From the NCBI GenBank assembly GCA_963843575.1, contig CAWJKZ010000010.1, positions 512,001-576,000 on the forward strand: a stretch of DNA of 64,000 bases, in the 5' to 3' direction. The notes under the pieces are model-generated. The model ran no database searches and was not told the origin of the DNA. It saw nothing but the letters and a program-made list of their open reading frames with translations. Both the position numbers and the translations under genes were made by a program. Every line of letters begins with the position of its first letter. Positions within the stretch are counted from its first letter, which is position 1. This document shows, piece after piece, positions 1 to 64,000 of this stretch. This DNA comes from an uncultured Acidobacteriota bacterium (GTDB taxonomy: Bacteria > Acidobacteriota > UBA6911).

Positions 1-131
1 CCGCACAGCGAGTAGGTGTAGATCCCGCCCGCGTCGTTGTCCACGTTGCTCGTGATGAGACCGGGGCCGATGACCGCAAACAACAGGGCCGCCCGGAACC
101 TGAAGGACCGGAATGCGTCTCGGACGGGCAT
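1..131 (-). CDS. Nramp-family divalent metal transporter (NrmT-like), N-terminus only; runs off the window edge
   Basis: Manual translation from ATG at 131: MPVRDAFRSFRFRAALLFAVIGPGLITSNVDNDAGGIYTYSLC. It has the GPG(L/I)I..DNDAGGI.TYS motif of Nramp-related Mg/Mn transporters and starts 3 nt after the stop of the MgtE-N/CBS gene. Confidence 0.8.
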   Translation of the reverse strand, partial: MPVRDAFRSFRFRAALLFAVIGPGLITSNVDNDAGGIYTYSLC

Positions 132-134
132 CGG

Positions 135-1358
135 TCAGAACCTCTGAGCGAGGCGGCTGAGCAGGTCCTCGATGGTGATCAGGCCGGCGAGATAGCCGAA
201 CTGGTCGGTCACGGCGAGACCCCGCAGGTGGTATTTCTCGAATCGTTCGACGACCTCGCTGAGCGGTGCGGTCGGCATCACGGACCGCGCGTCGCGGCGC
301 ATCGCAGCCGTGACATTCGCCTCGGGCGGTTTGCGGAGCATGCGGACCAGGGGGACCATGCCAACGAGCCGGTTGGACGAGTCCGTCAGCGGGATTTCAT
401 CCATCTCGCCGAGTAGGTCCGGGTCGGCACCCCGCAGGGCAACCATCGTTTCGGCGATCGTCCAGGATGGGTCGGCCTTGAAGAATTCGGTGGTCATGAG
501 ACCGCCGGCGGTGTCGTCGTCGAAGCTGAGCAGTTCGCGGACTTCTTCGGCTTCCTCCTTTTCCATGGCCTGCAACAGGGCCTCCGAACGCTCCTCGGAG
601 AGGTCGCCGAGGATGTCCGCGGCTTCGTCGGGCTGCATCTCCTCCAGAAGATCCGCGGCGTGGTCGACCTGCATGTCCTCGACGACCGTGGCCTGGACCG
701 AGGGTTCGACTTCCGAGAGCGCCTGGGCCGCCGTCTCGGTATCCATGATCGACACCAGTTCCTTGCGCTGCATGCGGCCGAGGTCTTCCAGGATGTCGGC
801 GACGTCCGCGGGATGCATGCGGGCCAGTTGCTGGTGCACCTTCAGCCGGATCTGCGCGAACTCCGGCTCGACCAGCCCCACGAAATCCCAGGATATGCCG
901 CGTTCCGACAACCCGCCCGCGAGGTGGCGCACCAGCCGGGGGGAGAGGATCCCGGCCATGAGGCGGCGAACGGCCCCGGCGAGACCCACCTCGACGCGCC
1001 GCACGAAGAGGCCCGCAGAAGTGAATTCCAGCAGGACATCGTTGACCCGCACCACCTTGCGCCCGCTCGTGTCGATGATCTGACGATCGAGCACGTCGCG
1101 CGCCAGCAGGATCAGCTCCGCCGGGACCTCGGCGTCGGGGAGCGGCTTGCAGCCGCCGGACAACTCCACCTTGCGCGTCTCCGGGGAGAAGGCCTCGACG
1201 GCGCTCCATGGGTAGACCTGCGAGCCGCGTCCACGGCGCACGTGGAGGTAGCGGATGAGGCCCGTCATCGGATCGATCTGGAAATCGTGCAGTTTTCCGA
1301 CCGCGCAATTGTCGGCATCCAGGACTGCGAGACCCAGAACTTCGGACAGGTGCACCAT
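135..1358 (-). CDS. Soluble MgtE intracellular N-domain / CBS-pair protein with N-terminal PRC-barrel-like repeats and no transmembrane domain
   Basis: LARMHPADVADILEDL, EMQPDEAADIL and DTAGGLMTTEF motifs of MgtE-N; CBS pair ending GLITIEDLL; DVLDRQIIDTSGRKVVRVNDV PRC-like motif. Confidence 0.85.
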   Translation of the reverse strand: MVHLSEVLGLAVLDADNCAVGKLHDFQIDPMTGLIRYLHVRRGRGSQVYPWSAVEAFSPETRKVELSGGCKPLPDAEVPAELILLARDVLDRQIIDTSGRKVVRVNDVLLEFTSAGLFVRRVEVGLAGAVRRLMAGILSPRLVRHLAGGLSERGISWDFVGLVEPEFAQIRLKVHQQLARMHPADVADILEDLGRMQRKELVSIMDTETAAQALSEVEPSVQATVVEDMQVDHAADLLEEMQPDEAADILGDLSEERSEALLQAMEKEEAEEVRELLSFDDDTAGGLMTTEFFKADPSWTIAETMVALRGADPDLLGEMDEIPLTDSSNRLVGMVPLVRMLRKPPEANVTAAMRRDARSVMPTAPLSEVVERFEKYHLRGLAVTDQFGYLAGLITIEDLLSRLAQRF

Positions 1359-1425
1359 GTCGGCGTCCCTCGGACAGGATGTCAGAGTACAACTATTCCC
1401 GCGCCGTTGCGAGTGTGGGCCGCCC

Positions 1426-1524
1426 GGAGTGCGGTGAAAGCAGACGCGGATCTCCGCGGATCACCCTCCGGGCCTGCCGTCCGACGCGTCCGCAGGATCC
1501 GTTTCGTTCAGCGCCCCGCACTCC
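1426..1524. repeat. Degenerate GGAGTGCGG...CCGCACTCC inverted-repeat element containing a GACGCGGATCTCCGCGGAT motif
   Basis: ggagtgcgg 1426-1434 and ccgcactcc 1516-1524, with an internal imperfect stem. Confidence 0.55.
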
Positions 1525-1575
1525 TTGTTGATGGGAAGCAAGCGGTTTTCTCGCCGAGTAATATAGAATAAATCC

Positions 1576-3084
1576 ATGTCCAGACAACCGGTACGAGTAC
1601 GAGTGGCGCCGTCGCCCACGGGCGATCCGCACCTGGGAACCGCCTACCAGGCCTTGTTCAACTACGCGTTCGCCCGCAGCAACGGCGGGCAGTTCATCCT
1701 CCGGATCGAAGACACCGACCAGGCCCGCTCGACCCGGCAATCGGAGGAGGCCATTCTCGGCTCGCTGCGGTGGCTCGGGTTGACGTGGGACGAGGGACCG
1801 GACGTGGGCGGGCCGCACGCGCCCTACCGCCAGAGCGAGCGGACCGAGATCTACCGGCGCCATGTCCGGGAACTGCTCGACGCCGGTCACGCCTACAGGT
1901 GCTTCTGCACCCGCGAGCGCCTCGACCGTATGCGCGCGGAAAACCGCGACAAAAAGGCGTTCCCGGGCTATGACCGCTTCTGCCGCTCCGTCGACCGCGC
2001 CGAGTCGGCGCGCAAGGCCGAGGCGGCCGAGCCTTTCGTCGTGCGGATGAAGGTGCCCGAGACCGGCGTGTGCGTCCTGAACGACCTGTTGCGCGGCGAG
2101 ATCCGCAAGGAGTGGGAACTCATCGACGACCAGGTGTTGCTGAAATCCGACGGATTCCCGACCTACCATCTGGCCAACGTCGTCGACGACCACCTGATGG
2201 GCATCTCGCACGTGATCCGCGGCGAGGAGTGGATCAACTCCGTCCCCAAGCACCTCCTGCTGTATCGTTACTTCGACTGGGAACCGCCGGTCTTCTGCCA
2301 CCTGCCGCTGCTGCGCAACAACGACGCCAACCGGTCCAAGCTGTCGAAGCGCAAGAACCCGACTTCCATTAACTACTATCGCCGCGCCGGGTTTCTCCCT
2401 GAGGCGCTGGTGAATTTCCTGGGCCTGATGGGGTGGCCGAGGGCCGAAGGCGACGAGAAGTTCACGCTCGACGAGTTCGCCGCCGGTTTCCGACTCGAAA
2501 ACGTGTCGCTCGGCGGACCGGTGTTCGACATCCAGAAACTCCGCTGGCTTAACGGCCGGTACGTGCGCGAAAACTACGACACGCCACGTCTCCGCAAGGC
2601 GCTCGAGGACTGGGCCCTCAACGCCGCGATGATCGACCGGATCATCCCGCTGGTGCAGCCACGCCTGGAGACGCTCTCGGACTGGGGGTATCTGACCGCG
2701 TTCTTTTTCGCAGACGCCGTGCCGCTCGACCCGTCGAAGATCACCCTCAAGGAAAAACCGGCCGAGGAGATGGCGGCCATCATGCAGCTGATCCTCTGGC
2801 GGCTCGACCAGCAGCAGGACTTCAGCGGCGAAGCCATCGAAGCAGTCTTCCGCGAGGCCGCGGAGAGGCTCGACGTCAAACTGCGCGACCTGACGCGGCC
2901 GTTCTACATTGCAGTGGCGGGTGCGGAGGCCGCACCCCCGCTCTTTCAGTCTATGGAACTGCTCGGGCCCGACCTGGTACGAATCCGGCTGAGGCGTGCG
3001 CTCGAGGCGCTGGGGGGCATTTCGGGCAAGAAGCAGAAGGCCCTGGAATCGAGGTACGAGGCTCTCTTCGGCCCGCGTGACTGA
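1576..3084 (+). CDS. gltX: Glutamate--tRNA ligase
   Basis: RVAPSPTGDPHLG (HIGH-like), LRIEDTDQAR, VIRGEEW and KLSKR (KMSKS-like) motifs. Confidence 0.97.
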   Translation: MSRQPVRVRVAPSPTGDPHLGTAYQALFNYAFARSNGGQFILRIEDTDQARSTRQSEEAILGSLRWLGLTWDEGPDVGGPHAPYRQSERTEIYRRHVRELLDAGHAYRCFCTRERLDRMRAENRDKKAFPGYDRFCRSVDRAESARKAEAAEPFVVRMKVPETGVCVLNDLLRGEIRKEWELIDDQVLLKSDGFPTYHLANVVDDHLMGISHVIRGEEWINSVPKHLLLYRYFDWEPPVFCHLPLLRNNDANRSKLSKRKNPTSINYYRRAGFLPEALVNFLGLMGWPRAEGDEKFTLDEFAAGFRLENVSLGGPVFDIQKLRWLNGRYVRENYDTPRLRKALEDWALNAAMIDRIIPLVQPRLETLSDWGYLTAFFFADAVPLDPSKITLKEKPAEEMAAIMQLILWRLDQQQDFSGEAIEAVFREAAERLDVKLRDLTRPFYIAVAGAEAAPPLFQSMELLGPDLVRIRLRRALEALGGISGKKQKALESRYEALFGPRD

Positions 3085-3085
3085 T

Positions 3086-3140
3086 CTGGAGTGCGGCGGC
3101 TCGACGCCGCTTTGGGGCGGCGCCTGGGCGCCGCACTTCA
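3086..3140. repeat. REP-like palindromic doublet (family A) between convergent gltX and glnS
   Basis: ctggagtgcggcggctcgacgccgcttt...gcggcgcctgggcgccgcacttca. Confidence 0.8.
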
Positions 3141-3145
3141 CCAAC

Positions 3146-4873
<1,728 letters not shown>

Positions 4874-4942
4874 ATCCGGCCGGTGTCCTTGATGGGAGGA
4901 GTTCCGTCGGGAGCGTTCTCGAGCCCCATTCGCCAAGTTTGA

Positions 4943-4954
4943 AATCATAGCACA
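4943..4954 (-). promoter_or_regulatory. Putative extended -10 promoter for glnS
   Basis: Minus strand reads tgTGcTATGATt about 70 nt upstream of the glnS start. Confidence 0.45.
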
Positions 4955-5048
4955 GACCGCCCGCAATCTTGCGGACGCTTGCGAGGAACCCTGTGGAGGT
5001 GTTAGGTTTCTGCTTTCGGGGAGAGCTCATTCAGATCGAGGGGGCCCA

Positions 5049-5795
5049 ATGACGAAGCTGGGAGTCAACGTCGACCACATCGCCACCATCCGACAGGCAC
5101 GGCATGCCGTGGAACCTGATCCGGTTGCGGCCGCCCTGCTGGCGGAACTGGCGGGTGCGGACGGGATCACGGTTCACCTGCGCGGCGACCGGCGGCACAT
5201 CTCCGACTCCGACGTGCGCCGGCTGCGCGAGTCGGTCACGACGAGGTTGAACCTGGAAATGGCCACGACACCCGAAATCATTCGGGCGGCGCTCGAGCTC
5301 CGGCCCGACCAGGCCACGCTCGTCGCCGAACGGGAAGGGGAAGTCACGACCGAGGGCGGGCTGGACGCGCTCCGCAACCTGGGGGCGGTTCGGGCAGCCA
5401 CGGAGGCCCTTCAGGGCGCGGGAATTCAGGTGAGCCTGTTCATCGACCCCGAGCCCGCCCAGCTCGACGCCGCCGTCAGCCTCGGGGCACGCCTGGTCGA
5501 GCTAAATACGCGTGCCTATTCGGAAACCTGCCCGAGAAGCCCGGAGGTGGGGGGAGCGGCGCTGGAGCGTGAGTACCGGAAGGTGCTCGAAGCCGCGCGT
5601 CGCGGTGCTGCGTGCGGGCTCAAGGTGCTGGCCGGCCACGGTCTGACCTACCGCAACGTGCGCCTGATCTCGGACATACCCGAAATCGCGGAGCTGAACA
5701 TCGGCCACAACATTGTCGCACGTGCCGCCCTGGTCGGGATGGAGCGGGCGGTGCGGGAGATGCTCCTCGCCATGGGGAGCGCGCCGGGCCGCTGA
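5049..5795 (+). CDS. pdxJ: Pyridoxine 5'-phosphate synthase
   Basis: LGVNVDHIATIRQAR, ITVHLRGDRRHI, TTEGGLD, AGHGL and ELNIGHNIVARA motifs. Confidence 0.96.
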   Translation: MTKLGVNVDHIATIRQARHAVEPDPVAAALLAELAGADGITVHLRGDRRHISDSDVRRLRESVTTRLNLEMATTPEIIRAALELRPDQATLVAEREGEVTTEGGLDALRNLGAVRAATEALQGAGIQVSLFIDPEPAQLDAAVSLGARLVELNTRAYSETCPRSPEVGGAALEREYRKVLEAARRGAACGLKVLAGHGLTYRNVRLISDIPEIAELNIGHNIVARAALVGMERAVREMLLAMGSAPGR

Positions 5796-5829
5796 AGCCG
5801 CCCCGGCGAATGCGGGCAGGAGCAGGCCA

Positions 5830-6715
5830 TTGTCGGAGAACCAGCAGGGGGAGGGGCAAAAGGGGAAGCTCTTTGTCGTCGGGACCCCCATAGGCAACCT
5901 GGAGGACCTTTCGCTGCGCGCCCTGCGCGTGCTGCGCGAAGTGGACCTGATCGCGTGCGAGGACACGCGCCACACCGCCCGCCTGCTGTCGCACTACGGC
6001 ATCGAAACGCCCCGGTTGAGCTATCACGAGCACAACGAAGCGTCGCGCGCGGCACAACTGGTGGCCGCGCTGAGCGCGGGCCGAAGCGTCGCGCTGGTCA
6101 GCGACGCGGGCATGCCGCTGGTTTCCGATCCCGGCTACGCGCTGGTCGCCGCCTGCCGGGACGCCGGCATCGAGGTCGTCGCGGTCCCCGGCCCTTCGGC
6201 CGCGACCGCCGCGCTCGCGGGGTCGGGCCTGCCCTGCGACACGTTTTTTCTTCGCCGGCTTCCTCCCCTCACGCGGCTCGCCGCGGCGCGCCAGGCTCCA
6301 GGAACTCGCCTCCATTCCCGCAACGCTCGTCTTCTACGAAGCACCCCACCGGATCGTCGCCGCCCTCTCGGACATGCTCGAGCTCCTCGGCCCGCGCCGT
6401 GCCTGTCTCGCGCGCGAGCTCACCAAGATCCACGAAGAATGGATCCGGGGGACGCTCGCCGAAATCCTCGGCACACTCGAGTCCCGCCCGGAAGTACGCG
6501 GCGAGATCACCCTCGTCGTGGACCGCGGGACCCCCCCGCCGCCGCGGGAGGACTACCCGGAGCTGCTAAGCGAGCACGTGAGCCGGGAAATGTCGCGCGC
6601 CGGCGGCGTGTCCCCCAACGAGGCCCTGAAAACCGCGGCACGCCAGCGCGGCATCTCCCGCAAGGAAGCCTACCGCCTCCTCGTGGAAGAGAAGAAGAAC
6701 CGCCCAGCCGGCTGA
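5830..6715 (+). CDS. rsmI: 16S rRNA (cytidine1402-2'-O)-methyltransferase; split by a +1 insertion in a T run at about 6244-6249 (probable sequencing error)
   Basis: LFVVGTPIGNLEDLS, IACEDTRHT, LVSDAGMPLVSDPG and VPGPSA in one frame; removing one T restores TFFFAGFLP, then YEAPHR and ARELTKIHEE...RGEITLV in the next frame. Confidence 0.9.
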
Positions 6716-6717
6716 CG

Positions 6718-7251
6718 CTACGGCGTGATCCCTTTCCCGTCGATTTCGCCGGGCAGCAGACCGGCTTTCCGGGCATTGTTGTAGGCGTCGATCCGGTCTT
6801 CGCGCAGCCGCTTCAGCTTGAGCTCAAGCTCGGCGATGTCTTCCCGGATCTTCTCTTCGTTCGGAAGGGCCGCTCCCCTTTGTACGATCCGGCCGACGCG
6901 CGGCGGCGCCCAGCGCTCCGCGTCGGCCTTCAGCCGCAACGCCCGCAGGCGGTCCTCCGCCTGCCGGATCTGGCGGTCCAGCTTCTGGATCACGCCTCGC
7001 ACTCGCGTGTCGGGCTTCGCCCCGCGGACATCGAGGCTTCGTGCCCGCACCGCTCCCGGCACAGGCGAAGACACCGTCACGTTGCCGCCGGGAGCCAATT
7101 CCCGCCCGTTCGTCCCGTCGATGACCTTCGCCGCCACCCCCTGCTCCTCGAGCGCCCTCCGGCGTTCGGCCTCCTTGCGCGCCAGATCGCCCAGGGATTG
7201 CGGGACGAGCAACGCACCCAGGACCAGCACAACGACACCATGGCATGTCAT
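6718..7251 (-). CDS. Hypothetical exported coiled-coil protein (QSLGDLARKE type)
   Basis: Hydrophobic N-terminus then QSLGDLARKEAERRR, a helical coiled-coil body and an ARKAGLLPG end; it fills the gap between rsmI and gatA. Confidence 0.65.
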   Translation of the reverse strand: MTCHGVVVLVLGALLVPQSLGDLARKEAERRRALEEQGVAAKVIDGTNGRELAPGGNVTVSSPVPGAVRARSLDVRGAKPDTRVRGVIQKLDRQIRQAEDRLRALRLKADAERWAPPRVGRIVQRGAALPNEEKIREDIAELELKLKRLREDRIDAYNNARKAGLLPGEIDGKGITP

Positions 7252-7298
7252 GCCCTGTCTAATGGGAAAACCTGGATTTGAGCGAAGAAAATCCCGTC

Positions 7299-7452
7299 AA
7301 GCGGGTCCGGGCTTCAGAGGCTGCCCAACGATTGATTCTGGAGTGCGGCGGCCTCGGCGCCGCCGCAGGCCGAGGTCGCAAGCATGGCGCCAAGGCGCCG
7401 GGCATTCCGGCTGCGGGCATCGGTGAAAGCGGCGCCGAGCCGCCGCACTCCA
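7299..7452. repeat. Composite repeat: family B half site, GGCTGCCCAACGATTGA module and family A REPIN-like doublet
   Basis: aagcgggtccgggcttcag-aggctgcccaacgattga-ttctggagtgcggcggcctcggcgccgc...aaagcggcgccgagccgccgcactcca. Confidence 0.8.
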
Positions 7453-7472
7453 TATTGACTGAGGCGCCGGAT

Positions 7473-8945
7473 TCACGCCTTTATCGGCGGGGACGACACG
7501 GGAAAGGCTTGCGAATAGGCCTTCCCGAGGCGGAGGAGGGTGGTTTCGTCGAAAGGTTTCCCGGTAATCTGCAGGCCTACGGGCAACCCTCCCGGCGTGA
7601 AACCGCACGGCACGGAAAGCGCCGGGATGCCGGCCAGGTTGGCCGTAACCGTGTAGATGTCCGAGAGGTACATCGCGATCGGGTCGTTGACCTTTTCGCC
7701 GATCCTGAACGGCGGGGTCGGGCTCACGGGCGTCAGAAGTGCGTCGACCGTGCGGAATACCGCGTCGTAGTCCTGCCGGATCAGGGTGCGCACCTTCATC
7801 GCGCGCCCGTAGTACGCCTCGTAGTAGCCGGAGGACAACGCGTAGGTGCCGACCATGATCCGGCGTTTGACCTCGGGCCCGAAGCCGCGGCTGCGGCTCA
7901 GCTTGTACATTTCGGCGAGATCCTGCGGGTGGGGCACGCGGTAGCCGTAGCGGACGCCGTCGTAGCGCGCCAGGTTCGAGCTGGCCTCCGCCGGAGCAAT
8001 GATGTAGTAATCGGCGATGGCGTACTCGGTGTGGGGGAGCGAGACCTCCACCATCTCGCAGCCGAGTTGTTCGGCGTCTTGCAGCGCGCGGCCGATGATG
8101 GCGTTCACTTCCGGGTCCAGTCCCGGCCCGAAGAACTCCCTTGGGACTCCCAGCCGAAGGCCGCGCACAGGGGCGTCCAGCTGGTCGAGGTAGGAGGGGA
8201 CGGGGACAGAGGCGGAGGTGGCGTCCATGGGATCGTGCCCGGCGATGACCGACAGCAGCAGGGCCGCGTCGCGGGCACTGTGAGCCACCGGTCCGATGTT
8301 GTCGAGCGACGACGCGAACGCCACCAGGCCGAAGCGGGAGATCCGGCCATACGTCGGCTTCAGGCCGAAGACGTTGCAGAACGAGGCGGGCTGGCGCACC
8401 GAACCACCGGTCTCCGATCCCAGGGCGAGGGCCGCCATCCCCGCCGCGACCGCCACGGCGCTGCCGCCGCTGGATCCCCCTGCCACGCGCTCCAGGTCGT
8501 AGGGGTTGCGCGTGACCTGAAACGCCGAGTTTTCGGTGGACGAACCCATCGCGAACTCGTCGCAGTTGGTTTTCCCCACCAGGACCGCCCCGGCCGCCTC
8601 GAGCCTTTCGACCGCCGTGGCGCTGTAGGGCGGGACGTAGTGCTCCAGGATGCGGGAGCCGCACGTGGTGCGCACGTCCCGCGTGCAGATGTTGTCCTTG
8701 ACCGCGACCGGCACACCGGCCAGCGGGAGGTTGTTCCCCTCCGCCACGAGACGGTCGACCCGGTCGGCCCGCTCCTTCACGTCGGCCGGGTCCACCAGGA
8801 GGAACGCCTGCAGTTTCGGCTCGGCGGCCTCGATGCGGCGCAGGACCGCGGCGGCCACCTCCTGCGCCGAAGTGCGGCGCGCCAAGACGGAATCGCGTAC
8901 GTCTACGGCGTTGCTCAGGTCCACTGATCGGCTCCCCGGCCGCAT
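7473..8945 (-). CDS. gatA: Asp/Glu-tRNA amidotransferase subunit A
   Basis: Amidase signature GKTNCDEFAMGSSTENS, GGSSGGSA and GSETGGSVRQPA; SSNLARYDGVRYG; EVKRRIMVGTYALSSGYY. Confidence 0.97.
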   Translation of the reverse strand: MRPGSRSVDLSNAVDVRDSVLARRTSAQEVAAAVLRRIEAAEPKLQAFLLVDPADVKERADRVDRLVAEGNNLPLAGVPVAVKDNICTRDVRTTCGSRILEHYVPPYSATAVERLEAAGAVLVGKTNCDEFAMGSSTENSAFQVTRNPYDLERVAGGSSGGSAVAVAAGMAALALGSETGGSVRQPASFCNVFGLKPTYGRISRFGLVAFASSLDNIGPVAHSARDAALLLSVIAGHDPMDATSASVPVPSYLDQLDAPVRGLRLGVPREFFGPGLDPEVNAIIGRALQDAEQLGCEMVEVSLPHTEYAIADYYIIAPAEASSNLARYDGVRYGYRVPHPQDLAEMYKLSRSRGFGPEVKRRIMVGTYALSSGYYEAYYGRAMKVRTLIRQDYDAVFRTVDALLTPVSPTPPFRIGEKVNDPIAMYLSDIYTVTANLAGIPALSVPCGFTPGGLPVGLQITGKPFDETTLLRLGKAYSQAFPVSSPPIKA

Positions 8946-8959
8946 GGGCCGTCTGCAGT

Positions 8960-9257
8960 TTAGAGCACCTTGGGCACCCGGAAGTGATCGCTGCCAGGGT
9001 CCGGTGCATTGGCCAGGGCCTCTTCAACCGGCAGCGAGGGCCGGGCGCGGTCCGTCGCGGGAGACACAGGGCTCGGCGCCCTCCGCCGGCGAGACGTGGC
9101 TGGTCGGCGCGACCCCGCGGACATCCGCTCCCTTCAGCTTCTCGACGTAGTCCAGAATCCGCTGGAACTGGATCGTGAACTCGTCGAGTTCCACGTCGGT
9201 GAAATGGAGCTTCGCCAGATCGGCGATCTTCAGTACTTCCTCGCGGCTTATAGGCAC
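8960..9257 (-). CDS. gatC: Asp/Glu-tRNA amidotransferase subunit C; one +1 insertion near 9052
   Basis: MPISREEVLKIADLAKL...ILDYVEKL...PTSH. The conserved tail RPSLPVEEALANAPDPGSDHFRVPKVL* is in the next frame (TAA at 8960-8962). Span is 298 nt, i.e. 3n+1. Confidence 0.9.
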
Positions 9258-9272
9258 TGCAAGCCTCCTCGC

Positions 9273-10253
9273 TCAGCAGACCCGGACCCGTTCCGAGAGC
9301 ATCTCCGGTGCAAGCCTCTCCGCCCATGCGAAAAACCGGCGGGCGCGCGCGACGTCCTTGCGGATCTGGGCAACGAGGGCTGCGGTGCCGTCGAAGCGGT
9401 GCTCGTCGCGCAGCCGCACGAGGAATTCCAAGCTGACACCCCGGTCATAAATATCCCCCTGGAAGTCCAGCACGTGCGTCTCGATCGTCCTCGGCACGTC
9501 CTTCCCGCCCGTCACGGTCGGGCGCACGCCGATGTTTGTGACGGCGCGGTGGCGCCTCCCCTCGACGGCCAGCAGCGTGATGTAGACACCGGACCTGGGG
9601 ATGAGATCGTTGGCGGTCGCCAGGTTGGCGGTGGGAACACGCATCCCGGCCCCCGTGGACGTTCCGTGCGCGATTTTACCGCGGAGGGAGAAGGGCCGTC
9701 CGAGCAGCCGGCGCGCCAGCCCGGCCTGGCCAGCCACCAGCGCCTGCCTTACGGCCGTGCTCGACACGCGGCTGGTGCGGAACTGCACCTGGTGGATCTT
9801 CCCTACCGCAAACCCCTTCTCCTGCCCGATCTCCTTCAGTAGGTTGAAGCTCCCCTCCCGGCGATGTCCAAACCCGAAATTGGGGCCGACATAAATCTCC
9901 GCCAGACCCAGCTGCCGCCACAGGATTTCGACCGCAAAGTCGCGCGCGCTCATCTGGGCCAGCTCGAGCGTGAACGGGATGACCACAACCAGCCGGATCC
10001 CCAGGCATTCCAGCACGGCAAGCTTCTGGTCGAGAGTCTGGATCTGGCGCGGGGCGTTGTTCGGCGCCAAGACCTGCAGCGGATGCGGATGAAACGTCAC
10101 CACCGACGGGGTCCCGCCCACCTCCTCCGCGCGGCGCACCAGCTCGCGCATCAAATGGACATGACCCAGGTGGACACCGTCGAAGTTGCCGACGGTAGCG
10201 ACGGGACGCGGGTAAGCGTGCGGGAGGTCCTCCGGTCGCTCGAAGACTTTCAT
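9273..10253 (-). CDS. ribF: Bifunctional riboflavin kinase / FAD synthetase
   Basis: GNFDGVHLGH, TFHPHP, VSSTAVR, PTANL, NIGVRPT and IETHVLDF motifs. Confidence 0.96.
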   Translation of the reverse strand: MKVFERPEDLPHAYPRPVATVGNFDGVHLGHVHLMRELVRRAEEVGGTPSVVTFHPHPLQVLAPNNAPRQIQTLDQKLAVLECLGIRLVVVIPFTLELAQMSARDFAVEILWRQLGLAEIYVGPNFGFGHRREGSFNLLKEIGQEKGFAVGKIHQVQFRTSRVSSTAVRQALVAGQAGLARRLLGRPFSLRGKIAHGTSTGAGMRVPTANLATANDLIPRSGVYITLLAVEGRRHRAVTNIGVRPTVTGGKDVPRTIETHVLDFQGDIYDRGVSLEFLVRLRDEHRFDGTAALVAQIRKDVARARRFFAWAERLAPEMLSERVRVC

Positions 10254-10262
10254 GACCCTTTC

Positions 10263-10682
10263 TTAGATCTTGATGCGACTGGTCTTGGCCATGAATTTCA
10301 TGCGCAGCTCGTAGAGCACGCTGTCGAGCAGCTGCTCCTCATCCTTGCTCAGGTTCCCTTTGGTTTTCTCCTGGAGCATGGTCAGGATGTCGACGGTGTG
10401 ACGCGCCCCCTCGGTGTCTTCTTCCTTCTGGTTCGTGTACGGGTTGGGCACTTCGCCCAGCAGTACCAAACCTTGTGTGTAGTACGACAGGATGTAGGAA
10501 GGGAAATCGATGTTGGCGTAAGTGCCCGGCGGGGGCTCCGGCTGCGGCGTGCCGGCCTGGGCGGTGCGAGTCTCCTCCTTCGGAGCGGGAGGCTCGGGTT
10601 CCGCAGACCGCAACTCGCCGTCTTCGCGGAACAGCCGCTTGTCACTCACCGTGAACGAGGGTTCTTCCTGCTCTTCCTTCAT
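10263..10682 (-). CDS. DUF1844 domain-containing protein
   Basis: FTVSDKR N-terminus; ARHTVDILTMLQEKTKGNLSKDEEQLLDSVLYELRMKF. Confidence 0.85.
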   Translation of the reverse strand: MKEEQEEPSFTVSDKRLFREDGELRSAEPEPPAPKEETRTAQAGTPQPEPPPGTYANIDFPSYILSYYTQGLVLLGEVPNPYTNQKEEDTEGARHTVDILTMLQEKTKGNLSKDEEQLLDSVLYELRMKFMAKTSRIKI

Positions 10683-10718
10683 GCCGCCTCCTCTTACCAA
10701 ATCCATCGAAGGGGGGAA

Positions 10719-10747
10719 ATGCTATCACCCGCCCCCGTGGGGCTCAA
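10719..10747 (-). promoter_or_regulatory. Putative sigma70 promoter for the DUF1844-ribF-gatC-gatA operon
   Basis: Minus strand TTGAGC-N17-TAGCAT. Confidence 0.5.
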
Positions 10748-10840
10748 GTCCTGATCCAGGGCCCTCCGGGGCGGGCGCGAGTTCGTTTTGTATGTTAATC
10801 TTTGCTGCTCGAATACTCAACGTGCGTATGTGAGGGCAAA

Positions 10841-11644
10841 GTGGCAAATCGGGCCGACCTGCAGAAGCTCGTGGACTTGGTGGCACGACTGAGGGGCGAC
10901 AACGGCTGCCCCTGGGACCGGGAACAGACGCGCGAGTCGCTCAAGCCGATGCTGATCGAGGAGGCGTACGAGGTGCTGGATGCCCTCGACGGCGCCAGTC
11001 CCGCCGAACTGAAAGATGAGCTCGGCGATCTCCTGTTCCAGGTGGTGTTCCACGCGCAGATCGCCAGTGAAAAGGGGGAGTTTCAAATGGCGGACATCAT
11101 CGATCGTGTCCACGAAAAGATGATCCGCCGGCACCCTCACGTCTTCGGAGGCGCGGACCTGCGCACCGCCGAGGATGTGCTGAAGAACTGGGAAGACATC
11201 AAGGCCGCCGAAAAGGGAGTGCGCTCCGCCTCGCAACCCGACACCGACAAATCGCTGCTCGACGGCATCCCCTCGAAACTGCCGGCCCTGCACGAAGCCT
11301 ACCAGATCACCGCGAAAGCCTCCCGGGTCGGTTTCGACTGGGCCCGGCTCGAAGACGTCCTGGCCAAGCTCCGTGAGGAGATGGACGAGATCCTCGAAGC
11401 CCGCGCCCGCGGCACGGAAGACCGCATCGCGGACGAAGTGGGCGACCTGCTTTTCGTGGCCGTCAACGTGGCGCGTTTTCTCGGGGTGGATCCCGAAACC
11501 GCCTTGCGGCGCAGCAACAGGAAGTTCGGCCGCCGCTTCCGCCACGTCGAATCGTCCATCAAGGCCCGGGGCCGCGGACTGAAGGATGCCACCCTCGCCG
11601 AAATGGACGCGCTATGGGACGAGGCCAAACAGAAAGGCATGTGA
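10841..11644 (+). CDS. mazG: Nucleoside triphosphate pyrophosphohydrolase MazG
   Basis: GCPWDREQT, IEEAYEVLDA, ELGDLLFQVVFH, KMIRRHPHVF, GFDW and EVGDLLF; GTG start at 10841 after gaggg. Confidence 0.95.
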   Translation: MANRADLQKLVDLVARLRGDNGCPWDREQTRESLKPMLIEEAYEVLDALDGASPAELKDELGDLLFQVVFHAQIASEKGEFQMADIIDRVHEKMIRRHPHVFGGADLRTAEDVLKNWEDIKAAEKGVRSASQPDTDKSLLDGIPSKLPALHEAYQITAKASRVGFDWARLEDVLAKLREEMDEILEARARGTEDRIADEVGDLLFVAVNVARFLGVDPETALRRSNRKFGRRFRHVESSIKARGRGLKDATLAEMDALWDEAKQKGM

Positions 11645-11658
11645 CCAACGGCCAACCC

Positions 11659-11980
11659 AAGTGGGTCCGGGCTTCAGAGACTGTCCGACGTTTGACGTTC
11701 AATCGGACGAACTGAAGTAATCTGGAGTGCGGCGCCACGGCCGCCACGGGGCCGCTTTCACTCGTCCTACGGCAGGAATGCTCGGCGCCTCGGCGCCACG
11801 CCGAATTGCGAGAAGCGACCCTGCGACCTCGGCCTTTGGTGGCGTCGAGCGGCCGCACTTCACAATCAACCGTTGGACAGCCTCTTCAGCCCGGACGCTG
11901 TTTGCGGTCGCTATAGCGTGCGCCCGTCGCCACTTAGATCAGATCAAAAGACGTCCGGGCTGAAGCCCGGACCCACTTGT
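11659..11980. repeat. Composite (BIME-like) repeat cluster: family B half, family A multi-palindrome, full family B element
   Basis: aagtgggtccgggcttcag (11659); ctggagtgcggcgcc...gcggccgcacttca (11722-11862); 11884-11980 matches 35417-35513 at 96/97 nt. Confidence 0.88.
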
Positions 11981-12004
11981 CCCTTTTTGGCTGCCTCTCA
12001 CGCC

Positions 12005-14005
12005 TTACGTGACTATGTTGAAGTGCTCGATGTGCAGGGTCGGGTCCGACTTGACCACGACGTCACGCTTCACCAGGTGGCGAATCTCCTCGACGACGGA
12101 AGACTCGGACTCACGCAAGGCCCGGGCCACGTCCGGGTGGACGCGGATCATCAGCTCGGCGCGCCCGTCGACCATGTGCCGCATTTTCTCGATTTCGTGA
12201 TAGATCGTGTAGCAGGTCGTGGCCACGGACTTGACCAGGCCGGAGCCCCCGCAGTAAACGCACGACTGACACAGGGTGCGCTCCAGCGACTGTTTGACCC
12301 TCTTGCGGGTGATCGCCACCAACCCGAACTCGTTGAACTCGAGGATCTTGTTGGGTGCCTTGTCCCGCGTGATCTCCAGTCCCAGAGCCTCCATCACCCG
12401 CTTGCGGTTCTTGCGCTCGTCCATGTCGATGAAGTCGATGACGATGATGCCGCCGAGGTCGCGCAGCCTGATCTGTTTGACGATCTCCTTGACCGCCTCC
12501 AGGTTGGTGCGTGTAATGGTTTCTTCGAGGCTGTTGCCCCGCCCCACGAACTTCCCTGTGTTGACGTCGATCGAGACCAGCGCTTCCGTCTGGTTGATGA
12601 CAATGTAGCCGCCGGACTTAAGCCAGATCTTGGGCTGCAGGAGCTTCTCGATCTCTGGTGAGATGCCGAACTCGTCAAAGATGTATGTGTCCTTCGTGTA
12701 GAGCTTTACCCGGTGAACGAGGTTCGGGAAGATCTTGTCGACAAACTCGACCATGCGCTGGTATTCCGTCTCGTCGTCGACCCGGATCGCCGCGAACTCG
12801 AAGGAGAACTGGTCCCGCAGCAGGCGCTGCACCAGGTTCAGCTCCGAATGGATCAGGGCCGGGGCGGAGACCTTCTCCGAACGCGTGCGTACGTCGTCCC
12901 AGATCTTGACCAGAAAATTCAGGTCGTTGACCAGATCCTCCTCGCTGTGTTCTTCCGCGGCCGTGCGCACGATGACGCCTCCGGGGAAGCCGTTCCGGTG
13001 TTTGAGGATGATGTCCTTGAGACGGATCCTTTCGGCCTCCGAGGCGATCTTGCGCGACACGCCGATGTGCTCGACCGTCGGCATGTACACCAGGTAGCGG
13101 CCCGGCAGGGCCACATGGCTGGTCACGCGGGCCCCTTTCTTTCCGATCGGCTCCTTGGCCACCTGGACGAGGATCTCCTGGCCTTCCCTGAGCATGTCGT
13201 CGATGGACTGGTGCTCCGTGTGGCGGGTGTGGCGCGCGGCCGTGTACCGCTTGCGCCGTGCCGCGGGGCCACGCCTGCGCGCGGCCAATGCGCTATGCTG
13301 CTCCTCGTCGGCGGAGTACGGAGCAAGATCCCCGTCTTCGCGGATGGATGCGCTTTCGAGTGGGGGCAACTCCGCCTGGCCGGCCGGCTCCGGAGAAGCA
13401 AGTGGTTCCTCGGGTGCCCCCGGTTCGGCGGTGGGGGGTTCCGCAACAGTCACCTGTGGCATGGGATCCGGTGAAAGCGTCAGTTCGGCGGGGCAGGGAA
13501 TCGGGGAAGGCTCGGCAAGCTCCGGGTTCAAGAGCGCAGTCCCGGCGGCCCGATCCGTCTCGGCCCCCAGATTGAACAATTCGGCGGGCGGGGCCGCTTC
13601 GGCTGTCGTCGCGGACGCCGCAGGCTGGCGATACCCCTCGCGCTCACGACGTTCTTTCCAGCGTGGCCTTTCCGGGCGGCGTTCGCGCCTCTGCGGTTTC
13701 TCCTGGACCTCTGCCTCCGCCATCACCGTGGCGACCTGCTCCTCGGCATCGGTCAGGACCTTGTCGTACTCCTCGTTGTCCTCGATGAAGTCGGACACAT
13801 ACAGGAACGCGTCCTTCTCCAACCCGATGTTTACGAACGCAGACTGCATCCCGGGCAGGACCTTTGTGACCCGCCCGGTGTAGATGTTTCCGAGAATCCC
13901 GCGGCTCCGGTTTCGTTCGATGTACAGCTCGGCCAATTGATCGTCTTCAAGAATCGCCACCTTCGTTTCCAGCGCCGTGCTGGAGACGATCATCTCCTTT
14001 ATCAT
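12005..14005 (-). CDS. Rne/Rng family ribonuclease with a long low-complexity insertion in the S1 domain
   Basis: GNIYTGRVTKVLPGMQSAFVNIG, ILVQVAKEPIGKKGARVT, IDVNTGKFVG, RLRDLGGIIVIDFIDM and the Zn-link CVYCGG; start MIKEMIVSS at 14005. Confidence 0.95.
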   Translation of the reverse strand: MIKEMIVSSTALETKVAILEDDQLAELYIERNRSRGILGNIYTGRVTKVLPGMQSAFVNIGLEKDAFLYVSDFIEDNEEYDKVLTDAEEQVATVMAEAEVQEKPQRRERRPERPRWKERREREGYRQPAASATTAEAAPPAELFNLGAETDRAAGTALLNPELAEPSPIPCPAELTLSPDPMPQVTVAEPPTAEPGAPEEPLASPEPAGQAELPPLESASIREDGDLAPYSADEEQHSALAARRRGPAARRKRYTAARHTRHTEHQSIDDMLREGQEILVQVAKEPIGKKGARVTSHVALPGRYLVYMPTVEHIGVSRKIASEAERIRLKDIILKHRNGFPGGVIVRTAAEEHSEEDLVNDLNFLVKIWDDVRTRSEKVSAPALIHSELNLVQRLLRDQFSFEFAAIRVDDETEYQRMVEFVDKIFPNLVHRVKLYTKDTYIFDEFGISPEIEKLLQPKIWLKSGGYIVINQTEALVSIDVNTGKFVGRGNSLEETITRTNLEAVKEIVKQIRLRDLGGIIVIDFIDMDERKNRKRVMEALGLEITRDKAPNKILEFNEFGLVAITRKRVKQSLERTLCQSCVYCGGSGLVKSVATTCYTIYHEIEKMRHMVDGRAELMIRVHPDVARALRESESSVVEEIRHLVKRDVVVKSDPTLHIEHFNIVT

Positions 14006-14615
14006 GTTTGGCTCCAATGCACTGCTGATAAACGGCTTCGCGGCGGGATTTGGCGGGACAACCGGCAGTATTCCACGTAGGGGCAAGCCCCTGACGGGAA
14101 ACCGGCGCCCTGGGGGCTGCCGGTGCGGAACACCTGACTCCGACCTTATCGGAGGCCTTGTTTTGTCTTTCGGGTCACCTGCTAAGCAAGTCGTTGATGA
14201 CCGGTCCTGATCCGGATCCAAACTCTCGATGCTCCCCGGGGAAACGGATTATGTCGGTCCGTATTCCTGGCCATCGCCGCCGGGGGAGTCGTCCAAGGCG
14301 CCTCCATAAAGTCGGTAGGGGCGCAAAGTCGTCTCAGGGCCGGGGAAAACCCTGTGTGGTCAAATCTTTCCCCGAAAAACAGATCCCAAAACCGCGAACA
14401 GTCGCTCTTCAGATTCGTGCGAAGTTATGGTTCGTTACCTCAAATTCGACAGACATTTCGGAAGTGCACGCCGGAGCGGCACCAGTCCGGGGGGCGGGGC
14501 GTTTCGGGTTCTGTCATGTGCCCGGAGATCGCCTGTTTCGACTCGCCCGATTCGGACGTTCTTTTGCGCGATCGGCTGCATCGCTGTGCGAGGAAAAATC
14601 CAACCTCGCTCTAAA
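14006..14615 (-). ncRNA. Candidate roughly 610-nt structured 5' leader of the RNase E/G gene
   Basis: Lies between a good promoter and the start codon, with many nested stems (gcgagg/cctcgc, gacaga/tctgtc, ctccccgg/ccggggag, ctccga/tcggag, accggcag/ctgccggt) and no credible ORF. Confidence 0.5.
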
Positions 14616-14621
14616 ACCCCA

Positions 14622-14650
14622 ATGATAGGTGAGTTAGAGGTCAAATGCAA
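14622..14650 (-). promoter_or_regulatory. Putative sigma70 promoter for the RNase E/G gene
   Basis: Minus strand TTGCAT-N17-TATCAT. Confidence 0.6.
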
Positions 14651-14748
14651 CCCAGGAAGTGGGCCGGGGAGGCGGGCAACTGGAAATCCGGGAGGGGGAG
14701 CAGGGTTCCCCGGCGCCGGCGCGAACGGGGCCGGGGCCAATTCATCGC

Positions 14749-15840
14749 TCAGTTGACGTACCTGCGCATGTTGATATTCATGCAAAGGCTCATCGCCGCG
14801 AAAGACGAGATCAGCGCCGACCCCCCGGCGCTCACGAATGGAAGGGGGATGCCCGCGATGGGGAGCAGTCCAAGAACCATCCCGACATTTATGAAGATGT
14901 GAAAGAGGAAGAGCGACAGCACCCCCACTATGATCATTGTCCCGACTTTGTCCTTGGCGTCGCGGGCCGCCCACAGCAGCCGGAAGGACACGAACAGGAA
15001 GAGGATCAGCAGGGCCATGCTGCCTACGAACCCGAGTTCCTCGGCCAGCACGGCGAAGACGAAATCGGTGTGCCGGGCGGGAAGGAACCCGAGTTGGCCC
15101 TGGGAGCCCTGTTTGAATCCTTTCCCGAGAAAACGCCCGGACCCGATGGCGATCTTGGATTGGATCGTCTGGTATCCCAGGTGGCGCGGGTCGTTCGCAG
15201 GATTCAGGACGGTCTGGATGCGTCCCCGCTGGTAGTCCTTGAGCATCAGCCAGCCGAGCGGAGCGGCGATCACCCCCGCCAGCAGCAGCACAATGATGTG
15301 CCTCTGCTTGATCCCGGCCAGAAACGACAGCCCGATGTAAATGGGGATGAATGTGACGGCGGTGCCCAGATCTCCCTGCAGCACAACCAGGAGCATTGGG
15401 GCGAGCACGATCAGGCCGCCGATAAACAGTTCATGCAGGTCGAGTTGTTCGCGGTCCGACTCCGAGTAGTACTTGGACAGCGCGAGAACGACGACGACCT
15501 TCATCAGTTCCGAGGGCTGCACGCCGAATCCCGCCAGGCTGATCCAGCTCTTGTTGCCATGGCTCGTGTGCCCGAAGAAGAGCACCAGGACGAGCACGGC
15601 CAGCCCGGTGAGATAGATGAACGTGATGAAGTCGGAGTAGATGTGGTAGTCGAAGTAAAGCAGGACGGCGAACACGAGCAGGGCCAGACAGACGTAGGTG
15701 AGCTGGCGGCCGAAATAAGAGTTGAGGCTCGTGCCTTCCGTCGTACTCCAGATGGCCGCGACGCCAGCCGCTGTCAGCAGCAGCACGGCGAGCAGCCAGA
15801 GCCAGTCGAAGCTGATCAGAAGTCGCCGGTTGAAGATCAT
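14749..15840 (-). CDS. rodA: Rod shape-determining protein RodA (SEDS family)
   Basis: QPSELMK, QGDLGTA, GYQTIQSKIAIGSG, FLPARHTDFVFAVLAEELG and GIPLPFVSAGGS; start MIFNRR overlaps the mrdA stop. Confidence 0.95.
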   Translation of the reverse strand: MIFNRRLLISFDWLWLLAVLLLTAAGVAAIWSTTEGTSLNSYFGRQLTYVCLALLVFAVLLYFDYHIYSDFITFIYLTGLAVLVLVLFFGHTSHGNKSWISLAGFGVQPSELMKVVVVLALSKYYSESDREQLDLHELFIGGLIVLAPMLLVVLQGDLGTAVTFIPIYIGLSFLAGIKQRHIIVLLLAGVIAAPLGWLMLKDYQRGRIQTVLNPANDPRHLGYQTIQSKIAIGSGRFLGKGFKQGSQGQLGFLPARHTDFVFAVLAEELGFVGSMALLILFLFVSFRLLWAARDAKDKVGTMIIVGVLSLFLFHIFINVGMVLGLLPIAGIPLPFVSAGGSALISSFAAMSLCMNINMRRYVN

Positions 15841-17688
15841 TGATTGCCCCTGGCCGGAACCCCGCCCAGCTGTGTCAAGAGCTCCGGGTGGTCGTGTTTG
15901 GCGAAATAAGCCCGGAAGATTTCCCTGGCCAGCGGCGCGGCCGCGACTCCCCCCTTGCCGCCGTGTTCGACGAATGCGACCACGGCGATTTCCGGGTTGT
16001 CGCGGTTGGCAAAACCGACAAACCACGAATGGTCTTCAAACTCCGAGAGGTCCCCGCGGAACTCCTTCTTGCGCTCGTTGCTCATGACCTGCACTGTGCC
16101 GGTCTTGCCGCAGATATCCAGTCCGGGGATGGCCGCGTTGTGACCGGTCCCCCAGTTGTTGACGCTGCCCCACATTCCTTCCCTGATGTGGCGCGTTCCC
16201 TCGGGATCGAGCTCGATCCGGCGTTCGGGCCACTGCAGGGTCGTGTCTTTCAGACGCTCGGCGCGCAGCAGGACGTGAGGGGTGGTCACATTCCCGCCCA
16301 CGGCGATGGCGCTGATGGCCCGGAGGATCTGGAGCGGCGTCGTCGTGACATACCCCTGACCGATGGAAACCGAGATCGTTTCCCCGGCAAACCACTTCGC
16401 CCCGCGCGCCTGCTGCTTCCACTCGGGGGAAGGCATTACGCCTGTGCGCTCGCCCGGGAGATCGATGCCGGTGCGTTCGCCCAGCCCGAGCTCGTGCGCG
16501 TGCTCGGCGATCTTGCCTATCCCCATGCGTCTGCCGAGCTCGTAGAAGAACACGTTGCAGGACCGGGTGATGGCGTCCTCGACGCCGATCGTGCCGTGCC
16601 CCTGCTTCTGCCAGCAGTGGAATACGCGGTTGTAGAAGACTGCGGCGCCGGAGCAGTGGATCCGCGTATCGTCCTGGACCAGGCCTTCCTGGAGCCCCGC
16701 ATGCGCCATGATGAGCTTGAACACGGATCCGGGGGAATAGGCGTTCTGAATAGCCCGGTTCTGCAGGGGCTTGTCCGGGTCGTTGATGAGCAGGGTCCAG
16801 TCCTGCTCGGAGATCCTGGTCGAGAAATGGTTCGGATCGAACGACGGTGTGCTCGCCATCGCCAGGATCTCGCCGTTGCGCGGATCCATCGCGGCCACCA
16901 CCCCGACTTTTCCGGCGAGCACCTGCTCGGCCGCGGACTGCAGGTCGAGGTCGATCGTGAGCTGCAGTTCCCCTCCGATGGTCGAATCGACCTCCTCCAG
17001 CAGACCGACCTCTCTGCCGAGGCTGTCGACGAGGACTTGACGGCGGCCGTCTTCACCCACGAGGCACTGGTTGTAGACCCGCTCGACGCCCGACTTGCCC
17101 ACCAGATCCCCGGGCTTCAGCCCGGGAAATACGCCGTTGGCGAGGTCCTGTTCCGGGATTTCACCGACGTAGCCGAGGACGTGCGCGGCGAGGTTGCCGT
17201 GCCGATAGAGCCGTCGAGGCTCGGGCCCCAACTGGATCTCGGGGTGATCCCGCTTGTGCGCTTCGACGACCGAAAGGTCCTCGATCCCGATGTCTTCCTT
17301 GATGACCAGCGGCCTGTACAGGCCGCTGCCCCGGCTACGCGCCAGCCGCGCGGCCAAGGTCGTCGGGCCGCACGCCGAGCTTTTGCGTGATGAACGCGGT
17401 CGTCGATGGCAGGTCTTTGATCGACTCCCGGTAGAGCAGGATGTTGAATGAGGGCCTGTTCTCCACGAGGGGGGTGTTGTTGCGGTCGGAGATCGTGCCG
17501 CGCGGGGCGACGATCTGGATCGTCCTGACACGGTTCCGCTCGGCCCGCAGGGCGTACTCGGCCCCGTCGAGGATCTGCAGCTGCCACAGGCGAGCCCCCA
17601 GCAAAAGGAAGAGGCCGGCCATGGGGTAGAAGATCCAAACCAGGCGCTGCTGAATCTGCTGCCTGTTGCTTTCCGGCTGAAGACTCAC
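15837..17688 (-). CDS. mrdA: Penicillin-binding protein 2; one +1 insertion near 17355
   Basis: N-terminal TM, RLWQLQI and APRGTISDRN in one frame; PGSVFK (SxxK), SCNVFFY (SxN) and GKTGT (KTG) in the next frame. Confidence 0.92.
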
Positions 17689-17689
17689 T

Positions 17690-18175
17690 TCAACTTGCTC
17701 TCCGGGCGTGCGACTGGTTGTAGTTGTCGAGGCCGCCGAAGACGACGACTCCGACACTGGCGGTTATGAGCGCCTGGACCAGGGACGCGCCGAGGTAAAC
17801 GCCGCTGAACGTGTGCTGGAGGAGTGCGAAGAGGGCGAACATGCTGAGGGAACTCAGGGCCGAGGACGCGGCAATCAGAACGAAGCGGATCCAGGTCTCC
17901 TCGGTGTTGAAGCGCTTCGCGGCCTGCCCGATCATAAAGGCCGCAAGGGTTTTGCCGAACCCGTTGTATCCGAGCGGCCAGCCAAAGACCGCGTCGAGCA
18001 GGATACCGGTGAGCGAACCCACAAACAGCGCCTGCGTCCGGCTCCGGTAGATCGCCCAATAGGCGATCAGAATCAGTGAGAGGTCGAGGAAGTTGAAGAG
18101 GAAGAAATTGCTGCCCGCGATCATCTGCGCCACGATCGCGAGGAACGAGGACACAGCCAGAAAAACGTACTTCAT
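17690..18175 (-). CDS. mreD: Rod shape-determining protein MreD
   Basis: 161-aa hydrophobic protein with DLSLILIAYW and GILLDA motifs, between mreC and mrdA. Confidence 0.88.
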   Translation of the reverse strand: MKYVFLAVSSFLAIVAQMIAGSNFFLFNFLDLSLILIAYWAIYRSRTQALFVGSLTGILLDAVFGWPLGYNGFGKTLAAFMIGQAAKRFNTEETWIRFVLIAASSALSSLSMFALFALLQHTFSGVYLGASLVQALITASVGVVVFGGLDNYNQSHARRAS

Positions 18176-18232
18176 CGAAGTGCTGCCTGCGCGGACTTAT
18201 GCCACGCCGATCCTGGTGTCAGATGCCAGAAA

Positions 18233-18260
18233 ATTATTGATGAGTTGCGCGCGCGCGCAA
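18233..18260 (-). promoter_or_regulatory. Possible internal promoter for mreD-mrdA-rodA, overlapping the palindrome TTGCGCGCGCGCGCAA
   Basis: AT-rich 149-nt mreC-mreD spacer; minus strand TTGCGC-N16-AATAAT. Confidence 0.35.
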
Positions 18261-18324
18261 AAGCAATGCGATCTTATGACGGAACCGCAGCGAACACAAC
18301 AGTAAACCAACATTAAAATGCAAC

Positions 18325-19197
18325 TTACTTCTCCGCGACAGGGGTTTCGTCGGGGATCGTGGACTCCGGCTTGGCCTGCCCGAGCACGACGAGCACCTCT
18401 TCGAGGTGAATCAGATCGGCGACGGGCGCCACCTGGACGACCCTGAACACCGACTTCCCCTTGCGCGTCTCGACCACACGGCCGACCGGGATGCCCTTCG
18501 GGTAGATTCCATCGAGCCCCGAACTGAGCACGCGGTCTCCCGGTTCGACGCGTTCCGCGTTGCTCAGGTAGTGCAGGTCCAGCATCGTGGTTCCGGTCCC
18601 CTTCAGGATACCGGCGGAGCGTGTGCTCTCGAGCATCACCCCGATGGCTGCGTCGGGGTTGGAAATCAGCTGCACCTGCGAGTCGTGCCGTGACACGAGT
18701 ACGACCCGGCCCACCACGCCCTCGCCGGAGACGACCGGGGAGTCCACCCGCACCCCGTCGTCCGAGCCGCGGTCGATGACCAGGACGTTGGACAGGAAAC
18801 TCGGCGTGCGCCCCACGATGCGGGCGCCTAGGCTCTGCAGGCCCAGCTCCTGGTTGAAGGACAGCAGGCGTTGCAGCCGTGTGTTTTCGTCCTTCATCTG
18901 GGTAAGGGCGCTGTCGCGCAACGTGAGCTGTTGCACCGTCTGTTGGAGTCGCTGGTTCTCCTCCCTCGCCCCGTGCAGCCAAACGTAATTCCGCCAGGCC
19001 GACCCCAGCCCGCGCGAGACGGCCGAAGAGGCGTTGAAAAACGGCGAGCTGGCGAACAACACCCATCGGTTGAACAGCAGTACGCCCGAGGGGTCCTCGA
19101 CCTGCAGCGAGATGAGGGCCAGGTGCAACACGAGCAGCGGGATCAGGACGATCACAGAGCGTCCCTCCCGCTCCTGCGGGGCAAACTCAATGGACAC
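18325..19197 (-). CDS. mreC: Rod shape-determining protein MreC
   Basis: TM helix and coiled coil (ENTRLQRLL), IDRGSDDGV, SSGLDGIYPKGIPVGRV. Confidence 0.95.
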   Translation of the reverse strand: MSIEFAPQEREGRSVIVLIPLLVLHLALISLQVEDPSGVLLFNRWVLFASSPFFNASSAVSRGLGSAWRNYVWLHGAREENQRLQQTVQQLTLRDSALTQMKDENTRLQRLLSFNQELGLQSLGARIVGRTPSFLSNVLVIDRGSDDGVRVDSPVVSGEGVVGRVVLVSRHDSQVQLISNPDAAIGVMLESTRSAGILKGTGTTMLDLHYLSNAERVEPGDRVLSSGLDGIYPKGIPVGRVVETRKGKSVFRVVQVAPVADLIHLEEVLVVLGQAKPESTIPDETPVAEK

Positions 19198-20212
19198 AGA
19201 TCCTCCGGAGCAACCTCAGGTCCGTCAGCATCTTGCTTGTCCCCAGGACCACCGAAGAGAGCGGGTCCTCCGCAATGAACACGGGGAGTCCGGTCTCCTC
19301 GGCCAGGCGCTTGTCGAAACGCTTCAGGAGTGCGCCCCCGCCGGTCAGGACGATGCCACGGTCCATGATGTCGGCCGACAGTTCGGGGGGAGTCCGCTCC
19401 AGCGCCACTTTGATGGCGTTGATGATGATGGCGATGCTGTCGCTCAGCGCGTCGCGGATCTCGTCGTCGGTGATGGCGATCGTCTTGGGCACGCCCTCGA
19501 TCAGGTTACGCCCCTTGATCTCCATGGTCAGCGGTTTTTCGAGCGGAGCCGCCGAACCCAGCTGGATCTTGATGCTCTCCGCTGTGCGCTCGCCGATCAG
19601 GAGGTTGTGCTTCCTCTTGATGTACTGCATGATCGCCTCGTCCATTTCGTTGCCCGCCACCCGGACCGAGCGGCTGTAGACGACACCGGAAAGCGAGATC
19701 ACCGCGATGTCGCTGGTGCCGCCCCCGATGTCCACGATCATGTTTCCGCACGCCTCCGTTATCGGCATGCCGGCCCCGATGGCCGCGACCATCGACTGCT
19801 CGACCAGAAACACCTCGCTCGCCTTGGCGCGCAGCGCGGATTCCTGGACGGCGCGCTTCTCCACCTGGGTGACTTCCGAGGGGATGCCGATCACGATGCG
19901 CGGGCTCAGCAGGTGATTGCGCTTGTGCGCCTGCTTGATGAAGTACTTCAGCATCACCTCCGTGACATCGAAATCGGCGATCACGCCGTCTTTCATCGGC
20001 TTGACCGCGATGATGTCGGCCGGGGTCCGCCCGAGCATCTCTTTTGCTTCGTGCCCTACCGCGACCGCCCGTTTCGTGTTCCGGTCCAGCGCCACGATCG
20101 ACGGTTCGTTGACGACGATCCCCCTACCCTTGGCGTAAACCAGCGTGTTGGCGGTCCCGAGGTCAATCGCGAGATCATTTGAGAAAAAACCAAATACGGA
20201 TCGAAAGCTCAT
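19187..20212 (-). CDS. mreB: Rod shape-determining protein MreB
   Basis: IDLGTANT, EPSIVA, DGVIADF, DIGGGTSD and LTGGGALL motifs. Confidence 0.97.
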   Translation of the reverse strand: MSFRSVFGFFSNDLAIDLGTANTLVYAKGRGIVVNEPSIVALDRNTKRAVAVGHEAKEMLGRTPADIIAVKPMKDGVIADFDVTEVMLKYFIKQAHKRNHLLSPRIVIGIPSEVTQVEKRAVQESALRAKASEVFLVEQSMVAAIGAGMPITEACGNMIVDIGGGTSDIAVISLSGVVYSRSVRVAGNEMDEAIMQYIKRKHNLLIGERTAESIKIQLGSAAPLEKPLTMEIKGRNLIEGVPKTIAITDDEIRDALSDSIAIIINAIKVALERTPPELSADIMDRGIVLTGGGALLKRFDKRLAEETGLPVFIAEDPLSSVVLGTSKMLTDLRLLRRICVH

Positions 20213-20218
20213 GACACC

Positions 20219-21616
20219 TTACACAGCCACTTTGATGCTGTTTTTGGAAAGCTCCTTTGCCCGGTACATCGCGGCGTCGGCCTTCTTTATCAGGCCCTCG
20301 GCCGTCAGCGTGTGCTTGGGGCAATTGGCCACACCGAGACTCACCGTCAGCCGGATACTCAGATTCTTGGCGGTGAATTCGTAATCTTCTACCTTTTTTC
20401 GGATGCGCTCCGCAATGATCAATGCGCCGTTGAGCGGAGTTTCGGGCAGGACGATCACAAACTCGTCCCCTCCGTAACGTCCGACGATGTCGGTCTCCCG
20501 CAGAATCCTCCGGAACACCTGCCCCATCTCCGCCAGCGCGTGACTTCCGACGAGATGACCGAAAGTATCGTTTATCCGCTTGAATCCATCAACATCAATG
20601 AACAGAAGCGACACCTTTTTCTTGTACCGGAGGCAGCGTTTCACTTCCGCCTCGAGGAACTGCATCAGGAAACGGTAATTGTACAACCTCGTGAGGTCAT
20701 CCGTAACCGTCAGTCGCTCCGCATTTTCGTACATCGAGATGCTGCGGGCCGCGACCGCCACGGGGCCCGCCAGCGCCTGAAGAAACGACAGCTCCTGCTC
20801 TCCGAAACCGCCGCCTTGATGGTTGAGGACCTCGATAACCCCGGCCTTCTCGCCGCGCCGCTGCAGCGGCACACACATGACGGAGCGGAGGAAAACGCCC
20901 GCGGGGCTGAACGGCACTTTCAGTTCGAATGCATAACGGTTGTTCACGTACGGCTCGCCTGAACGGAGGACGCGCTCCAGGATGGCGCTGTTCGCCTGGT
21001 AGTCGAAGAGGTCGATGTCCCTGATGTTGCCGGTCCCCCATGCCCTCTGGAGGGCCCCCCCGGGGGTGTCCAGGAGATAGACCAGGCATTCCTCCGTGTT
21101 CAGTCTCCGGGCGAGCTTCTGCAGAAGCAGGTTCATCCCGAGCCGTCTGTCGTTCAGGCTCCACGACGATTCGACCGTGTTGACGAACGCCTCAAAGAAC
21201 TCCTGCAGCTCGTCGCACCGCTGACGCACGGCCACCAGGTCGCGCCGGTCCTCCTTCAGGGCGGCGTAGGTCTCCAGCAGGTGCTCGGCCATCGAAACCG
21301 TCATCGGGAACTGCACGAGCGGCACTTCGTCGTGACGAGCCAAGACCCCCGTCGAATCCGGCTGCGCCGAACTGCGGTACCCGATCACCGCCGCCCCGGG
21401 GAAAGCCGCCGCAAGCCTCGGAACCATGTCCGTCTCGTGACGGGCGGGGAAAAACACCGCAAGAAAATCTTCGCGCGCGGCGGGCCGCTCGATCTGTAGC
21501 GAACCCTCCTCGATAAACTCCAGCGGCCAGGGAGCGATCTCGGGCGCCACGTCGTCAAAGACGTGCGGCGCCCGCCCACTGTAGATAACCCCGACTCTCG
21601 ATAGCTCCACGTTCAT
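20219..21616 (-). CDS. GAF-GGDEF diguanylate cyclase with a degenerate receiver-like N-terminus
   Basis: GAF (SVMCVPL..GVIEVLN), DDLTRLYN, FKRINDTFGH, RETD I-site directly before RYGGDEF, ADAAMYRAK; stop is 6 nt from the mreB ATG. Confidence 0.93.
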   Translation of the reverse strand: MNVELSRVGVIYSGRAPHVFDDVAPEIAPWPLEFIEEGSLQIERPAAREDFLAVFFPARHETDMVPRLAAAFPGAAVIGYRSSAQPDSTGVLARHDEVPLVQFPMTVSMAEHLLETYAALKEDRRDLVAVRQRCDELQEFFEAFVNTVESSWSLNDRRLGMNLLLQKLARRLNTEECLVYLLDTPGGALQRAWGTGNIRDIDLFDYQANSAILERVLRSGEPYVNNRYAFELKVPFSPAGVFLRSVMCVPLQRRGEKAGVIEVLNHQGGGFGEQELSFLQALAGPVAVAARSISMYENAERLTVTDDLTRLYNYRFLMQFLEAEVKRCLRYKKKVSLLFIDVDGFKRINDTFGHLVGSHALAEMGQVFRRILRETDIVGRYGGDEFVIVLPETPLNGALIIAERIRKKVEDYEFTAKNLSIRLTVSLGVANCPKHTLTAEGLIKKADAAMYRAKELSKNSIKVAV

Positions 21617-21831
21617 GCGATCCCCAGAATGCATTATGCCGCGGCAGGCCGATCCCAATCGGTGCCTCCGCGCACCGGATCCGCGCTTTTCCGCGGACGC
21701 GGGCGTGCCGGACAGACAATTCCCCTACCGGGTTCTCATCGGATCATCCGGTGACGGCTATTAGCGGACAGACGCAGCAACCGCCAAAGGCATCCGGGGC
21801 AAAGGGCTTTCTGACGGTTGATTCTGACGCC

Positions 21832-21901
21832 CCGGCGCCACCGCGGGCCGACTTTGCAGGGTCGCACCCGCAAGTCGGCGTGGCGCCGAGGCGGCGCTTT
21901 T
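21832..21901. repeat. Internal module of repeat family A
   Basis: ggcgccaccgcgggccgactttgcagggtcgcacccgcaagtcggcgtggcgccgagg resembles the reverse complement of about 11788-11850. Confidence 0.65.
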
Positions 21902-22048
21902 CCATATGCTCTGCGATTCAGACACTGGGGATCCTGCAAACTTCCTGGAACGCGGATTCTCGCGGATTTGCGTTGTAGCTCGGCTTAGGGCTCCCGCCAT
22001 AATGTGAACTCATTCTTGCGCGAACCCTAAGTTTGCTTTGTTCCGTGT

Positions 22049-22230
22049 GCAAAGCTCGACGGGGCGCTCTGGATGTGGTTCTCCGGGGTGGGCTGGCGGC
22101 AAACGCTCTCGTGCCAGGCCGGACCCGCGCTCCGAGCTCCAGTGCGCTTGCCGCAAGCCCACCCCGGAGAACCAACCGGCGCTTTGCGCCGGCCGCCGTG
22201 CGGCATCCAGGGCGCCCCGTCGAGCTTTGC
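22049..22230. repeat. 182-nt long inverted repeat with a branched junction (candidate ncRNA or MITE/REPIN)
   Basis: Outer arms 22049-22075 / 22204-22230 pair 26/27 (the mismatch is a U-G wobble on +). Inner arms 22076-22106 / 22144-22174 pair 29/31. Two small side hairpins lie at 22175-22203. Confidence 0.75.
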
Positions 22231-22334
22231 CAGCGTTCGTCCGCGTCCGAGGGATTTTGAGTCGCCTGCGCACTGTCTGCATCGCAGTCCATATGCTCAT
22301 ATGCTGCGCTTTGTGCTACCGGGGCGCCTCCCTA

Positions 22335-22343
22335 TGCTATAAT
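22335..22343 (+). promoter_or_regulatory. Extended -10 promoter for the PpiD-like gene
   Basis: TGcTATAAT 40 nt upstream of the ATG, followed by a ggagg SD. Confidence 0.6.
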
Positions 22344-22383
22344 TAATGTTTTTGCACACTGCGATTGGGAGGCAAGACTTCGC

Positions 22384-24309
22384 ATGCTCGACATTATGCG
22401 CCGCAAAAAGCGGCTGAGAGGGGTCCTCTGGCTCGTCATCATAAGCCTTGGGCTTGGAATGCTGCTCTTTTTCGTCCCGGGTGCCAACATGGGAACCCGC
22501 AGCGAGACCTCGGCAGCCACGGTGGACGGCGACCCTATCAGCATCAATGAATACGCCAAAACCTACCGGCGCTTCGTCGAAAACTTCAGCGCCGGGGGGC
22601 GGAACAAGACGGACGCCGAGACGCTGAAGGCTCTCGGGGTCAGCAAGCAGGCGCTCGACGCCCTCATCAACGTCCGGGTCACCGCATACGCCGCGAAGCG
22701 GCTGGGCCTCGACGTCTCTCCCGAGGAGGTGCGCCACGCCGTCGAGAGCAATCCCAACCTCCAGGACAACGGCGCCTTCATCGGCGTCGACCGCTACAAA
22801 GCGCTCCTGGCCGCCAACAACATCAGCGTGACCGAGTTCGAAGAGGGGATGCGCAGCATGCTGCTCACCAACAAGGTGCGCAACATCGTCACGTCCTCCA
22901 TGGACGTGACCGAAAACGAGCTGCGCGAAGAGTTCGCGCGCACCGCGCAGGAATCCCAGGTCGAGTTCGTCGTGCTCAAGAAAGAGGAGTTCAAAAAGAA
23001 GGTCAAGCCGGCCGAGACCGACCTCAAGGCATACTTCGACGCACACAAGGACAAGTACAACATCCAGGAGCAGCGGCGCGCCCAGTATCTGCTGATCAAC
23101 ATCTCCGCCATCGCCCCGAGCCTGAAGGTCTCCGAGCAGGACATTCAGGACGAATGGGGACGGCAGTCGCACGATGAAACGGTCGACGTCAGCCACATCC
23201 TGTTCACCGTGAAGGATCCCGCCAAGGACGCCGAGGTGAAGGCCAAGGCTGAGGCGGTGTTGAAACGGGTCAAGGCTGGCGAGGATTTCGCCGAGCTGGC
23301 CAAGAAGAACTCCGAGGACACCGCCTCGGCGGCCCAGGGGGGCAATCTCGGACCCTTCCCGCGGGGCCGCATGGTCAAGGAGTTCGAAGACGCAGCCTTC
23401 GCGCTCAAGCCCGGCCAGGTGTCCGACCTTGTCCGCACCCAATACGGCTACCACATCCTGAAAGTGCTGGCGCACGATTTGCCGACCCTGGAGACCAGCC
23501 GGGAAGCCCTCGTCAGGAGTATTCAGCTGAACAAGGCGTCGGACGTGGCCAAGAGCAAGGCTGCCGAAGCGGCGACCCTGCTGAAAACCGAAAAGGACCT
23601 CAGCGCCGTCGCCCGGAAGCTGGGCATCCCGACCGAACTCAAAGAGACACCTTTCCTGACCCGCGCCTCCGAACCCTTCTCCAACAATATCTCCCAGCCG
23701 TTGCTCGACGAGATCTTCCGGCTGAAGGAGATCAACGCCGTTGGGAACGTCGCCGACCATCCGCTCGGCTACGCGGCGCCGAAACTGCTGGAGACCCGAT
23801 TGCCCAAGCCGCCCGATTTCAACGAATCCCGGGCCAAGGTGGAACAGGACTACACGGAGGAGAAGGCCGCAGAGCTCATGAACGGGGCGGCACGGCAGCT
23901 GGCCCAGGATGCGACCGCGTCCGGAGACCTTGCCGCCGCTGCCAAGAAGAGCGGTTACAGCTCGAAGCTTAGTGCGCTGTTCAAGCGCGACGCCACCGCC
24001 GACCCCGACATCGGCCCCAATCCGCCCTTTAACAGGGCGGCCTTCGACGTCGCCCCCGGAGCCGTCAGCGCCCCCATCCCGCTCGACGGCGGGGTCAAGC
24101 TTGCGGTTCTGCAGGTGAAGTCGCGCACGCCCTTCGACGAGGAGGCGTACAAGAAGCAGAAGCCGGAGTTGCGCAACAGGCTCCTCGGCATGTGGCAGGA
24201 TGCGTATTTTCAGGACTACATCCGGCGCGTCACCGACGGGCTGGAAAAATCCGGCAAGATTCGCATCAACCCGCGTGCCGTCGAGGAAGTCGCCGGATTC
24301 AGCTACTAG
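22384..24309 (+). CDS. PpiD/SurA-family periplasmic chaperone, parvulin-type peptidylprolyl isomerase
   Basis: N-terminal TM anchor, SurA N-domain, and rotamase motif VSHIL...FAELAKKNSED...GGNLG...MVKEFEDAAF...VRTQYGYHI. Confidence 0.92.
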   Translation: MLDIMRRKKRLRGVLWLVIISLGLGMLLFFVPGANMGTRSETSAATVDGDPISINEYAKTYRRFVENFSAGGRNKTDAETLKALGVSKQALDALINVRVTAYAAKRLGLDVSPEEVRHAVESNPNLQDNGAFIGVDRYKALLAANNISVTEFEEGMRSMLLTNKVRNIVTSSMDVTENELREEFARTAQESQVEFVVLKKEEFKKKVKPAETDLKAYFDAHKDKYNIQEQRRAQYLLINISAIAPSLKVSEQDIQDEWGRQSHDETVDVSHILFTVKDPAKDAEVKAKAEAVLKRVKAGEDFAELAKKNSEDTASAAQGGNLGPFPRGRMVKEFEDAAFALKPGQVSDLVRTQYGYHILKVLAHDLPTLETSREALVRSIQLNKASDVAKSKAAEAATLLKTEKDLSAVARKLGIPTELKETPFLTRASEPFSNNISQPLLDEIFRLKEINAVGNVADHPLGYAAPKLLETRLPKPPDFNESRAKVEQDYTEEKAAELMNGAARQLAQDATASGDLAAAAKKSGYSSKLSALFKRDATADPDIGPNPPFNRAAFDVAPGAVSAPIPLDGGVKLAVLQVKSRTPFDEEAYKKQKPELRNRLLGMWQDAYFQDYIRRVTDGLEKSGKIRINPRAVEEVAGFSY

Positions 24310-24317
24310 GCCAAGAT

Positions 24318-24460
24318 CTGGAGTGCGGCGCCCGGGCGCCGCTTTCAGGCTTGTTTCTTGGGCAGGTATGTCCGGCGCCTGGGCGCCGGGATCGGGTCAT
24401 CGGCGGCGCCGAGGCGCCTTCATCAAAGCGGCGTCGAGCAGGTCGAGCCGCCGCACTCCA
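24318..24460. repeat. Family A REPIN-like doublet between convergent genes
   Basis: ctggagtgcggcgcccgggcgccgctttc...aaagcggcgtcgag...gccgccgcactcca. Confidence 0.82.
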
Positions 24461-24466
24461 CAGTTC

Positions 24467-26293
24467 CTAAAGACCCAGGATTTCCAGCGCAAGAGCGGTA
24501 CGGGCCGCCGGGGCGATCACCTCGACGCCAGTGACCATCGGCCGTATGGCATCGAGCACCTCACGCGCGGCCGCCACCCCCTCGCGCTCCTCGCCCCCGA
24601 GCGAACCGGCCGCGCGAAGACGCGCCAGCGTCGCTTCCGGGATGGCCACGCCGGGGAATTCGTTGTTCAGGAACTCGGCTTCCCGGCTGCTGGTCACGGG
24701 ACGTATGGCCGCGAACACGGGGATGCGGTAGCGCCGGATCCTGGAGAGGAATCGTTCGAGCGGCTCGGCCTTGAACAGGGGCGCCGTCATGATGAACCTC
24801 GCGCCGGCATCAACCTTCCGCGCCACCAACCGAATCTCCTCCTCGAAATCGGGCGCATCCGGATCGGCGAGGGTACCTGCGAAAAAGCCGGTCGGCGACC
24901 CGATGCTCTTGCCACCCAGATCGTACCCCCGACCCAGCGCGGATACCAGGTGGGCCGCCCCGACCGCGTCGACGTCAAACACCGCCGTCGCATCCAGATA
25001 GTCGCCGACGCGGATCGGATCGCCGGTGGACAGGAACAGGTTGCGCAATCCCAGGGCGTGCGCGCCCAGCAGTTCCGACTGCATGGAGATGAGCGTCCTA
25101 TCCCCGCAGCTGTAGTGGAGCATGGTCTCGAGCCCGACCTCGCGCTGCACCAGGACGGAGAGAGCGAGAGCCCCCATGCAGGAACTGCCGCGGGGACCTT
25201 CGCTGACGACGAGAGCGTCCACACCGCGTTTTTTCAGCAGGCGCGCGGCCTCCAGGGCCTGCCCTGCATCGCCGCCGCTGGGCGGCGTCACCCCCACCAG
25301 CCTGACGAACCGCTTCTCCCCAATCCAGCGCTCCAGCCGGCTTCCCTTTGCCGGAGGTAGCGGTTCGGCCGGGACCGGCGTCCTGGACTCGACCGCGGGA
25401 ACGACCTTGTGCGGTACCGCCGTCGCGGACCGGACCGTATCGCGGATCGCCTTGATGTGGGCGGGCGTGGTCCCGCAGCAGCCGCCCACCACCCGGGCCC
25501 CCGCCCGGACGAAACGCTTGGCATAGCTCGCGACGTATTCCGGCGAGGAGAGGTACAGGTTGCGCCCTTCGAAGCTGCGCGGCCTGCCCGCGTTCGGCTG
25601 CGCTACGATCGGGCAGGTCACCACCTGGGCGATGCGCTCGATGGCCTCGAGCATGACCTGCGGCCCGACGCCGCAGTTGACCCCCACGACGTCGGCCCCC
25701 CACCCCTCGAGCTGCGCCGCAAACGACTCGGGCGGCACCCCGTCGAGGCTGTTGCCTTCCTCCGAAAGCGCCATCTGAGCCATCACGGGGATGCTGCAGA
25801 CCTCACGTGCCGCCGCCAGGGCGACGTGCAGCTCGTTCAGGTCCGAGAAGGTCTCCAGCGACAGAAGGTCCGCGCCCGCCCCGGCCAGCGAGCCGATCTG
25901 TTCGGCAAACGCGGCTTTCGCCTCGGCCGCGGTCATCTTTCCGAACGGCTCGATCCGGACCCCGAGCGGGCCGACCGATCCGGCTACGTAGGCCAGCCCG
26001 CCGGCAACCTCGCGCGCGAGACGAACGCCCGCGGCGTTTATCTCGCTCACGCGCTCCGCCAGCCCGTGCGGTTCCAGTTTCAGGCGGTTGGCGCCGAACG
26101 TGTTGGTCTCCAGTATCTCGGCACCCGACCACAGGTACTCCTGGTGCACTTCACGCACCAGATCGGCGTGCGTCAGGTTCAGATCGTCGAAGCAGCGGTT
26201 GATGAAGACCCCCTTGGCGTACAGCTGGGTCCCCATGGCCCCGTCGCAGACGACCGCAACCTCCTTGAGGCGTTCCAGAAAGGATTCGAGCAT
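24467..26293 (-). CDS. Bifunctional homocysteine S-methyltransferase / methylenetetrahydrofolate reductase (YitJ-like); MTHFR half divergent
   Basis: DGAMGT, ETNTFGAN, GVNC, QPNAG and GGCCGTTPAHI (Zn-binding Cys triad); C-terminal MTHFR fold with TGDP and ATAVFDVDAVG. Confidence 0.92.
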   Translation of the reverse strand: MLESFLERLKEVAVVCDGAMGTQLYAKGVFINRCFDDLNLTHADLVREVHQEYLWSGAEILETNTFGANRLKLEPHGLAERVSEINAAGVRLAREVAGGLAYVAGSVGPLGVRIEPFGKMTAAEAKAAFAEQIGSLAGAGADLLSLETFSDLNELHVALAAAREVCSIPVMAQMALSEEGNSLDGVPPESFAAQLEGWGADVVGVNCGVGPQVMLEAIERIAQVVTCPIVAQPNAGRPRSFEGRNLYLSSPEYVASYAKRFVRAGARVVGGCCGTTPAHIKAIRDTVRSATAVPHKVVPAVESRTPVPAEPLPPAKGSRLERWIGEKRFVRLVGVTPPSGGDAGQALEAARLLKKRGVDALVVSEGPRGSSCMGALALSVLVQREVGLETMLHYSCGDRTLISMQSELLGAHALGLRNLFLSTGDPIRVGDYLDATAVFDVDAVGAAHLVSALGRGYDLGGKSIGSPTGFFAGTLADPDAPDFEEEIRLVARKVDAGARFIMTAPLFKAEPLERFLSRIRRYRIPVFAAIRPVTSSREAEFLNNEFPGVAIPEATLARLRAAGSLGGEEREGVAAAREVLDAIRPMVTGVEVIAPAARTALALEILGL

Positions 26294-26336
26294 GGAGGTT
26301 ATTGTACCTCACCGGACGGCCGTCCGACGCCGGCCC

Positions 26337-26936
26337 TCAACCGGTGGGGAGCAGGTTTTCGGGGCGGGAGGACTCCTGCAGGCCGACGGCGTAGGTGTGG
26401 AGCCGCTGCACGATCTCGACCATGCGGCGCATTTCGGAATAGAGCTTTTCCGTGTCGACCCGGATCGCGCCGGAGCACTCGGGGCTCGCCATGATGAGCT
26501 GCGCAAAGCCGAGCACGACGGCGAGGGGGTTGTTCAACTGGTGGGCAAATTCGCGCAGCCTGGAACCAATCTCGCACGTCCGTTCGCCACTCGCCGGCCC
26601 CGAGCCGTTCCCCGCGAAGACGGAAAAGAGGAGGAATTCAGGACGGCTGCCCGCATTGGACAACGGCGTGAGAACCCCATGGGCTGGCACCGTCATCCCG
26701 CTGCGGTGCAGGTACAGGACGTCGCCGCTCCAGGTGCCGCACTTTGTGCAACCCTGCATCATCTCCGGGAGCCGGAACACGGTGGCGTCGCCAAGCACCT
26801 CGGTCACGGGCCGGCACAGCAGTTCGCAGGGGGCATAACCGGTCACACTCCCGGTTTCCGGCGAACCCGCCGTGATGAGCCCTTCGGCGGAGAAGGTGAT
26901 GGCCATCCAGCTGGCTGTTCCCGGATCCTGTAGCAT
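26337..26936 (-). CDS. PAS plus HisKA (DHp) protein lacking an ATPase domain
   Basis: TGYAPCELLCRPV...WSGDVLYLHRSG (PAS/PAC); FAHQLNNPLAVVLGFAQL (H-box); ends 43 nt before the next gene. Confidence 0.75.
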   Translation of the reverse strand: MLQDPGTASWMAITFSAEGLITAGSPETGSVTGYAPCELLCRPVTEVLGDATVFRLPEMMQGCTKCGTWSGDVLYLHRSGMTVPAHGVLTPLSNAGSRPEFLLFSVFAGNGSGPASGERTCEIGSRLREFAHQLNNPLAVVLGFAQLIMASPECSGAIRVDTEKLYSEMRRMVEIVQRLHTYAVGLQESSRPENLLPTG

Positions 26937-27033
26937 GGCGCCTGGTCGTGGGTTGATTATCCCGGCTGCTTCATAAGCCCGTAAATGCCCGTATCGGCCG
27001 GACACGCAAGGTCGCTTAACTTTTGCCAGGGGT

Positions 27034-27059
27034 GGGCCGCGCCGGGCCGGCGCGGCCCC
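27034..27059 (-). terminator. GC-rich hairpin downstream of hemA, possible terminator
   Basis: gggccgcgccgg-g-ccggcgcggccc inverted repeat; no clear U-tract. Confidence 0.3.
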
Positions 27060-27135
27060 ATGGCTTCGGCCGGCGGCCGGGTCCCACGGTTCAGAGGATT
27101 GGGGCGGGCGGCCCCGCCTATTTGGTGCGCTGGTA

Positions 27136-28431
27136 TCAGCAGATTCCGAAGAGCTTCTCGACCAGGCTCAGTTTGGCGCCCGCCGACTCCGCGCCGTCGG
27201 CCGCCTTGAGCTCCACGATCGCCGGGTGCACGATCTTCTGCGCGATCCGGTGGAGCATCAACTCGAGCTCCTCCCGCTCCGCCGGCCCGAGCGCAGGGGT
27301 CTTCTGTACGAACCGCTCCAGCTCGCTAAGGCAGACCGACCGCACCCGGTCGCGGATCGCCGCGATGGCGGGCGCCATGCGGGCCTGACTCTCCTCCCGT
27401 TGGAACCTCGCCAGGGCCTTGTCCAGCAAAATCCGCGCCCGCACCGCCTCCGACTCCCGCGCATGGCGGTTCGCCTGGACGACGCCGTCCAGGTCGTCCA
27501 CGTTGAACAGGTAGACACCGGGGAGGTCGCAGACCGCCGGGTCTACGTTGCGCGGGACCGAAATGTCTAGGATGAGGAGGGGCCGGCGCGCGCGGCCGCG
27601 CAAAACGGTGTTGAGGCTTTCCCGATCCAGGACGTACTGCGGCGCGTCCGTCGCGCAGACCACGACGTCTGCACGGGCGATCTGATCGCCGCGCCGGTCG
27701 AACTCCGCGACTTTGCCGGAACACCTGGCTGCCACCTCTTCCGCGTGCGACCGGGTCCGGTTGGCCACCACGATCGACGACGCGCCCGCCTCCCTCAAGT
27801 GCAGCGCAGCCAACTCGCCCATCTTGCCCGCCCCGAGCAGCACAACCGATTTGCCGGCGAGATCCTCAAAGATCTTGCGGGCCAGCTGCACCGCGGCGTA
27901 ACTCACGCTTACGGCAGCCTCGCAGATGCCCGTCTCGCTGCGGACCTGCTTGGCGGCCGCGAAAGCGCGAGGCACCAGGCGGTGCAGGTCCCGCCCGACT
28001 CCCCCCAGTTTCTCCGCCTCCCGGAACGCGCATTTCGCCTGTCCGAGAATCTGCGGCTCGCCCATGACCAGCGAATCGAGGCCTGATGCAACGCGGAACA
28101 AGTGCACCACCGCGGCACTGTCCCGGTGTACATAGACCCGGTCCGTCCACGGCCCCATGTCGAAGCCGCTCACTCCGCGCGCAAACTTGCAGAAAAGTCC
28201 GACCCCGTCCACCCACTCCTCGGCAGAGACATACAACTCCGTCCGATTGCAGGTCGACAACACCATGCACTCGTGTAGCCCAGGCTGCTCGAGAACGAGC
28301 TGGGTAGCGTCCGCCAAGTCCGCCGCCCCGATCGAAACCCGTTCCCGTACCTCGATCGGACTCGCGCGAAAACTGACACCGCAGACCATGTACGTGGCGG
28401 CGAAACCCTGCTGGCCCGAAAATCCCTGCAT
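27136..28431 (-). CDS. hemA: Glutamyl-tRNA reductase
   Basis: LSTCNRTE (catalytic Cys), HLFRVASGLDSLVMGEPQILGQ, GAGKMG, ANRT and DISVPRNVD. Confidence 0.96.
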   Translation of the reverse strand: MQGFSGQQGFAATYMVCGVSFRASPIEVRERVSIGAADLADATQLVLEQPGLHECMVLSTCNRTELYVSAEEWVDGVGLFCKFARGVSGFDMGPWTDRVYVHRDSAAVVHLFRVASGLDSLVMGEPQILGQAKCAFREAEKLGGVGRDLHRLVPRAFAAAKQVRSETGICEAAVSVSYAAVQLARKIFEDLAGKSVVLLGAGKMGELAALHLREAGASSIVVANRTRSHAEEVAARCSGKVAEFDRRGDQIARADVVVCATDAPQYVLDRESLNTVLRGRARRPLLILDISVPRNVDPAVCDLPGVYLFNVDDLDGVVQANRHARESEAVRARILLDKALARFQREESQARMAPAIAAIRDRVRSVCLSELERFVQKTPALGPAEREELELMLHRIAQKIVHPAIVELKAADGAESAGAKLSLVEKLFGIC

Positions 28432-28473
28432 CGTGCGACCCCTGAACTAGCTTTTCTGTCCGGGTTATGCAAG

Positions 28474-28516
28474 GCAACTGAAAGACCAAACAAACCGATA
28501 CCCTAAGTAGTTGAAG
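28474..28516 (-). promoter_or_regulatory. Putative sigma54 (-24/-12) promoter of hemA with an upstream IHF-like site
   Basis: Minus strand TGGTCTTTCAGTTGC (GG-N10-GC, 28488-28474) and CTTCAACTACTTA (28516-28504, close to WATCAANNNNTTR). Confidence 0.45.
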
Positions 28517-28610
28517 AGAAAGACCCCTGTCCGTCACAGGGTCATTTCCCCCGCACGAGATGATCGCGATGTGAGCAAGTTTGGGTTAATTCACCCAAGA
28601 CAACCGGGGG

Positions 28611-28689
28611 GGTGCGGCGCCTCGGCGCCTCGGCGAACTGAGGGATGCGACCCCGCAACCTCGGCCTGCAGCCGAGGCGCTGCACTCCA
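28611..28689. repeat. Degenerate family A doublet
   Basis: ggtgcggcgcctcggcgcc...gccgaggcgctgcactcca. Confidence 0.7.
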
Positions 28690-28714
28690 CACTTCGGTCC
28701 ACTTGGGAGGCGGT

Positions 28715-29458
28715 TTATGCCTGGCGTTTGTCGGAGTCGACTTGGCTCTGCTGGCCGGGTTGGATGGCGCTCACGATCGATTCCGCGACTTGGTCGACCG
28801 TGAGCCGATCGCTATTAAACACTTGGTCATACGCCAGAAGACTGTCCAACTCCTGTTGGAAGTGGTGGCGGGTGAAGCTGCGGCGGGCAGAGTCGATTTC
28901 GTTCATCCGGCGTCGCGCCTCGCCGGGGGAAATCTGCCAGCGGGCCGCCAGGCGACGACAGCGCGCCTCCGGCGAGGCGACTATGCGGACATGGAAACCT
29001 GCGGGCTCACTCGCAAGGGCGAAGTTCGCGCCGCGGCCGACGACCACCGCCTGTCCGCGGACCGCCAGGTAGCGGAGCGTCTGAAGCAGGGAGGCGTGGT
29101 AGTCCTCGATGCCGAAAGAGCCCCCTTCGGCCATGCGGAGGAACCTGCCTACGGTGTCGTGGATCAGGTTTTCGGAGCGCTCGTCCAGCTCGGCAACCAG
29201 GCGCTGCCGGACGTGGCTGCTCTCGGCGATGGAGTGGACGATTTCCTTGTCGAACAGCTGCCAGCCGAGCCGGCTGGCCACGCGGGCCGCGATGGCGTCC
29301 CCCATTGTGCCGCGGTCGCGGGAGATAGTGAGAAACCTGTATTTCAGACGGGATTCCCCGGCAGGTCGCTCTCGGCCCGCCTTATCGCGGGCATAACGCA
29401 ACAGCATCTGGCGCTCGATGATGGTTTCGGTGGGATCGCCGGATCTAGTCGTCGCCAT
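28715..29458 (-). CDS. Cytidylate kinase-like family protein
   Basis: LTISRDRGTMG..IA..LGWQLFDKEI, VVVGRGANF, HVRIVAS and YDQVFNS; ATG 29458 after aaggag. Confidence 0.85.
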   Translation of the reverse strand: MATTRSGDPTETIIERQMLLRYARDKAGRERPAGESRLKYRFLTISRDRGTMGDAIAARVASRLGWQLFDKEIVHSIAESSHVRQRLVAELDERSENLIHDTVGRFLRMAEGGSFGIEDYHASLLQTLRYLAVRGQAVVVGRGANFALASEPAGFHVRIVASPEARCRRLAARWQISPGEARRRMNEIDSARRSFTRHHFQQELDSLLAYDQVFNSDRLTVDQVAESIVSAIQPGQQSQVDSDKRQA

Positions 29459-29630
29459 GGGGATCTCCTTAATCCGGGAGGGAATTACCTTCATGATATC
29501 ATCTTCTCCGCATACCCTCAATCGGCCGAGGCACGCGAAGCCGCATCGAGCTCTGAAGTTTGTGCCGCGCCTCGTTGCATCGAGAGGGTTCCGCGCCGCT
29601 GTCTGTTGGCAACGCGATGTCGCCTGGATT

Positions 29631-29700
29631 TGGCGCCGAGGCGCCGGGCATTTCGGCCTTGGGGTGTAGCGGGAAAAGCGGCGCCGAGGCGCCGCACTCA
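29631..29700. repeat. Family A element (right arm), homologous to 50435-50496 in inverted orientation
   Basis: tggcgccgaggcgccgggcatttcggccttggggtgtagcgggaaaagcggcgccgaggcgccgcactca. Confidence 0.8.
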
Positions 29701-29711
29701 AAAAGGGTGAT

Positions 29712-30080
29712 ATGGAGAGACTGTTCGGAACGGCGGCTTGCCTGTCCGCATTTTTCGCTGTGGCTGCAGGCGCGTTCGGCGCGCACTCGCTGCGCACGCG
29801 ACTGACCCCCGAGTTCCTGGCGGTTTTCGAGACGGGCGCCCGCTATCAGATGTACCACGCGCTCGGCCTGCTGGCGGTGGCCTGGGCCATCGGCCGCTGG
29901 CCCGGCCCGGCGCTTCAGTTTGCGGGGTGGGCGTTTCTTGCGGGCACCGTGCTCTTTTCCGGCAGCCTCTATGTGCTGAGCCTCTCGGGAGCGCGGTGGC
30001 TCGGCGCGATCACGCCCCTGGGGGGGCTGGCGTTTCTCACGGGGTGGCTGGCCCTGGCTTGGGGCCTATGGCGATCGTGA
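29712..30080 (+). CDS. DUF423 (YgdD/TMEM256) membrane protein
   Basis: AGAFGAH, ETGARYQMYHALGL, LFSGSLY and GAITPLGG motifs. Confidence 0.93.
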   Translation: MERLFGTAACLSAFFAVAAGAFGAHSLRTRLTPEFLAVFETGARYQMYHALGLLAVAWAIGRWPGPALQFAGWAFLAGTVLFSGSLYVLSLSGARWLGAITPLGGLAFLTGWLALAWGLWRS

Positions 30081-30092
30081 CGCCTGCCTGCG

Positions 30093-31472
30093 CTATGGGC
30101 CGACGTACTGGTCGATCACCCGCCCGATGGCGCGCCGGCACACGGCGCAGAAACCGACCTCGTCGCGCGTGAACATGATGCAGTCGGCCTGTGGCCGGTA
30201 GTAACCCTTGGCCTCGTACATCGCGCCTTCGAACGCCCCCACTTTCCCGCCATACGGTCCCGACGCGAGCAGTCTCGTCGTTCGCTGCTGCTCTTCCCTG
30301 AAGAGCGCCTCCATTTCCTGTTCGGCCCGGTTCTGCACGCGGAGCTCGCGACGGCGCTCCTGGACGGCTCGTTGCGCGGCCTCGAACTCGTCCTTCTGCC
30401 AGGGGGTTGGCAGCGGTGTCCCTGGGGCGATGAGGTCGTGCCACCGGTCCGCCCGAGGGTTGGCCGTGACGTTGGGTTCCCAGGGCTCCACGCGGTCCGC
30501 CGAAGATTCGTAGGCGACCGGGGACGTGTAGTACTCGTCTGCCAGGCCCGCGAAGTGGTGGCCGAACTCGTGCACGAAGATGTAGGGGGTCCAGGCGTTG
30601 TCGGCCGCCACGGTGGCATACAAGTTGTGGATCCCGCCGCCGCCGTATTTGCGGTTGTTCACGACGATTTCGATGAACTCGTAGGGAGCCGCGGCGGCGG
30701 CTTCCCGCACCCGCTTGTTGTCGTACGTCAGTATGTAGCGTTCCGACCCGAAGGCGTCGTAGGAGGCGCGCAGCGGCGAGCGGCGTTGCACGCCGTCCGA
30801 CGGCTGCGCGATTCCGCTCTGTTCGGCCGGTGTGTCCACCGCCCACACGTTGAAGGCCGCGCGGCGCTCCTTGAACGGCGAGACCGCAAACAGCAGTTCC
30901 GCCAGTCGCCGGGCGTCCTTGTGCCACTTGTCCATCTCCGCCGCGGTGTATCCGTCGCCCATCAGCAGCAGGTCGACTTTGTCTTTCGGGGCCATGTTGT
31001 TGATTACGGCCCATGCCTTCGGGGCTAAGCCGGTGCCGGTGCGGTCGACGGAAGAGCCCTTCGGATCGAGAACGATCGACCAGACCTCCCGAAAGGCGTT
31101 CTGGCGGTCCCGCTTCTTGAGAACGACCTGGAAGGGGCCCGGGGGTTCGGGAAAGCGGAGCGATTCGTGAAACGTCCTCGCTGCGTCCCTGGCCTCCGGG
31201 GTGGATTCCCATTCGCCGTAGATGCTCGCGAAGCCGCGCGAGTAGAGCAGGCGGTTGGTCGTCCGGTCGACGACCTGAAACTGGTACTTGCCCAGGTTGC
31301 TGTCGTCGAAGACACGAGAAGGGTTGCCCGGCCACGCCCCCTCGACCACGAGGGCGTCGAGACTGAAGCGTTCTTCCGCAGCCGTGCCGGTGTGAAAGTA
31401 GTCGAGACGCATGGTAAGGGGTTCGGGAGCGGCTGCCACGAGGCAGGCCAGCAAGAGCAGCGAGATAGTCAC
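30093..31472 (-). CDS. Secreted M64-family (IgA peptidase-like) metallopeptidase with M64 N-terminal domain
   Basis: Signal peptide; TMRLDYFHTG, LYSRGFASIYGEW, zincin motif VHEFGHHFAGLADEY, YYRPQADCIM, FCAVC. GTG 31472 follows a ggaggt SD (alternative start 31496). Confidence 0.9.
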   Translation of the reverse strand: MTISLLLLACLVAAAPEPLTMRLDYFHTGTAAEERFSLDALVVEGAWPGNPSRVFDDSNLGKYQFQVVDRTTNRLLYSRGFASIYGEWESTPEARDAARTFHESLRFPEPPGPFQVVLKKRDRQNAFREVWSIVLDPKGSSVDRTGTGLAPKAWAVINNMAPKDKVDLLLMGDGYTAAEMDKWHKDARRLAELLFAVSPFKERRAAFNVWAVDTPAEQSGIAQPSDGVQRRSPLRASYDAFGSERYILTYDNKRVREAAAAAPYEFIEIVVNNRKYGGGGIHNLYATVAADNAWTPYIFVHEFGHHFAGLADEYYTSPVAYESSADRVEPWEPNVTANPRADRWHDLIAPGTPLPTPWQKDEFEAAQRAVQERRRELRVQNRAEQEMEALFREEQQRTTRLLASGPYGGKVGAFEGAMYEAKGYYRPQADCIMFTRDEVGFCAVCRRAIGRVIDQYVGP

Positions 31473-31657
31473 GACCACACCTCCATTCGGAGCCATTTTA
31501 TGCCGTTCGGCCCCGTGTTGTCCTTCGGGATTCTATTGAGTCCCTTGAACGTGCGAAATCGGGGATTCCGGGAATCTCGAAGGGCATTGTGATCCTGCGC
31601 ATATTCCCTGAAGGCTCGACGGGGGATAATCGCGGGACCATCTGCCCGGAGGGTGTC

Positions 31658-32887
31658 ATGCAATTCGTTCAGACCAAGGCTCGCCCGTCGTCCCGCTCCC
31701 ATCACCTGCTGCTGACCGCGGTGCTGCTCCTGTGCGCGGCTGCGCCGACCCTGGCTCGCGGCGACAAGGTCATCCCCCAGGTGGCGGACGGCGCAGGCAA
31801 GATCAGGACCAAGATCAACATCAGCAATCTCAGCCCGAGCGCCATCGTCACGCGCACGAAGGTCTACTTCTTCCAGGCCGACTCGCGCCCGTGGACCGTG
31901 GCCACAAATCTCGGGACCGCAAGCGAGTTTCTGCTCGACCTCGGCCGCAGCAAGACCATGCGGATCGAGACCCTGGGGTTTTCCGAGGGACTCAAGGCCG
32001 GTTACGCGATAATCCGCGACGGGGAGGCAAACTCAGCGAGCGCCCTCGATTACCGGATCGGCGTCTCGGTCTTTTATGAGGTCCTGGACGGCAACCGCAT
32101 TGTGGACGCCGTCAGCGTTCCGGTCGGCGAACCCACTCTCCGTTGGGTATTCCCTGTCGAAATCGATGCGCTCAAAGGGCTCTACTCCGGTTTCGCCATC
32201 GTGAACCTCGGTGAAGCGGACAACCATGTCACCCTGAAGCTGTGGACCGCCTTCTCCCCCGCATCTGCCGACGCCTCCGACGGTGGGACCGTCGAGCTGG
32301 ACTTGGGCCCCGGAGAGCAGAAGGCCCGTTTCCTGAGCGAGCCGGGGCTTTTCCCGCAGTACCTCCTCTACAACGGCATCCTCTCGGGCACCGCGGACAA
32401 ACCGGTCGCAGTCCTCGGCTTGTTGCAGACCCAGGCGGCAGTCGGCGTGCAATACTCCACCCTGGCAGCGGAGAATCTCGACTCGATCTACAGGGAGTCG
32501 TACACCTACCTGCCGCAGACCTCGTCTCTGGACGCCGACGCCATCAAGGTGCCGTTTGCCACGACCGACGACGGGGGCGTCGCGGACGTTCTGTTGCAGG
32601 TGATCAGTTCCACGGTGCGCTACTTCGCCCCGCAGAACGGCGCGACGCTGGCATCCCTGGGAATCCGCACGGCGGGTGAGGTCGCCACCTTGACCCTGGA
32701 CGACCTCAGGGCGACCGCCTATGCGGCGACGCCGCTCGACTTCACGGACATTTCCGGAAACCTCGTCCCGGGTTTCTCGTTCGCGGTCAAAACATCTCAG
32801 GGACGCTTCGCCAAGGTGCGGGTCGACCGCATTGTGAGCCTGGGTGAAGCCAAAGATGTCGTCCTCCAGGTGTCGGTCTACCGCTAA
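31658..32887 (+). CDS. Secreted hypothetical protein (two beta-sandwich-like repeats plus a C-terminal domain)
   Basis: Signal peptide; IPQVADG and GFAIVN motifs of the kind seen in acidobacterial exported proteins; ggagg SD. Confidence 0.75.
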   Translation: MQFVQTKARPSSRSHHLLLTAVLLLCAAAPTLARGDKVIPQVADGAGKIRTKINISNLSPSAIVTRTKVYFFQADSRPWTVATNLGTASEFLLDLGRSKTMRIETLGFSEGLKAGYAIIRDGEANSASALDYRIGVSVFYEVLDGNRIVDAVSVPVGEPTLRWVFPVEIDALKGLYSGFAIVNLGEADNHVTLKLWTAFSPASADASDGGTVELDLGPGEQKARFLSEPGLFPQYLLYNGILSGTADKPVAVLGLLQTQAAVGVQYSTLAAENLDSIYRESYTYLPQTSSLDADAIKVPFATTDDGGVADVLLQVISSTVRYFAPQNGATLASLGIRTAGEVATLTLDDLRATAYAATPLDFTDISGNLVPGFSFAVKTSQGRFAKVRVDRIVSLGEAKDVVLQVSVYR

Positions 32888-32892
32888 CCCAT

Positions 32893-33006
32893 TTGGAGTG
32901 CGGCGGCTCGACGCCGCTTTGGTGGTGGCGCCTCGGCGCCACCGAATGCCGAGCCACCGGGTGTCATTTCGCAATTCGGCGTGGCTGCCGAGGCGCCGCA
33001 CTCCAA
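32893..33006. repeat. Family A REPIN-like doublet
   Basis: ttggagtgcggcggctcgacgccgcttt...gccgaggcgccgcactccaa. Confidence 0.83.
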
Positions 33007-33048
33007 TTCAGGCTTGATTTGTGAGGCGCGCGCCCGATAATGGGCGGT

Positions 33049-33900
33049 ATGAAGCGGGTCGAGGAGTTGCTGCGGCTGTCGGTGCCGGAATTGCGGAAGC
33101 GCTTCGTCGAGCGGAAACGCCCGGTCCCGGCTGCCCTGCTCGAAGCCCTCGAGCGGGACGGCCGCGCGGGCGCCCGCCAGGTGGCGGAAACCGTCCGGCG
33201 GCGGCGCGCGGCAAACCGGCGCGAAGGGCAGCGGCTGCACCGCCTGTTGCGCTTTGAGACCGAGCTTTGGCGCGAGGGCATCCTCCTCATCGCCGGGGTG
33301 GACGAAGCCGGGATGGCCCCGCTCGCTGGGCCAGTTGTGGCGGCGGCCGTCATCCTTCCGCGCAATTACAGGCTGCGCGGCCTGGACGACTCGAAGAAGG
33401 TCCTGGACCCGGAATTCCGGGAGGTTCTGGCTCTGCAGATCAAGAAGGACGCCCTGTCCTGGGCGGTGGGACGAGCGGAGGTCGAAGAAATCGACCGGTT
33501 GAACATCTACCACGCGGGGCTGATCGCGATGCAGAGGGCCGTGGAGTCGCTGACCCGCAAACCGGAGTACCTGCTCGTGGACGCCCGCACCATCCCGCAG
33601 TGCGGCACCCCACAGAGGGGCATTATCCACGGTGATGCGCTCTCGGCGAGCATCGCGGCCGCCTCCATCATTGCCAAGACCACCCGCGACGCCTACATGA
33701 TCGAGGTCGACCGCCAGTACTCGGGATACCGCTTCGCCTCCCACAAGGGCTACCCGACCCCGGAGCACTGCCGCCTGCTGAAGGAACTCGGTGCCGTGCC
33801 GGTGCACAGGCAGAGCTTCGCCCGCGTGCGCCAGGTGCTCGGCCTCGACCCGGTCCAGGGAGAGCTTTTCCCGGCGGATTCGTGCGACGGGTCGGCCTGA
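33049..33900 (+). CDS. rnhB: Ribonuclease HII with N-terminal extension
   Basis: [44 protein letters not shown] and HKGYPT motifs. Confidence 0.95.
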
Positions 33901-33912
33901 AGGCTCGTGAGG

Positions 33913-34719
33913 TCACGGCCACAGGGAGTTCAACACGGCGGCCACCCGCAAGCCTGCCAGAATCAACCGCTCCTGCACGACCGGAACAGCGCGCAGATAA
34001 TACGCGCGGCCCAGCCTTAGCCCTGGGGTGAGCGGACGGTCGCTGCCGGGCTGCAGGTACGCGCGGCGCGCCTCGGTCAGGCTCTCGTTGGCCCAATCGA
34101 CCTCGGTCCGGCCGGCGTCTTTTCGGGCGGCCCCGATCATCCCCTCGAGCTCGCGTACCAGCCAGTTCTCGCTTCGAGCGTGCCGCTCCAGCACGCGCCA
34201 ATCCCAGACCTGGTGGAGGTTGGCGCCCTCGCCATAAAACCTTACCTGCAGGTCATTTCCGCCGCGGTCGCCGCGTCCGCCGACGTGCAATGGCTGGTGC
34301 AAGTCCTGGATTGCGTGAACGAGGAATTTCAGCGCCACCTGCTTCTCGTAGCGGGAGGAGCGCGGGTTGCGCAGGATCGCTTTGAAATCCGCTATCTTGC
34401 CAACCACGCAGCCCTCGCGCGGGCAGTAGGCAGGATCGTACCTCGTTACCGTGATGGGGACGTTGACGTAGTGCCACGGAGCGCTGTGCGGCACCTCACG
34501 CTGGAGATCGGCCCAAAGCGCCGCGTCGACGAAAGTCCCGCCGCGCTCGAGCAGGCCGGCGACGGCGGCACGGGCCGCGGGCGAGAGCCGGGGTTCGGCC
34601 AGGCGCGCGGCCACGCGATGGCCGAGCGGCCCCCAACCGGACGCCGGGACCGGCAACCCCGCAACTCCAGCCAGCAACACCAGGGCCCAGACCCGTCTCT
34701 TGGCGCTCGTGAATCTCAA
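33913..34719 (-). CDS. Secreted S1/P1 nuclease
   Basis: Signal peptide then WGPLGH, WAD, WHYVN, HAIQDLHQPLH and NLHQVWD (trinuclear Zn ligands). Confidence 0.92.
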   Translation of the reverse strand: MRFTSAKRRVWALVLLAGVAGLPVPASGWGPLGHRVAARLAEPRLSPAARAAVAGLLERGGTFVDAALWADLQREVPHSAPWHYVNVPITVTRYDPAYCPREGCVVGKIADFKAILRNPRSSRYEKQVALKFLVHAIQDLHQPLHVGGRGDRGGNDLQVRFYGEGANLHQVWDWRVLERHARSENWLVRELEGMIGAARKDAGRTEVDWANESLTEARRAYLQPGSDRPLTPGLRLGRAYYLRAVPVVQERLILAGLRVAAVLNSLWP

Positions 34720-35282
34720 TCCCTTACCTTGCCGTCTGCTTTCCAGAGATACAGGGTCCGGCTGTAGCCGTTGCTGTCCTGGAATGTCTCGGTCTTGGCC
34801 GCTTCCCAGTCACCCATCGAAAACGCGTGCGACACGATCCGGGCGCCGGGCTTCAACTGCCTGGTCAGCAGCGGACGCAACTTCAGGTTCGAGGACGAGA
34901 GCAGGTACAGGGTCACGACCGTGGCCTTGGAAACGTCCACGGTCGTGGCGTCCTGCAGCTTGAAACTGACCAGGTTCTCGACCCCGGCCATCTTGGCGTT
35001 CGCCTGCGACTCGCTGATCCGCTCCGGGTCGATATCGACGCCCACGCCGTGCGCGCCGTACTTCTTGGCCGCCGTGATCACGATGCGGCCGTCGCCGCAA
35101 CCGAGGTCATAGACCACGTCCTGGGACGTGACCGCCGCGAGCGCAAGCATGCGGTCCACGATCTCCTGCGGCGTCGGCACGTAAGGGGCGAGACTCTCCT
35201 GCGGTGCCGCAGCGGGATTGCCGGGCAGGCAGGCGATTGCTATCCCCACAACGAAAATCAGCGCTGCTGTTCGTAGCAACAT
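34716..35282 (-). CDS. Class I SAM-dependent methyltransferase with signal-peptide-like N-terminus
   Basis: APYVPTP, YDLGCGDGRIVI, GVDID, ATVVTLYL and PGARIVSHAF; stop overlaps the nuclease start. Confidence 0.88.
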   Translation of the reverse strand: MLLRTAALIFVVGIAIACLPGNPAAAPQESLAPYVPTPQEIVDRMLALAAVTSQDVVYDLGCGDGRIVITAAKKYGAHGVGVDIDPERISESQANAKMAGVENLVSFKLQDATTVDVSKATVVTLYLLSSSNLKLRPLLTRQLKPGARIVSHAFSMGDWEAAKTETFQDSNGYSRTLYLWKADGKVRD

Positions 35283-35361
35283 GTGATCCTCCGTGAACTC
35301 CAGGGGGCATCGGGTATCCGGCACACTGTAGCACGGCCCGGCCACGGCCTAAACACAAAGC

Positions 35362-35645
35362 AAGTGGGTCCAACGATTGATCTGCCCGATCCAAACAAGA
35401 TACAAGTGGATCCGGGCTTCAGCCCGGACGCTGTTTGCGGTCGCTATAGCGTGCGCCCGTCGCCACATAGATCAGATCAAAAGACGTCCGGGCTGAAGCC
35501 CGGACCCACTTGTGTTACGGACAGGTCGGGCGGTTCAATCGTTGGGCAGCCTCTTCCAGCCGGACGGCGTTGTGGTTGCTGTCTAATGCAGGTGTCGCTA
35601 TATCGGCCAGATCAAACGACGTCCGGGCGAAGCCCGGATCCACGT
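35362..35645. repeat. Family B REP-like cluster (GTGGRTCCGGGCTTCAGCCCGGAC): one intact doublet plus a degenerate copy
   Basis: aagtggatccgggcttcagcccggacg...cgtccgggctgaagcccggacccactt (35404-35511); degenerate copy at about 35552-35643; tcaatcgttgggcagcc module. Confidence 0.88.
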
Positions 35646-35797
35646 CGCTTGCGTCAGGTCGGCGGCACCTAAAAAAAATTGCATTTCCGGTTCAAACCGA
35701 ATACTTTGAATGTAATCGCAACAAGTCCACTTGTAATGCGGCGCCGCCGGCCAGGCCGGCCGGAATTCATCAGAGGAAGAAGAGAGGGCTGTGCCAG

Positions 35798-38700
35798 GTG
35801 AGCAGGGATATTCGTATTCATGGAGTACCGCCTCCCCAGGGTCTGTACGATCCGAGCGGCGAGCGGGACGCTTGCGGCATCGGGTTCGTCGTCAACATCA
35901 ACGGCCAGAAGTCCCATGAAATCATACTGAAGGGGATAGAGATCCTCATCAACCTGACGCACCGCGGCGCCTGCGGGTGCGATCCGGTGACCGGCGACGG
36001 GGCCGGTCTGATGATCCAGATCCCGCACGCGTTTTTCGAGCTCGAATGCGCCAGGCTCGGGTTTGCCCTTCCCAGCCCCGGCGAGTACGGCGTCGGCATG
36101 GTGTTCCTGCCCGTCGAGCGCCACCAGCGTCTCACGTGCGAAGGGATCCTGGAACGTATCGTGCGCGAGGAGGGGCTCAGCGTCGCCGGCTGGCGCGACA
36201 CCCCGATCGACGCCAACGCGATCGGCCGCATCGCGCGCGCCTCGCAGCCGTACATCCAGCAGATCTTCGTGCGGCAGACTCCCGGAATGAACCAGGACGC
36301 GCTCGAGCGCAAGCTCTACGTCATCCGCAAGAGGGCCGAAGCCGAAGTGGCCTCGTCCGAGCTGCACGACAAGGGCTTCTTCTACATGCCCTCGCTCTCT
36401 TCCCGCACGATTGTCTACAAGGGCCTTCTGCTGGCACCGCAGATCGCCCACTTCTACAAGGAGCTCTCGAACCCGGCCGTCGTCAGCGCGCTTTGCCTCG
36501 TGCACCAGCGCTTCTCCACCAACACGTTTCCGACCTGGCACCTCGCCCACCCGTTCCGCTTCATCTGCCACAACGGGGAGATCAACACGCTGAAGGGGAA
36601 CGTGGCGTGGATGGACGCCCGGCAGTCCGTGATGGCCTCGCCGCTCTTCGGTGACGACATCGGGAAGCTCATCCCGATCATCGCCCCGGGGGGCAGCGAC
36701 TCCGCGTGCGTCGACAACGCGGTGGAACTGCTGCACCTCGCTGGCCGAAGCCTGCCGCACGTGATGGCGATGCTGATCCCCGAGGCGTGGGCGTCGGACT
36801 CCTCCATGAGCCCGGCGAAGAAGGCCTTCTACGAGTACCACGCGTCGCTGATGGAGCCGTGGGACGGGCCGGCGGCGATCGCGTTCAGCGACGGCAGGGT
36901 GATCGGAGCGACGCTCGACCGGAACGGCCTCCGCCCGGCCCGCTATCTCGTCACCAACGACGACCTGGTGATCATGGCCTCCGAAACCGGCGTCCTGCCG
37001 GTCAAGCCGGAGGATGTCCGGTTCAAGGGCCGCCTGCAGCCCGGCCGGATGCTCCTGGTGGACACCGAGCAGGGGCGCATCGTGCCCGACGAGGAGATCA
37101 AGGAAGGCCTCGCCGCGCAGACAGCCCTACGCCGAGTGGCTGAAGGAGAACCAGATCACGCTGGAGCAGCTCCCGGCGCCCCCGCGCTGGCACCCGACCG
37201 AACCCGAATCCATGGTCGGCCGGCTGCGCTGTTTCGGGTACACGGACGAGGAGCTGCGCATGATCCTCGCCCCGATGGCCGATCGACGGGCAGGAGCCGG
37301 TCGGGTCGATGGGGACGGACACCCCGCTCGCGTGCCTGTCCGACCGCCCGCAGCTGCTGTTCCACTACTTCAAGCAGCTGTTCGCCCAGGTGACCAACCC
37401 GGCGATCGACCCGATACGCGAGGAGCTGGTCATGTCGCTGACCAGCTTCATCGGCACCGAACGCAACCTGCTCGGCCGAGACGCCGCAACACTGCCACAC
37501 GCTTGAAGCTCGACGACTCCATCCTGACCAACTTCGACCTGGAGAAGCTCCGCCGCGTGTCCTGGGGCGATTTCCTGGCGACCACGCTCCCGATGCTGTA
37601 CCGGGTCGAAGGCGGCGAAAAGGAGCTGGAGCGGGCGCTGGACGGTCTTTGCCGCCGCGCGTCGCTCGCCATCCGCTCGGGCTACAGCCTGCTGATCCTC
37701 TCGGACCGCGGCGTCGAAAGCGATTACGCGCCGATCCCGAGCCTGCTGGCGCTCACGGCGGTGCACAACCACCTCGTGCGCGAGGCGACGCGCACGCAGG
37801 TGGCACTCATCGTGGAATCCGGCGAACCGCGCGAGGTCATGCACTTTGCCCTCCTGATCGGCTACGGCGCCAGCGCCATCAACCCGTACCTCGCCATCGA
37901 GACCATCGAGGAACTCCACCGCCGCGGCACGCTCCCTCCCCACATCACGGCCGCCGGCGCTCTGAAGAACTACAAGAAGGCGATCAACAAGGGCCTGCTC
38001 AAGGTGTTCTCGAAGATGGGCATTTCCACCCTCCAGAGCTACCACGGCGCCCAGGTTTTCGAGGCGATCGGGCTGAACAGGTCCCTGATCGAGAAGTATT
38101 TCACCGGCACGCCCGTCGCGCATCGAAGGGGTCGGGCTCGACGTGCTGGCGCGCGAGTCCAGGATCAAGCACCAGCACTCGCTGCGGCCGGTGACCGGGT
38201 CCGACCTGGAACTGGACTGTGGCGGCCACTACGCGTTCCGGATCGGGGGCGAGTATCACCTCTACAACCCCGTCACGATCAGCAAACTGCAGCACGCGGT
38301 GCGGCAGTCGCGCTACGAGAACTACCGGGAGTACGCCGAGCACGTCAACAACCAGACACGGCAGCTCTGCACCCTGCGCGGCCTGATGACGCTGCGCAAG
38401 TCGCTTCACCCGATTCCGCTCGAGGAGGTCGAACCGGCCCGCGAGATCGTCAAACGCTTCGCCACCGGCGCGATGTCGTTCGGCTCCATCAGCAAGGAAG
38501 CGCACGAGACCCTGGCCATCGCGATGAACCGGATCGGGGCGAAGTCCAACACGGGCGAGGGGGGCGAGGACGAGGCGCGCTTCGCGCCCGACGCCAACGG
38601 CGACTGGCGCCGGAGCGCGATCAAGCAGGTGGCTTCCGGGCGTTTCGGCGTGACCACCAACTACCTGGTCAACGCCGACGAACTGCAGATCAAGATCGCC

Positions 38701-40377
38701 CAGGGAGCCAAGCCGGGCGAGGGGGGGCAGCTTCCCGGCCACAAGGTGGACGAGGTCATCGCGCGGGTGCGCCACTCCATCCCCGGCGTCCAGCTGATCT
38801 CGCCGCCGCCGCACCACGACATCTACTCGATCGAGGACCTTGCGCAGCTGATCTACGACCTCAAAAACGTCAACCCGAAGGCCCGCATCTCGGTCAAGCT
38901 GGTCGCCGAAGTCGGAGTCGGGATCGTGGCCGCCGGCGTGGCCAAGGCCCACGCCGACGTCGTCCTCATCAGCGGCCACGACGGGGGCACCGGGGCGTCA
39001 CCGCTGTCGGCCATGAAACACTCGGGGATTCCGTGGGAACTGGGGCTGGCGGAAACCCAGCAGGTGCTGGTGATGAACGACCTGCGCAGCCGCATTCGCG
39101 TCCAGACCGACGGCAAGCTGCAGACCGGGCGCGACGTGGTCATCGCGGCGCTGCTCGGCGCGGAGGAGTTCGGGTTTGCGACCGCCCCGCTGGTGGCGCT
39201 CGGCTGCATCATGATGAGAAAGTGCCACCTGAACACCTGCCCCGCCGGCATCGCCACGCAGGACCCCGTCCTGAGGCAGAGATTCCAGGGGCAGCCGGAA
39301 CACGTGGTCAACTTCTTTTTCTACGTCGCCGAGGAAGTCCGCGGGCTGATGGCGGAAATGGGATTCCGGACGATGGACGAGATGATCGGCCGGGTCGACA
39401 TGATCGATGTGCGCGACTGCGTGGACCACTGGAAAGCGAGGGGGCTCGATCTGTCCGCGATCCTTTTCAGCCCTCCGGTTCCCGGCCGCGTGGGGCGAAG
39501 GTGCATGGTCGCTCAGGACCACGGTTTGTCGGAGGCCCTCGACTACACTCTCATCGAACGGGCCCGCCCCTCGATCGAGACCGGCGCCCCCACCGACCTG
39601 TCGCTGCCCATCCGGAACATTCACAGGACGGTCGGGGCCATGCTGAGCGGCGAGGTCGCCCGCCGACACGGGTCACGCGGCCTGCCGGACGACACCATCC
39701 GATTCCACTTCACCGGGTCCGCCGGGCAGAGTTTCGGCGCTTTCCTCGCCAAGGGCATCACCCTGACGCTCGAGGGGGACGCGAACGACTACGTCGGCAA
39801 GGGGCTTTCAGGCGGCCGGCTGATCATCCGTCCGCCCAACGGCTCGTCCTACGTACCCGAAGACAACATGATCGTCGGAAACGTCGTGCTGTACGGGGCC
39901 ACCAGCGGCGAGGCCTTCTTCAACGGCATGGCCGGGGAACGCTTTGCAGTCCGGAACTCGGGCGCCACCGCCGTGGTTGAGGCCGTCGGGGACCACGGCT
40001 GCGAATACATGACCAAAGGGATGGTCGTCATCCTGGGAAACACGGGCCGGAACTTCGCCGCAGGCATGACCGGCGGCGTCGCCTTCGTCCTGGACGAGAC
40101 CGGGGAGTTCGCCACGGTACGCTGCAACCGCGCCGGCGTCGACCTCGAATCCCTGGCCGACATGGAGGAAATCGCGGCGGTCCAGATCCTCCTGTCGCGC
40201 CACGTCGAATACACGCGCAGCCCCCGCGCACGCTGGATCCTGGACAACTGGGACGCCCTGTTGCCCAGGTTTGTAAAGGTCTTCCCCCACGAGTACAAGC
40301 GGGTGCTCGGCGCGGCCGCGACCCGGAACCCGCAGGGGGGTGGCCTGCCGGAGATCAGGCAGGTGGTCCATGGGTAA
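35798..40377 (+). CDS. gltB: Glutamate synthase large subunit; five +1 insertions between about 37115 and 38115
   Basis: DACGIGF (catalytic Cys), [68 protein letters not shown] and [10 protein letters not shown] spread over successive frames. Confidence 0.95.
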
Positions 40378-41779
40378 AGTCACCGGGTTTCTCGAATTCG
40401 AGCGGGAGTTGCCCGAACGGCGTCCGGTCGCCGAGCGGGTCCAGGACTTCTTCGAGCTGTACCAGCCCTTCCCTGACGAGAAGGTGCGCACCCAGGGGGC
40501 GCGCTGCATGGACTGCGGCATCCCCTTCTGCCACACCGGGTGCCCCGTCAACAACATCATCCCCGACTGGAACGACCTCGCGTACCGCGACCGGTGGCAC
40601 GACGCCATACGCGTGCTGCACGCCACGAACAACTTTCCGGAATTCACCGGCCGCGTGTGCCCCGCCCCGTGCGAGACTTCGTGCGTGCTGGGCATCAGCG
40701 CTCCTCCCGTGGCCATCAAGGCGATCGAAAAGTCGATCGTGGAAAAGGCGTTCCGGGAGGGGTTCATCCGCCCCGAACCGCCGGAAACGCCAAGCGGGAA
40801 GCGGGTCGCGGTCATCGGCTCCGGCCCCGCGGGACTGGCAGCCGCCCAGCAGCTCGCGCGGGCCGGCCACACCGTCTCCGTATACGAGAAGGCCGACCGC
40901 ATCGGGGGCCTCCTCCGGTACGGCATCCCTGATTTCAAACTCGAGAAGGACGTCATCGACCGAAGGCTTGAGCAGATGAGGGCCGAGGGCGTGCAGTTCC
41001 ACACTCGGGCCCACGTCGGCATCGACGTGGCGGTCCACGAGCTGCGCAGGAATTACCACGCGGTGCTCCTCACCTGCGGGGCCGAGCAGCCACGGGAGCT
41101 CAGGGTCCCGGGGCGCGACCTGAAGGGGATCTGCTTCGCCATGCAGTTTCTGCCACAGCAGAACCGGCGCTGCGCCGGCGACCGGGTCGATCCGCGCGAG
41201 GCAATCGTTGCCACGGGCAAACGCGTAATCATCATCGGCGGCGGAGACACCGGGGCCGACTGCCTGGGAACCGCGATCCGCCAGAAGGCCCTGTCGATTC
41301 ACCAGCTTGAAATCATGCCGCGCCCCCCGGAAGCGCGCTCGCCCCAGACGCCCTGGCCTATGTGGCCCCTGATGCTGCGCACGGAGACGTCGCACGAAGA
41401 GGGGGGCATCCGCGAATGGTCCGCCGCAACGACAAAGTTCACCGGGGACGAGCAGGGCAACGTCCAGCAGCTGCACGCGGTGCGCGTCGGCCCCGCCCCG
41501 GGCTTTGAGCCTATGCCCGGGACCGAATTCACCCTGGAGGCCGACCTCGTGCTCCTGGCCATGGGCTTCGAAGGGCCCGTCCGCAGCGGCATGATCGAGC
41601 AGCTCGGGGTCGCCCTCGACGCCCGCGGCAACGCCTCCACCGACGGGAACTACATGACTTCGGTCCCAGGAGTGTTTGCCGCCGGCGACATGCGTCGCGG
41701 ACAGTCGCTCGTCGTGTGGGCCATCCGCGAGGGCCGGCAGGCCGCGCGTTCGATCGACTTCTTCCTCAAGCAGGAGTGA
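40370..41779 (+). CDS. gltD: Glutamate synthase small subunit
   Basis: [38 protein letters not shown] and [14 protein letters not shown]. Confidence 0.96.
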
Positions 41780-41783
41780 AAAT

Positions 41784-41873
41784 CTGGAGTGCGGCGGATC
41801 GACGCCGCTTTGGTGGAGGCGCCCGGGCGCCGCAATGGCGCGATCCGCTGTGGCGCCAAGGCGCCGCACTCCA
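41784..41873. repeat. Family A REPIN-like doublet
   Basis: ctggagtgcggcggatcgacgccgcttt...ggcgccaaggcgccgcactcca. Confidence 0.83.
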
Positions 41874-41888
41874 CATTGGAGATCGTCG

Positions 41889-43217
41889 ATGAGAATGACG
41901 GTTTTGCCTGCACTCTGTCTCGTTGCCATACTTCAGTCGCCCGCATCACCCAAAGCCAATTGGCCGCAATGGCGCGGGCCCGGCGGGGATGGCATCTCCC
42001 AGGAGACGGGTCTCGCCGCGGAGTGGAGCCCCGACACCAATATCCGCTGGAAAACCGCCATCCCGGGCCGGGGACACTCCTCGCCCGTCGTGTGGGACAA
42101 CCGAGTGTTCCTAACCACGGACGTCGAGGGAGACGTCGTCCCGGGCGCCAAAGCCGTGAAGCACGTCCAGGAAGGACAGGGTTTCAAGCACCCCGACAGC
42201 GTCGGGGCCGACCGCCGCCACAGCATGCGGGTGCTGTCCCTGGACAGGGGCACGGGCAAGATCCTGTGGGAAAGGATTTCTTACGAGGGGACCGTCTACG
42301 ACGACCGGCACCGGAAGGGGAGCTACGCCTCGCCCACCCCGGCGACCGACGGCCGGCGCGTCTACGCCTGGTTCGGCTCCGAAGGGCTGTACTGCTACGA
42401 CTTCCGGGGCAACCTCGTCTGGAAGACGTCCGTCGGCCCGATTGCGACCGTGGGGATGGGGGTCGCATCCTCGCCGGTGCTTCGCGGGGATCTGGTCATC
42501 CTCCAGTGCGACGAGGACAACGGCGAGAAATCATTTCTGGTCGGCATCTCCAAGGAGACCGGGAAGGAGGCCTGGAAGACCGTGCGCCCGGTCCAGGCGT
42601 CCTGGTCGAGCCCGCTGCTTGTCTCCGGCCCCGGGCGGCAGGAACTTGTCTGCAGCGGAAACGAGTGGATAATCGGTTACGACCCGTCCACGGGGAAGGA
42701 ACTGTGGCGCACCAAAGGGCACGAGAGCAACGCGATTCCCAGCCCGGTCGCAGGTCACGGGATGGTGTTCGTCTCGGCGGGATTCCCGGTCAAACAGACC
42801 GTGGCCATTCGGACCGGCGGGTCCGGGGACCTCACCGCAGGCCCGAACATCGCCTGGAAATACGAAAAGGGGACCGCGTACGTCCCTTCCGGGATCCTCT
42901 ACGGGGACTATCTCTACCTGATGACGGACCGGGGAATCCTGACCTGCCTCGACGCCCGCACCGGGGCCCTTCAGTACGACAACGGGAGAGTCCCGATCCC
43001 CGCGACCTTCACCGCCTCGCCGGTCGCCTGCGAGGGTCGCTTGCTCCTCACCAGCGAGGACGGGGACACCTTCGTCGTGAAGTCCGGTCCAAAATACGAA
43101 TTGGTCGCGACCAACTCCATCGGCGAGCCGGTGTACGCATCCCCCGCCATTTCCCACGGGATGATTCTGATCCGGGGCGAACAACACCTGTACTGCATCG
43201 CCCCGCCCGGCAGGTGA
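41889..43217 (+). CDS. PQQ-binding-like (BamB-like) beta-propeller repeat protein, exported
   Basis: NWPQWRGP, IPGRGHSSPVVW, ASPTPATDG and ASPAIS repeats after a signal peptide. Confidence 0.88.
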   Translation: MRMTVLPALCLVAILQSPASPKANWPQWRGPGGDGISQETGLAAEWSPDTNIRWKTAIPGRGHSSPVVWDNRVFLTTDVEGDVVPGAKAVKHVQEGQGFKHPDSVGADRRHSMRVLSLDRGTGKILWERISYEGTVYDDRHRKGSYASPTPATDGRRVYAWFGSEGLYCYDFRGNLVWKTSVGPIATVGMGVASSPVLRGDLVILQCDEDNGEKSFLVGISKETGKEAWKTVRPVQASWSSPLLVSGPGRQELVCSGNEWIIGYDPSTGKELWRTKGHESNAIPSPVAGHGMVFVSAGFPVKQTVAIRTGGSGDLTAGPNIAWKYEKGTAYVPSGILYGDYLYLMTDRGILTCLDARTGALQYDNGRVPIPATFTASPVACEGRLLLTSEDGDTFVVKSGPKYELVATNSIGEPVYASPAISHGMILIRGEQHLYCIAPPGR

Positions 43218-43233
43218 ATCGCGAGGCTGAGTC

Positions 43234-43755
43234 ATGAGATCCGCTTTCGTTCTTGCCCTGGCTTCACTCTTGATGACGCAGGGCGCCAAACCCGATTTCA
43301 GCGGAAAGTGGGTGCTCGACAAGGAGCGCAGCTTCAGCAACCCGCCGGAACTGGACCAGTCCATCGAGGTGGTGCACAAGGGGGACGAAGTCCTGTTGGA
43401 AGCCGTCCTGACCACGCCGGCGCAGGGCCGGCAGGTCGTCAGGGAGCAGTGGGCGCTGGACGGCACCGAGCGCGACTTCACGCCCCCGACCCCGCCCAAC
43501 GCAAAGGGGAAGCGCAAGGCTTACTGGCTGCCGGGCAACCGCGGCATCGTGGTCGAGGATCGCGTGACCGCGGAGACCCCCGGCGCCGGCGCCGCACTCC
43601 TGCAAACCACGCGCAAGTGGACCTTGACGGCGGACGGCGCCACCCTCACGGTCGACTATTACATCGACCGCCCGACCGGCTCCGGCGAGTCGCGCCGGGT
43701 GTTTGTCAAGGAAGCCGCCGGCGGGCGGGGGCGGCTCGACCCCGCCCCCAAATGA
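43234..43755 (+). CDS. Exported hypothetical protein
   Basis: Signal peptide followed by PDFSGKWVLDKERS and a WTLTADGATLTV end. Confidence 0.75.
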   Translation: MRSAFVLALASLLMTQGAKPDFSGKWVLDKERSFSNPPELDQSIEVVHKGDEVLLEAVLTTPAQGRQVVREQWALDGTERDFTPPTPPNAKGKRKAYWLPGNRGIVVEDRVTAETPGAGAALLQTTRKWTLTADGATLTVDYYIDRPTGSGESRRVFVKEAAGGRGRLDPAPK

Positions 43756-44948
43756 GCTGTTCAGCACATCCCGGGGCCGCGTCGGCCCGACGCGGCCCAC
43801 TCACCTGGTCCCGGCTGGGACACCCCTTCGCCGCGGCGTGCCTCGCAGCGGCCCTCGTCCTGGGCTGGCAGGCGGCCACGGTCCACCGCAATTACGAGGG
43901 GAACTGGAGCGCCCTGTTCCGCATAGGAGACCTTTGGCCGCTCCCGCCGGAACTCTCTTCGGAAAACAACCGGGTCTTCGTCCACGACCCGGGGTACGAC
44001 GGCACCTTCTACCACCTGATCGCACACGATCCCTGGTGCGCCCGCGGCTTCGCCCGGTTCGTCGACAATCCCAGCCTGCGCTGGCGCCGGATCCTCACGC
44101 CCGCCCTAGCCTACCTGGCGGCTGGCGGTTCGGGCGCGCGCATCCATGCCGCATTCGTCGGGGTGAACCTCCTGTTCGTGTTTGCCGGGACATACTGGCT
44201 CGGCCGGTTCTGCCAGTTGCACGGGTGTGGCACCGCGTGGGGGCTGCTGTTCCCGGCGGTGCCCGCCGTGCTCGTGTCCATGGACCGGCTGACCATCGAC
44301 ACCGCCCTGTCGGCGCTGGCGATCGGAGTCGTCCTTTACTCGACGACACGGCAGCGCGCCGGCACGCTCCTGCTCCTTGCGCTCTGCCCGCTCGCGCGGG
44401 AAACCGGCGCGTGCATGATCGCGGGCCAGGCTTGGGCGGATGCCCGGGAGAAGCGGTGGAAGAGGCTTGGCCTCACACTCGCGACGATCCTCCCCTTCGT
44501 CGCCTGGGCGGTCTTCGTCCACCTCCACACGACTCGGGACGGGACCGCGTGGCTCTCGTGGCCCCTGGCCGGGATCGTGCACCGGACGCTCCACCCGTTC
44601 CCTTATGCCATCACCGGGAAATGGGTGGCCGCCGCCGCCCTGTTCGATTACACGGCGCTGATCGGCGTCTGGGCGGGCCTCGTTCTGACGCTGCGGCTGG
44701 CCTGGGAGCGACGCACCGGGATCACCGAGTTGTGCGCCTACGGTTTCGCGGCCGGGGCCGTCTGGCTGGGGAAGGAGGATATCTGGGCCGGGGCATACGA
44801 GTTCGGGCGCACGATGTCTCCGCTCCTGGTCCTGCTCGGGCTCGTTGCCCTGCGGGATCGAAGGCCGGTGTTCGCGCTCCCGGTGGCCCTCGTACTGCCG
44901 CGCATCCTGCTGCAGCTCGAGCCGCAGATGCGTGGCCTCTTGCGTTGA
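43752..44948 (+). CDS. Polytopic membrane protein resembling AZOBR_p60025-family / GT-C-like glycopolymer formation proteins
   Basis: GYDGTFYHLIAHDP...RWRRILTPALAYL periplasmic motif, LARET motif, many TM helices; ATGA overlap with the upstream gene. Confidence 0.65.
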   Translation: MSCSAHPGAASARRGPLTWSRLGHPFAAACLAAALVLGWQAATVHRNYEGNWSALFRIGDLWPLPPELSSENNRVFVHDPGYDGTFYHLIAHDPWCARGFARFVDNPSLRWRRILTPALAYLAAGGSGARIHAAFVGVNLLFVFAGTYWLGRFCQLHGCGTAWGLLFPAVPAVLVSMDRLTIDTALSALAIGVVLYSTTRQRAGTLLLLALCPLARETGACMIAGQAWADAREKRWKRLGLTLATILPFVAWAVFVHLHTTRDGTAWLSWPLAGIVHRTLHPFPYAITGKWVAAAALFDYTALIGVWAGLVLTLRLAWERRTGITELCAYGFAAGAVWLGKEDIWAGAYEFGRTMSPLLVLLGLVALRDRRPVFALPVALVLPRILLQLEPQMRGLLR

Positions 44949-44964
44949 GCGGGACCTCGGCAGC

Positions 44965-46224
44965 CTACTCGTAGCGGAGGGCCTCGACAGGGTCCATCCT
45001 CGCCGCCTTGATGGCCGGCCACACCCCGAAGACGATCCCAACGCCCGCCGACATGGCCAGCGCGGTCAGAACGGCCCACAGCGGCGGTATGGCGGGCAGC
45101 GACGGGACAAGCCAGCTGACGACGAAACCGACGAGCCCGGCCAAGACCACCCCCGTCACGCCGCCCATGCCCGTCAGGAGTGTGGCCTCGAGCAGGAATT
45201 GCCAGACGATGTCGCGCCGGCGCGCGCCGACGGCTTTGCGGACTCCGATCTCCCGGGTGCGCTGCGTCACCGACATCAGCATGACGTTCATGACCCCGAT
45301 GCCCCCGACCAGCAGTCCCAACCCGGAAATCGCCAGGGTGGCGAGCCGGACAATCGAGGTTACGCGGTCGAGCTGCTCCACGATGAGGTCCGAAGTGCTC
45401 AGGAAGAAATCGTTCTCCTGGCCCGCCCTGAGCCCGCGGAGGCGGCGCAACTCCCCCTCCACCTCCCCCAGCGCCTGCTCGCGCAACCCGGGCCACGCCT
45501 GGCAATAAAACACGACGTTCTCCAGCCCGGGATAGCGGGACCTCGCGGTTTGCGCCGGGATCATCATTACGTTGTCCTGGCGGTTCTCGCCGAAAAAGCT
45601 CCCTTTGCGCTTCCCGAACACGCCGAGGACTTCGTACAACGCGCCGTCCATCAGGACCCGTTTGCCGATCGGGTCCTCCGAGGGGAAAAGCGCCGCGGCG
45701 ATGTTCGCGCCCAGCACGCAGCTGCGCGCCCGGCGTCTCTCTTCCTCCGCCGTGTACACCCGGCCCCGGCTCAGTTCGGCGTTCGTGATCTGTGCGAAGT
45801 TCCAGGTACAGCCCTGCACGAGGATCTCTTCGTTTTCTATGTTCCCGTATTTCGCGGTCAGGGCCCGGCCGCCCACGACGTCCGGGATCATGACCTGCCC
45901 GGCGACATCCCTGAGCGACGGGCAGCCGCGCGCCAGGGAATCGACAAACTCGAGCCGCAGCGGCTTGCGCGAAACCTCCTCGGGGCGGATGCTCGGCGTG
46001 TAGGGGTCACCCTGGAGGTGGAAGGCGAAGACGTTGTCGGGGCCCAGTTCCTGGAACAGCTCGACGATGTTGCTGCGCACGCCGACCAGCACCGTCGCCA
46101 CGAGCACGACCGTCACGATGCCGGCGATGATGCCCAATACGGTCAGGAGCGACCGGAACTTGTTGGCCATGATGTTGGACAACGCAAAGGACAGGGTCTC
46201 CCGGTTGAAGTGGGCCGTGCTCAT
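44965..46224 (-). CDS. MacB/FtsX-type ABC transporter permease
   Basis: RSLLTVLGIIAG, GGIGVMNVMLMSVTQRTREIGVRKAVGA and PAIKAARMDPVEALRYE. Confidence 0.92.
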   Translation of the reverse strand: MSTAHFNRETLSFALSNIMANKFRSLLTVLGIIAGIVTVVLVATVLVGVRSNIVELFQELGPDNVFAFHLQGDPYTPSIRPEEVSRKPLRLEFVDSLARGCPSLRDVAGQVMIPDVVGGRALTAKYGNIENEEILVQGCTWNFAQITNAELSRGRVYTAEEERRRARSCVLGANIAAALFPSEDPIGKRVLMDGALYEVLGVFGKRKGSFFGENRQDNVMMIPAQTARSRYPGLENVVFYCQAWPGLREQALGEVEGELRRLRGLRAGQENDFFLSTSDLIVEQLDRVTSIVRLATLAISGLGLLVGGIGVMNVMLMSVTQRTREIGVRKAVGARRRDIVWQFLLEATLLTGMGGVTGVVLAGLVGFVVSWLVPSLPAIPPLWAVLTALAMSAGVGIVFGVWPAIKAARMDPVEALRYE

Positions 46225-46225
46225 G

Positions 46226-47488
46226 TCAGTTCTCCGACCGCAAGGCGTCGACGGGCTGCAGCCGCGCGGCCAGGTAGGCAGGATACACGCCCGCCGCAAC
46301 CCCGACCCCTGCCGACACGCAGATCGCCAGAAGGACATACAGGGGGGGTACCCTGACGGGCGTTCCGAATGCCGTCGTCAGCCCGAGGCTGCCGAGATAG
46401 CTGAGGAGAAGTCCCAGCCCTCCACCGGCCATCGACAGAACCGTGGATTCGCACAACACCTGCCCCAGTATGTCCCGCCGTCGCGCGCCCAGAGACTTCC
46501 GCACGCCGATTTCCCGCGTGCGCTCGGTGACCGACACCAGCATCATGTTCATCACGACGATCCCCGCCACAAACAGCGCCACCGAACTTATCGGGATGAT
46601 GGCGACCGAGATCATCGTGGCGAGCTGCTCCAGGAAGCTGCGCCCGGACTCGGGAACGAGCACGTCGAAATTGTCGGGATCCGCCGGCCGCATCCGCCGC
46701 AGGGTGCGCAGCGCAAAGCGCGCCTCCTCCTGCGCCTCCGCATAATCCGTCCCGGGTTTCGGCTGGGCGAAGATCGTGACGCTGTTGCGGCTGCCCCAGA
46801 TCTTCTCGTAGCTGAGGATCGGCATCCACACGTAACGGTCCAGCGAGGCGCCGAAGCTGGAGCCCAGCGGCTGCTGCACGCCTATGACGGTGAAGGGCCG
46901 CCCCGCGATGCGGACTTCCCTTCCCAGCGGGTCGATTCCCGGGAAGAGCTCGTCCACGATGTCTTGCCCGACGACCACGACGCCGCGGCCCCGCCGGCTC
47001 TCGTCTTCGTTGAAGAAGCGCCCGGTCGAGAGCCGGATATCCCTGACGGTCTCGAGGTTGGCGGAAGAGCCCGTGATCGTGGCCGCAAGGAAGATCCGGT
47101 TCTTCGACCTCACCGCGGCGATGTTCGAGAGCGTCGGAGACAAGCGCATCGAACCAGCCACCGCGCGGGCGAGTTCCTCCGCCTCCCGGCGGTAGATTTC
47201 CGGGTTCTTACGCCGCTTCTCGGCCAGCTGCTTGCGGCTGAGATTCCCGACCGAAGCCACCTGCGAGAGTAGAAACGTGCCTGAACCAAAGGCCTGCGCG
47301 GTGGTCTGGACGGCAAACTCCCGCAGCGCCTCGACCGCCGCGCCGACCAGGACCACGGCGGCGATCCCGATGACGATCCCCAGGATCGTAAGGGCGGAGC
47401 GAAGCTTGTGAACCCACAACGATTCGACCGCAATGCACAGGGCGTTCCAGGCCGACGACCCGCCCGAGTGCAAGCCCCTCGCAGCCAT
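46226..47488 (-). CDS. MacB/FtsX-type ABC transporter permease
   Basis: RSALTILGIVIG, MNMMLVSVTERTREIGVRKSLGA and AARLQPVDALR. Confidence 0.92.
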   Translation of the reverse strand: MAARGLHSGGSSAWNALCIAVESLWVHKLRSALTILGIVIGIAAVVLVGAAVEALREFAVQTTAQAFGSGTFLLSQVASVGNLSRKQLAEKRRKNPEIYRREAEELARAVAGSMRLSPTLSNIAAVRSKNRIFLAATITGSSANLETVRDIRLSTGRFFNEDESRRGRGVVVVGQDIVDELFPGIDPLGREVRIAGRPFTVIGVQQPLGSSFGASLDRYVWMPILSYEKIWGSRNSVTIFAQPKPGTDYAEAQEEARFALRTLRRMRPADPDNFDVLVPESGRSFLEQLATMISVAIIPISSVALFVAGIVVMNMMLVSVTERTREIGVRKSLGARRRDILGQVLCESTVLSMAGGGLGLLLSYLGSLGLTTAFGTPVRVPPLYVLLAICVSAGVGVAAGVYPAYLAARLQPVDALRSEN

Positions 47489-47638
47489 GTGCGACCGAAC
47501 GCTGGCCGTCCCCCGACTTCCGAACACGCGCTCCCCCAGTTCTCGCGGAATCGCCGAGAGTTATATCGTGAGCGTCGGGCCGGTTCAAGGCGGCGCTGGA
47601 ATGAGTCCGGCGGGCGTATGCAGCACACGTAAGCTCGG

Positions 47639-47708
47639 GGTGGCGCCGAGGCGCCGGGGATTTCAGGCGCAGGGCGTCAGGGAAAGCGGCGCCGAGGCCT
47701 GCACTCCA
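47639..47708. repeat. Family A element (right arm), immediately followed by TATAAT
   Basis: ggtggcgccgaggcgccgggg...aaagcggcgccgaggcctgcactcca-ta-TATAAT. Confidence 0.75.
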
Positions 47709-47731
47709 TATATAATCGGGGAGTGGGCACG

Positions 47732-50363
47732 ATGTACTTGAAGCATCTTTGCGCGGTCCTCGCGGGCGTCGTTTTCGTTTCGGGCGCGGCCGCGCAGACG
47801 GCGCCGGCGCCGCAACAGGAGGAAGCTCCGAAGCAGGCCCCGGAAGCCAAGGCTCCCGAGCCGAACCGGCGCATCGAACTGAACCTGCTCGGCAAGACGG
47901 ACGCCGACTCGGGCGAGAGCCGGCGCAACGAGAATATCCAGTTCAACCTCGTGGACAACAACGCCCTCAAGGAACTCAACGTCCGGCTCGGCACGACGGC
48001 GACCATCGTGCGCGAATTCCGGGCGTCGAGCAGCTACTTCGGCGCGGAATTCGGAAACGCGCCGGCGTCGCTGATCTCCGCCACCGGGCAGTTGCGGCGC
48101 GGTTTTCACGGCACCGTCTACGCCGCCCACCTCAATTCGGTCACCAGTGCGAGGGCGTTCTTCCAGGTCGGGAGCGTGAAGCCCGCCCGGGAGAACGACT
48201 ACGGATTCAGCGTGGGCTTGCCCGCGGGGGCGCGCACCCGGCTGTTTTTCGAGGCCGGCCAGAACAAGCAGCGCGGCAGCGTCAACGGCAACGTCCTGGT
48301 CCCACGGGCCGACGAGCGGACGGCCCTGGCCACCGACCCTGCCGTCCGCGCGCTGGTGGAACGGTTTCTGTCCGCCTATCCCGCGGAGGCCCCCAACCGC
48401 ACCGACGTCAACCCGCGGGCGCTCAATACCAACGCGCCGCAGAGCATCGACAACAGCAACGCCCGCGCCCGCCTGGACCACGACTTCAGCGCGCGCGACC
48501 GGCTGGCGCTCGATTACTCCCTCGTCACCCAGAAGGTCGATGCCTTCCAGTTCGTCGCCGGGCAGAACCCGGACACGGACACCCGCGCTCACAAGGGCCG
48601 CCTCTTCTGGACACGCCAGTGGAGCCCGTCGACCGTGAGCGAGGCCACACTGGGCTTCGACAGAATCAGGTCGTACCTCCGCCCGGAACCGAATGCCGTC
48701 GGCCCGATGGTCTCCACTTCCGGGCTGGAAACCCTGGGGCCGCAGGGGAGCATCCCGATCGACCGCGCGCAAAACCTCTTCCGCTACGCCGGCCAGCTGC
48801 GCCGCAGCGCAGGGCATCACTCGTGGTACAGCGGGATCGGGTTCGTGCGGCGCCAGTTCAACGGCATCGAGTCGGACACGCACCGCGGCTTCTATTCGTT
48901 CCCCAACGATTTCGGCCGCAACGGGATTACCAACCTGCGGCTGGGCGTCACGTCGATGTACATCATCGCGGTCGGGAACGTGTTCCGCGGGTTCCGCAGC
49001 TCCGATCCCCAGTTCTTCCTGGGAGACGCGTGGAGGGTTTCCGACCGGATCAGTCTCAACTATGGGCTCCGCTACCAGCCGGTCTTCCGGCCGCACGAGG
49101 TCAACGGGCTGAACACGATCCCCTACGACTGCGACTGTAACAACGTGGCGCCGCAGTTCGGGCTCGCCTATCGCCTCCCGGGGAGCCTCGGCGTCCTCCG
49201 CGCAGGCTATGGGCTGCAGTACGGCGAGATCTTCCCGGTGACATACGGTCAGGTGCGCTTCAGCCCGCCGGGGAGCGTGAAGCTGGTGGCGATGGCCCCG
49301 AACCTCATCGACCCCCTCACGTCTCCCGTCGCGGGTGGCAAACCTCCCAGGACCCTGGGAAACCTGTACCTGCTCGACCCGGAACTCGCGGTGCCGTACT
49401 CGCACCAGTACAACGCCAGCTGGGAGCCCGACTGGAATCCCACGTGGAGGATACAGCTGGGCTACGTCGGAAGCCGCTCCCACAAGCTGTTCGTCATGTG
49501 GTACCAGAACCGCGGCCACGCCGTGGCCGGCATACCCCAGACCACGGCGACGATCAACGACAGGCGCCCGAATCCCGACTACGCGGAGATCCGTTGGGTC
49601 CTGAACGGGTCGCGCGGCTACTACGACGCTGCCCGCGCCTCGCTGGTGCTGCGTCCCTGGCACCGATTTACGACCGACGCCTCCTATTGGTTCAGCAAGG
49701 CGCTCGATCTGGGGAGCAGCTACACGAACACGGCCGCCGACGCCGACTCGCGCATCAGTCGCAGCCAATCGGAGTTCGAAACGCACCGCGACATGAAGGG
49801 GCTCAGTTCCTTCGACCAGACGCACGCCTTTCTGTGGCACTGGTCCTACCAGCTTCCGCCCTTCGGGGGGACTGGATTACTGTCGAGGCTGGCGGCCGAG
49901 TGGAGCCTGTCCGGGATCGTGCTCGTGAAGTCCGGGACGCCCTTCACCGTGGTCGACCGGGTCCGACGCCCCCGGCTTCGGCAACGTCGACGGCAACGGG
50001 AACGACCGGCCGAACCTGCTCGACCTCTCGCTCCTCGGCCGCACCGTCGGGGACCCGGACACGTCCCGCCTGATGTTGCCCCGCGCGGCATTCTCCTTCA
50101 TCGAACCCACGGGCGACGGCGGGAATATCGGACGGAACGTGTTCCGCAAGGGTCCCATCAGGAACGTCAACGCGATGCTGTCGCGCTCCTTCGCCCTGAG
50201 ACAGGAGCTCCGGCTCACGCTCCGGGCAGAGTCGGTGAACCTGTTCAACACCCCGCAGTTCGCTGAGCCGGGCGTCGAGCTGGCCAGCCAGAACTTCGGC
50301 CAGATCACCAACACCCTGAACGACGGCCGCACTTTCCGTTTCCAGTTCCAGCTCGCCTGGTGA
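47732..50363 (+). CDS. Oar-like TonB-dependent receptor family outer-membrane beta-barrel; one +1 insertion near 49955
   Basis: Signal peptide; [37 protein letters not shown] and GNIGRNVFR...NLFNTPQF...[11 protein letters not shown] (terminal aromatic residue). Confidence 0.85.
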
Positions 50364-50409
50364 CACTTCGAACGAGCACTACTATGCAGAAGTACGCTGA
50401 CGTTTCCAG

Positions 50410-50496
50410 GACGCGGATTTGCGCGGATCCAAATCTGGAGTGCGGCGCCTTGGCGCCGCTTTCCCGTACACCCTAAGGCCAAAATGCTCGGCGCCG
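50410..50496. repeat. Family C motif (GACGCGGATTTGCGCGGAT) joined to a family A left arm
   Basis: gacgcggatttgcgcggatccaaat-ctggagtgcggcgccttggcgccgcttttccc. Confidence 0.75.
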
Positions 50497-50524
50497 ACTT
50501 CTACCCGGCCATGACCGGAGCAAT

Positions 50525-50809
50525 TCAGTCTTCGAGGATGTATTTCACGTCGGCCTTGCGCAGGAAGATCTTCGGGCCGCCACCCGCCGGCCCCACGCTG
50601 AAGGTGTCGCGGTCATAGTAGCGGATGCGCCCCCGGACACGCTCGCCGCCGCACAGCACGACCGTCACCCGCGTGCGCGAGTCGATCAGGGAGCGGAGAT
50701 AACCGGCTTCGCTCCCCGTGCTGGCCACCTCCGACGAATCGTCGTCTTCAGGATCGTCCGGCACGGTGTCGCCGTCCCAGCGCCTGTGCCTGTCGTCGAA
50801 TGAGCTCAC
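50525..50809 (-). CDS. Hfq-like / Sm-fold small protein
   Basis: Helix EAGYLRSLIDSRT, then VTVVL..GERVRGRIRYYD (Sm1-like) and IFLRKADVKYI (Sm2-like); start uncertain. Confidence 0.7.
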   Translation of the reverse strand: MSSFDDRHRRWDGDTVPDDPEDDDSSEVASTGSEAGYLRSLIDSRTRVTVVLCGGERVRGRIRYYDRDTFSVGPAGGGPKIFLRKADVKYILED

Positions 50810-50926
50810 GGAACACCGCAAATAAGTAGGGAGTGGCCAGTCTAACGGCCCCGTACTGGAAAGTAAACCCCGATAAAATCGGGACTGCCGGGACTCGCTT
50901 TCGATCTATACTCTCTGGCGCGCCCC

Positions 50927-51838
50927 ATGGAGGGATTTGTGAAAAGAACCGCCGTTGCCGCCTGTCTGGTTGTGTTGGCCGCCGTCGCTTCCGGCGCCGT
51001 CCTGGAGAACCTGGGAGCGCCGACCGGGCAGGGACGGGTGCTTGAGGGGCTTCGGTTCAGCAGCCCGCTGCTGAACCGGGACGTGAACTACGCGGTTTAC
51101 CTGCCGCCGGACTACGACGCGTCCACGCGCCGCTACCCCGTCGTGTACCTGCTGCACGGCTTCACCGACGACGAAAGCGCCTGGATTCAGTTCGGCGAGG
51201 CGAACCTGACCGCGGACCGCGCCATCGAAGCCCGCGAGATCCCACCCATGATCATCGTGATGCCCGACGGCGGGGTCACATGGTACATTAACGACTACGG
51301 CGGGCGGGTCCGGTACGAAGACATGTTCGTGCAGGAATTCATCCCCTTCATCGACCGCACCTACCGCACCAGGCCGAAAAAGGAGTTTCGCGGCATCTCG
51401 GGACTCTCGATGGGCGGGTACGGCTCGCTAATGTACGCGATGCGACACCCGGCCCTTTTTACCGCCTGCGCAGCCTTCAGCAGCGGCGTCATGACCGATG
51501 AGGAAGTCGTCGCCCTGAAGGACTACGACCGGCTGTTCGGTGCCTTGTTCGGCACGAAGCTGGAGGGGCAGGGCCGGCTCAGCCCACACTGGCGAGCCTA
51601 CAGCCCGCTGGACCTGGTGAAGCAGGTCCCACTGGAAACTCTGAAAACGGTGAGCTGGTATCTCGACTGCGGCGATGACGACTTCCTGTACAAGGGCAAC
51701 TCGGCCCTTCACGTGCTCATGCGCGACCTCGGGCTCCCCCACGAATACCGGGTCCGGGACGGCAGCCACAGCTGGGCCTACTGGCGTTCGGGCATCACCG
51801 CCGGGCTCAAGTTCATCGGTGAGAACTTCAACCGTTAG
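50927..51838 (+). CDS. Exported alpha/beta-hydrolase, putative esterase family
   Basis: VYLPPDY, YPVVYLLHG, GLSMGG nucleophile elbow, DCGDDD and GSHSWAYW. Confidence 0.9.
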   Translation: MEGFVKRTAVAACLVVLAAVASGAVLENLGAPTGQGRVLEGLRFSSPLLNRDVNYAVYLPPDYDASTRRYPVVYLLHGFTDDESAWIQFGEANLTADRAIEAREIPPMIIVMPDGGVTWYINDYGGRVRYEDMFVQEFIPFIDRTYRTRPKKEFRGISGLSMGGYGSLMYAMRHPALFTACAAFSSGVMTDEEVVALKDYDRLFGALFGTKLEGQGRLSPHWRAYSPLDLVKQVPLETLKTVSWYLDCGDDDFLYKGNSALHVLMRDLGLPHEYRVRDGSHSWAYWRSGITAGLKFIGENFNR

Positions 51839-51896
51839 ACGCGCCCAGATTTAATCCCAAGGCTCCGATTCAATCGACAGGAGGACCTCACCCGCC

Positions 51897-52880
51897 GTGA
51901 ATGTGATGTTGTTCCCCTTCTCCGAGTACTGGTGGTTTTACGGGGTATTCACGCTGTTTGTGCTGGCCCTGCTTGCGCTGGATCTGGGGGTGTTCCACCG
52001 GACGGCGCACCGGGTCTCATTCCGCGAGGCGGCGACCTGGAGCGCGGTCTGGATCGCCCTCGCCCTGGCGTTCAACTACGGGCTGTACCGCTACGCTCAC
52101 GCGAAGTTTGCGGCCGAGAGTGCCCGCGCCGTCGGCCTGGAGTTTCTCACCGGCTACATCATCGAAAAGGCGCTTTCGGTCGACAACATTTTCGTGTTCG
52201 TCGTCGTGTTCGGGTTTTTCTCGATCCCCGCCCGCTACCAGCACCGCGTCCTCTTCTTTGGCATCCTCGGGGCCCTGGTCTTCCGGGCGGTCTTCATCGC
52301 TCTCGGGGCGGCGCTCCTGAAGTATCACTGGGTGCTGCTGGTGTTCGGCGGCTTCCTGATCCTGACCGGGGTGAAGATGCTCTTTGCGCCGGAAAAGCCG
52401 CTGCAACCGGACCGCAACCCGTTGATCCGCCTGTTCCGCCGCATGATGCCCGTCACCTCCGAACTGCACGGACAGAAGTTCTTCGTCCGGGTCGACGGGG
52501 TGACGCACGCGACGCCATTGCTCCTGGCCCTTTTGTTTCTTGAGCTTACCGACGTGGTGTTCGCCGTGGACTCCGTTCCCGCGATCTTCGCCATCACAAG
52601 CGAGCCGCTTATCGTCTTCACCTCGAATATCTTCGCCATTCTCGGGCTGCGGGCGATGTATTTCCTGCTGGCGGGGGCGGTCGAGTCGTTTCACATGCTG
52701 AAATACGGCCTGGCCCTCGTCCTCGTCTTTGTCGGCCTGAAGATGGCGTGGCTCAACGACCTGTTCGGCGGGAAGTTCCCGATCGGAGTCTCGCTCGCGA
52801 TCATCAGCGCGATTATCGGCCTGTCCATCGCGCTGTCGCTGCTCTTCCCAAAGCGAAACCCCTCGGCCGAAATACGTTGA
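51897..52880 (+). CDS. TerC/Alx family metal homeostasis membrane protein
   Basis: EKALSVDNIFVF, QHRVLFFGILGALVFR, DVVFAVDSVPAIFA and TSNIFAILGLR. Confidence 0.93.
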   Translation: MNVMLFPFSEYWWFYGVFTLFVLALLALDLGVFHRTAHRVSFREAATWSAVWIALALAFNYGLYRYAHAKFAAESARAVGLEFLTGYIIEKALSVDNIFVFVVVFGFFSIPARYQHRVLFFGILGALVFRAVFIALGAALLKYHWVLLVFGGFLILTGVKMLFAPEKPLQPDRNPLIRLFRRMMPVTSELHGQKFFVRVDGVTHATPLLLALLFLELTDVVFAVDSVPAIFAITSEPLIVFTSNIFAILGLRAMYFLLAGAVESFHMLKYGLALVLVFVGLKMAWLNDLFGGKFPIGVSLAIISAIIGLSIALSLLFPKRNPSAEIR

Positions 52881-52888
52881 GTTTTCAG

Positions 52889-52919
52889 GACACGGATCTG
52901 CGCCGATGGACGCGGATAC
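52889..52919. repeat. Family C 10-bp-period motif
   Basis: gacacggatc-tgcgccgatg-gacgcggatac; related copies at 1443, 21949 and 50410. Confidence 0.55.
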
Positions 52920-52934
52920 TGACCAACTCGCCCC

Positions 52935-53276
52935 TTACTCCGAGCCGAGCCCCATCAGGCGACGGAAGAATCCCACGCGTTCGGAGGACTGGTGCGCGAG
53001 CATCAGGTCCTCCAGTTCGCCGCGATCGAAGTAGACACCTTCGCACAGGGTGCACACATCCACCTTCACGTCCCGGAGGGTCCTCTCCTTCATCGCGTGG
53101 CCGCACTTCGGGCAGCGCATCCAGTGCGCCTCCCTGAGGCGGTCGCGTTCCTTCTGGGCTTCTTTCGCCTCTTCTTCCCTGATCCGTTGCTCCCGCTCTT
53201 CCTTCAGCTTGGCAATGAGTTCCCGGTCCTTCTCGATGAACCAGCGATCTTCGTGAGCCTTCTTGACCTTGTCCAT
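52935..53276 (-). CDS. zf-TFIIB-type zinc-ribbon protein
   Basis: Coiled-coil N-terminus, then HWMRCPKCG...VDVCTLCEGVYFDRGELE. Confidence 0.85.
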   Translation of the reverse strand: MDKVKKAHEDRWFIEKDRELIAKLKEEREQRIREEEAKEAQKERDRLREAHWMRCPKCGHAMKERTLRDVKVDVCTLCEGVYFDRGELEDLMLAHQSSERVGFFRRLMGLGSE

Positions 53277-53395
53277 GCCGAGTTTCTCCTGAGTTGGATT
53301 CCGCCCCGGATCTTCCCGGGTCCGTGATGGTCATCGTGCAAAGTTCATACGCAAATCGGTCATCAAAAACGTGGTTGAGGCCGGGAGCGTATGTG

Positions 53396-53419
53396 GGTGG
53401 GGTCGCCCCGACCCCGCCC
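53396..53419 (-). terminator. Hairpin just downstream of the HIT-like gene
   Basis: gggtggggtcg-cc-cgaccccgccc inverted repeat. Confidence 0.4.
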
Positions 53420-53426
53420 CAATCAT

Positions 53427-54056
53427 CTACCTCATCAGGACGAACTCGCAGGCCGCCGAGGGGTCCTCGACGTGCACGTGCAGCTCGCCGCCCGCCGGGT
53501 GAATCCAGAATCCTTCGCCCGCTGCGGGGATACGAAGTTGCGAAACATCCCGAACCACCAGCGCCGCCTGACCCGGGGACGGGGTCGCCCCAAGATTGTA
53601 GAGCCAGGCCTCGTCTTCGACGCCCTCGACCAGTTTCCCGACGTGGACGTGCGCATGACACTGCGTCCGCGTGCGCTCACCGTTGACCGCCAACCCCCAG
53701 CCCGAACCCCAGAGCGACGACGCCTTCTCCACCGCAGCCTTCCAGAAACTCTCGCTCTGTTCGGCACCCATCTGCAGGTGGTGCATCCCCTCGGAGTGGG
53801 TGCGCGGCAGAATCAGCCAGCGGTTCGGCTTCCGCGGGTTGTTGTCTTTGAGGAAGAAAAAGAGAATTCCGGGAGCCTGGGCCTCGGCTTCGCGGCAGAG
53901 GCTGCATTGGCGCGCCTGCATGGTCTCGGAGCGCGTGGGGTCGCAGTCGCAGGCCTGGTCGTGGGTCCGGTAGAGCTGCGCCCCCGGCAGGAGAGGAGAC
54001 CCCGCACCGATCAGGAAGACAGCCAGAACTCCGAAAGACACCGTCCGAAATCGCAT
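53427..54056 (-). CDS. Exported HIT-superfamily-like protein (distantly resembling CDP-diacylglycerol diphosphatase)
   Basis: Signal peptide, CDC...CSLC, WLILPR, GLAVNG..RTQCHAHVHVG (HxHxH-like). Confidence 0.6.
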   Translation of the reverse strand: MRFRTVSFGVLAVFLIGAGSPLLPGAQLYRTHDQACDCDPTRSETMQARQCSLCREAEAQAPGILFFFLKDNNPRKPNRWLILPRTHSEGMHHLQMGAEQSESFWKAAVEKASSLWGSGWGLAVNGERTRTQCHAHVHVGKLVEGVEDEAWLYNLGATPSPGQAALVVRDVSQLRIPAAGEGFWIHPAGGELHVHVEDPSAACEFVLMR

Positions 54057-54308
54057 GCAAGATTGTAGCTTGACCGCCTCTCGAATCCGAGTGCTTATGA
54101 CGCAGGGTTGTCCAGACCCGCGCTACCCGCCCTCATATTCCTGTTGACCTTCCGGGCCGGATCACTAAATCTGTCTCTTTAATGGCAGCGATTGGAAGTG
54201 AAACGTGCCGTGCACCGCACACGCAAAGCGGCGGCCAGGCTCCCCCTCCAGACTATCGCCCGAGGGCTCCTCCAGCGGCCATTAACCGCGTCCACCAGAG
54301 GAATCGAG

Positions 54309-54506
54309 ATGAGAGACGAAACGTCCGAGCACGAAGACGCGGCAGAGATCCTCCGGAAGAAATACCGGTACCGCCAACTCCTCCTGTCCGGGAGGCTGCT
54401 GCTGCCCCACGACCGCGCAGCCCAGCTGCTCGGGCCGGACTGCATGTACCAGCTGTACAGGCTCCAGGGAGCGATGAAAAAGACGCGGAAGGGCGGGCCG
54501 CGGTGA
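54309..54506 (+). CDS. Small basic hypothetical protein (65 aa)
   Basis: agagga SD 6 nt before ATG; MRDETSEHEDAAEILRKKYRYRQLLLSG...; codon usage is GC3-rich. Confidence 0.5.
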   Translation: MRDETSEHEDAAEILRKKYRYRQLLLSGRLLLPHDRAAQLLGPDCMYQLYRLQGAMKKTRKGGPR

Positions 54507-54542
54507 GGAAACGACACGCAATCGAGGGCGGAGGCCGCCGCA

Positions 54543-54667
54543 TTCGGCGCGGCGCCGAGGCGCCGCACTTCGCAGGTCGCGTCTCGCAATTCTGCAGGGC
54601 GCCGAGGCGCCGGGGATTTCGGCCGTAGCACGTAATTGGAAAGCGGCGCCGAGGCGCCGCACTCCAG
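54543..54667. repeat. Family A multi-palindrome element abutting the sialidase SD
   Basis: Three ggcgccgaggcgcc cores; ends ccgcactccag-aaggagagt-ATG. Confidence 0.82.
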
Positions 54668-54676
54668 AAGGAGAGT

Positions 54677-55792
54677 ATGAGAAGCGTCTTGTGCGTATCG
54701 CTGCTCACCATTCTCTTCAGCACGTCGGAGCCAGGGGCTGGGCTGAAGCACGTCGACGTCTTTCGGTCGGGCGACCACGGCTATTTCGGTTATCGCATTC
54801 CCGCCATCGAGACCGCGGCGGATGGCACCCTGCTTGCCTTTGTCGAAGCCCGCAAATACACGCTCGGCGATCCGGGACTCGAGGGCCAGGAAATCGACCT
54901 CGTGCTGCGCCGCAGCACCGACGGGGGCGCGACGTGGTCCCCGATGCAGCTGATAGAACATGCGGGGGATTTCTGGTCGGCCGCCAATCCCTCGACCCTC
55001 GTGGACAGGAGCGACAACCGGGTCTGGGTCTTTTATCTGCGCTGCAGGCCGGGGCGCAACACCCACACGGCCCGGCCCATGACCGACGACATCCGCCTGC
55101 TCGCCCGATCGAGCTCCGATTCCGGGGCAACCTGGACGCAACCCATCGAACTCACCGCTACCTGCCGGGACATGGAGGACGGCTCCTGGCGCACCAGCGT
55201 GCCCGGTCCCGGCGGCGCCATACAGGACGGCAAGGGACGCCTCCTGGTACCAATGTGGATGTTCGAGCCATGGCGGAATTTTGCGATTTTCAGTGAAGAC
55301 CATGGTCGGACCTGGCAGCGCGGCGCTTTCGTCCCCGGCGGCCGCGAGGGAGACGAATGCCAACTGGTTGAACTGTCCGATGGGACCCTGCTCCTCGACA
55401 TCCGACAGCAGGCCGGCGCGCACCGGTGGTTGTCGACGAGCCGTGACGGCGGGCGCACCTGGTCCGAACCAAGGGCGGGGGAGACCGTGACGCCCGTCGC
55501 CTGCGCCATCGAACGAGCGGATCGGAATCGCCTCGTCTGGACCGGGCCGCGGGGGCCGGGACGCAACAACCTCGTGCTGCGATCGTCGAGCGACGACGGC
55601 AGGAGCTTCGCCGGCGAGCTTTTGATCTTCGAAGGGCCGGCCGCCTATTCGGACCTGACGATCCTGAAAGACGGGAGCATCGGGATCCTGTGGGAACGCG
55701 GCGTCGAGCGCACGTATCAGTTCGTCAGCTTTACGCGGGTGGAATCGTCGGGTCTGAGAAACCTTGCGGCGTTCCAGAGGAAAAACCATTGA
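54677..55792 (+). CDS. Sialidase-family (GH33-like, BNR repeat) exported protein
   Basis: YRIP motif and five Asp-box repeats (STDGGATW, SSDSGATW, SEDHGRTW, SRDGGRTW, SDDGRSF); AYSDL. Confidence 0.9.
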   Translation: MRSVLCVSLLTILFSTSEPGAGLKHVDVFRSGDHGYFGYRIPAIETAADGTLLAFVEARKYTLGDPGLEGQEIDLVLRRSTDGGATWSPMQLIEHAGDFWSAANPSTLVDRSDNRVWVFYLRCRPGRNTHTARPMTDDIRLLARSSSDSGATWTQPIELTATCRDMEDGSWRTSVPGPGGAIQDGKGRLLVPMWMFEPWRNFAIFSEDHGRTWQRGAFVPGGREGDECQLVELSDGTLLLDIRQQAGAHRWLSTSRDGGRTWSEPRAGETVTPVACAIERADRNRLVWTGPRGPGRNNLVLRSSSDDGRSFAGELLIFEGPAAYSDLTILKDGSIGILWERGVERTYQFVSFTRVESSGLRNLAAFQRKNH

Positions 55793-55805
55793 GCAGGAGA
55801 GGACC

Positions 55806-57103
55806 ATGAGAAGAAACCGTCGAGCTTTTGTCAAGAGCGCGGGGATGGCTTCGGCGTTTGCGGCCGTCGAATGTGCCAACCTGAATTCGTGGGCAATCGG
55901 GGCAAACGAGAAGGTCGTGCTCGGCCTGATCGGCGGCCGCAACCAGGGCCGCGCGGACGCCCTATCCGCCATAAAGGACGGGGCCGAGATCAAGACCTTC
56001 TGCGACATCGACGACGCCATCCTCGGCCGGGTGGGCGCGGACATCGGGAAAGCACAAGGGAAAACCCCCGCCACGTGCAAGGACTTCCGCCGGGTCCTGG
56101 AAGACCGCGACATCGACGCGGTGATCATCGCCACCCCCGATCACTGGCACGCCGTTCAGACGATCCTGGCGTGCCAGGCGGGCAAGGACGTCTACATCGA
56201 AAAGCCGCTGTCGCAGACCATCCGGGAAGGCCAGCGAATGCGCGAGGCCGCGCGCCGTTTCAAACGCGTCGTCCAGGTCGGAACCCAGCGGCGCAGCACC
56301 GTGCACATCCGGGAGGCGGTCGAGTACGCCGCATCCGGGAAGCTGGGCAAGATCTGCCTGATCAAGGCGTGGATCACCCAGCTGCGCGAGTCCATAGGCA
56401 CCCCGCCCGACGGCAACGCCCCCGGCCGGCGCCGATTACGACATGTGGCTGGGGCCCGCCCCGCTGCGACCCTTCAACCCGAACCGGTTCCACTACAACT
56501 GGCGGTTCTTCTGGGACTACGGCAACAGCGAGCTGGGCAACCAGGGCGTCCACATGCTCGACGTCGCGATGTGGGGGATCCAGAAGATGCGGGGCTTGGA
56601 CCGGTGTCTTCCCCGGCGCATCTCCAGCAACGGCGGCATCTACTGGCTGAACGACGCCAAGGAAGTGCCGGACACTCAGGTCGTCACCTACGACTACGGC
56701 GACCTGATGCTGGTCTGGGAGATGCACAGCTTCCAACAATACCACCGACTCGAGGGGGTCACGGCCGGCACTGCATTTTACGGCACCGAGGGCACCCTGG
56801 TCGTCGACGGCAGCGGCTGGAACGTGACCGGCAAGGGCGGAGCCGCAGGGCCGGGCGGCAAGGACGCCGGAGGCTCTCACACCGCCAACTTTCTGGAGTG
56901 CGTCAAGAGCCGGCAAGCAGCCGAACTCGGACGTGGAAATCGGGCGGCTCAGCACGACCCTCTGCCACCTCGGCAACATCTCGCACCACCTGGGCCGAGA
57001 CGTGGTCTTTGATCCCGGCACCGAAACCTTCGGCGACGACAAGGCCGCGAACGGCTGTCTCACGAAACCGTACCGCGGCCCGTTCGGCCTCCCGGAGCTC
57101 TAG
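55806..57103 (+). CDS. Tat-exported Gfo/Idh/MocA oxidoreductase; two +1 insertions (about 56425 and 56915)
   Basis: NRRAFVK Tat motif, IATPDHWH, DVYIEKP, QVGTQRRS; WLGPAP..NWRFFWDYG in the second frame; CHLGNI...YRGPF in the third. Confidence 0.88.
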
Positions 57104-57130
57104 CCCGACGACGCGCGAACCTTGACACGA

Positions 57131-57165
57131 ATGAACCGCGGGGCGAAGACAGAAACAACTCGATA
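57131..57165 (-). repeat. Family D repeat forming the 3' exon of the intron remnant; homologous to 59093-59130
   Basis: Reverse complement tatcgagttgtt----tctgtcttcgccccgcggttca versus tatcgagttgtttttgtctgtctttgccccgcggctca. Confidence 0.75.
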
Positions 57166-57440
57166 GTAGAGTAGGGGAGGGGCAACCAACGTCGCAGCCT
57201 CCCCCCTCGTCGAACCGGACATAAGGATTTCCCTTATCCGGCTCTCACAGAGACTGTCATCGCAGGACTAAGCGCGAGAACAGAGGCAGTAGGCTTCAGA
57301 AGTAGATCAGCCCAAGCCGGGCGAACAACTCGTAGAAGCTTACTCCCTGCGGTGGTCTGAAAGGCCGCTGGCTGCGCCGACGTAGATGCCGCGTCAGCCG
57401 CCACCGCGCGAACACATTGATCTTGCGGAAGGACTCTCAG
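57166..57440 (-). mobile_element. 5'-truncated group II intron remnant (maturase tail, D5, D6)
   Basis: Minus strand D5 GAGCCGGAT-AAGG-GAAAT-CCTT-AT-GTCCGGTTC with AGC triad; D6 GAGGGGGGAGG...CCTCCCCTACTCTAC with bulged A and terminal AC. Confidence 0.9.
57296..57436 (-). pseudogene. C-terminal 46 aa of a group II intron RT/maturase (domain X end, no endonuclease domain)
   Basis: Manual translation ESFRKINVFARWRLTRHLRRRSQRPFRPPQGVSFYELFARLGLIYF*, ending about 50 nt before D5. Confidence 0.8.
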
Positions 57441-57552
57441 CTCACTAGATGAACCGGGGGGTCCCGGCGCTTCCGGAAGACACGGAGAAAAACAGAAGGA
57501 CACGGAAGGCCCCCTCGAGTTCTTTGGGCTCCTGGAGCCTTCGAGGTCGGCC

Positions 57553-58948
57553 CTACGGGTCGCGCTTCATGGGTGCCGGAAAAGGCAGGGTGTCGGGCAC
57601 GACGCGTACTCCCGAGGTGAACTTGAAAGGGTACATCCCGCCGCTCGGGAACGTCAGCTCCACGAAGAACGCAGTCCACCCTTCGGCCGGCTTGGGGACA
57701 CGCGCGAGGTAGGTGCCGTCCGATCCCGGTTCCAGCGTGGAGCTCTTGTATGCCGGGCCGAGGGTATCGAGCCGGAAGTCCCTCGCCTTGGGGTTGGTGG
57801 CTTGCCAGAGATTGACGTCTGAAGGCGGGTCCTGGGTCCGGACGGCGATGGAGCCGTCCTTCTCGAATTTCCAGGAAAACCGCGGCCGCGGCGTGCCTTT
57901 GACGATGCTTTCGTAATACCCCGCAAGAGCGAGCGCCGCGTCGGAATTCTCGAGGTCATGCCGTGTGTTGGGGACGTAGCGCAGGTATTTCTCGCCTCTG
58001 AATTCGTCGAAGTAGAACTGGGACGAGTCGGGCAGGAAATACTGGTCGCCCGTCGAGTTCACGATGTACTTCGGGATGGTGAGGCGGTCGCGGTACGAGA
58101 AGGGGTCCTCGATCTTCATCAGCGCCTTCCACTGCGGCGTGCCCACCCACTCCATCAGGTGCATCGACGTGTAGTCCTCCAGCGCTGGGGCCCAGAAACC
58201 GTAGGCGCGGAAGTGGTGCTGCATCGAGCGTTCGTTGTTGAGCACGTCGATGACGAGGGGCATCACCGCGATCACCCGGTCGTCGACCGCCGCGACCGTC
58301 CACGCTGTCCAACCGCGCTTCGACGCGCCGGCCACTACGAACTTGTCCACCTGGACGTCTTGCTGGGCGCGCAGGAAATCGCTCACGGCATCCATGGCGC
58401 GGATGGCACTCTTGGTCATCGGTAAGCGCAGCGGCCAAGTCTCGTCCCCGGTCTTCAGATACTTGTCCCAGCTGAAGGCGATAATGGCGTCCTCGGTGCG
58501 CGGGCCCGCGTCGCCGGCAAACTTGAGCGGCTCGTTCGGAACGCCCCGAATTTCGGCCAGCACCGACTGCGTACCGGTGGCGATGGCGGCCAGCGCGGGA
58601 TTGGCGGACTGGGGAGCCTTCCTGCCAAGCGATCCACCCGAGATGAAAAGCAGGGCCGTGGAACTCTTCACCTGGTCGGGCTGTATTATGACGAGCCAGT
58701 GCTCCCACACCGGGTGGTCCACCTCGGCCGCCGAACGCCACTGTTGCGAAGTCAGCGAAAGCACGTGCGTGGTGAAACCGGCTCCTCTGGGTCGAGTGGT
58801 CCAGCCGGTACCCGTAGACCGAGTCCGGGGTGAAGACGTATCGGTCCAGCGCGGTGCCGGCGCCCGGCGCGATCCGCGGCCCGGCGTAGGCCGCCATGGA
58901 CGCAATGATGGCCAGACCCAACACGACCCCTGCCTTCGTTTCATGCAT
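57553..58948 (-). CDS. PhoPQ-activated pathogenicity-related (PqaA-family) exported alpha/beta-hydrolase-like protein; one +1 insertion near 58790
   Basis: Signal peptide and TALDRYV in one frame; LTSQQW, LPMTKSAIRAMD, GASKRGWTAW, GDQYFLPDS and GWTAFFVEL in the next. Confidence 0.87.
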
Positions 58949-58986
58949 CAAACAATCCCCTTAAACATTTCGGGTAATAGTACCGC

Positions 58987-59131
58987 ATGAACCCACCGGT
59001 GCCGAGAGGGGGAATCTCGTGGAGTGAGGCGACCCGACCTGTCCTCGAGACGCAGTGCCGGGAGGGGCACACCAGTCCTTCCGTGTCTTCAGTATCGAGT
59101 TGTTTTTGTCTGTCTTTGCCCCGCGGCTCAA
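58987..59131. repeat. Family D element (TGARCC...GGYTCA ends) carrying an uninterrupted copy of the intron target
   Basis: ccttccgtgtcttcag|tatcgagttg...; internal direct repeat gtgccgRgagggg; related sequence at 57449-57499. Confidence 0.6.
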
Positions 59132-59141
59132 GACATGTAGT

Positions 59142-61088
59142 TCACCTGGGCGGCGTCGGGCCGCCGCCGCCCATTGGGGTGGAGACGCGGCGAAGCTGGC
59201 CGTCGTAGGCTTCGCCGAAATCGATGTTGTGGGCGGCCAGGGTGCGGCCCGCCGCGCGCTCCAGCGCCGTCCGCGCCTTGGCGTACTGGCTGGTCGCGAT
59301 CACCTCGTCCGAGCGCGCCTGCGCCAGGTCGCGCTGGTATTGGATGACGAAAAAACTGGTGGTCGCGCCGACGCCGTACTTCTCCTGCTCCGCCTCGAGG
59401 GCCTCTTCCTGGAGCACCCGCGTCTGCCGCGCGGCGTCGTAGGCAGCCCGCGCACGCTCCACCGCGATCAGCGCCGCTTCCACCTCGGTGCGCACCTGGT
59501 GTTTCAGCTGCTCGAGGCGCATCTCGGCCTGGTTCACCTGCGCCCGGTCGCGCATCATGTCGCCGCGGGCCTGCCGATTGCTCAGCGGAATCGTCAACTG
59601 CAGGTAGACCGAGTAGTCGGGGAAATTGCGCCGCAGGAGCTGGGATAGAACGCTGCCATAGCCTCCGAGGAACATCGGATCGACCGTGCGGGTAAACGGT
59701 GTGCCCGCCAGGGAGCCAGGGGGAGGAATCAGGTTCGGGTCCCCGGCGAGCGCGTTGTTCTGCATCGCGCCGACCAGGTCGAGCTGCGGCTTCAGGGCGC
59801 TCCTGGAACCTTCGAGGGTGATCCGGGCGTTGTCGATCTGCAACCGTGCCTGGGCGTAGTCGGGGCGGGAGCGGAAAGCCTCCTCGACGAGGCTTTCGAG
59901 CAGTTCCGGAGGTTCCCGGTCGGGGATCCGGATGGTATCGGTGGGGACGATACGGGCGCCGCGGATTTCCGGGTCTTCCGTGCCGCGCCGGGTCAGGAAA
60001 TTCTTGAGGATGACCTCTTGCTGCAAGACCAGGCTCTCGGAGTTCGTGACGCCCTGGCGCGTGCGGGCCGCTTCGGCCTGCGCCCGCGACACCTCTATCG
60101 GGGCCAGCGTGCCGACATCGACCTGGGCCTGGTTGTTCTCGAGCAGGGTCTCGGCGCGCCTCAGCGCCTGCCGCTTGACCTCGGTGTCCTGCCGCACGCC
60201 CACCAGGTCCCAGTAGAGGCGGATGACGCCGGAGACGGTGGCAATGAGCTGCTGACGGAAGGTGAGGTCGGCAATCCTCTGATCGTTACCGGCGATCCGG
60301 ATGAAGCGCCGGTTGACGGCCGGGCCGAAACCCTGCAGCAGCGGCTGGGTGAAGGTAATCCCGAGCGACGACGCCATGCTGGGGTTATAGTCCAGGCGCC
60401 CCGAGTTCAGGCTCTGGCGGGCGTTGCTGAAACCCAGGTTGAACTGGCCGCCCGAGGCGAAGCCCTGCTGGAAACCGGTGTTGTAGGCGCGGCTGTCGGT
60501 CGTCAGAAAACTGGTCCCGTACGTGGCGCTGTTGGTCTGGGGCGAGGTCCGGTGCCCCGCGCCGAGTTGACCGGTCAGCGCCGGGTCGAAGGAAGGCACC
60601 TTGGGACCCGGAGACGTCACGCCGGTGCCGATCCCGGCGATCTGGCCGAGCGCCAGGTTGACATCCGTCTGGTTGTTGGTCGTGTCGGTCCCCCCGGCCA
60701 GCACGGTGCTGAGTGGGCCGCCGACACCGGGAGGGGCCTCGCGCACCGTGAAGGTGAGGCCGCGCAGCGAGGCCCCGGACCGGGTACGCAGCAGGTCGGC
60801 GGCCGCCAAAACGGGGGTGTACCGCTGGACGGCGATGTCGAGGTTGTTTTCGACGGCCAGAGCGATGGCGTCCTCCAGCGACAGGTAGATCTCGGCGCCG
60901 CGCATCAACGCCTTCAGCCGCGGGGTGTCCTCGAGGCGGTTCTGCGGCACGTCGGGCACGTGGTAAGGCGACTGGAACCACTGCCAGAAACCGGCGCCGT
61001 TATCCTGACCCGGCGCGGCGACTGCAGCGACGAGGCAGAGGAGGATGGCGGAACTGCGAACGGACATGGGCATACGTGTGCTCTTCAT
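59142..61088 (-). CDS. TolC-family outer-membrane efflux protein
   Basis: LSLEDAIALAVENNLDI, TFTQPLLQGFG, YWDLV and EQEKYGVGATT..VIQYQRDL; downstream of RND genes. Confidence 0.9.
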   Translation of the reverse strand: MKSTRMPMSVRSSAILLCLVAAVAAPGQDNGAGFWQWFQSPYHVPDVPQNRLEDTPRLKALMRGAEIYLSLEDAIALAVENNLDIAVQRYTPVLAAADLLRTRSGASLRGLTFTVREAPPGVGGPLSTVLAGGTDTTNNQTDVNLALGQIAGIGTGVTSPGPKVPSFDPALTGQLGAGHRTSPQTNSATYGTSFLTTDSRAYNTGFQQGFASGGQFNLGFSNARQSLNSGRLDYNPSMASSLGITFTQPLLQGFGPAVNRRFIRIAGNDQRIADLTFRQQLIATVSGVIRLYWDLVGVRQDTEVKRQALRRAETLLENNQAQVDVGTLAPIEVSRAQAEAARTRQGVTNSESLVLQQEVILKNFLTRRGTEDPEIRGARIVPTDTIRIPDREPPELLESLVEEAFRSRPDYAQARLQIDNARITLEGSRSALKPQLDLVGAMQNNALAGDPNLIPPPGSLAGTPFTRTVDPMFLGGYGSVLSQLLRRNFPDYSVYLQLTIPLSNRQARGDMMRDRAQVNQAEMRLEQLKHQVRTEVEAALIAVERARAAYDAARQTRVLQEEALEAEQEKYGVGATTSFFVIQYQRDLAQARSDEVIATSQYAKARTALERAAGRTLAAHNIDFGEAYDGQLRRVSTPMGGGGPTPPR

Positions 61089-61124
61089 CTTTTCGGGCCG
61101 TGTGTGCCCGTGGTGATCACTTCC

Positions 61125-62435
61125 TCACTTCGACCTCGGCGGGGCCTCCTGCGCTGGCCTGGCCTGCACGACCGCGCCTTCCCGGACGTCGTCGCTCGGG
61201 TTGATCACGATCGACTCGCCTCCGGTCAGGCCCGAGGTCACCTCGATGTCGTCGCCGTAGTCCCGCCCGAGCGTGACCTTCTGGAAGTGCACGGTGCCGT
61301 TTTGCAGGACGACCGCGACCTGCGGCCCGTCGGATCGCACCACGAGGGTCTCCCCCGGGATGGTCACCCCCGGCGCCGTCTTCGCCTTCGAGAGGGTAAC
61401 GTGCGCGTACATCCCCGGCATGAGGACGTTGCCGGTGTTCGGGACGTGGATTTCGGTCAAAAGGGTCCGGGTTGCCGGGTCCAGGGCGTTCGCCGTTCGG
61501 GCGATCCTGCCCTCGAAGCGGCTTTGCCGGAGCGCGTCGACCGTCACGGCCGCAGCGTCCCCGATCGCGATGGCAGGGATATGGATTTGCGGCACGTTGA
61601 TCAGGATGCGCAGCCTGTCGGTCTGAGCGAGCCGGTACAGCTCGCGCCCCTCGCTCGCGCCGCCGCGGATCAGGGCCCCCACTTCGGTGTTGCGCGCCGT
61701 GATGACCCCGCCGAACGGCGCCCGGATCTCCTGGAACCCCTTCAGATCCCTCAGACGCTGCAGGTCGGCTCGGCTGGCCGCGACGACGTTTTCCGCGGCG
61801 GCCACGTTTGCGCGCGCGGCGGCGTTGTCGGCCCGGCGTGCCTCGTAGGCCGCCTGTTTCTCGTCGACTTCCTGGCGCGACACGACGCGCTTGCCGAACA
61901 AGGTCGTCCAGCGCTGGGCCGTCACCTCGGCCAGCTTCAGCTGGGTGTCGGACTGCTCGAGCGCGGCCTTGGACTGCTCGAGGGCCGACTCGGTGCGCGC
62001 CATGCTCGCCTGCGCCTGCTGCACCTGGCTGTCTACCTCCGGCGCCTCGATCACCGCCAGCAGCTGCCCCTCGCGGACGCGGTCGCCGATGTCGACGAGG
62101 CGCCGGCGCACGTAACCTTCCGAGCGCGCAAAAATCGGGGTTTCGTAAATCGCCTGCATGCTCCCCGGCAACAGCAGGTCCCCCCGGGCCGGCTGGGCGG
62201 TCGCCCGGGCAACCAGGACCGTCGGCAAGCCCTGCGCCCGTTCGGAGGCCTCCATCACCTCGCGCTCCCGCGCCCACCGCGGTCGCAGCGCCGTCGCGAT
62301 CAGGACCGCGAACAAGGTGACCAGCACCGCCGCGGTGACGAGGGGTTTGACGCGCGAAAACTTCTTCCGCGGCGGCACCGCGGGGGAACCATCCCGGCTC
62401 CCCGGTCGCGTTTGTGGCATCGGCTCAGTTTGCAT
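61125..62435 (-). CDS. RND efflux periplasmic adaptor subunit
   Basis: IFARSEGYV..LVDIGDRV, IRAPFGGVITARN, LDPATRTLL and LMPGMY. Confidence 0.93.
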   Translation of the reverse strand: MQTEPMPQTRPGSRDGSPAVPPRKKFSRVKPLVTAAVLVTLFAVLIATALRPRWAREREVMEASERAQGLPTVLVARATAQPARGDLLLPGSMQAIYETPIFARSEGYVRRRLVDIGDRVREGQLLAVIEAPEVDSQVQQAQASMARTESALEQSKAALEQSDTQLKLAEVTAQRWTTLFGKRVVSRQEVDEKQAAYEARRADNAAARANVAAAENVVAASRADLQRLRDLKGFQEIRAPFGGVITARNTEVGALIRGGASEGRELYRLAQTDRLRILINVPQIHIPAIAIGDAAAVTVDALRQSRFEGRIARTANALDPATRTLLTEIHVPNTGNVLMPGMYAHVTLSKAKTAPGVTIPGETLVVRSDGPQVAVVLQNGTVHFQKVTLGRDYGDDIEVTSGLTGGESIVINPSDDVREGAVVQARPAQEAPPRSK

Positions 62436-64000
62436 AGTGGGTCCCGCCGTCAGGCTTGCCGCCGTGCGCTGCCGTCAGTTCGGCATCGAAGTCCTTCGGC
62501 GGAGTCTTTCGGAGATAACTGTAGATCACAGGCACGAAGAAGAGGGTCGTCGCCGTCGCCAGCGCAAGACCCCCGATCACCGCTCGGGCGAGCGGCGCGT
62601 TCTGCTCTCCGCCTTCCCCCACCCCGAGCGCCATCGGGACCATCCCGATGATCATGGCCAACGCCGTCATCAGGACCGGCCGCATCCTGGTCACGCCCGC
62701 GGAAAGCGCCCCTTCCAGCGCGTTGCAGCCCAGGGCCCTCTGGTCGTTTGCGAACGTGACCACCAGGATGCTGTTGGCCGTGGCCACCCCGATCGTCATC
62801 AGGGTGCCCATCAGCGACGGCACACTCAGGGTGGTTTGGGTCACGAATAGGATCCAAAGGATACCCGAGAGCGCGCCGGGGAGCGCGGTCATGATGATGA
62901 AGGGGTCGAGCCACGACTGAAAGTTCACGACCATGAGCAGGTAGACGAGCGCGACCGCAAAGATCAGGCCGAGACCGAGGCCCGCAAAGGACGACTCCAT
63001 GGTCTCGACCTGCCCGCGCATCTCGAGGAACACCCCCTTCGGCAGGCCGGGCTCGACCTCATGCAGGATTGCACGGATCGCGCCGGCGACCGAGCCGAGG
63101 TCCCGCCCCTCGACGTTGGCGAACACGTCAAACACGGGCTGGACGTTGTAGTGATTGACCACCGCCATGGAGGTGCCGCGCTCGAACGACGCGAGATTGC
63201 TCAGCATCTGGGGCGTCCTGGAGGTCGGGGACACGACGGGGGTTCGGGCCAGCGCATCGAAGGAGTCGATCCGGTACTGGGGTGTCTGGACGAGTACGCT
63301 GTAGCTGACCCCGTTGACGGGATTGAGCCAGAAGTTGGGCGCCACCTGCCCGCTCGAGCTGAGCGAGATCAGCATGCTGCTGGCCACGTCGCGCTGCGTC
63401 AGGCCGATCTGAGCCGCACGCGCCCGGTCGACCTCGACCCGCAGCTCCGGGTAATTCATCACCTGGTGCAGGTGAACGTCAACCGCCCCCGGAACCCTCA
63501 CGATACGCCGCTCCAGCTCACGGGCTACCGCGTAGGCGGAAGGCTTGTCCCGCCCGACCACCTGCACGTCGATGGGTGCCGGGAGCCCGAAATTCAGGAT
63601 CTGGTTGGTGATGTTGGCCGGCTGGTAGAAGAAGATCAGGTCCGGGAACTCGCGCGTGAGTTCCTGGCGGAGCAGCTTCTTGTACTCCTCCGTCGACCTG
63701 CGCCTTCCGGGGGTCAGGGCGATCATGATCTCGCCGTCCGCGGCTCCAAGCGAAGACGAGTCGCTGTAGGCCAGGTTCAGCCCTCCGACCGGAAGCCCGA
63801 TGTTGTCCAGGATTGTCCGGAGCTCCTCGGGCGGGATCAACCGCCGGATCACGGCCTCCACGTTGCTGAAGATGCGCTCCGTCTGCTCGATTCTCGTGCC
63901 GGCCGGCGCCCGCACGTGCAGTCTCATCTGCCCAGAGTCGACCGTGGGGAAGAAATCCTGGCCGACAAACTGGAACAGGACCAGGGAACCCGCGAAAAAC
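62425..64000 (-). CDS. RND efflux permease (AcrB/AcrD/AcrF family), C-terminal part; runs off the window edge
   Basis: DFFPTVDSGQMRLHVRAP, NFQSWLDPFII, RMRPVLMTALAMIIGMVPMA and APLARAVIGG. Confidence 0.93.
   Translation of the reverse strand, partial: FFAGSLVLFQFVGQDFFPTVDSGQMRLHVRAPAGTRIEQTERIFSNVEAVIRRLIPPEELRTILDNIGLPVGGLNLAYSDSSSLGAADGEIMIALTPGRRRSTEEYKKLLRQELTREFPDLIFFYQPANITNQILNFGLPAPIDVQVVGRDKPSAYAVARELERRIVRVPGAVDVHLHQVMNYPELRVEVDRARAAQIGLTQRDVASSMLISLSSSGQVAPNFWLNPVNGVSYSVLVQTPQYRIDSFDALARTPVVSPTSRTPQMLSNLASFERGTSMAVVNHYNVQPVFDVFANVEGRDLGSVAGAIRAILHEVEPGLPKGVFLEMRGQVETMESSFAGLGLGLIFAVALVYLLMVVNFQSWLDPFIIMTALPGALSGILWILFVTQTTLSVPSLMGTLMTIGVATANSILVVTFANDQRALGCNALEGALSAGVTRMRPVLMTALAMIIGMVPMALGVGEGGEQNAPLARAVIGGLALATATTLFFVPVIYSYLRKTPPKDFDAELTAAHGGKPDGGTHYAN

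Follow-up and report, generated by a model that had tools for sequence, protein, structure and literature searches.

The window, that is, the whole 64-kb stretch of DNA that was analysed, carries what we read, with a probability of about 80%, as a dead, internally deleted group II intron without an endonuclease, which lies inside a dispersed repeat and belongs to a lineage that targets short-period arrays through EBS1 and EBS3. The element itself, about 308 nt at 57166-57473(-), is a remnant rather than a functional member of the group II introns, a piece of genomic debris for which a function is unlikely. It sits at a fixed register inside one complete copy of the repeat, a better fit than chance would give, and living relatives insert into the same kind of repeat via EBS1-IBS1 pairing. 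Coordinates are listed in Table 1.

Table 1. Features of the intron remnant and its surroundings, in window coordinates (a slash marks the insertion point)
Feature	Position	Strand	Basis
3' exon: 3' half of the split repeat copy, first bases TATCGAG	57131..57165	-	repeat profile 41-73
D5 and D6 of the group II intron, with AC at the 3' splice site	57166..57246	-	RF00029
Non-coding, from the maturase stop codon to D5 (3' side of domain 4)	57247..57295	-	by position
Last 46 codons of the RT/maturase plus stop codon, with a stop codon just upstream	57296..57436	-	frame translation
Retained intron 5' end, ~40 nt, first bases GAAGCGCC	57434..57473	-	5'-end profile and alignment to the G007 intron
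5' exon: 5' half of the split repeat copy, two TCCGTG units 9 nt apart, terminal CTTCCG	57474..57511	-	repeat profile 2-38
Second dispersed module with a small palindrome, directly upstream of the repeat copy	57512..57552	-	within-genome BLAST
PhoPQ-activated pathogenicity-related (PqaA-like) gene between the repeat arms	57553..58951	-	Pfam PF10142, E 1.7e-123
Uninterrupted paralogous repeat copy, CTTCAG/TATCGAG	59076..59133	+	nhmmer, C10:571076-571133, E 2.0e-8

The first-pass annotation had described a maturase C-terminus and a D5/D6 ending in AC on the minus strand, and both are present. RF00029, whose gathering score is 40, matched 57166-57246(-) at 50.2 bits; no other Rfam match in the 64-kb window reached gathering level. 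This segment contains a D5 hairpin followed by a D6 with a bulged A and an AY-type 3' end, and its alignment terminates in ...CUACUCUAC. Upstream of it, the maturase tail, read in the frame starting at 57436(-), was identical at 25 of 43 positions (58%) to residues 428-470 of the 472-aa RT/maturase of the closest full-length relative, G007 (BLASTP E 1e-15; tblastn E 2.4e-9), and it stops at the same place as that protein. Pfam reported nothing for the 46-aa tail by itself. The stretch between the tail and D5 aligned to the G007 intron at ~70%, and no Rfam match to D1-D4 was obtained at E≤1 between 56900 and 59400.

The remnant had been taken to end near 57440; it extends to 57473 and retains the intron's 5' end. 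When the opening 48 nt of 36 distinct related introns were turned into a profile, its top match anywhere in the window fell at 57455-57434(-) (E 0.023 over model 19-40, not significant genome-wide), collinear with an intron start at 57473, and when the 5' end of the remnant was compared with the whole G007 intron, as good a score was reached in 91 of 500 shuffles. The window copy starts with GAAGC rather than GUGYG. Relatives start with GUGCG but also with GAGCG, GUACA, GAAUA or GAAAA, so the deviation runs in the lineage; their first bases read GUGCGCC, GAGCGCC, GAACACC or GAAAGCGCC. Because ~40 nt of the intron 5' end are kept, the element is an internal deletion, with its junction at ~57430-57440, and not a 3' stump. 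Those ~40 nt of D1 are all that is left of ribozyme domains 1-3. With D1-D3 and most of the ORF lost, the remnant is incapable of splicing or moving, and with D1 deleted, its own EBS1 is unreadable.

The two flanks fit together as one repeat copy. Alignment of the 5' half to the family profile ended on the last base of that half, and when the flanks were joined in silico, an unbroken alignment was obtained (model 2-69, 36.2 bits, E 6.5e-13) with the junction at model position 38, where the 5' half alone stops. The related tract noticed earlier at the other end of the remnant is real and spans 57474-57511. The occupied site reads CTTCCG/TATCGAG, which corrects the TTCAG/TATCG given before, and CTCCG stands 9 nt upstream of TTCCG in the 5' exon. 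As already observed in the first pass, the 3' flank at 57131-57165(-) recurs inverted at 59093-59130(+) with two mismatches and one 4-nt indel; a pyrimidine-rich tract without an intron (59077-59092) lies ahead of it. At position -2 this "empty" copy carries an A, which mismatches the inferred EBS1. That inverted repeat copies bracket the pqaA-like gene was also borne out by nhmmer. The gene is context and lies outside the element; in G001, the sister species, the orthologous ORF is intact and 477 aa long.

Partial copies of the module at 57512-57552 occur elsewhere in the genome (for instance, on C18 over 32 nt with 91% identity and on C16 over 33 nt with 88%), and the module also lies upstream of several other repeat copies. 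No inverted CACGGA arm was found within 90 nt upstream of the intron-bearing copy and no hairpin was seen by eye adjoining the site; the inverted partner arm of this copy is 1.6 kb away. A terminator and promoter scan of 56950-59250 was uninformative, with no promoters and one terminator-like site (~25 nt upstream of the insertion site) against 1.5 in shuffles.

The host is a soil bacterium. In its genome, a repeat profile that drew on 19 of the 23 candidate loci, leaving aside both halves split by the intron and a pair of short, doubtful matches, gave 58 nhmmer matches at E≤0.01 across many contigs, in agreement with the earlier proposal that the flanks are a multicopy repeat and not a local duplication. 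The core of the repeat is a short array of TTCCGTG-type units at 9-10-nt spacing, and there were 67 clusters in which TCCGTG occurred two or more times inside 12 nt, against ~13 expected. At 24 of the 58 matches, an inverted CACGGA lies within 90 nt upstream (background ~3%); in hairpin-type copies, the equivalent of the insertion site is inside the 3' arm, not after it. The 58 matches make up 0.065% of the genome and contain 81 of 6273 CTTCCG sites (1.3%), so landing there by IBS1 alone is unlikely. Both copies that bracket the pqaA-like gene carry the private variant TATCGAG, the family having mostly TGACAAG or TGTCGAG.

A second copy of this intron lineage was not found in the 27 contigs of the assembly (88% complete), and targeting in this genome therefore rests on one event. 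The full-length copies that the first-pass annotation had hoped for in the genome and its relatives did not turn up either: there was no near-identical one among 61 relatives, 51 family genomes, the genome collection (searched via the RT) or metagenome contigs (searched by tail alignment), and over those same collections the closest relatives reached at most 83% (D5/D6 only) or 74% (46-aa tail). The closest D5/D6 relative is in the sister species G001, where its 3' flank is unique in the genome; the relatives in G001 and G049 are D5/D6 stumps. G001 shows synteny at 85-86% for the pqaA-like gene and the gene upstream of it, with the right repeat arm absent and the left arm degenerate. A clean empty orthologous site was not found in G001, because the intergenic DNA is rearranged, with an extra ORF and other repeats. 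Three other group II introns of this genome, on contigs C9, C24 and C17, have RTs 42-49% identical to that of G007. The flanks of the C9 and C24 introns are outside the repeat, and the C17 intron is at a contig end; belonging to different lineages, the three are uninformative on the window intron.

The 472-aa protein of G007 has RVT_1 (137-359) and GIIM (384-450) domains and no endonuclease domain by Pfam, as the description of the window element as an En-minus intron had implied. Its best matches among solved structures are IIC enzymes (6ar1, 2.4e-58; 7uim, 1e-51), followed by LtrA (2e-41). Two G007 intron copies sit at the same register of one repeat, with at least 40 matches per flank. The introns are 99.4% identical and the surrounding repeat 90%, indicating two separate insertions. 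The last bases of the 5' exon are GTCTTCG, and CGAAG is present in a D1 loop; between a stem and the insertion site lie 6 nt. Copy B has undergone the same type of internal deletion as the window element, both ends being retained. Placing the 5' boundary 105 nt further upstream, at a GTGCG, was rejected because that stretch is host repeat: it is 90% identical between the copies, against 99.4% for the intron, and is present in empty copies.

To describe targeting across the lineage, we used a genome-collection set (80 of the 523 reported relatives) and an independent metagenome set. The genome collection gave 34 distinct EBS1/IBS1 combinations with 14 different EBS1 5-mers; 27 of the 34 paired at 5/5 positions and all 34 at four or more, and the observed mean was reached in 0 of 5000 permutations. 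In the metagenome set, 26 of 37 sites paired at 5/5 and 33 of 37 at four or more, again with 0 of 5000 permutations reaching the mean. For these pairing counts and for the array counts below, sites from one genome are not independent, and at four loci the intron start was moved by 1-2 nt after viewing the alignment, which favours pairing. EBS3-IBS3 showed up as covariation between a single position in D1 and the base that opens the 3' exon, and 28 of 29 were paired. No covarying EBS2-IBS2 was found in the first 330 nt (best z 1.5) in a crude, alignment-dependent scan.

The IBS1 5-mer recurred 7-11 nt upstream at 26 of 43 sites in the genome collection, compared with 865 of 8590 random positions (10%), and at 27 of 36 sites in the metagenome set; the remaining 17 of 43 and 9 of 36 sites lacked the recurrence. 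Among the latter kind are all seven copies in G076, which abut a hairpin stem instead. In two further genomes, the exon motif itself is dispersed, with 17 and 24 extra matches, and at loci L076, L077 and L177 tandem introns stand 8-9 nt apart. Inverted partners were infrequent: the 12 bases that end the exon had one no more than 120 nt upstream at 5 of 26 sites, and downstream at 3 of 26. According to database records, hosts of the relatives belong to Acidobacteriota, Planctomycetota, Verrucomicrobiota, Desulfobacterota, Pseudomonadota, Chloroflexota and others. The first-pass suggestion that the intron homes into the repeat by EBS/IBS pairing stands in part: relatives use EBS1-IBS1 in the same type of repeat, but the 3' flank of the G001 relative is unique.

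On our reading, relatives show the rule of the lineage: the intron RNA picks its DNA site through 5-6 bp of EBS1-IBS1 and one bp of EBS3-IBS3, EBS1 is adapted, host by host, to the short-period repeat unit present there, and the pyrimidine-rich strand of the arrays offers a multicopy landing pad outside genes. The window copy may have arrived by this EBS1-IBS1 route with a CGGAAG-type EBS1, inserting after CTTCCG and before a T, presumably primed from a replication fork. Replication-fork priming has been described for endonuclease-less introns. A later internal deletion would have killed the copy.

Two other accounts of the site choice have to be weighed. Insertion might be wide and need only ~6-7 bases, with copies persisting just where they are harmless, in intergenic repeats, so that a filter rather than a preference would have shaped the distribution. 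This would agree with the short RNA contacts (5-6 bp for EBS1, 1 bp for EBS3, no EBS2 pairing detected), with the single event in this genome and with the non-repetitive flanks of some relatives, 17 of 43 lacking upstream recurrence. We nevertheless consider it improbable: the repeat is 0.065% of the genome and holds 1.3% of the CTTCCG sites, far below the intergenic fraction, both G007 copies occupy one register of one repeat, the enrichment (60-75% vs 10%) appeared in two independent collections, and adjacent array units have each been invaded. Alternatively, a DNA stem-loop might be recognised as in class C, the short-period arrays being incidental to hairpins. The resemblance of the G007 RT to IIC enzymes points that way, as do the stem 6 nt before the G007 site, the stems abutted by 7 of 7 G076 copies, the inverted arm at 24 of 58 repeat copies and the missing EBS2. 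Against it, the window copy has neither a CACGGA arm within 90 nt upstream nor an adjoining hairpin, its partner being 1.6 kb off; in hairpin-type copies the site is inside the 3' arm; and an upstream inverted partner exists at just 5 of 26 sites. Moreover, the outgroup taken for class C in the available text of PMC4748821 consists of classes F and g1, so that a likeness to IIC RTs is no proof of class C membership. Structural targeting of this kind is likewise improbable in our judgement.

The history of the locus could also be told differently. Incomplete reverse transcription might have left a 5'-truncated copy, with unrelated filler making up the 40 nt that separate the tail from the repeat half. 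Taken alone, the 5'-end similarity is indeed short and weak, intron fragments with a truncated 5' end occur commonly, and the G001 and G049 relatives are D5/D6 stumps. However, the best 5'-end profile match in 64 kb, on both strands, falls exactly there and in register, the first bases GAAGCGCC and the hairpin match variants of the relatives, the 3' repeat half takes up at exactly the register at which the 5' half breaks off, and G007 copy B was internally deleted with both ends kept; truncation is therefore very unlikely. Finally, the inverted repeat copies may be arms of a larger palindromic unit around the pqaA-like gene, the intron having merely hit one arm. The arms do point towards one another, like those of short hairpin-type copies at other places in the genome, and they have the private variant TATCGAG in common. 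But the gene and its neighbour are syntenic in G001 at 85-86%, so the gene is not obviously mobile cargo, that species has no right arm and only a degenerate left one, and two copies 2 kb apart among at least 58 are unremarkable by themselves. We regard such a unit as unlikely, though less so than the other alternatives. An internally deleted intron within an array-type repeat remains the reading that we prefer.

The lineage probably corresponds to bacterial class F, a fit that rests on the literature and not on a tree; a Protein Atlas search yielded family names and nothing on class. Like the class F core introns So.us.I2, Ge.ur.I1 and Pe.th.I2 as described in the available text of PMC3552965 and PMC3753933, it has an IEP without an endonuclease, with RVT_1 and GIIM only, its introns end in AC, and its hosts (from database records) include Solibacter-group Acidobacteria and deltaproteobacteria. 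Ge.ur.I1-1 is reported to splice alternatively at 5' sites lying 9 and 19 nt upstream, with a variant of IBS1 ahead of each (PMC3753933), and has the 9-10-nt exon periodicity in common with the lineage, one published example and no formal class criterion. In the accessible part of PMC3753933, the recurrence of IBS1 is presented as an oddity of splicing, and the word "repeat" is absent. Differences exist as well. An apparent EBS2-IBS2 pairing is given in the class F papers (PMC3552965, PMC3753933, as far as their text was available), whereas our scan of the lineage found none, and the window copy, unlike the core introns, is a dead remnant.

The comparison with class C in the first-pass annotation is probably wrong in detail, there being no hairpin at the site, and class F fits better. 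Judging by the available text of PMC4424553, class C and this lineage are both endonuclease-less, use a short IBS1 and EBS3-IBS3 for the 3' exon, and target multicopy motifs outside genes, and some lineage members abut a stem-loop. However, class C targets stem-loops; this feature is missing at the window site and present in G007 and the seven G076 copies, while most lineage sites are within direct-repeat arrays and EBS1, unlike that of class C, tracks the sequence of the repeat unit. The nested introns of Methanosarcina acetivorans ("perpetual homing site", in the same text of PMC4424553) likewise home into multicopy non-coding DNA, but their target is other introns rather than a host repeat family. 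The repeat itself resembles REP/BIME-type and heptamer-array repeats in being short, dispersed, intergenic, partly hairpin-forming and lineage-specific in sequence, and differs from the REP/BIME type in its 9-10-nt-period TTCCGTG units.

An ordinary dead retroelement has thus exposed an apparently undescribed target habit, and a testable rule for a poorly studied intron class has followed from it. A literature search found no paper describing this habit; Simon et al. 2008 and all supplementary tables, which lay outside the search, may bear on it. Bacterial group II introns have three target specificities according to the available text of PMC4424553, namely homing sites, terminators and attC sites, and repeat arrays would add to these. 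We lean slightly towards the broader view that a widespread endonuclease-less lineage, probably the class F core, has a fourth specificity, for the pyrimidine-rich strand of 9-10-nt "heptad" arrays, with EBS1 retuned in each host. The window element would then be a fossil of a long-lived pairing between two classes of selfish or structural DNA, introns and repeats, across at least eight phyla. Array targeting suggests a natural multicopy safe-harbour logic for intron-based gene targeting, and it would explain the alternative 5' splice sites of Ge.ur.I1-1 reported in the part of PMC3753933 at hand. For the hosts, heptad-type intergenic repeats would gain one concrete role, that of landing pads.

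Rfam gave one gathering-level match in the 64-kb window, the group II domain 5/6 family RF00029 on the minus strand, ending in AC as the first-pass annotation had read it. Upstream of D5/D6, the frame from 57436 on the same strand encodes 46 residues followed by a stop. This tail is identical at 25/43 positions to residues 428–470 of the complete 472-aa RT/maturase of the relative G007 (tblastn E 2.4e-9), which bears out the maturase C-terminus noted earlier. About 40 nt, left unexplained in the first-pass annotation, separate the 5' repeat half from the maturase tail. Introns of relatives start with GUGCGCC (variants GAGCGCC, GUACACC, GAAUACC and GAAAGCGCC), and a small hairpin and then a conserved stretch come next; here GAAGCGCC is followed by a hairpin and then by the stretch conserved in relatives. 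A profile built on the initial 48 nt of 36 distinct related introns had its top match across the window at 57455–57434(−) (model positions 19–40, E 0.023), collinear with an intron start at 57473, a match that has no significance at genome-wide scale. The similarity of this end to the whole G007 intron was equalled by 91/500 shuffles and is weak by itself. By register and location, we are convinced that these ~40 nt represent the remnant's own intron 5' end. The remnant is thus an intron of about 308 nt that has suffered an internal deletion but kept both ends; one G007 copy carries an internal deletion of like kind. Lacking D1–D3, the remnant cannot be active.

When the flanks were joined in a script, they aligned continuously with the repeat family profile (model 2 to 69, 36.2 bits, E 6.5e-13). 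Scored alone, the 5' half aligned up to its last base, at model position 38, and the 3' half from about position 41. Therefore, the insertion is precise, and the target was neither duplicated nor lost. As previously described, an inverted copy of the 35 nt past the 3' splice site is present at 59093–59130, differing by two mismatches and a single 4-nt indel; it follows a pyrimidine-rich tract rather than an intron, and a related tract is present at the remnant's other end.

Coordinates of the remnant, its surroundings and the other group II intron loci of the source genome
Feature	Position	Strand	Basis
5' half of interrupted repeat copy	57511-57474	minus	family profile alignment
3' half of interrupted repeat copy	57165-57131	minus	family profile alignment
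D5/D6 of remnant	57166-57246	minus	RF00029, 50.2 bits, cut-off 40 (Rfam)
Second dispersed module	57512-57552	minus	
PqaA-like gene	57553-58951	minus	
Uninterrupted repeat copy	59076-59133		nhmmer, among the 58 hits
Gfo/Idh/MocA oxidoreductase gene	55764-57103	plus	
Intron locus, contig C9	75175-77112	plus	
Intron locus, contig C24	402022-404000	minus	
Intron locus, contig C17	1-1645		

A BLAST search of the remnant flanks against all 27 contigs of the source genome returned many partial matches. The repeat profile was built from 19/23 candidate loci, excluding both halves of the intron-split copy and two short, doubtful matches, and it produced 58 nhmmer hits at E ≤ 0.01 over many contigs; the repeat is multicopy, as had been proposed, rather than a local duplication. 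Its core consists of TTCCGTG-type units every 9–10 nt, and the array ends in a conserved tail. TCCGTG clusters (at least two within 12 nt) numbered 67, against ~13 expected. An inverted CACGGA lies within 90 nt upstream in 24/58 hits, compared with ~3% background, so about two fifths of the copies are hairpin-type. The two window copies (57131–57511 and the uninterrupted one) are oriented toward each other, as are the arms of short hairpin-type copies, but enclose the 1.4-kb pqaA-like gene, in keeping with the inverted bracketing first described, and they share a private variant, TATCGAG. The second dispersed module, immediately upstream of the interrupted copy, carries a small perfect palindrome (GGCTCC.GGAGCC) and also precedes several other repeat copies (C16, C17, C18 and C21).

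The PqaA-like gene has an apparent frameshift close to its 5' end: the N-terminus of the 463-aa ORF is implausible, and an overlapping ORF (57956–58951) opens with a plausible signal peptide. Its ortholog in the sister species G001 is one intact ORF of 477 aa. Either the frameshift is genuine or the sequence contains an error. The Gfo/Idh/MocA gene, upstream of the remnant, spans three reading frames (55764-, 56443–57012 and 56933–57103); its N- and C-terminal Pfam domains fall in separate frames, a layout that implies either two frameshifts or errors of assembly.

In the source assembly, the intron part of the remnant matched only itself. At 88% completeness, the assembly may have missed a live copy. 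The RTs of the three other intron loci share 42–49% identity with the G007 protein and belong to other lineages, and the C9 and C24 flanks are unrelated to the remnant's repeat. These loci comprise one open 469-aa RT frame, one broken RT and one locus at a contig end. The sister species retains both genes flanking the remnant site at 85–86% identity; its spacer is rearranged, and no clean empty orthologous site was found there. Window positions 59000–59340, holding the uninterrupted repeat copy together with the 3' end of a TolC-like outer-membrane gene, are absent from it.

Matches at E ≤ 0.001 were obtained in 14/61 related genomes, and at E ≤ 1e-8 in 3/51 genomes of the family, the source genome included. 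The sister species and G049 retain only D5/D6 stumps, each directly past the stop codon of a TonB-dependent receptor gene (L015 3300–3549 and L016 3500–3677). These short stumps are the two closest D5/D6 relatives, and their hosts belong to different families. G007 carries one full-length intron (1981 nt) and one internally deleted copy, and its 472-aa RT ORF has RVT_1 and GIIM but no endonuclease domain. Both copies lie at the identical point of a ~210-nt repeat, and each flank has at least 40 matches (40 candidates scored of 52 and 46). The introns are 99.4% identical over 1533 nt and the surrounding repeat 90% over 174 nt, which indicates separate insertions into old repeat copies. The 3' flank of the sister-species stump occurs once in its genome and does not fit repeat targeting. 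The G007 5' exon ends in GTCTTCG directly past an 8-bp stem, and a D1 terminal loop contains CGAAG. The target (L013 2190–2347 and 4329–4373) is a composite repeat with a short direct repeat, CCGGAGAG, at its borders; a GTGCG within it was rejected as the intron start, being part of the composite.

Scanning a genome collection with the G007 RT gave 523 relatives, and the best 80 (59–100% identity) were analyzed. D5/D6 was found in 78/80 and the 5' region in 74/80. Within these best 80 of 523, 45 introns with usable ends gave 34 distinct EBS1/IBS1 combinations with 14 different EBS1 5-mers; all five positions paired in 27/34 and at least four in 34/34, a mean pairing reached by 0/5000 shuffles. 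Intron starts were shifted by 1–2 nt at four loci after the alignment had been seen, which favours this pairing. In an independent metagenome set with no manual boundary changes, 26/37 distinct sites paired at 5/5 and 33/37 at four or more, and again 0/5000 shuffles reached the observed mean. One D1 column paired with the first 3'-exon base in 28/29 cases from the best 80 of 523 (G-C 9, A-T 19). No EBS2 partner was found in the relatives.

A further copy of the last five exon bases, with no more than one mismatch, occurs 7–11 nt upstream (mostly 9 nt) at 26/43 sites of the best 80 of 523, compared with 865/8590 random positions in the same loci; in the metagenome set, the IBS1 5-mer is repeated upstream at 27/36 sites. 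Among the 17 of 43 sites without recurrence are all seven of a single genome, where the introns are preceded by a hairpin instead. In the metagenome set, the L166 and L192 introns lie within TTCCGTG/CACGGAA arrays like the one in the window, and the EBS1 of L172 reads TTCCG. The exon motif is itself dispersed in two additional genomes (17 and 24 further matches). Tandem introns stand 8–9 nt (one repeat unit) apart at L076 (about 4434–4443), L077 and L177, as though every one of the adjoining units had received an intron; these records are titled Blastocatellia and Bipolaricaulota, plus one metagenome contig. Many members (L053–L212) begin with GAGCG, GUACA, GAAUA, GAAAA or GGACA, not GUGYG. 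Despite such starts, near-identical copies within one genome suggest recent mobility.

Against solved structures, the G007 RT matched IIC enzymes best (6ar1, 2.4e-58; 7uim, 1e-51), with LtrA at 2e-41. Classes F and g1 serve as the outgroup for class C (PMC4748821), and the class F core comprises So.us.I2 from the acidobacterium Solibacter, Ge.ur.I1 and Pe.th.I2 (Toro and Martinez-Abarca, PMC3552965). Nagy et al. (PMC3753933) described additional splice sites of Ge.ur.I1-1 at distances of 9 and 19 nt on the upstream side of the expected one, both following an IBS1 variant, in a main text that does not use the word 'repeat'; this spacing equals the exon periodicity of our lineage. We therefore think that the lineage is probably the class F core, a placement by published descriptions.

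In the relatives, sites are chosen by a 5–6-bp EBS1–IBS1 helix and a single EBS3–IBS3 pair, EBS1 fits the host's own repeat unit, and the strand entered is the pyrimidine-rich one of short-period arrays. The remnant would have arrived by the same route carrying a CGGAAG-type EBS1, presumably primed from a replication fork, the mechanism that a review gives for introns lacking an endonuclease (PMC4424553), and a later internal deletion would have inactivated it. Of the 6273 CTTCCG sites of the source genome, only 81 lie inside the 58 repeat hits. Either recognition extends beyond base pairing (protein contacts, single-stranded or hairpin DNA, or several adjacent sites) or insertions elsewhere were selectively lost.

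That review recognizes three kinds of target specificity in bacterial group II introns. In the literature searched, we found no description of array targeting by group II introns; Simon et al. 2008 and supplementary files, outside that search, could bear on it. The window remnant is ordinary debris, and its worth lies in the lineage-level rule to which it points.
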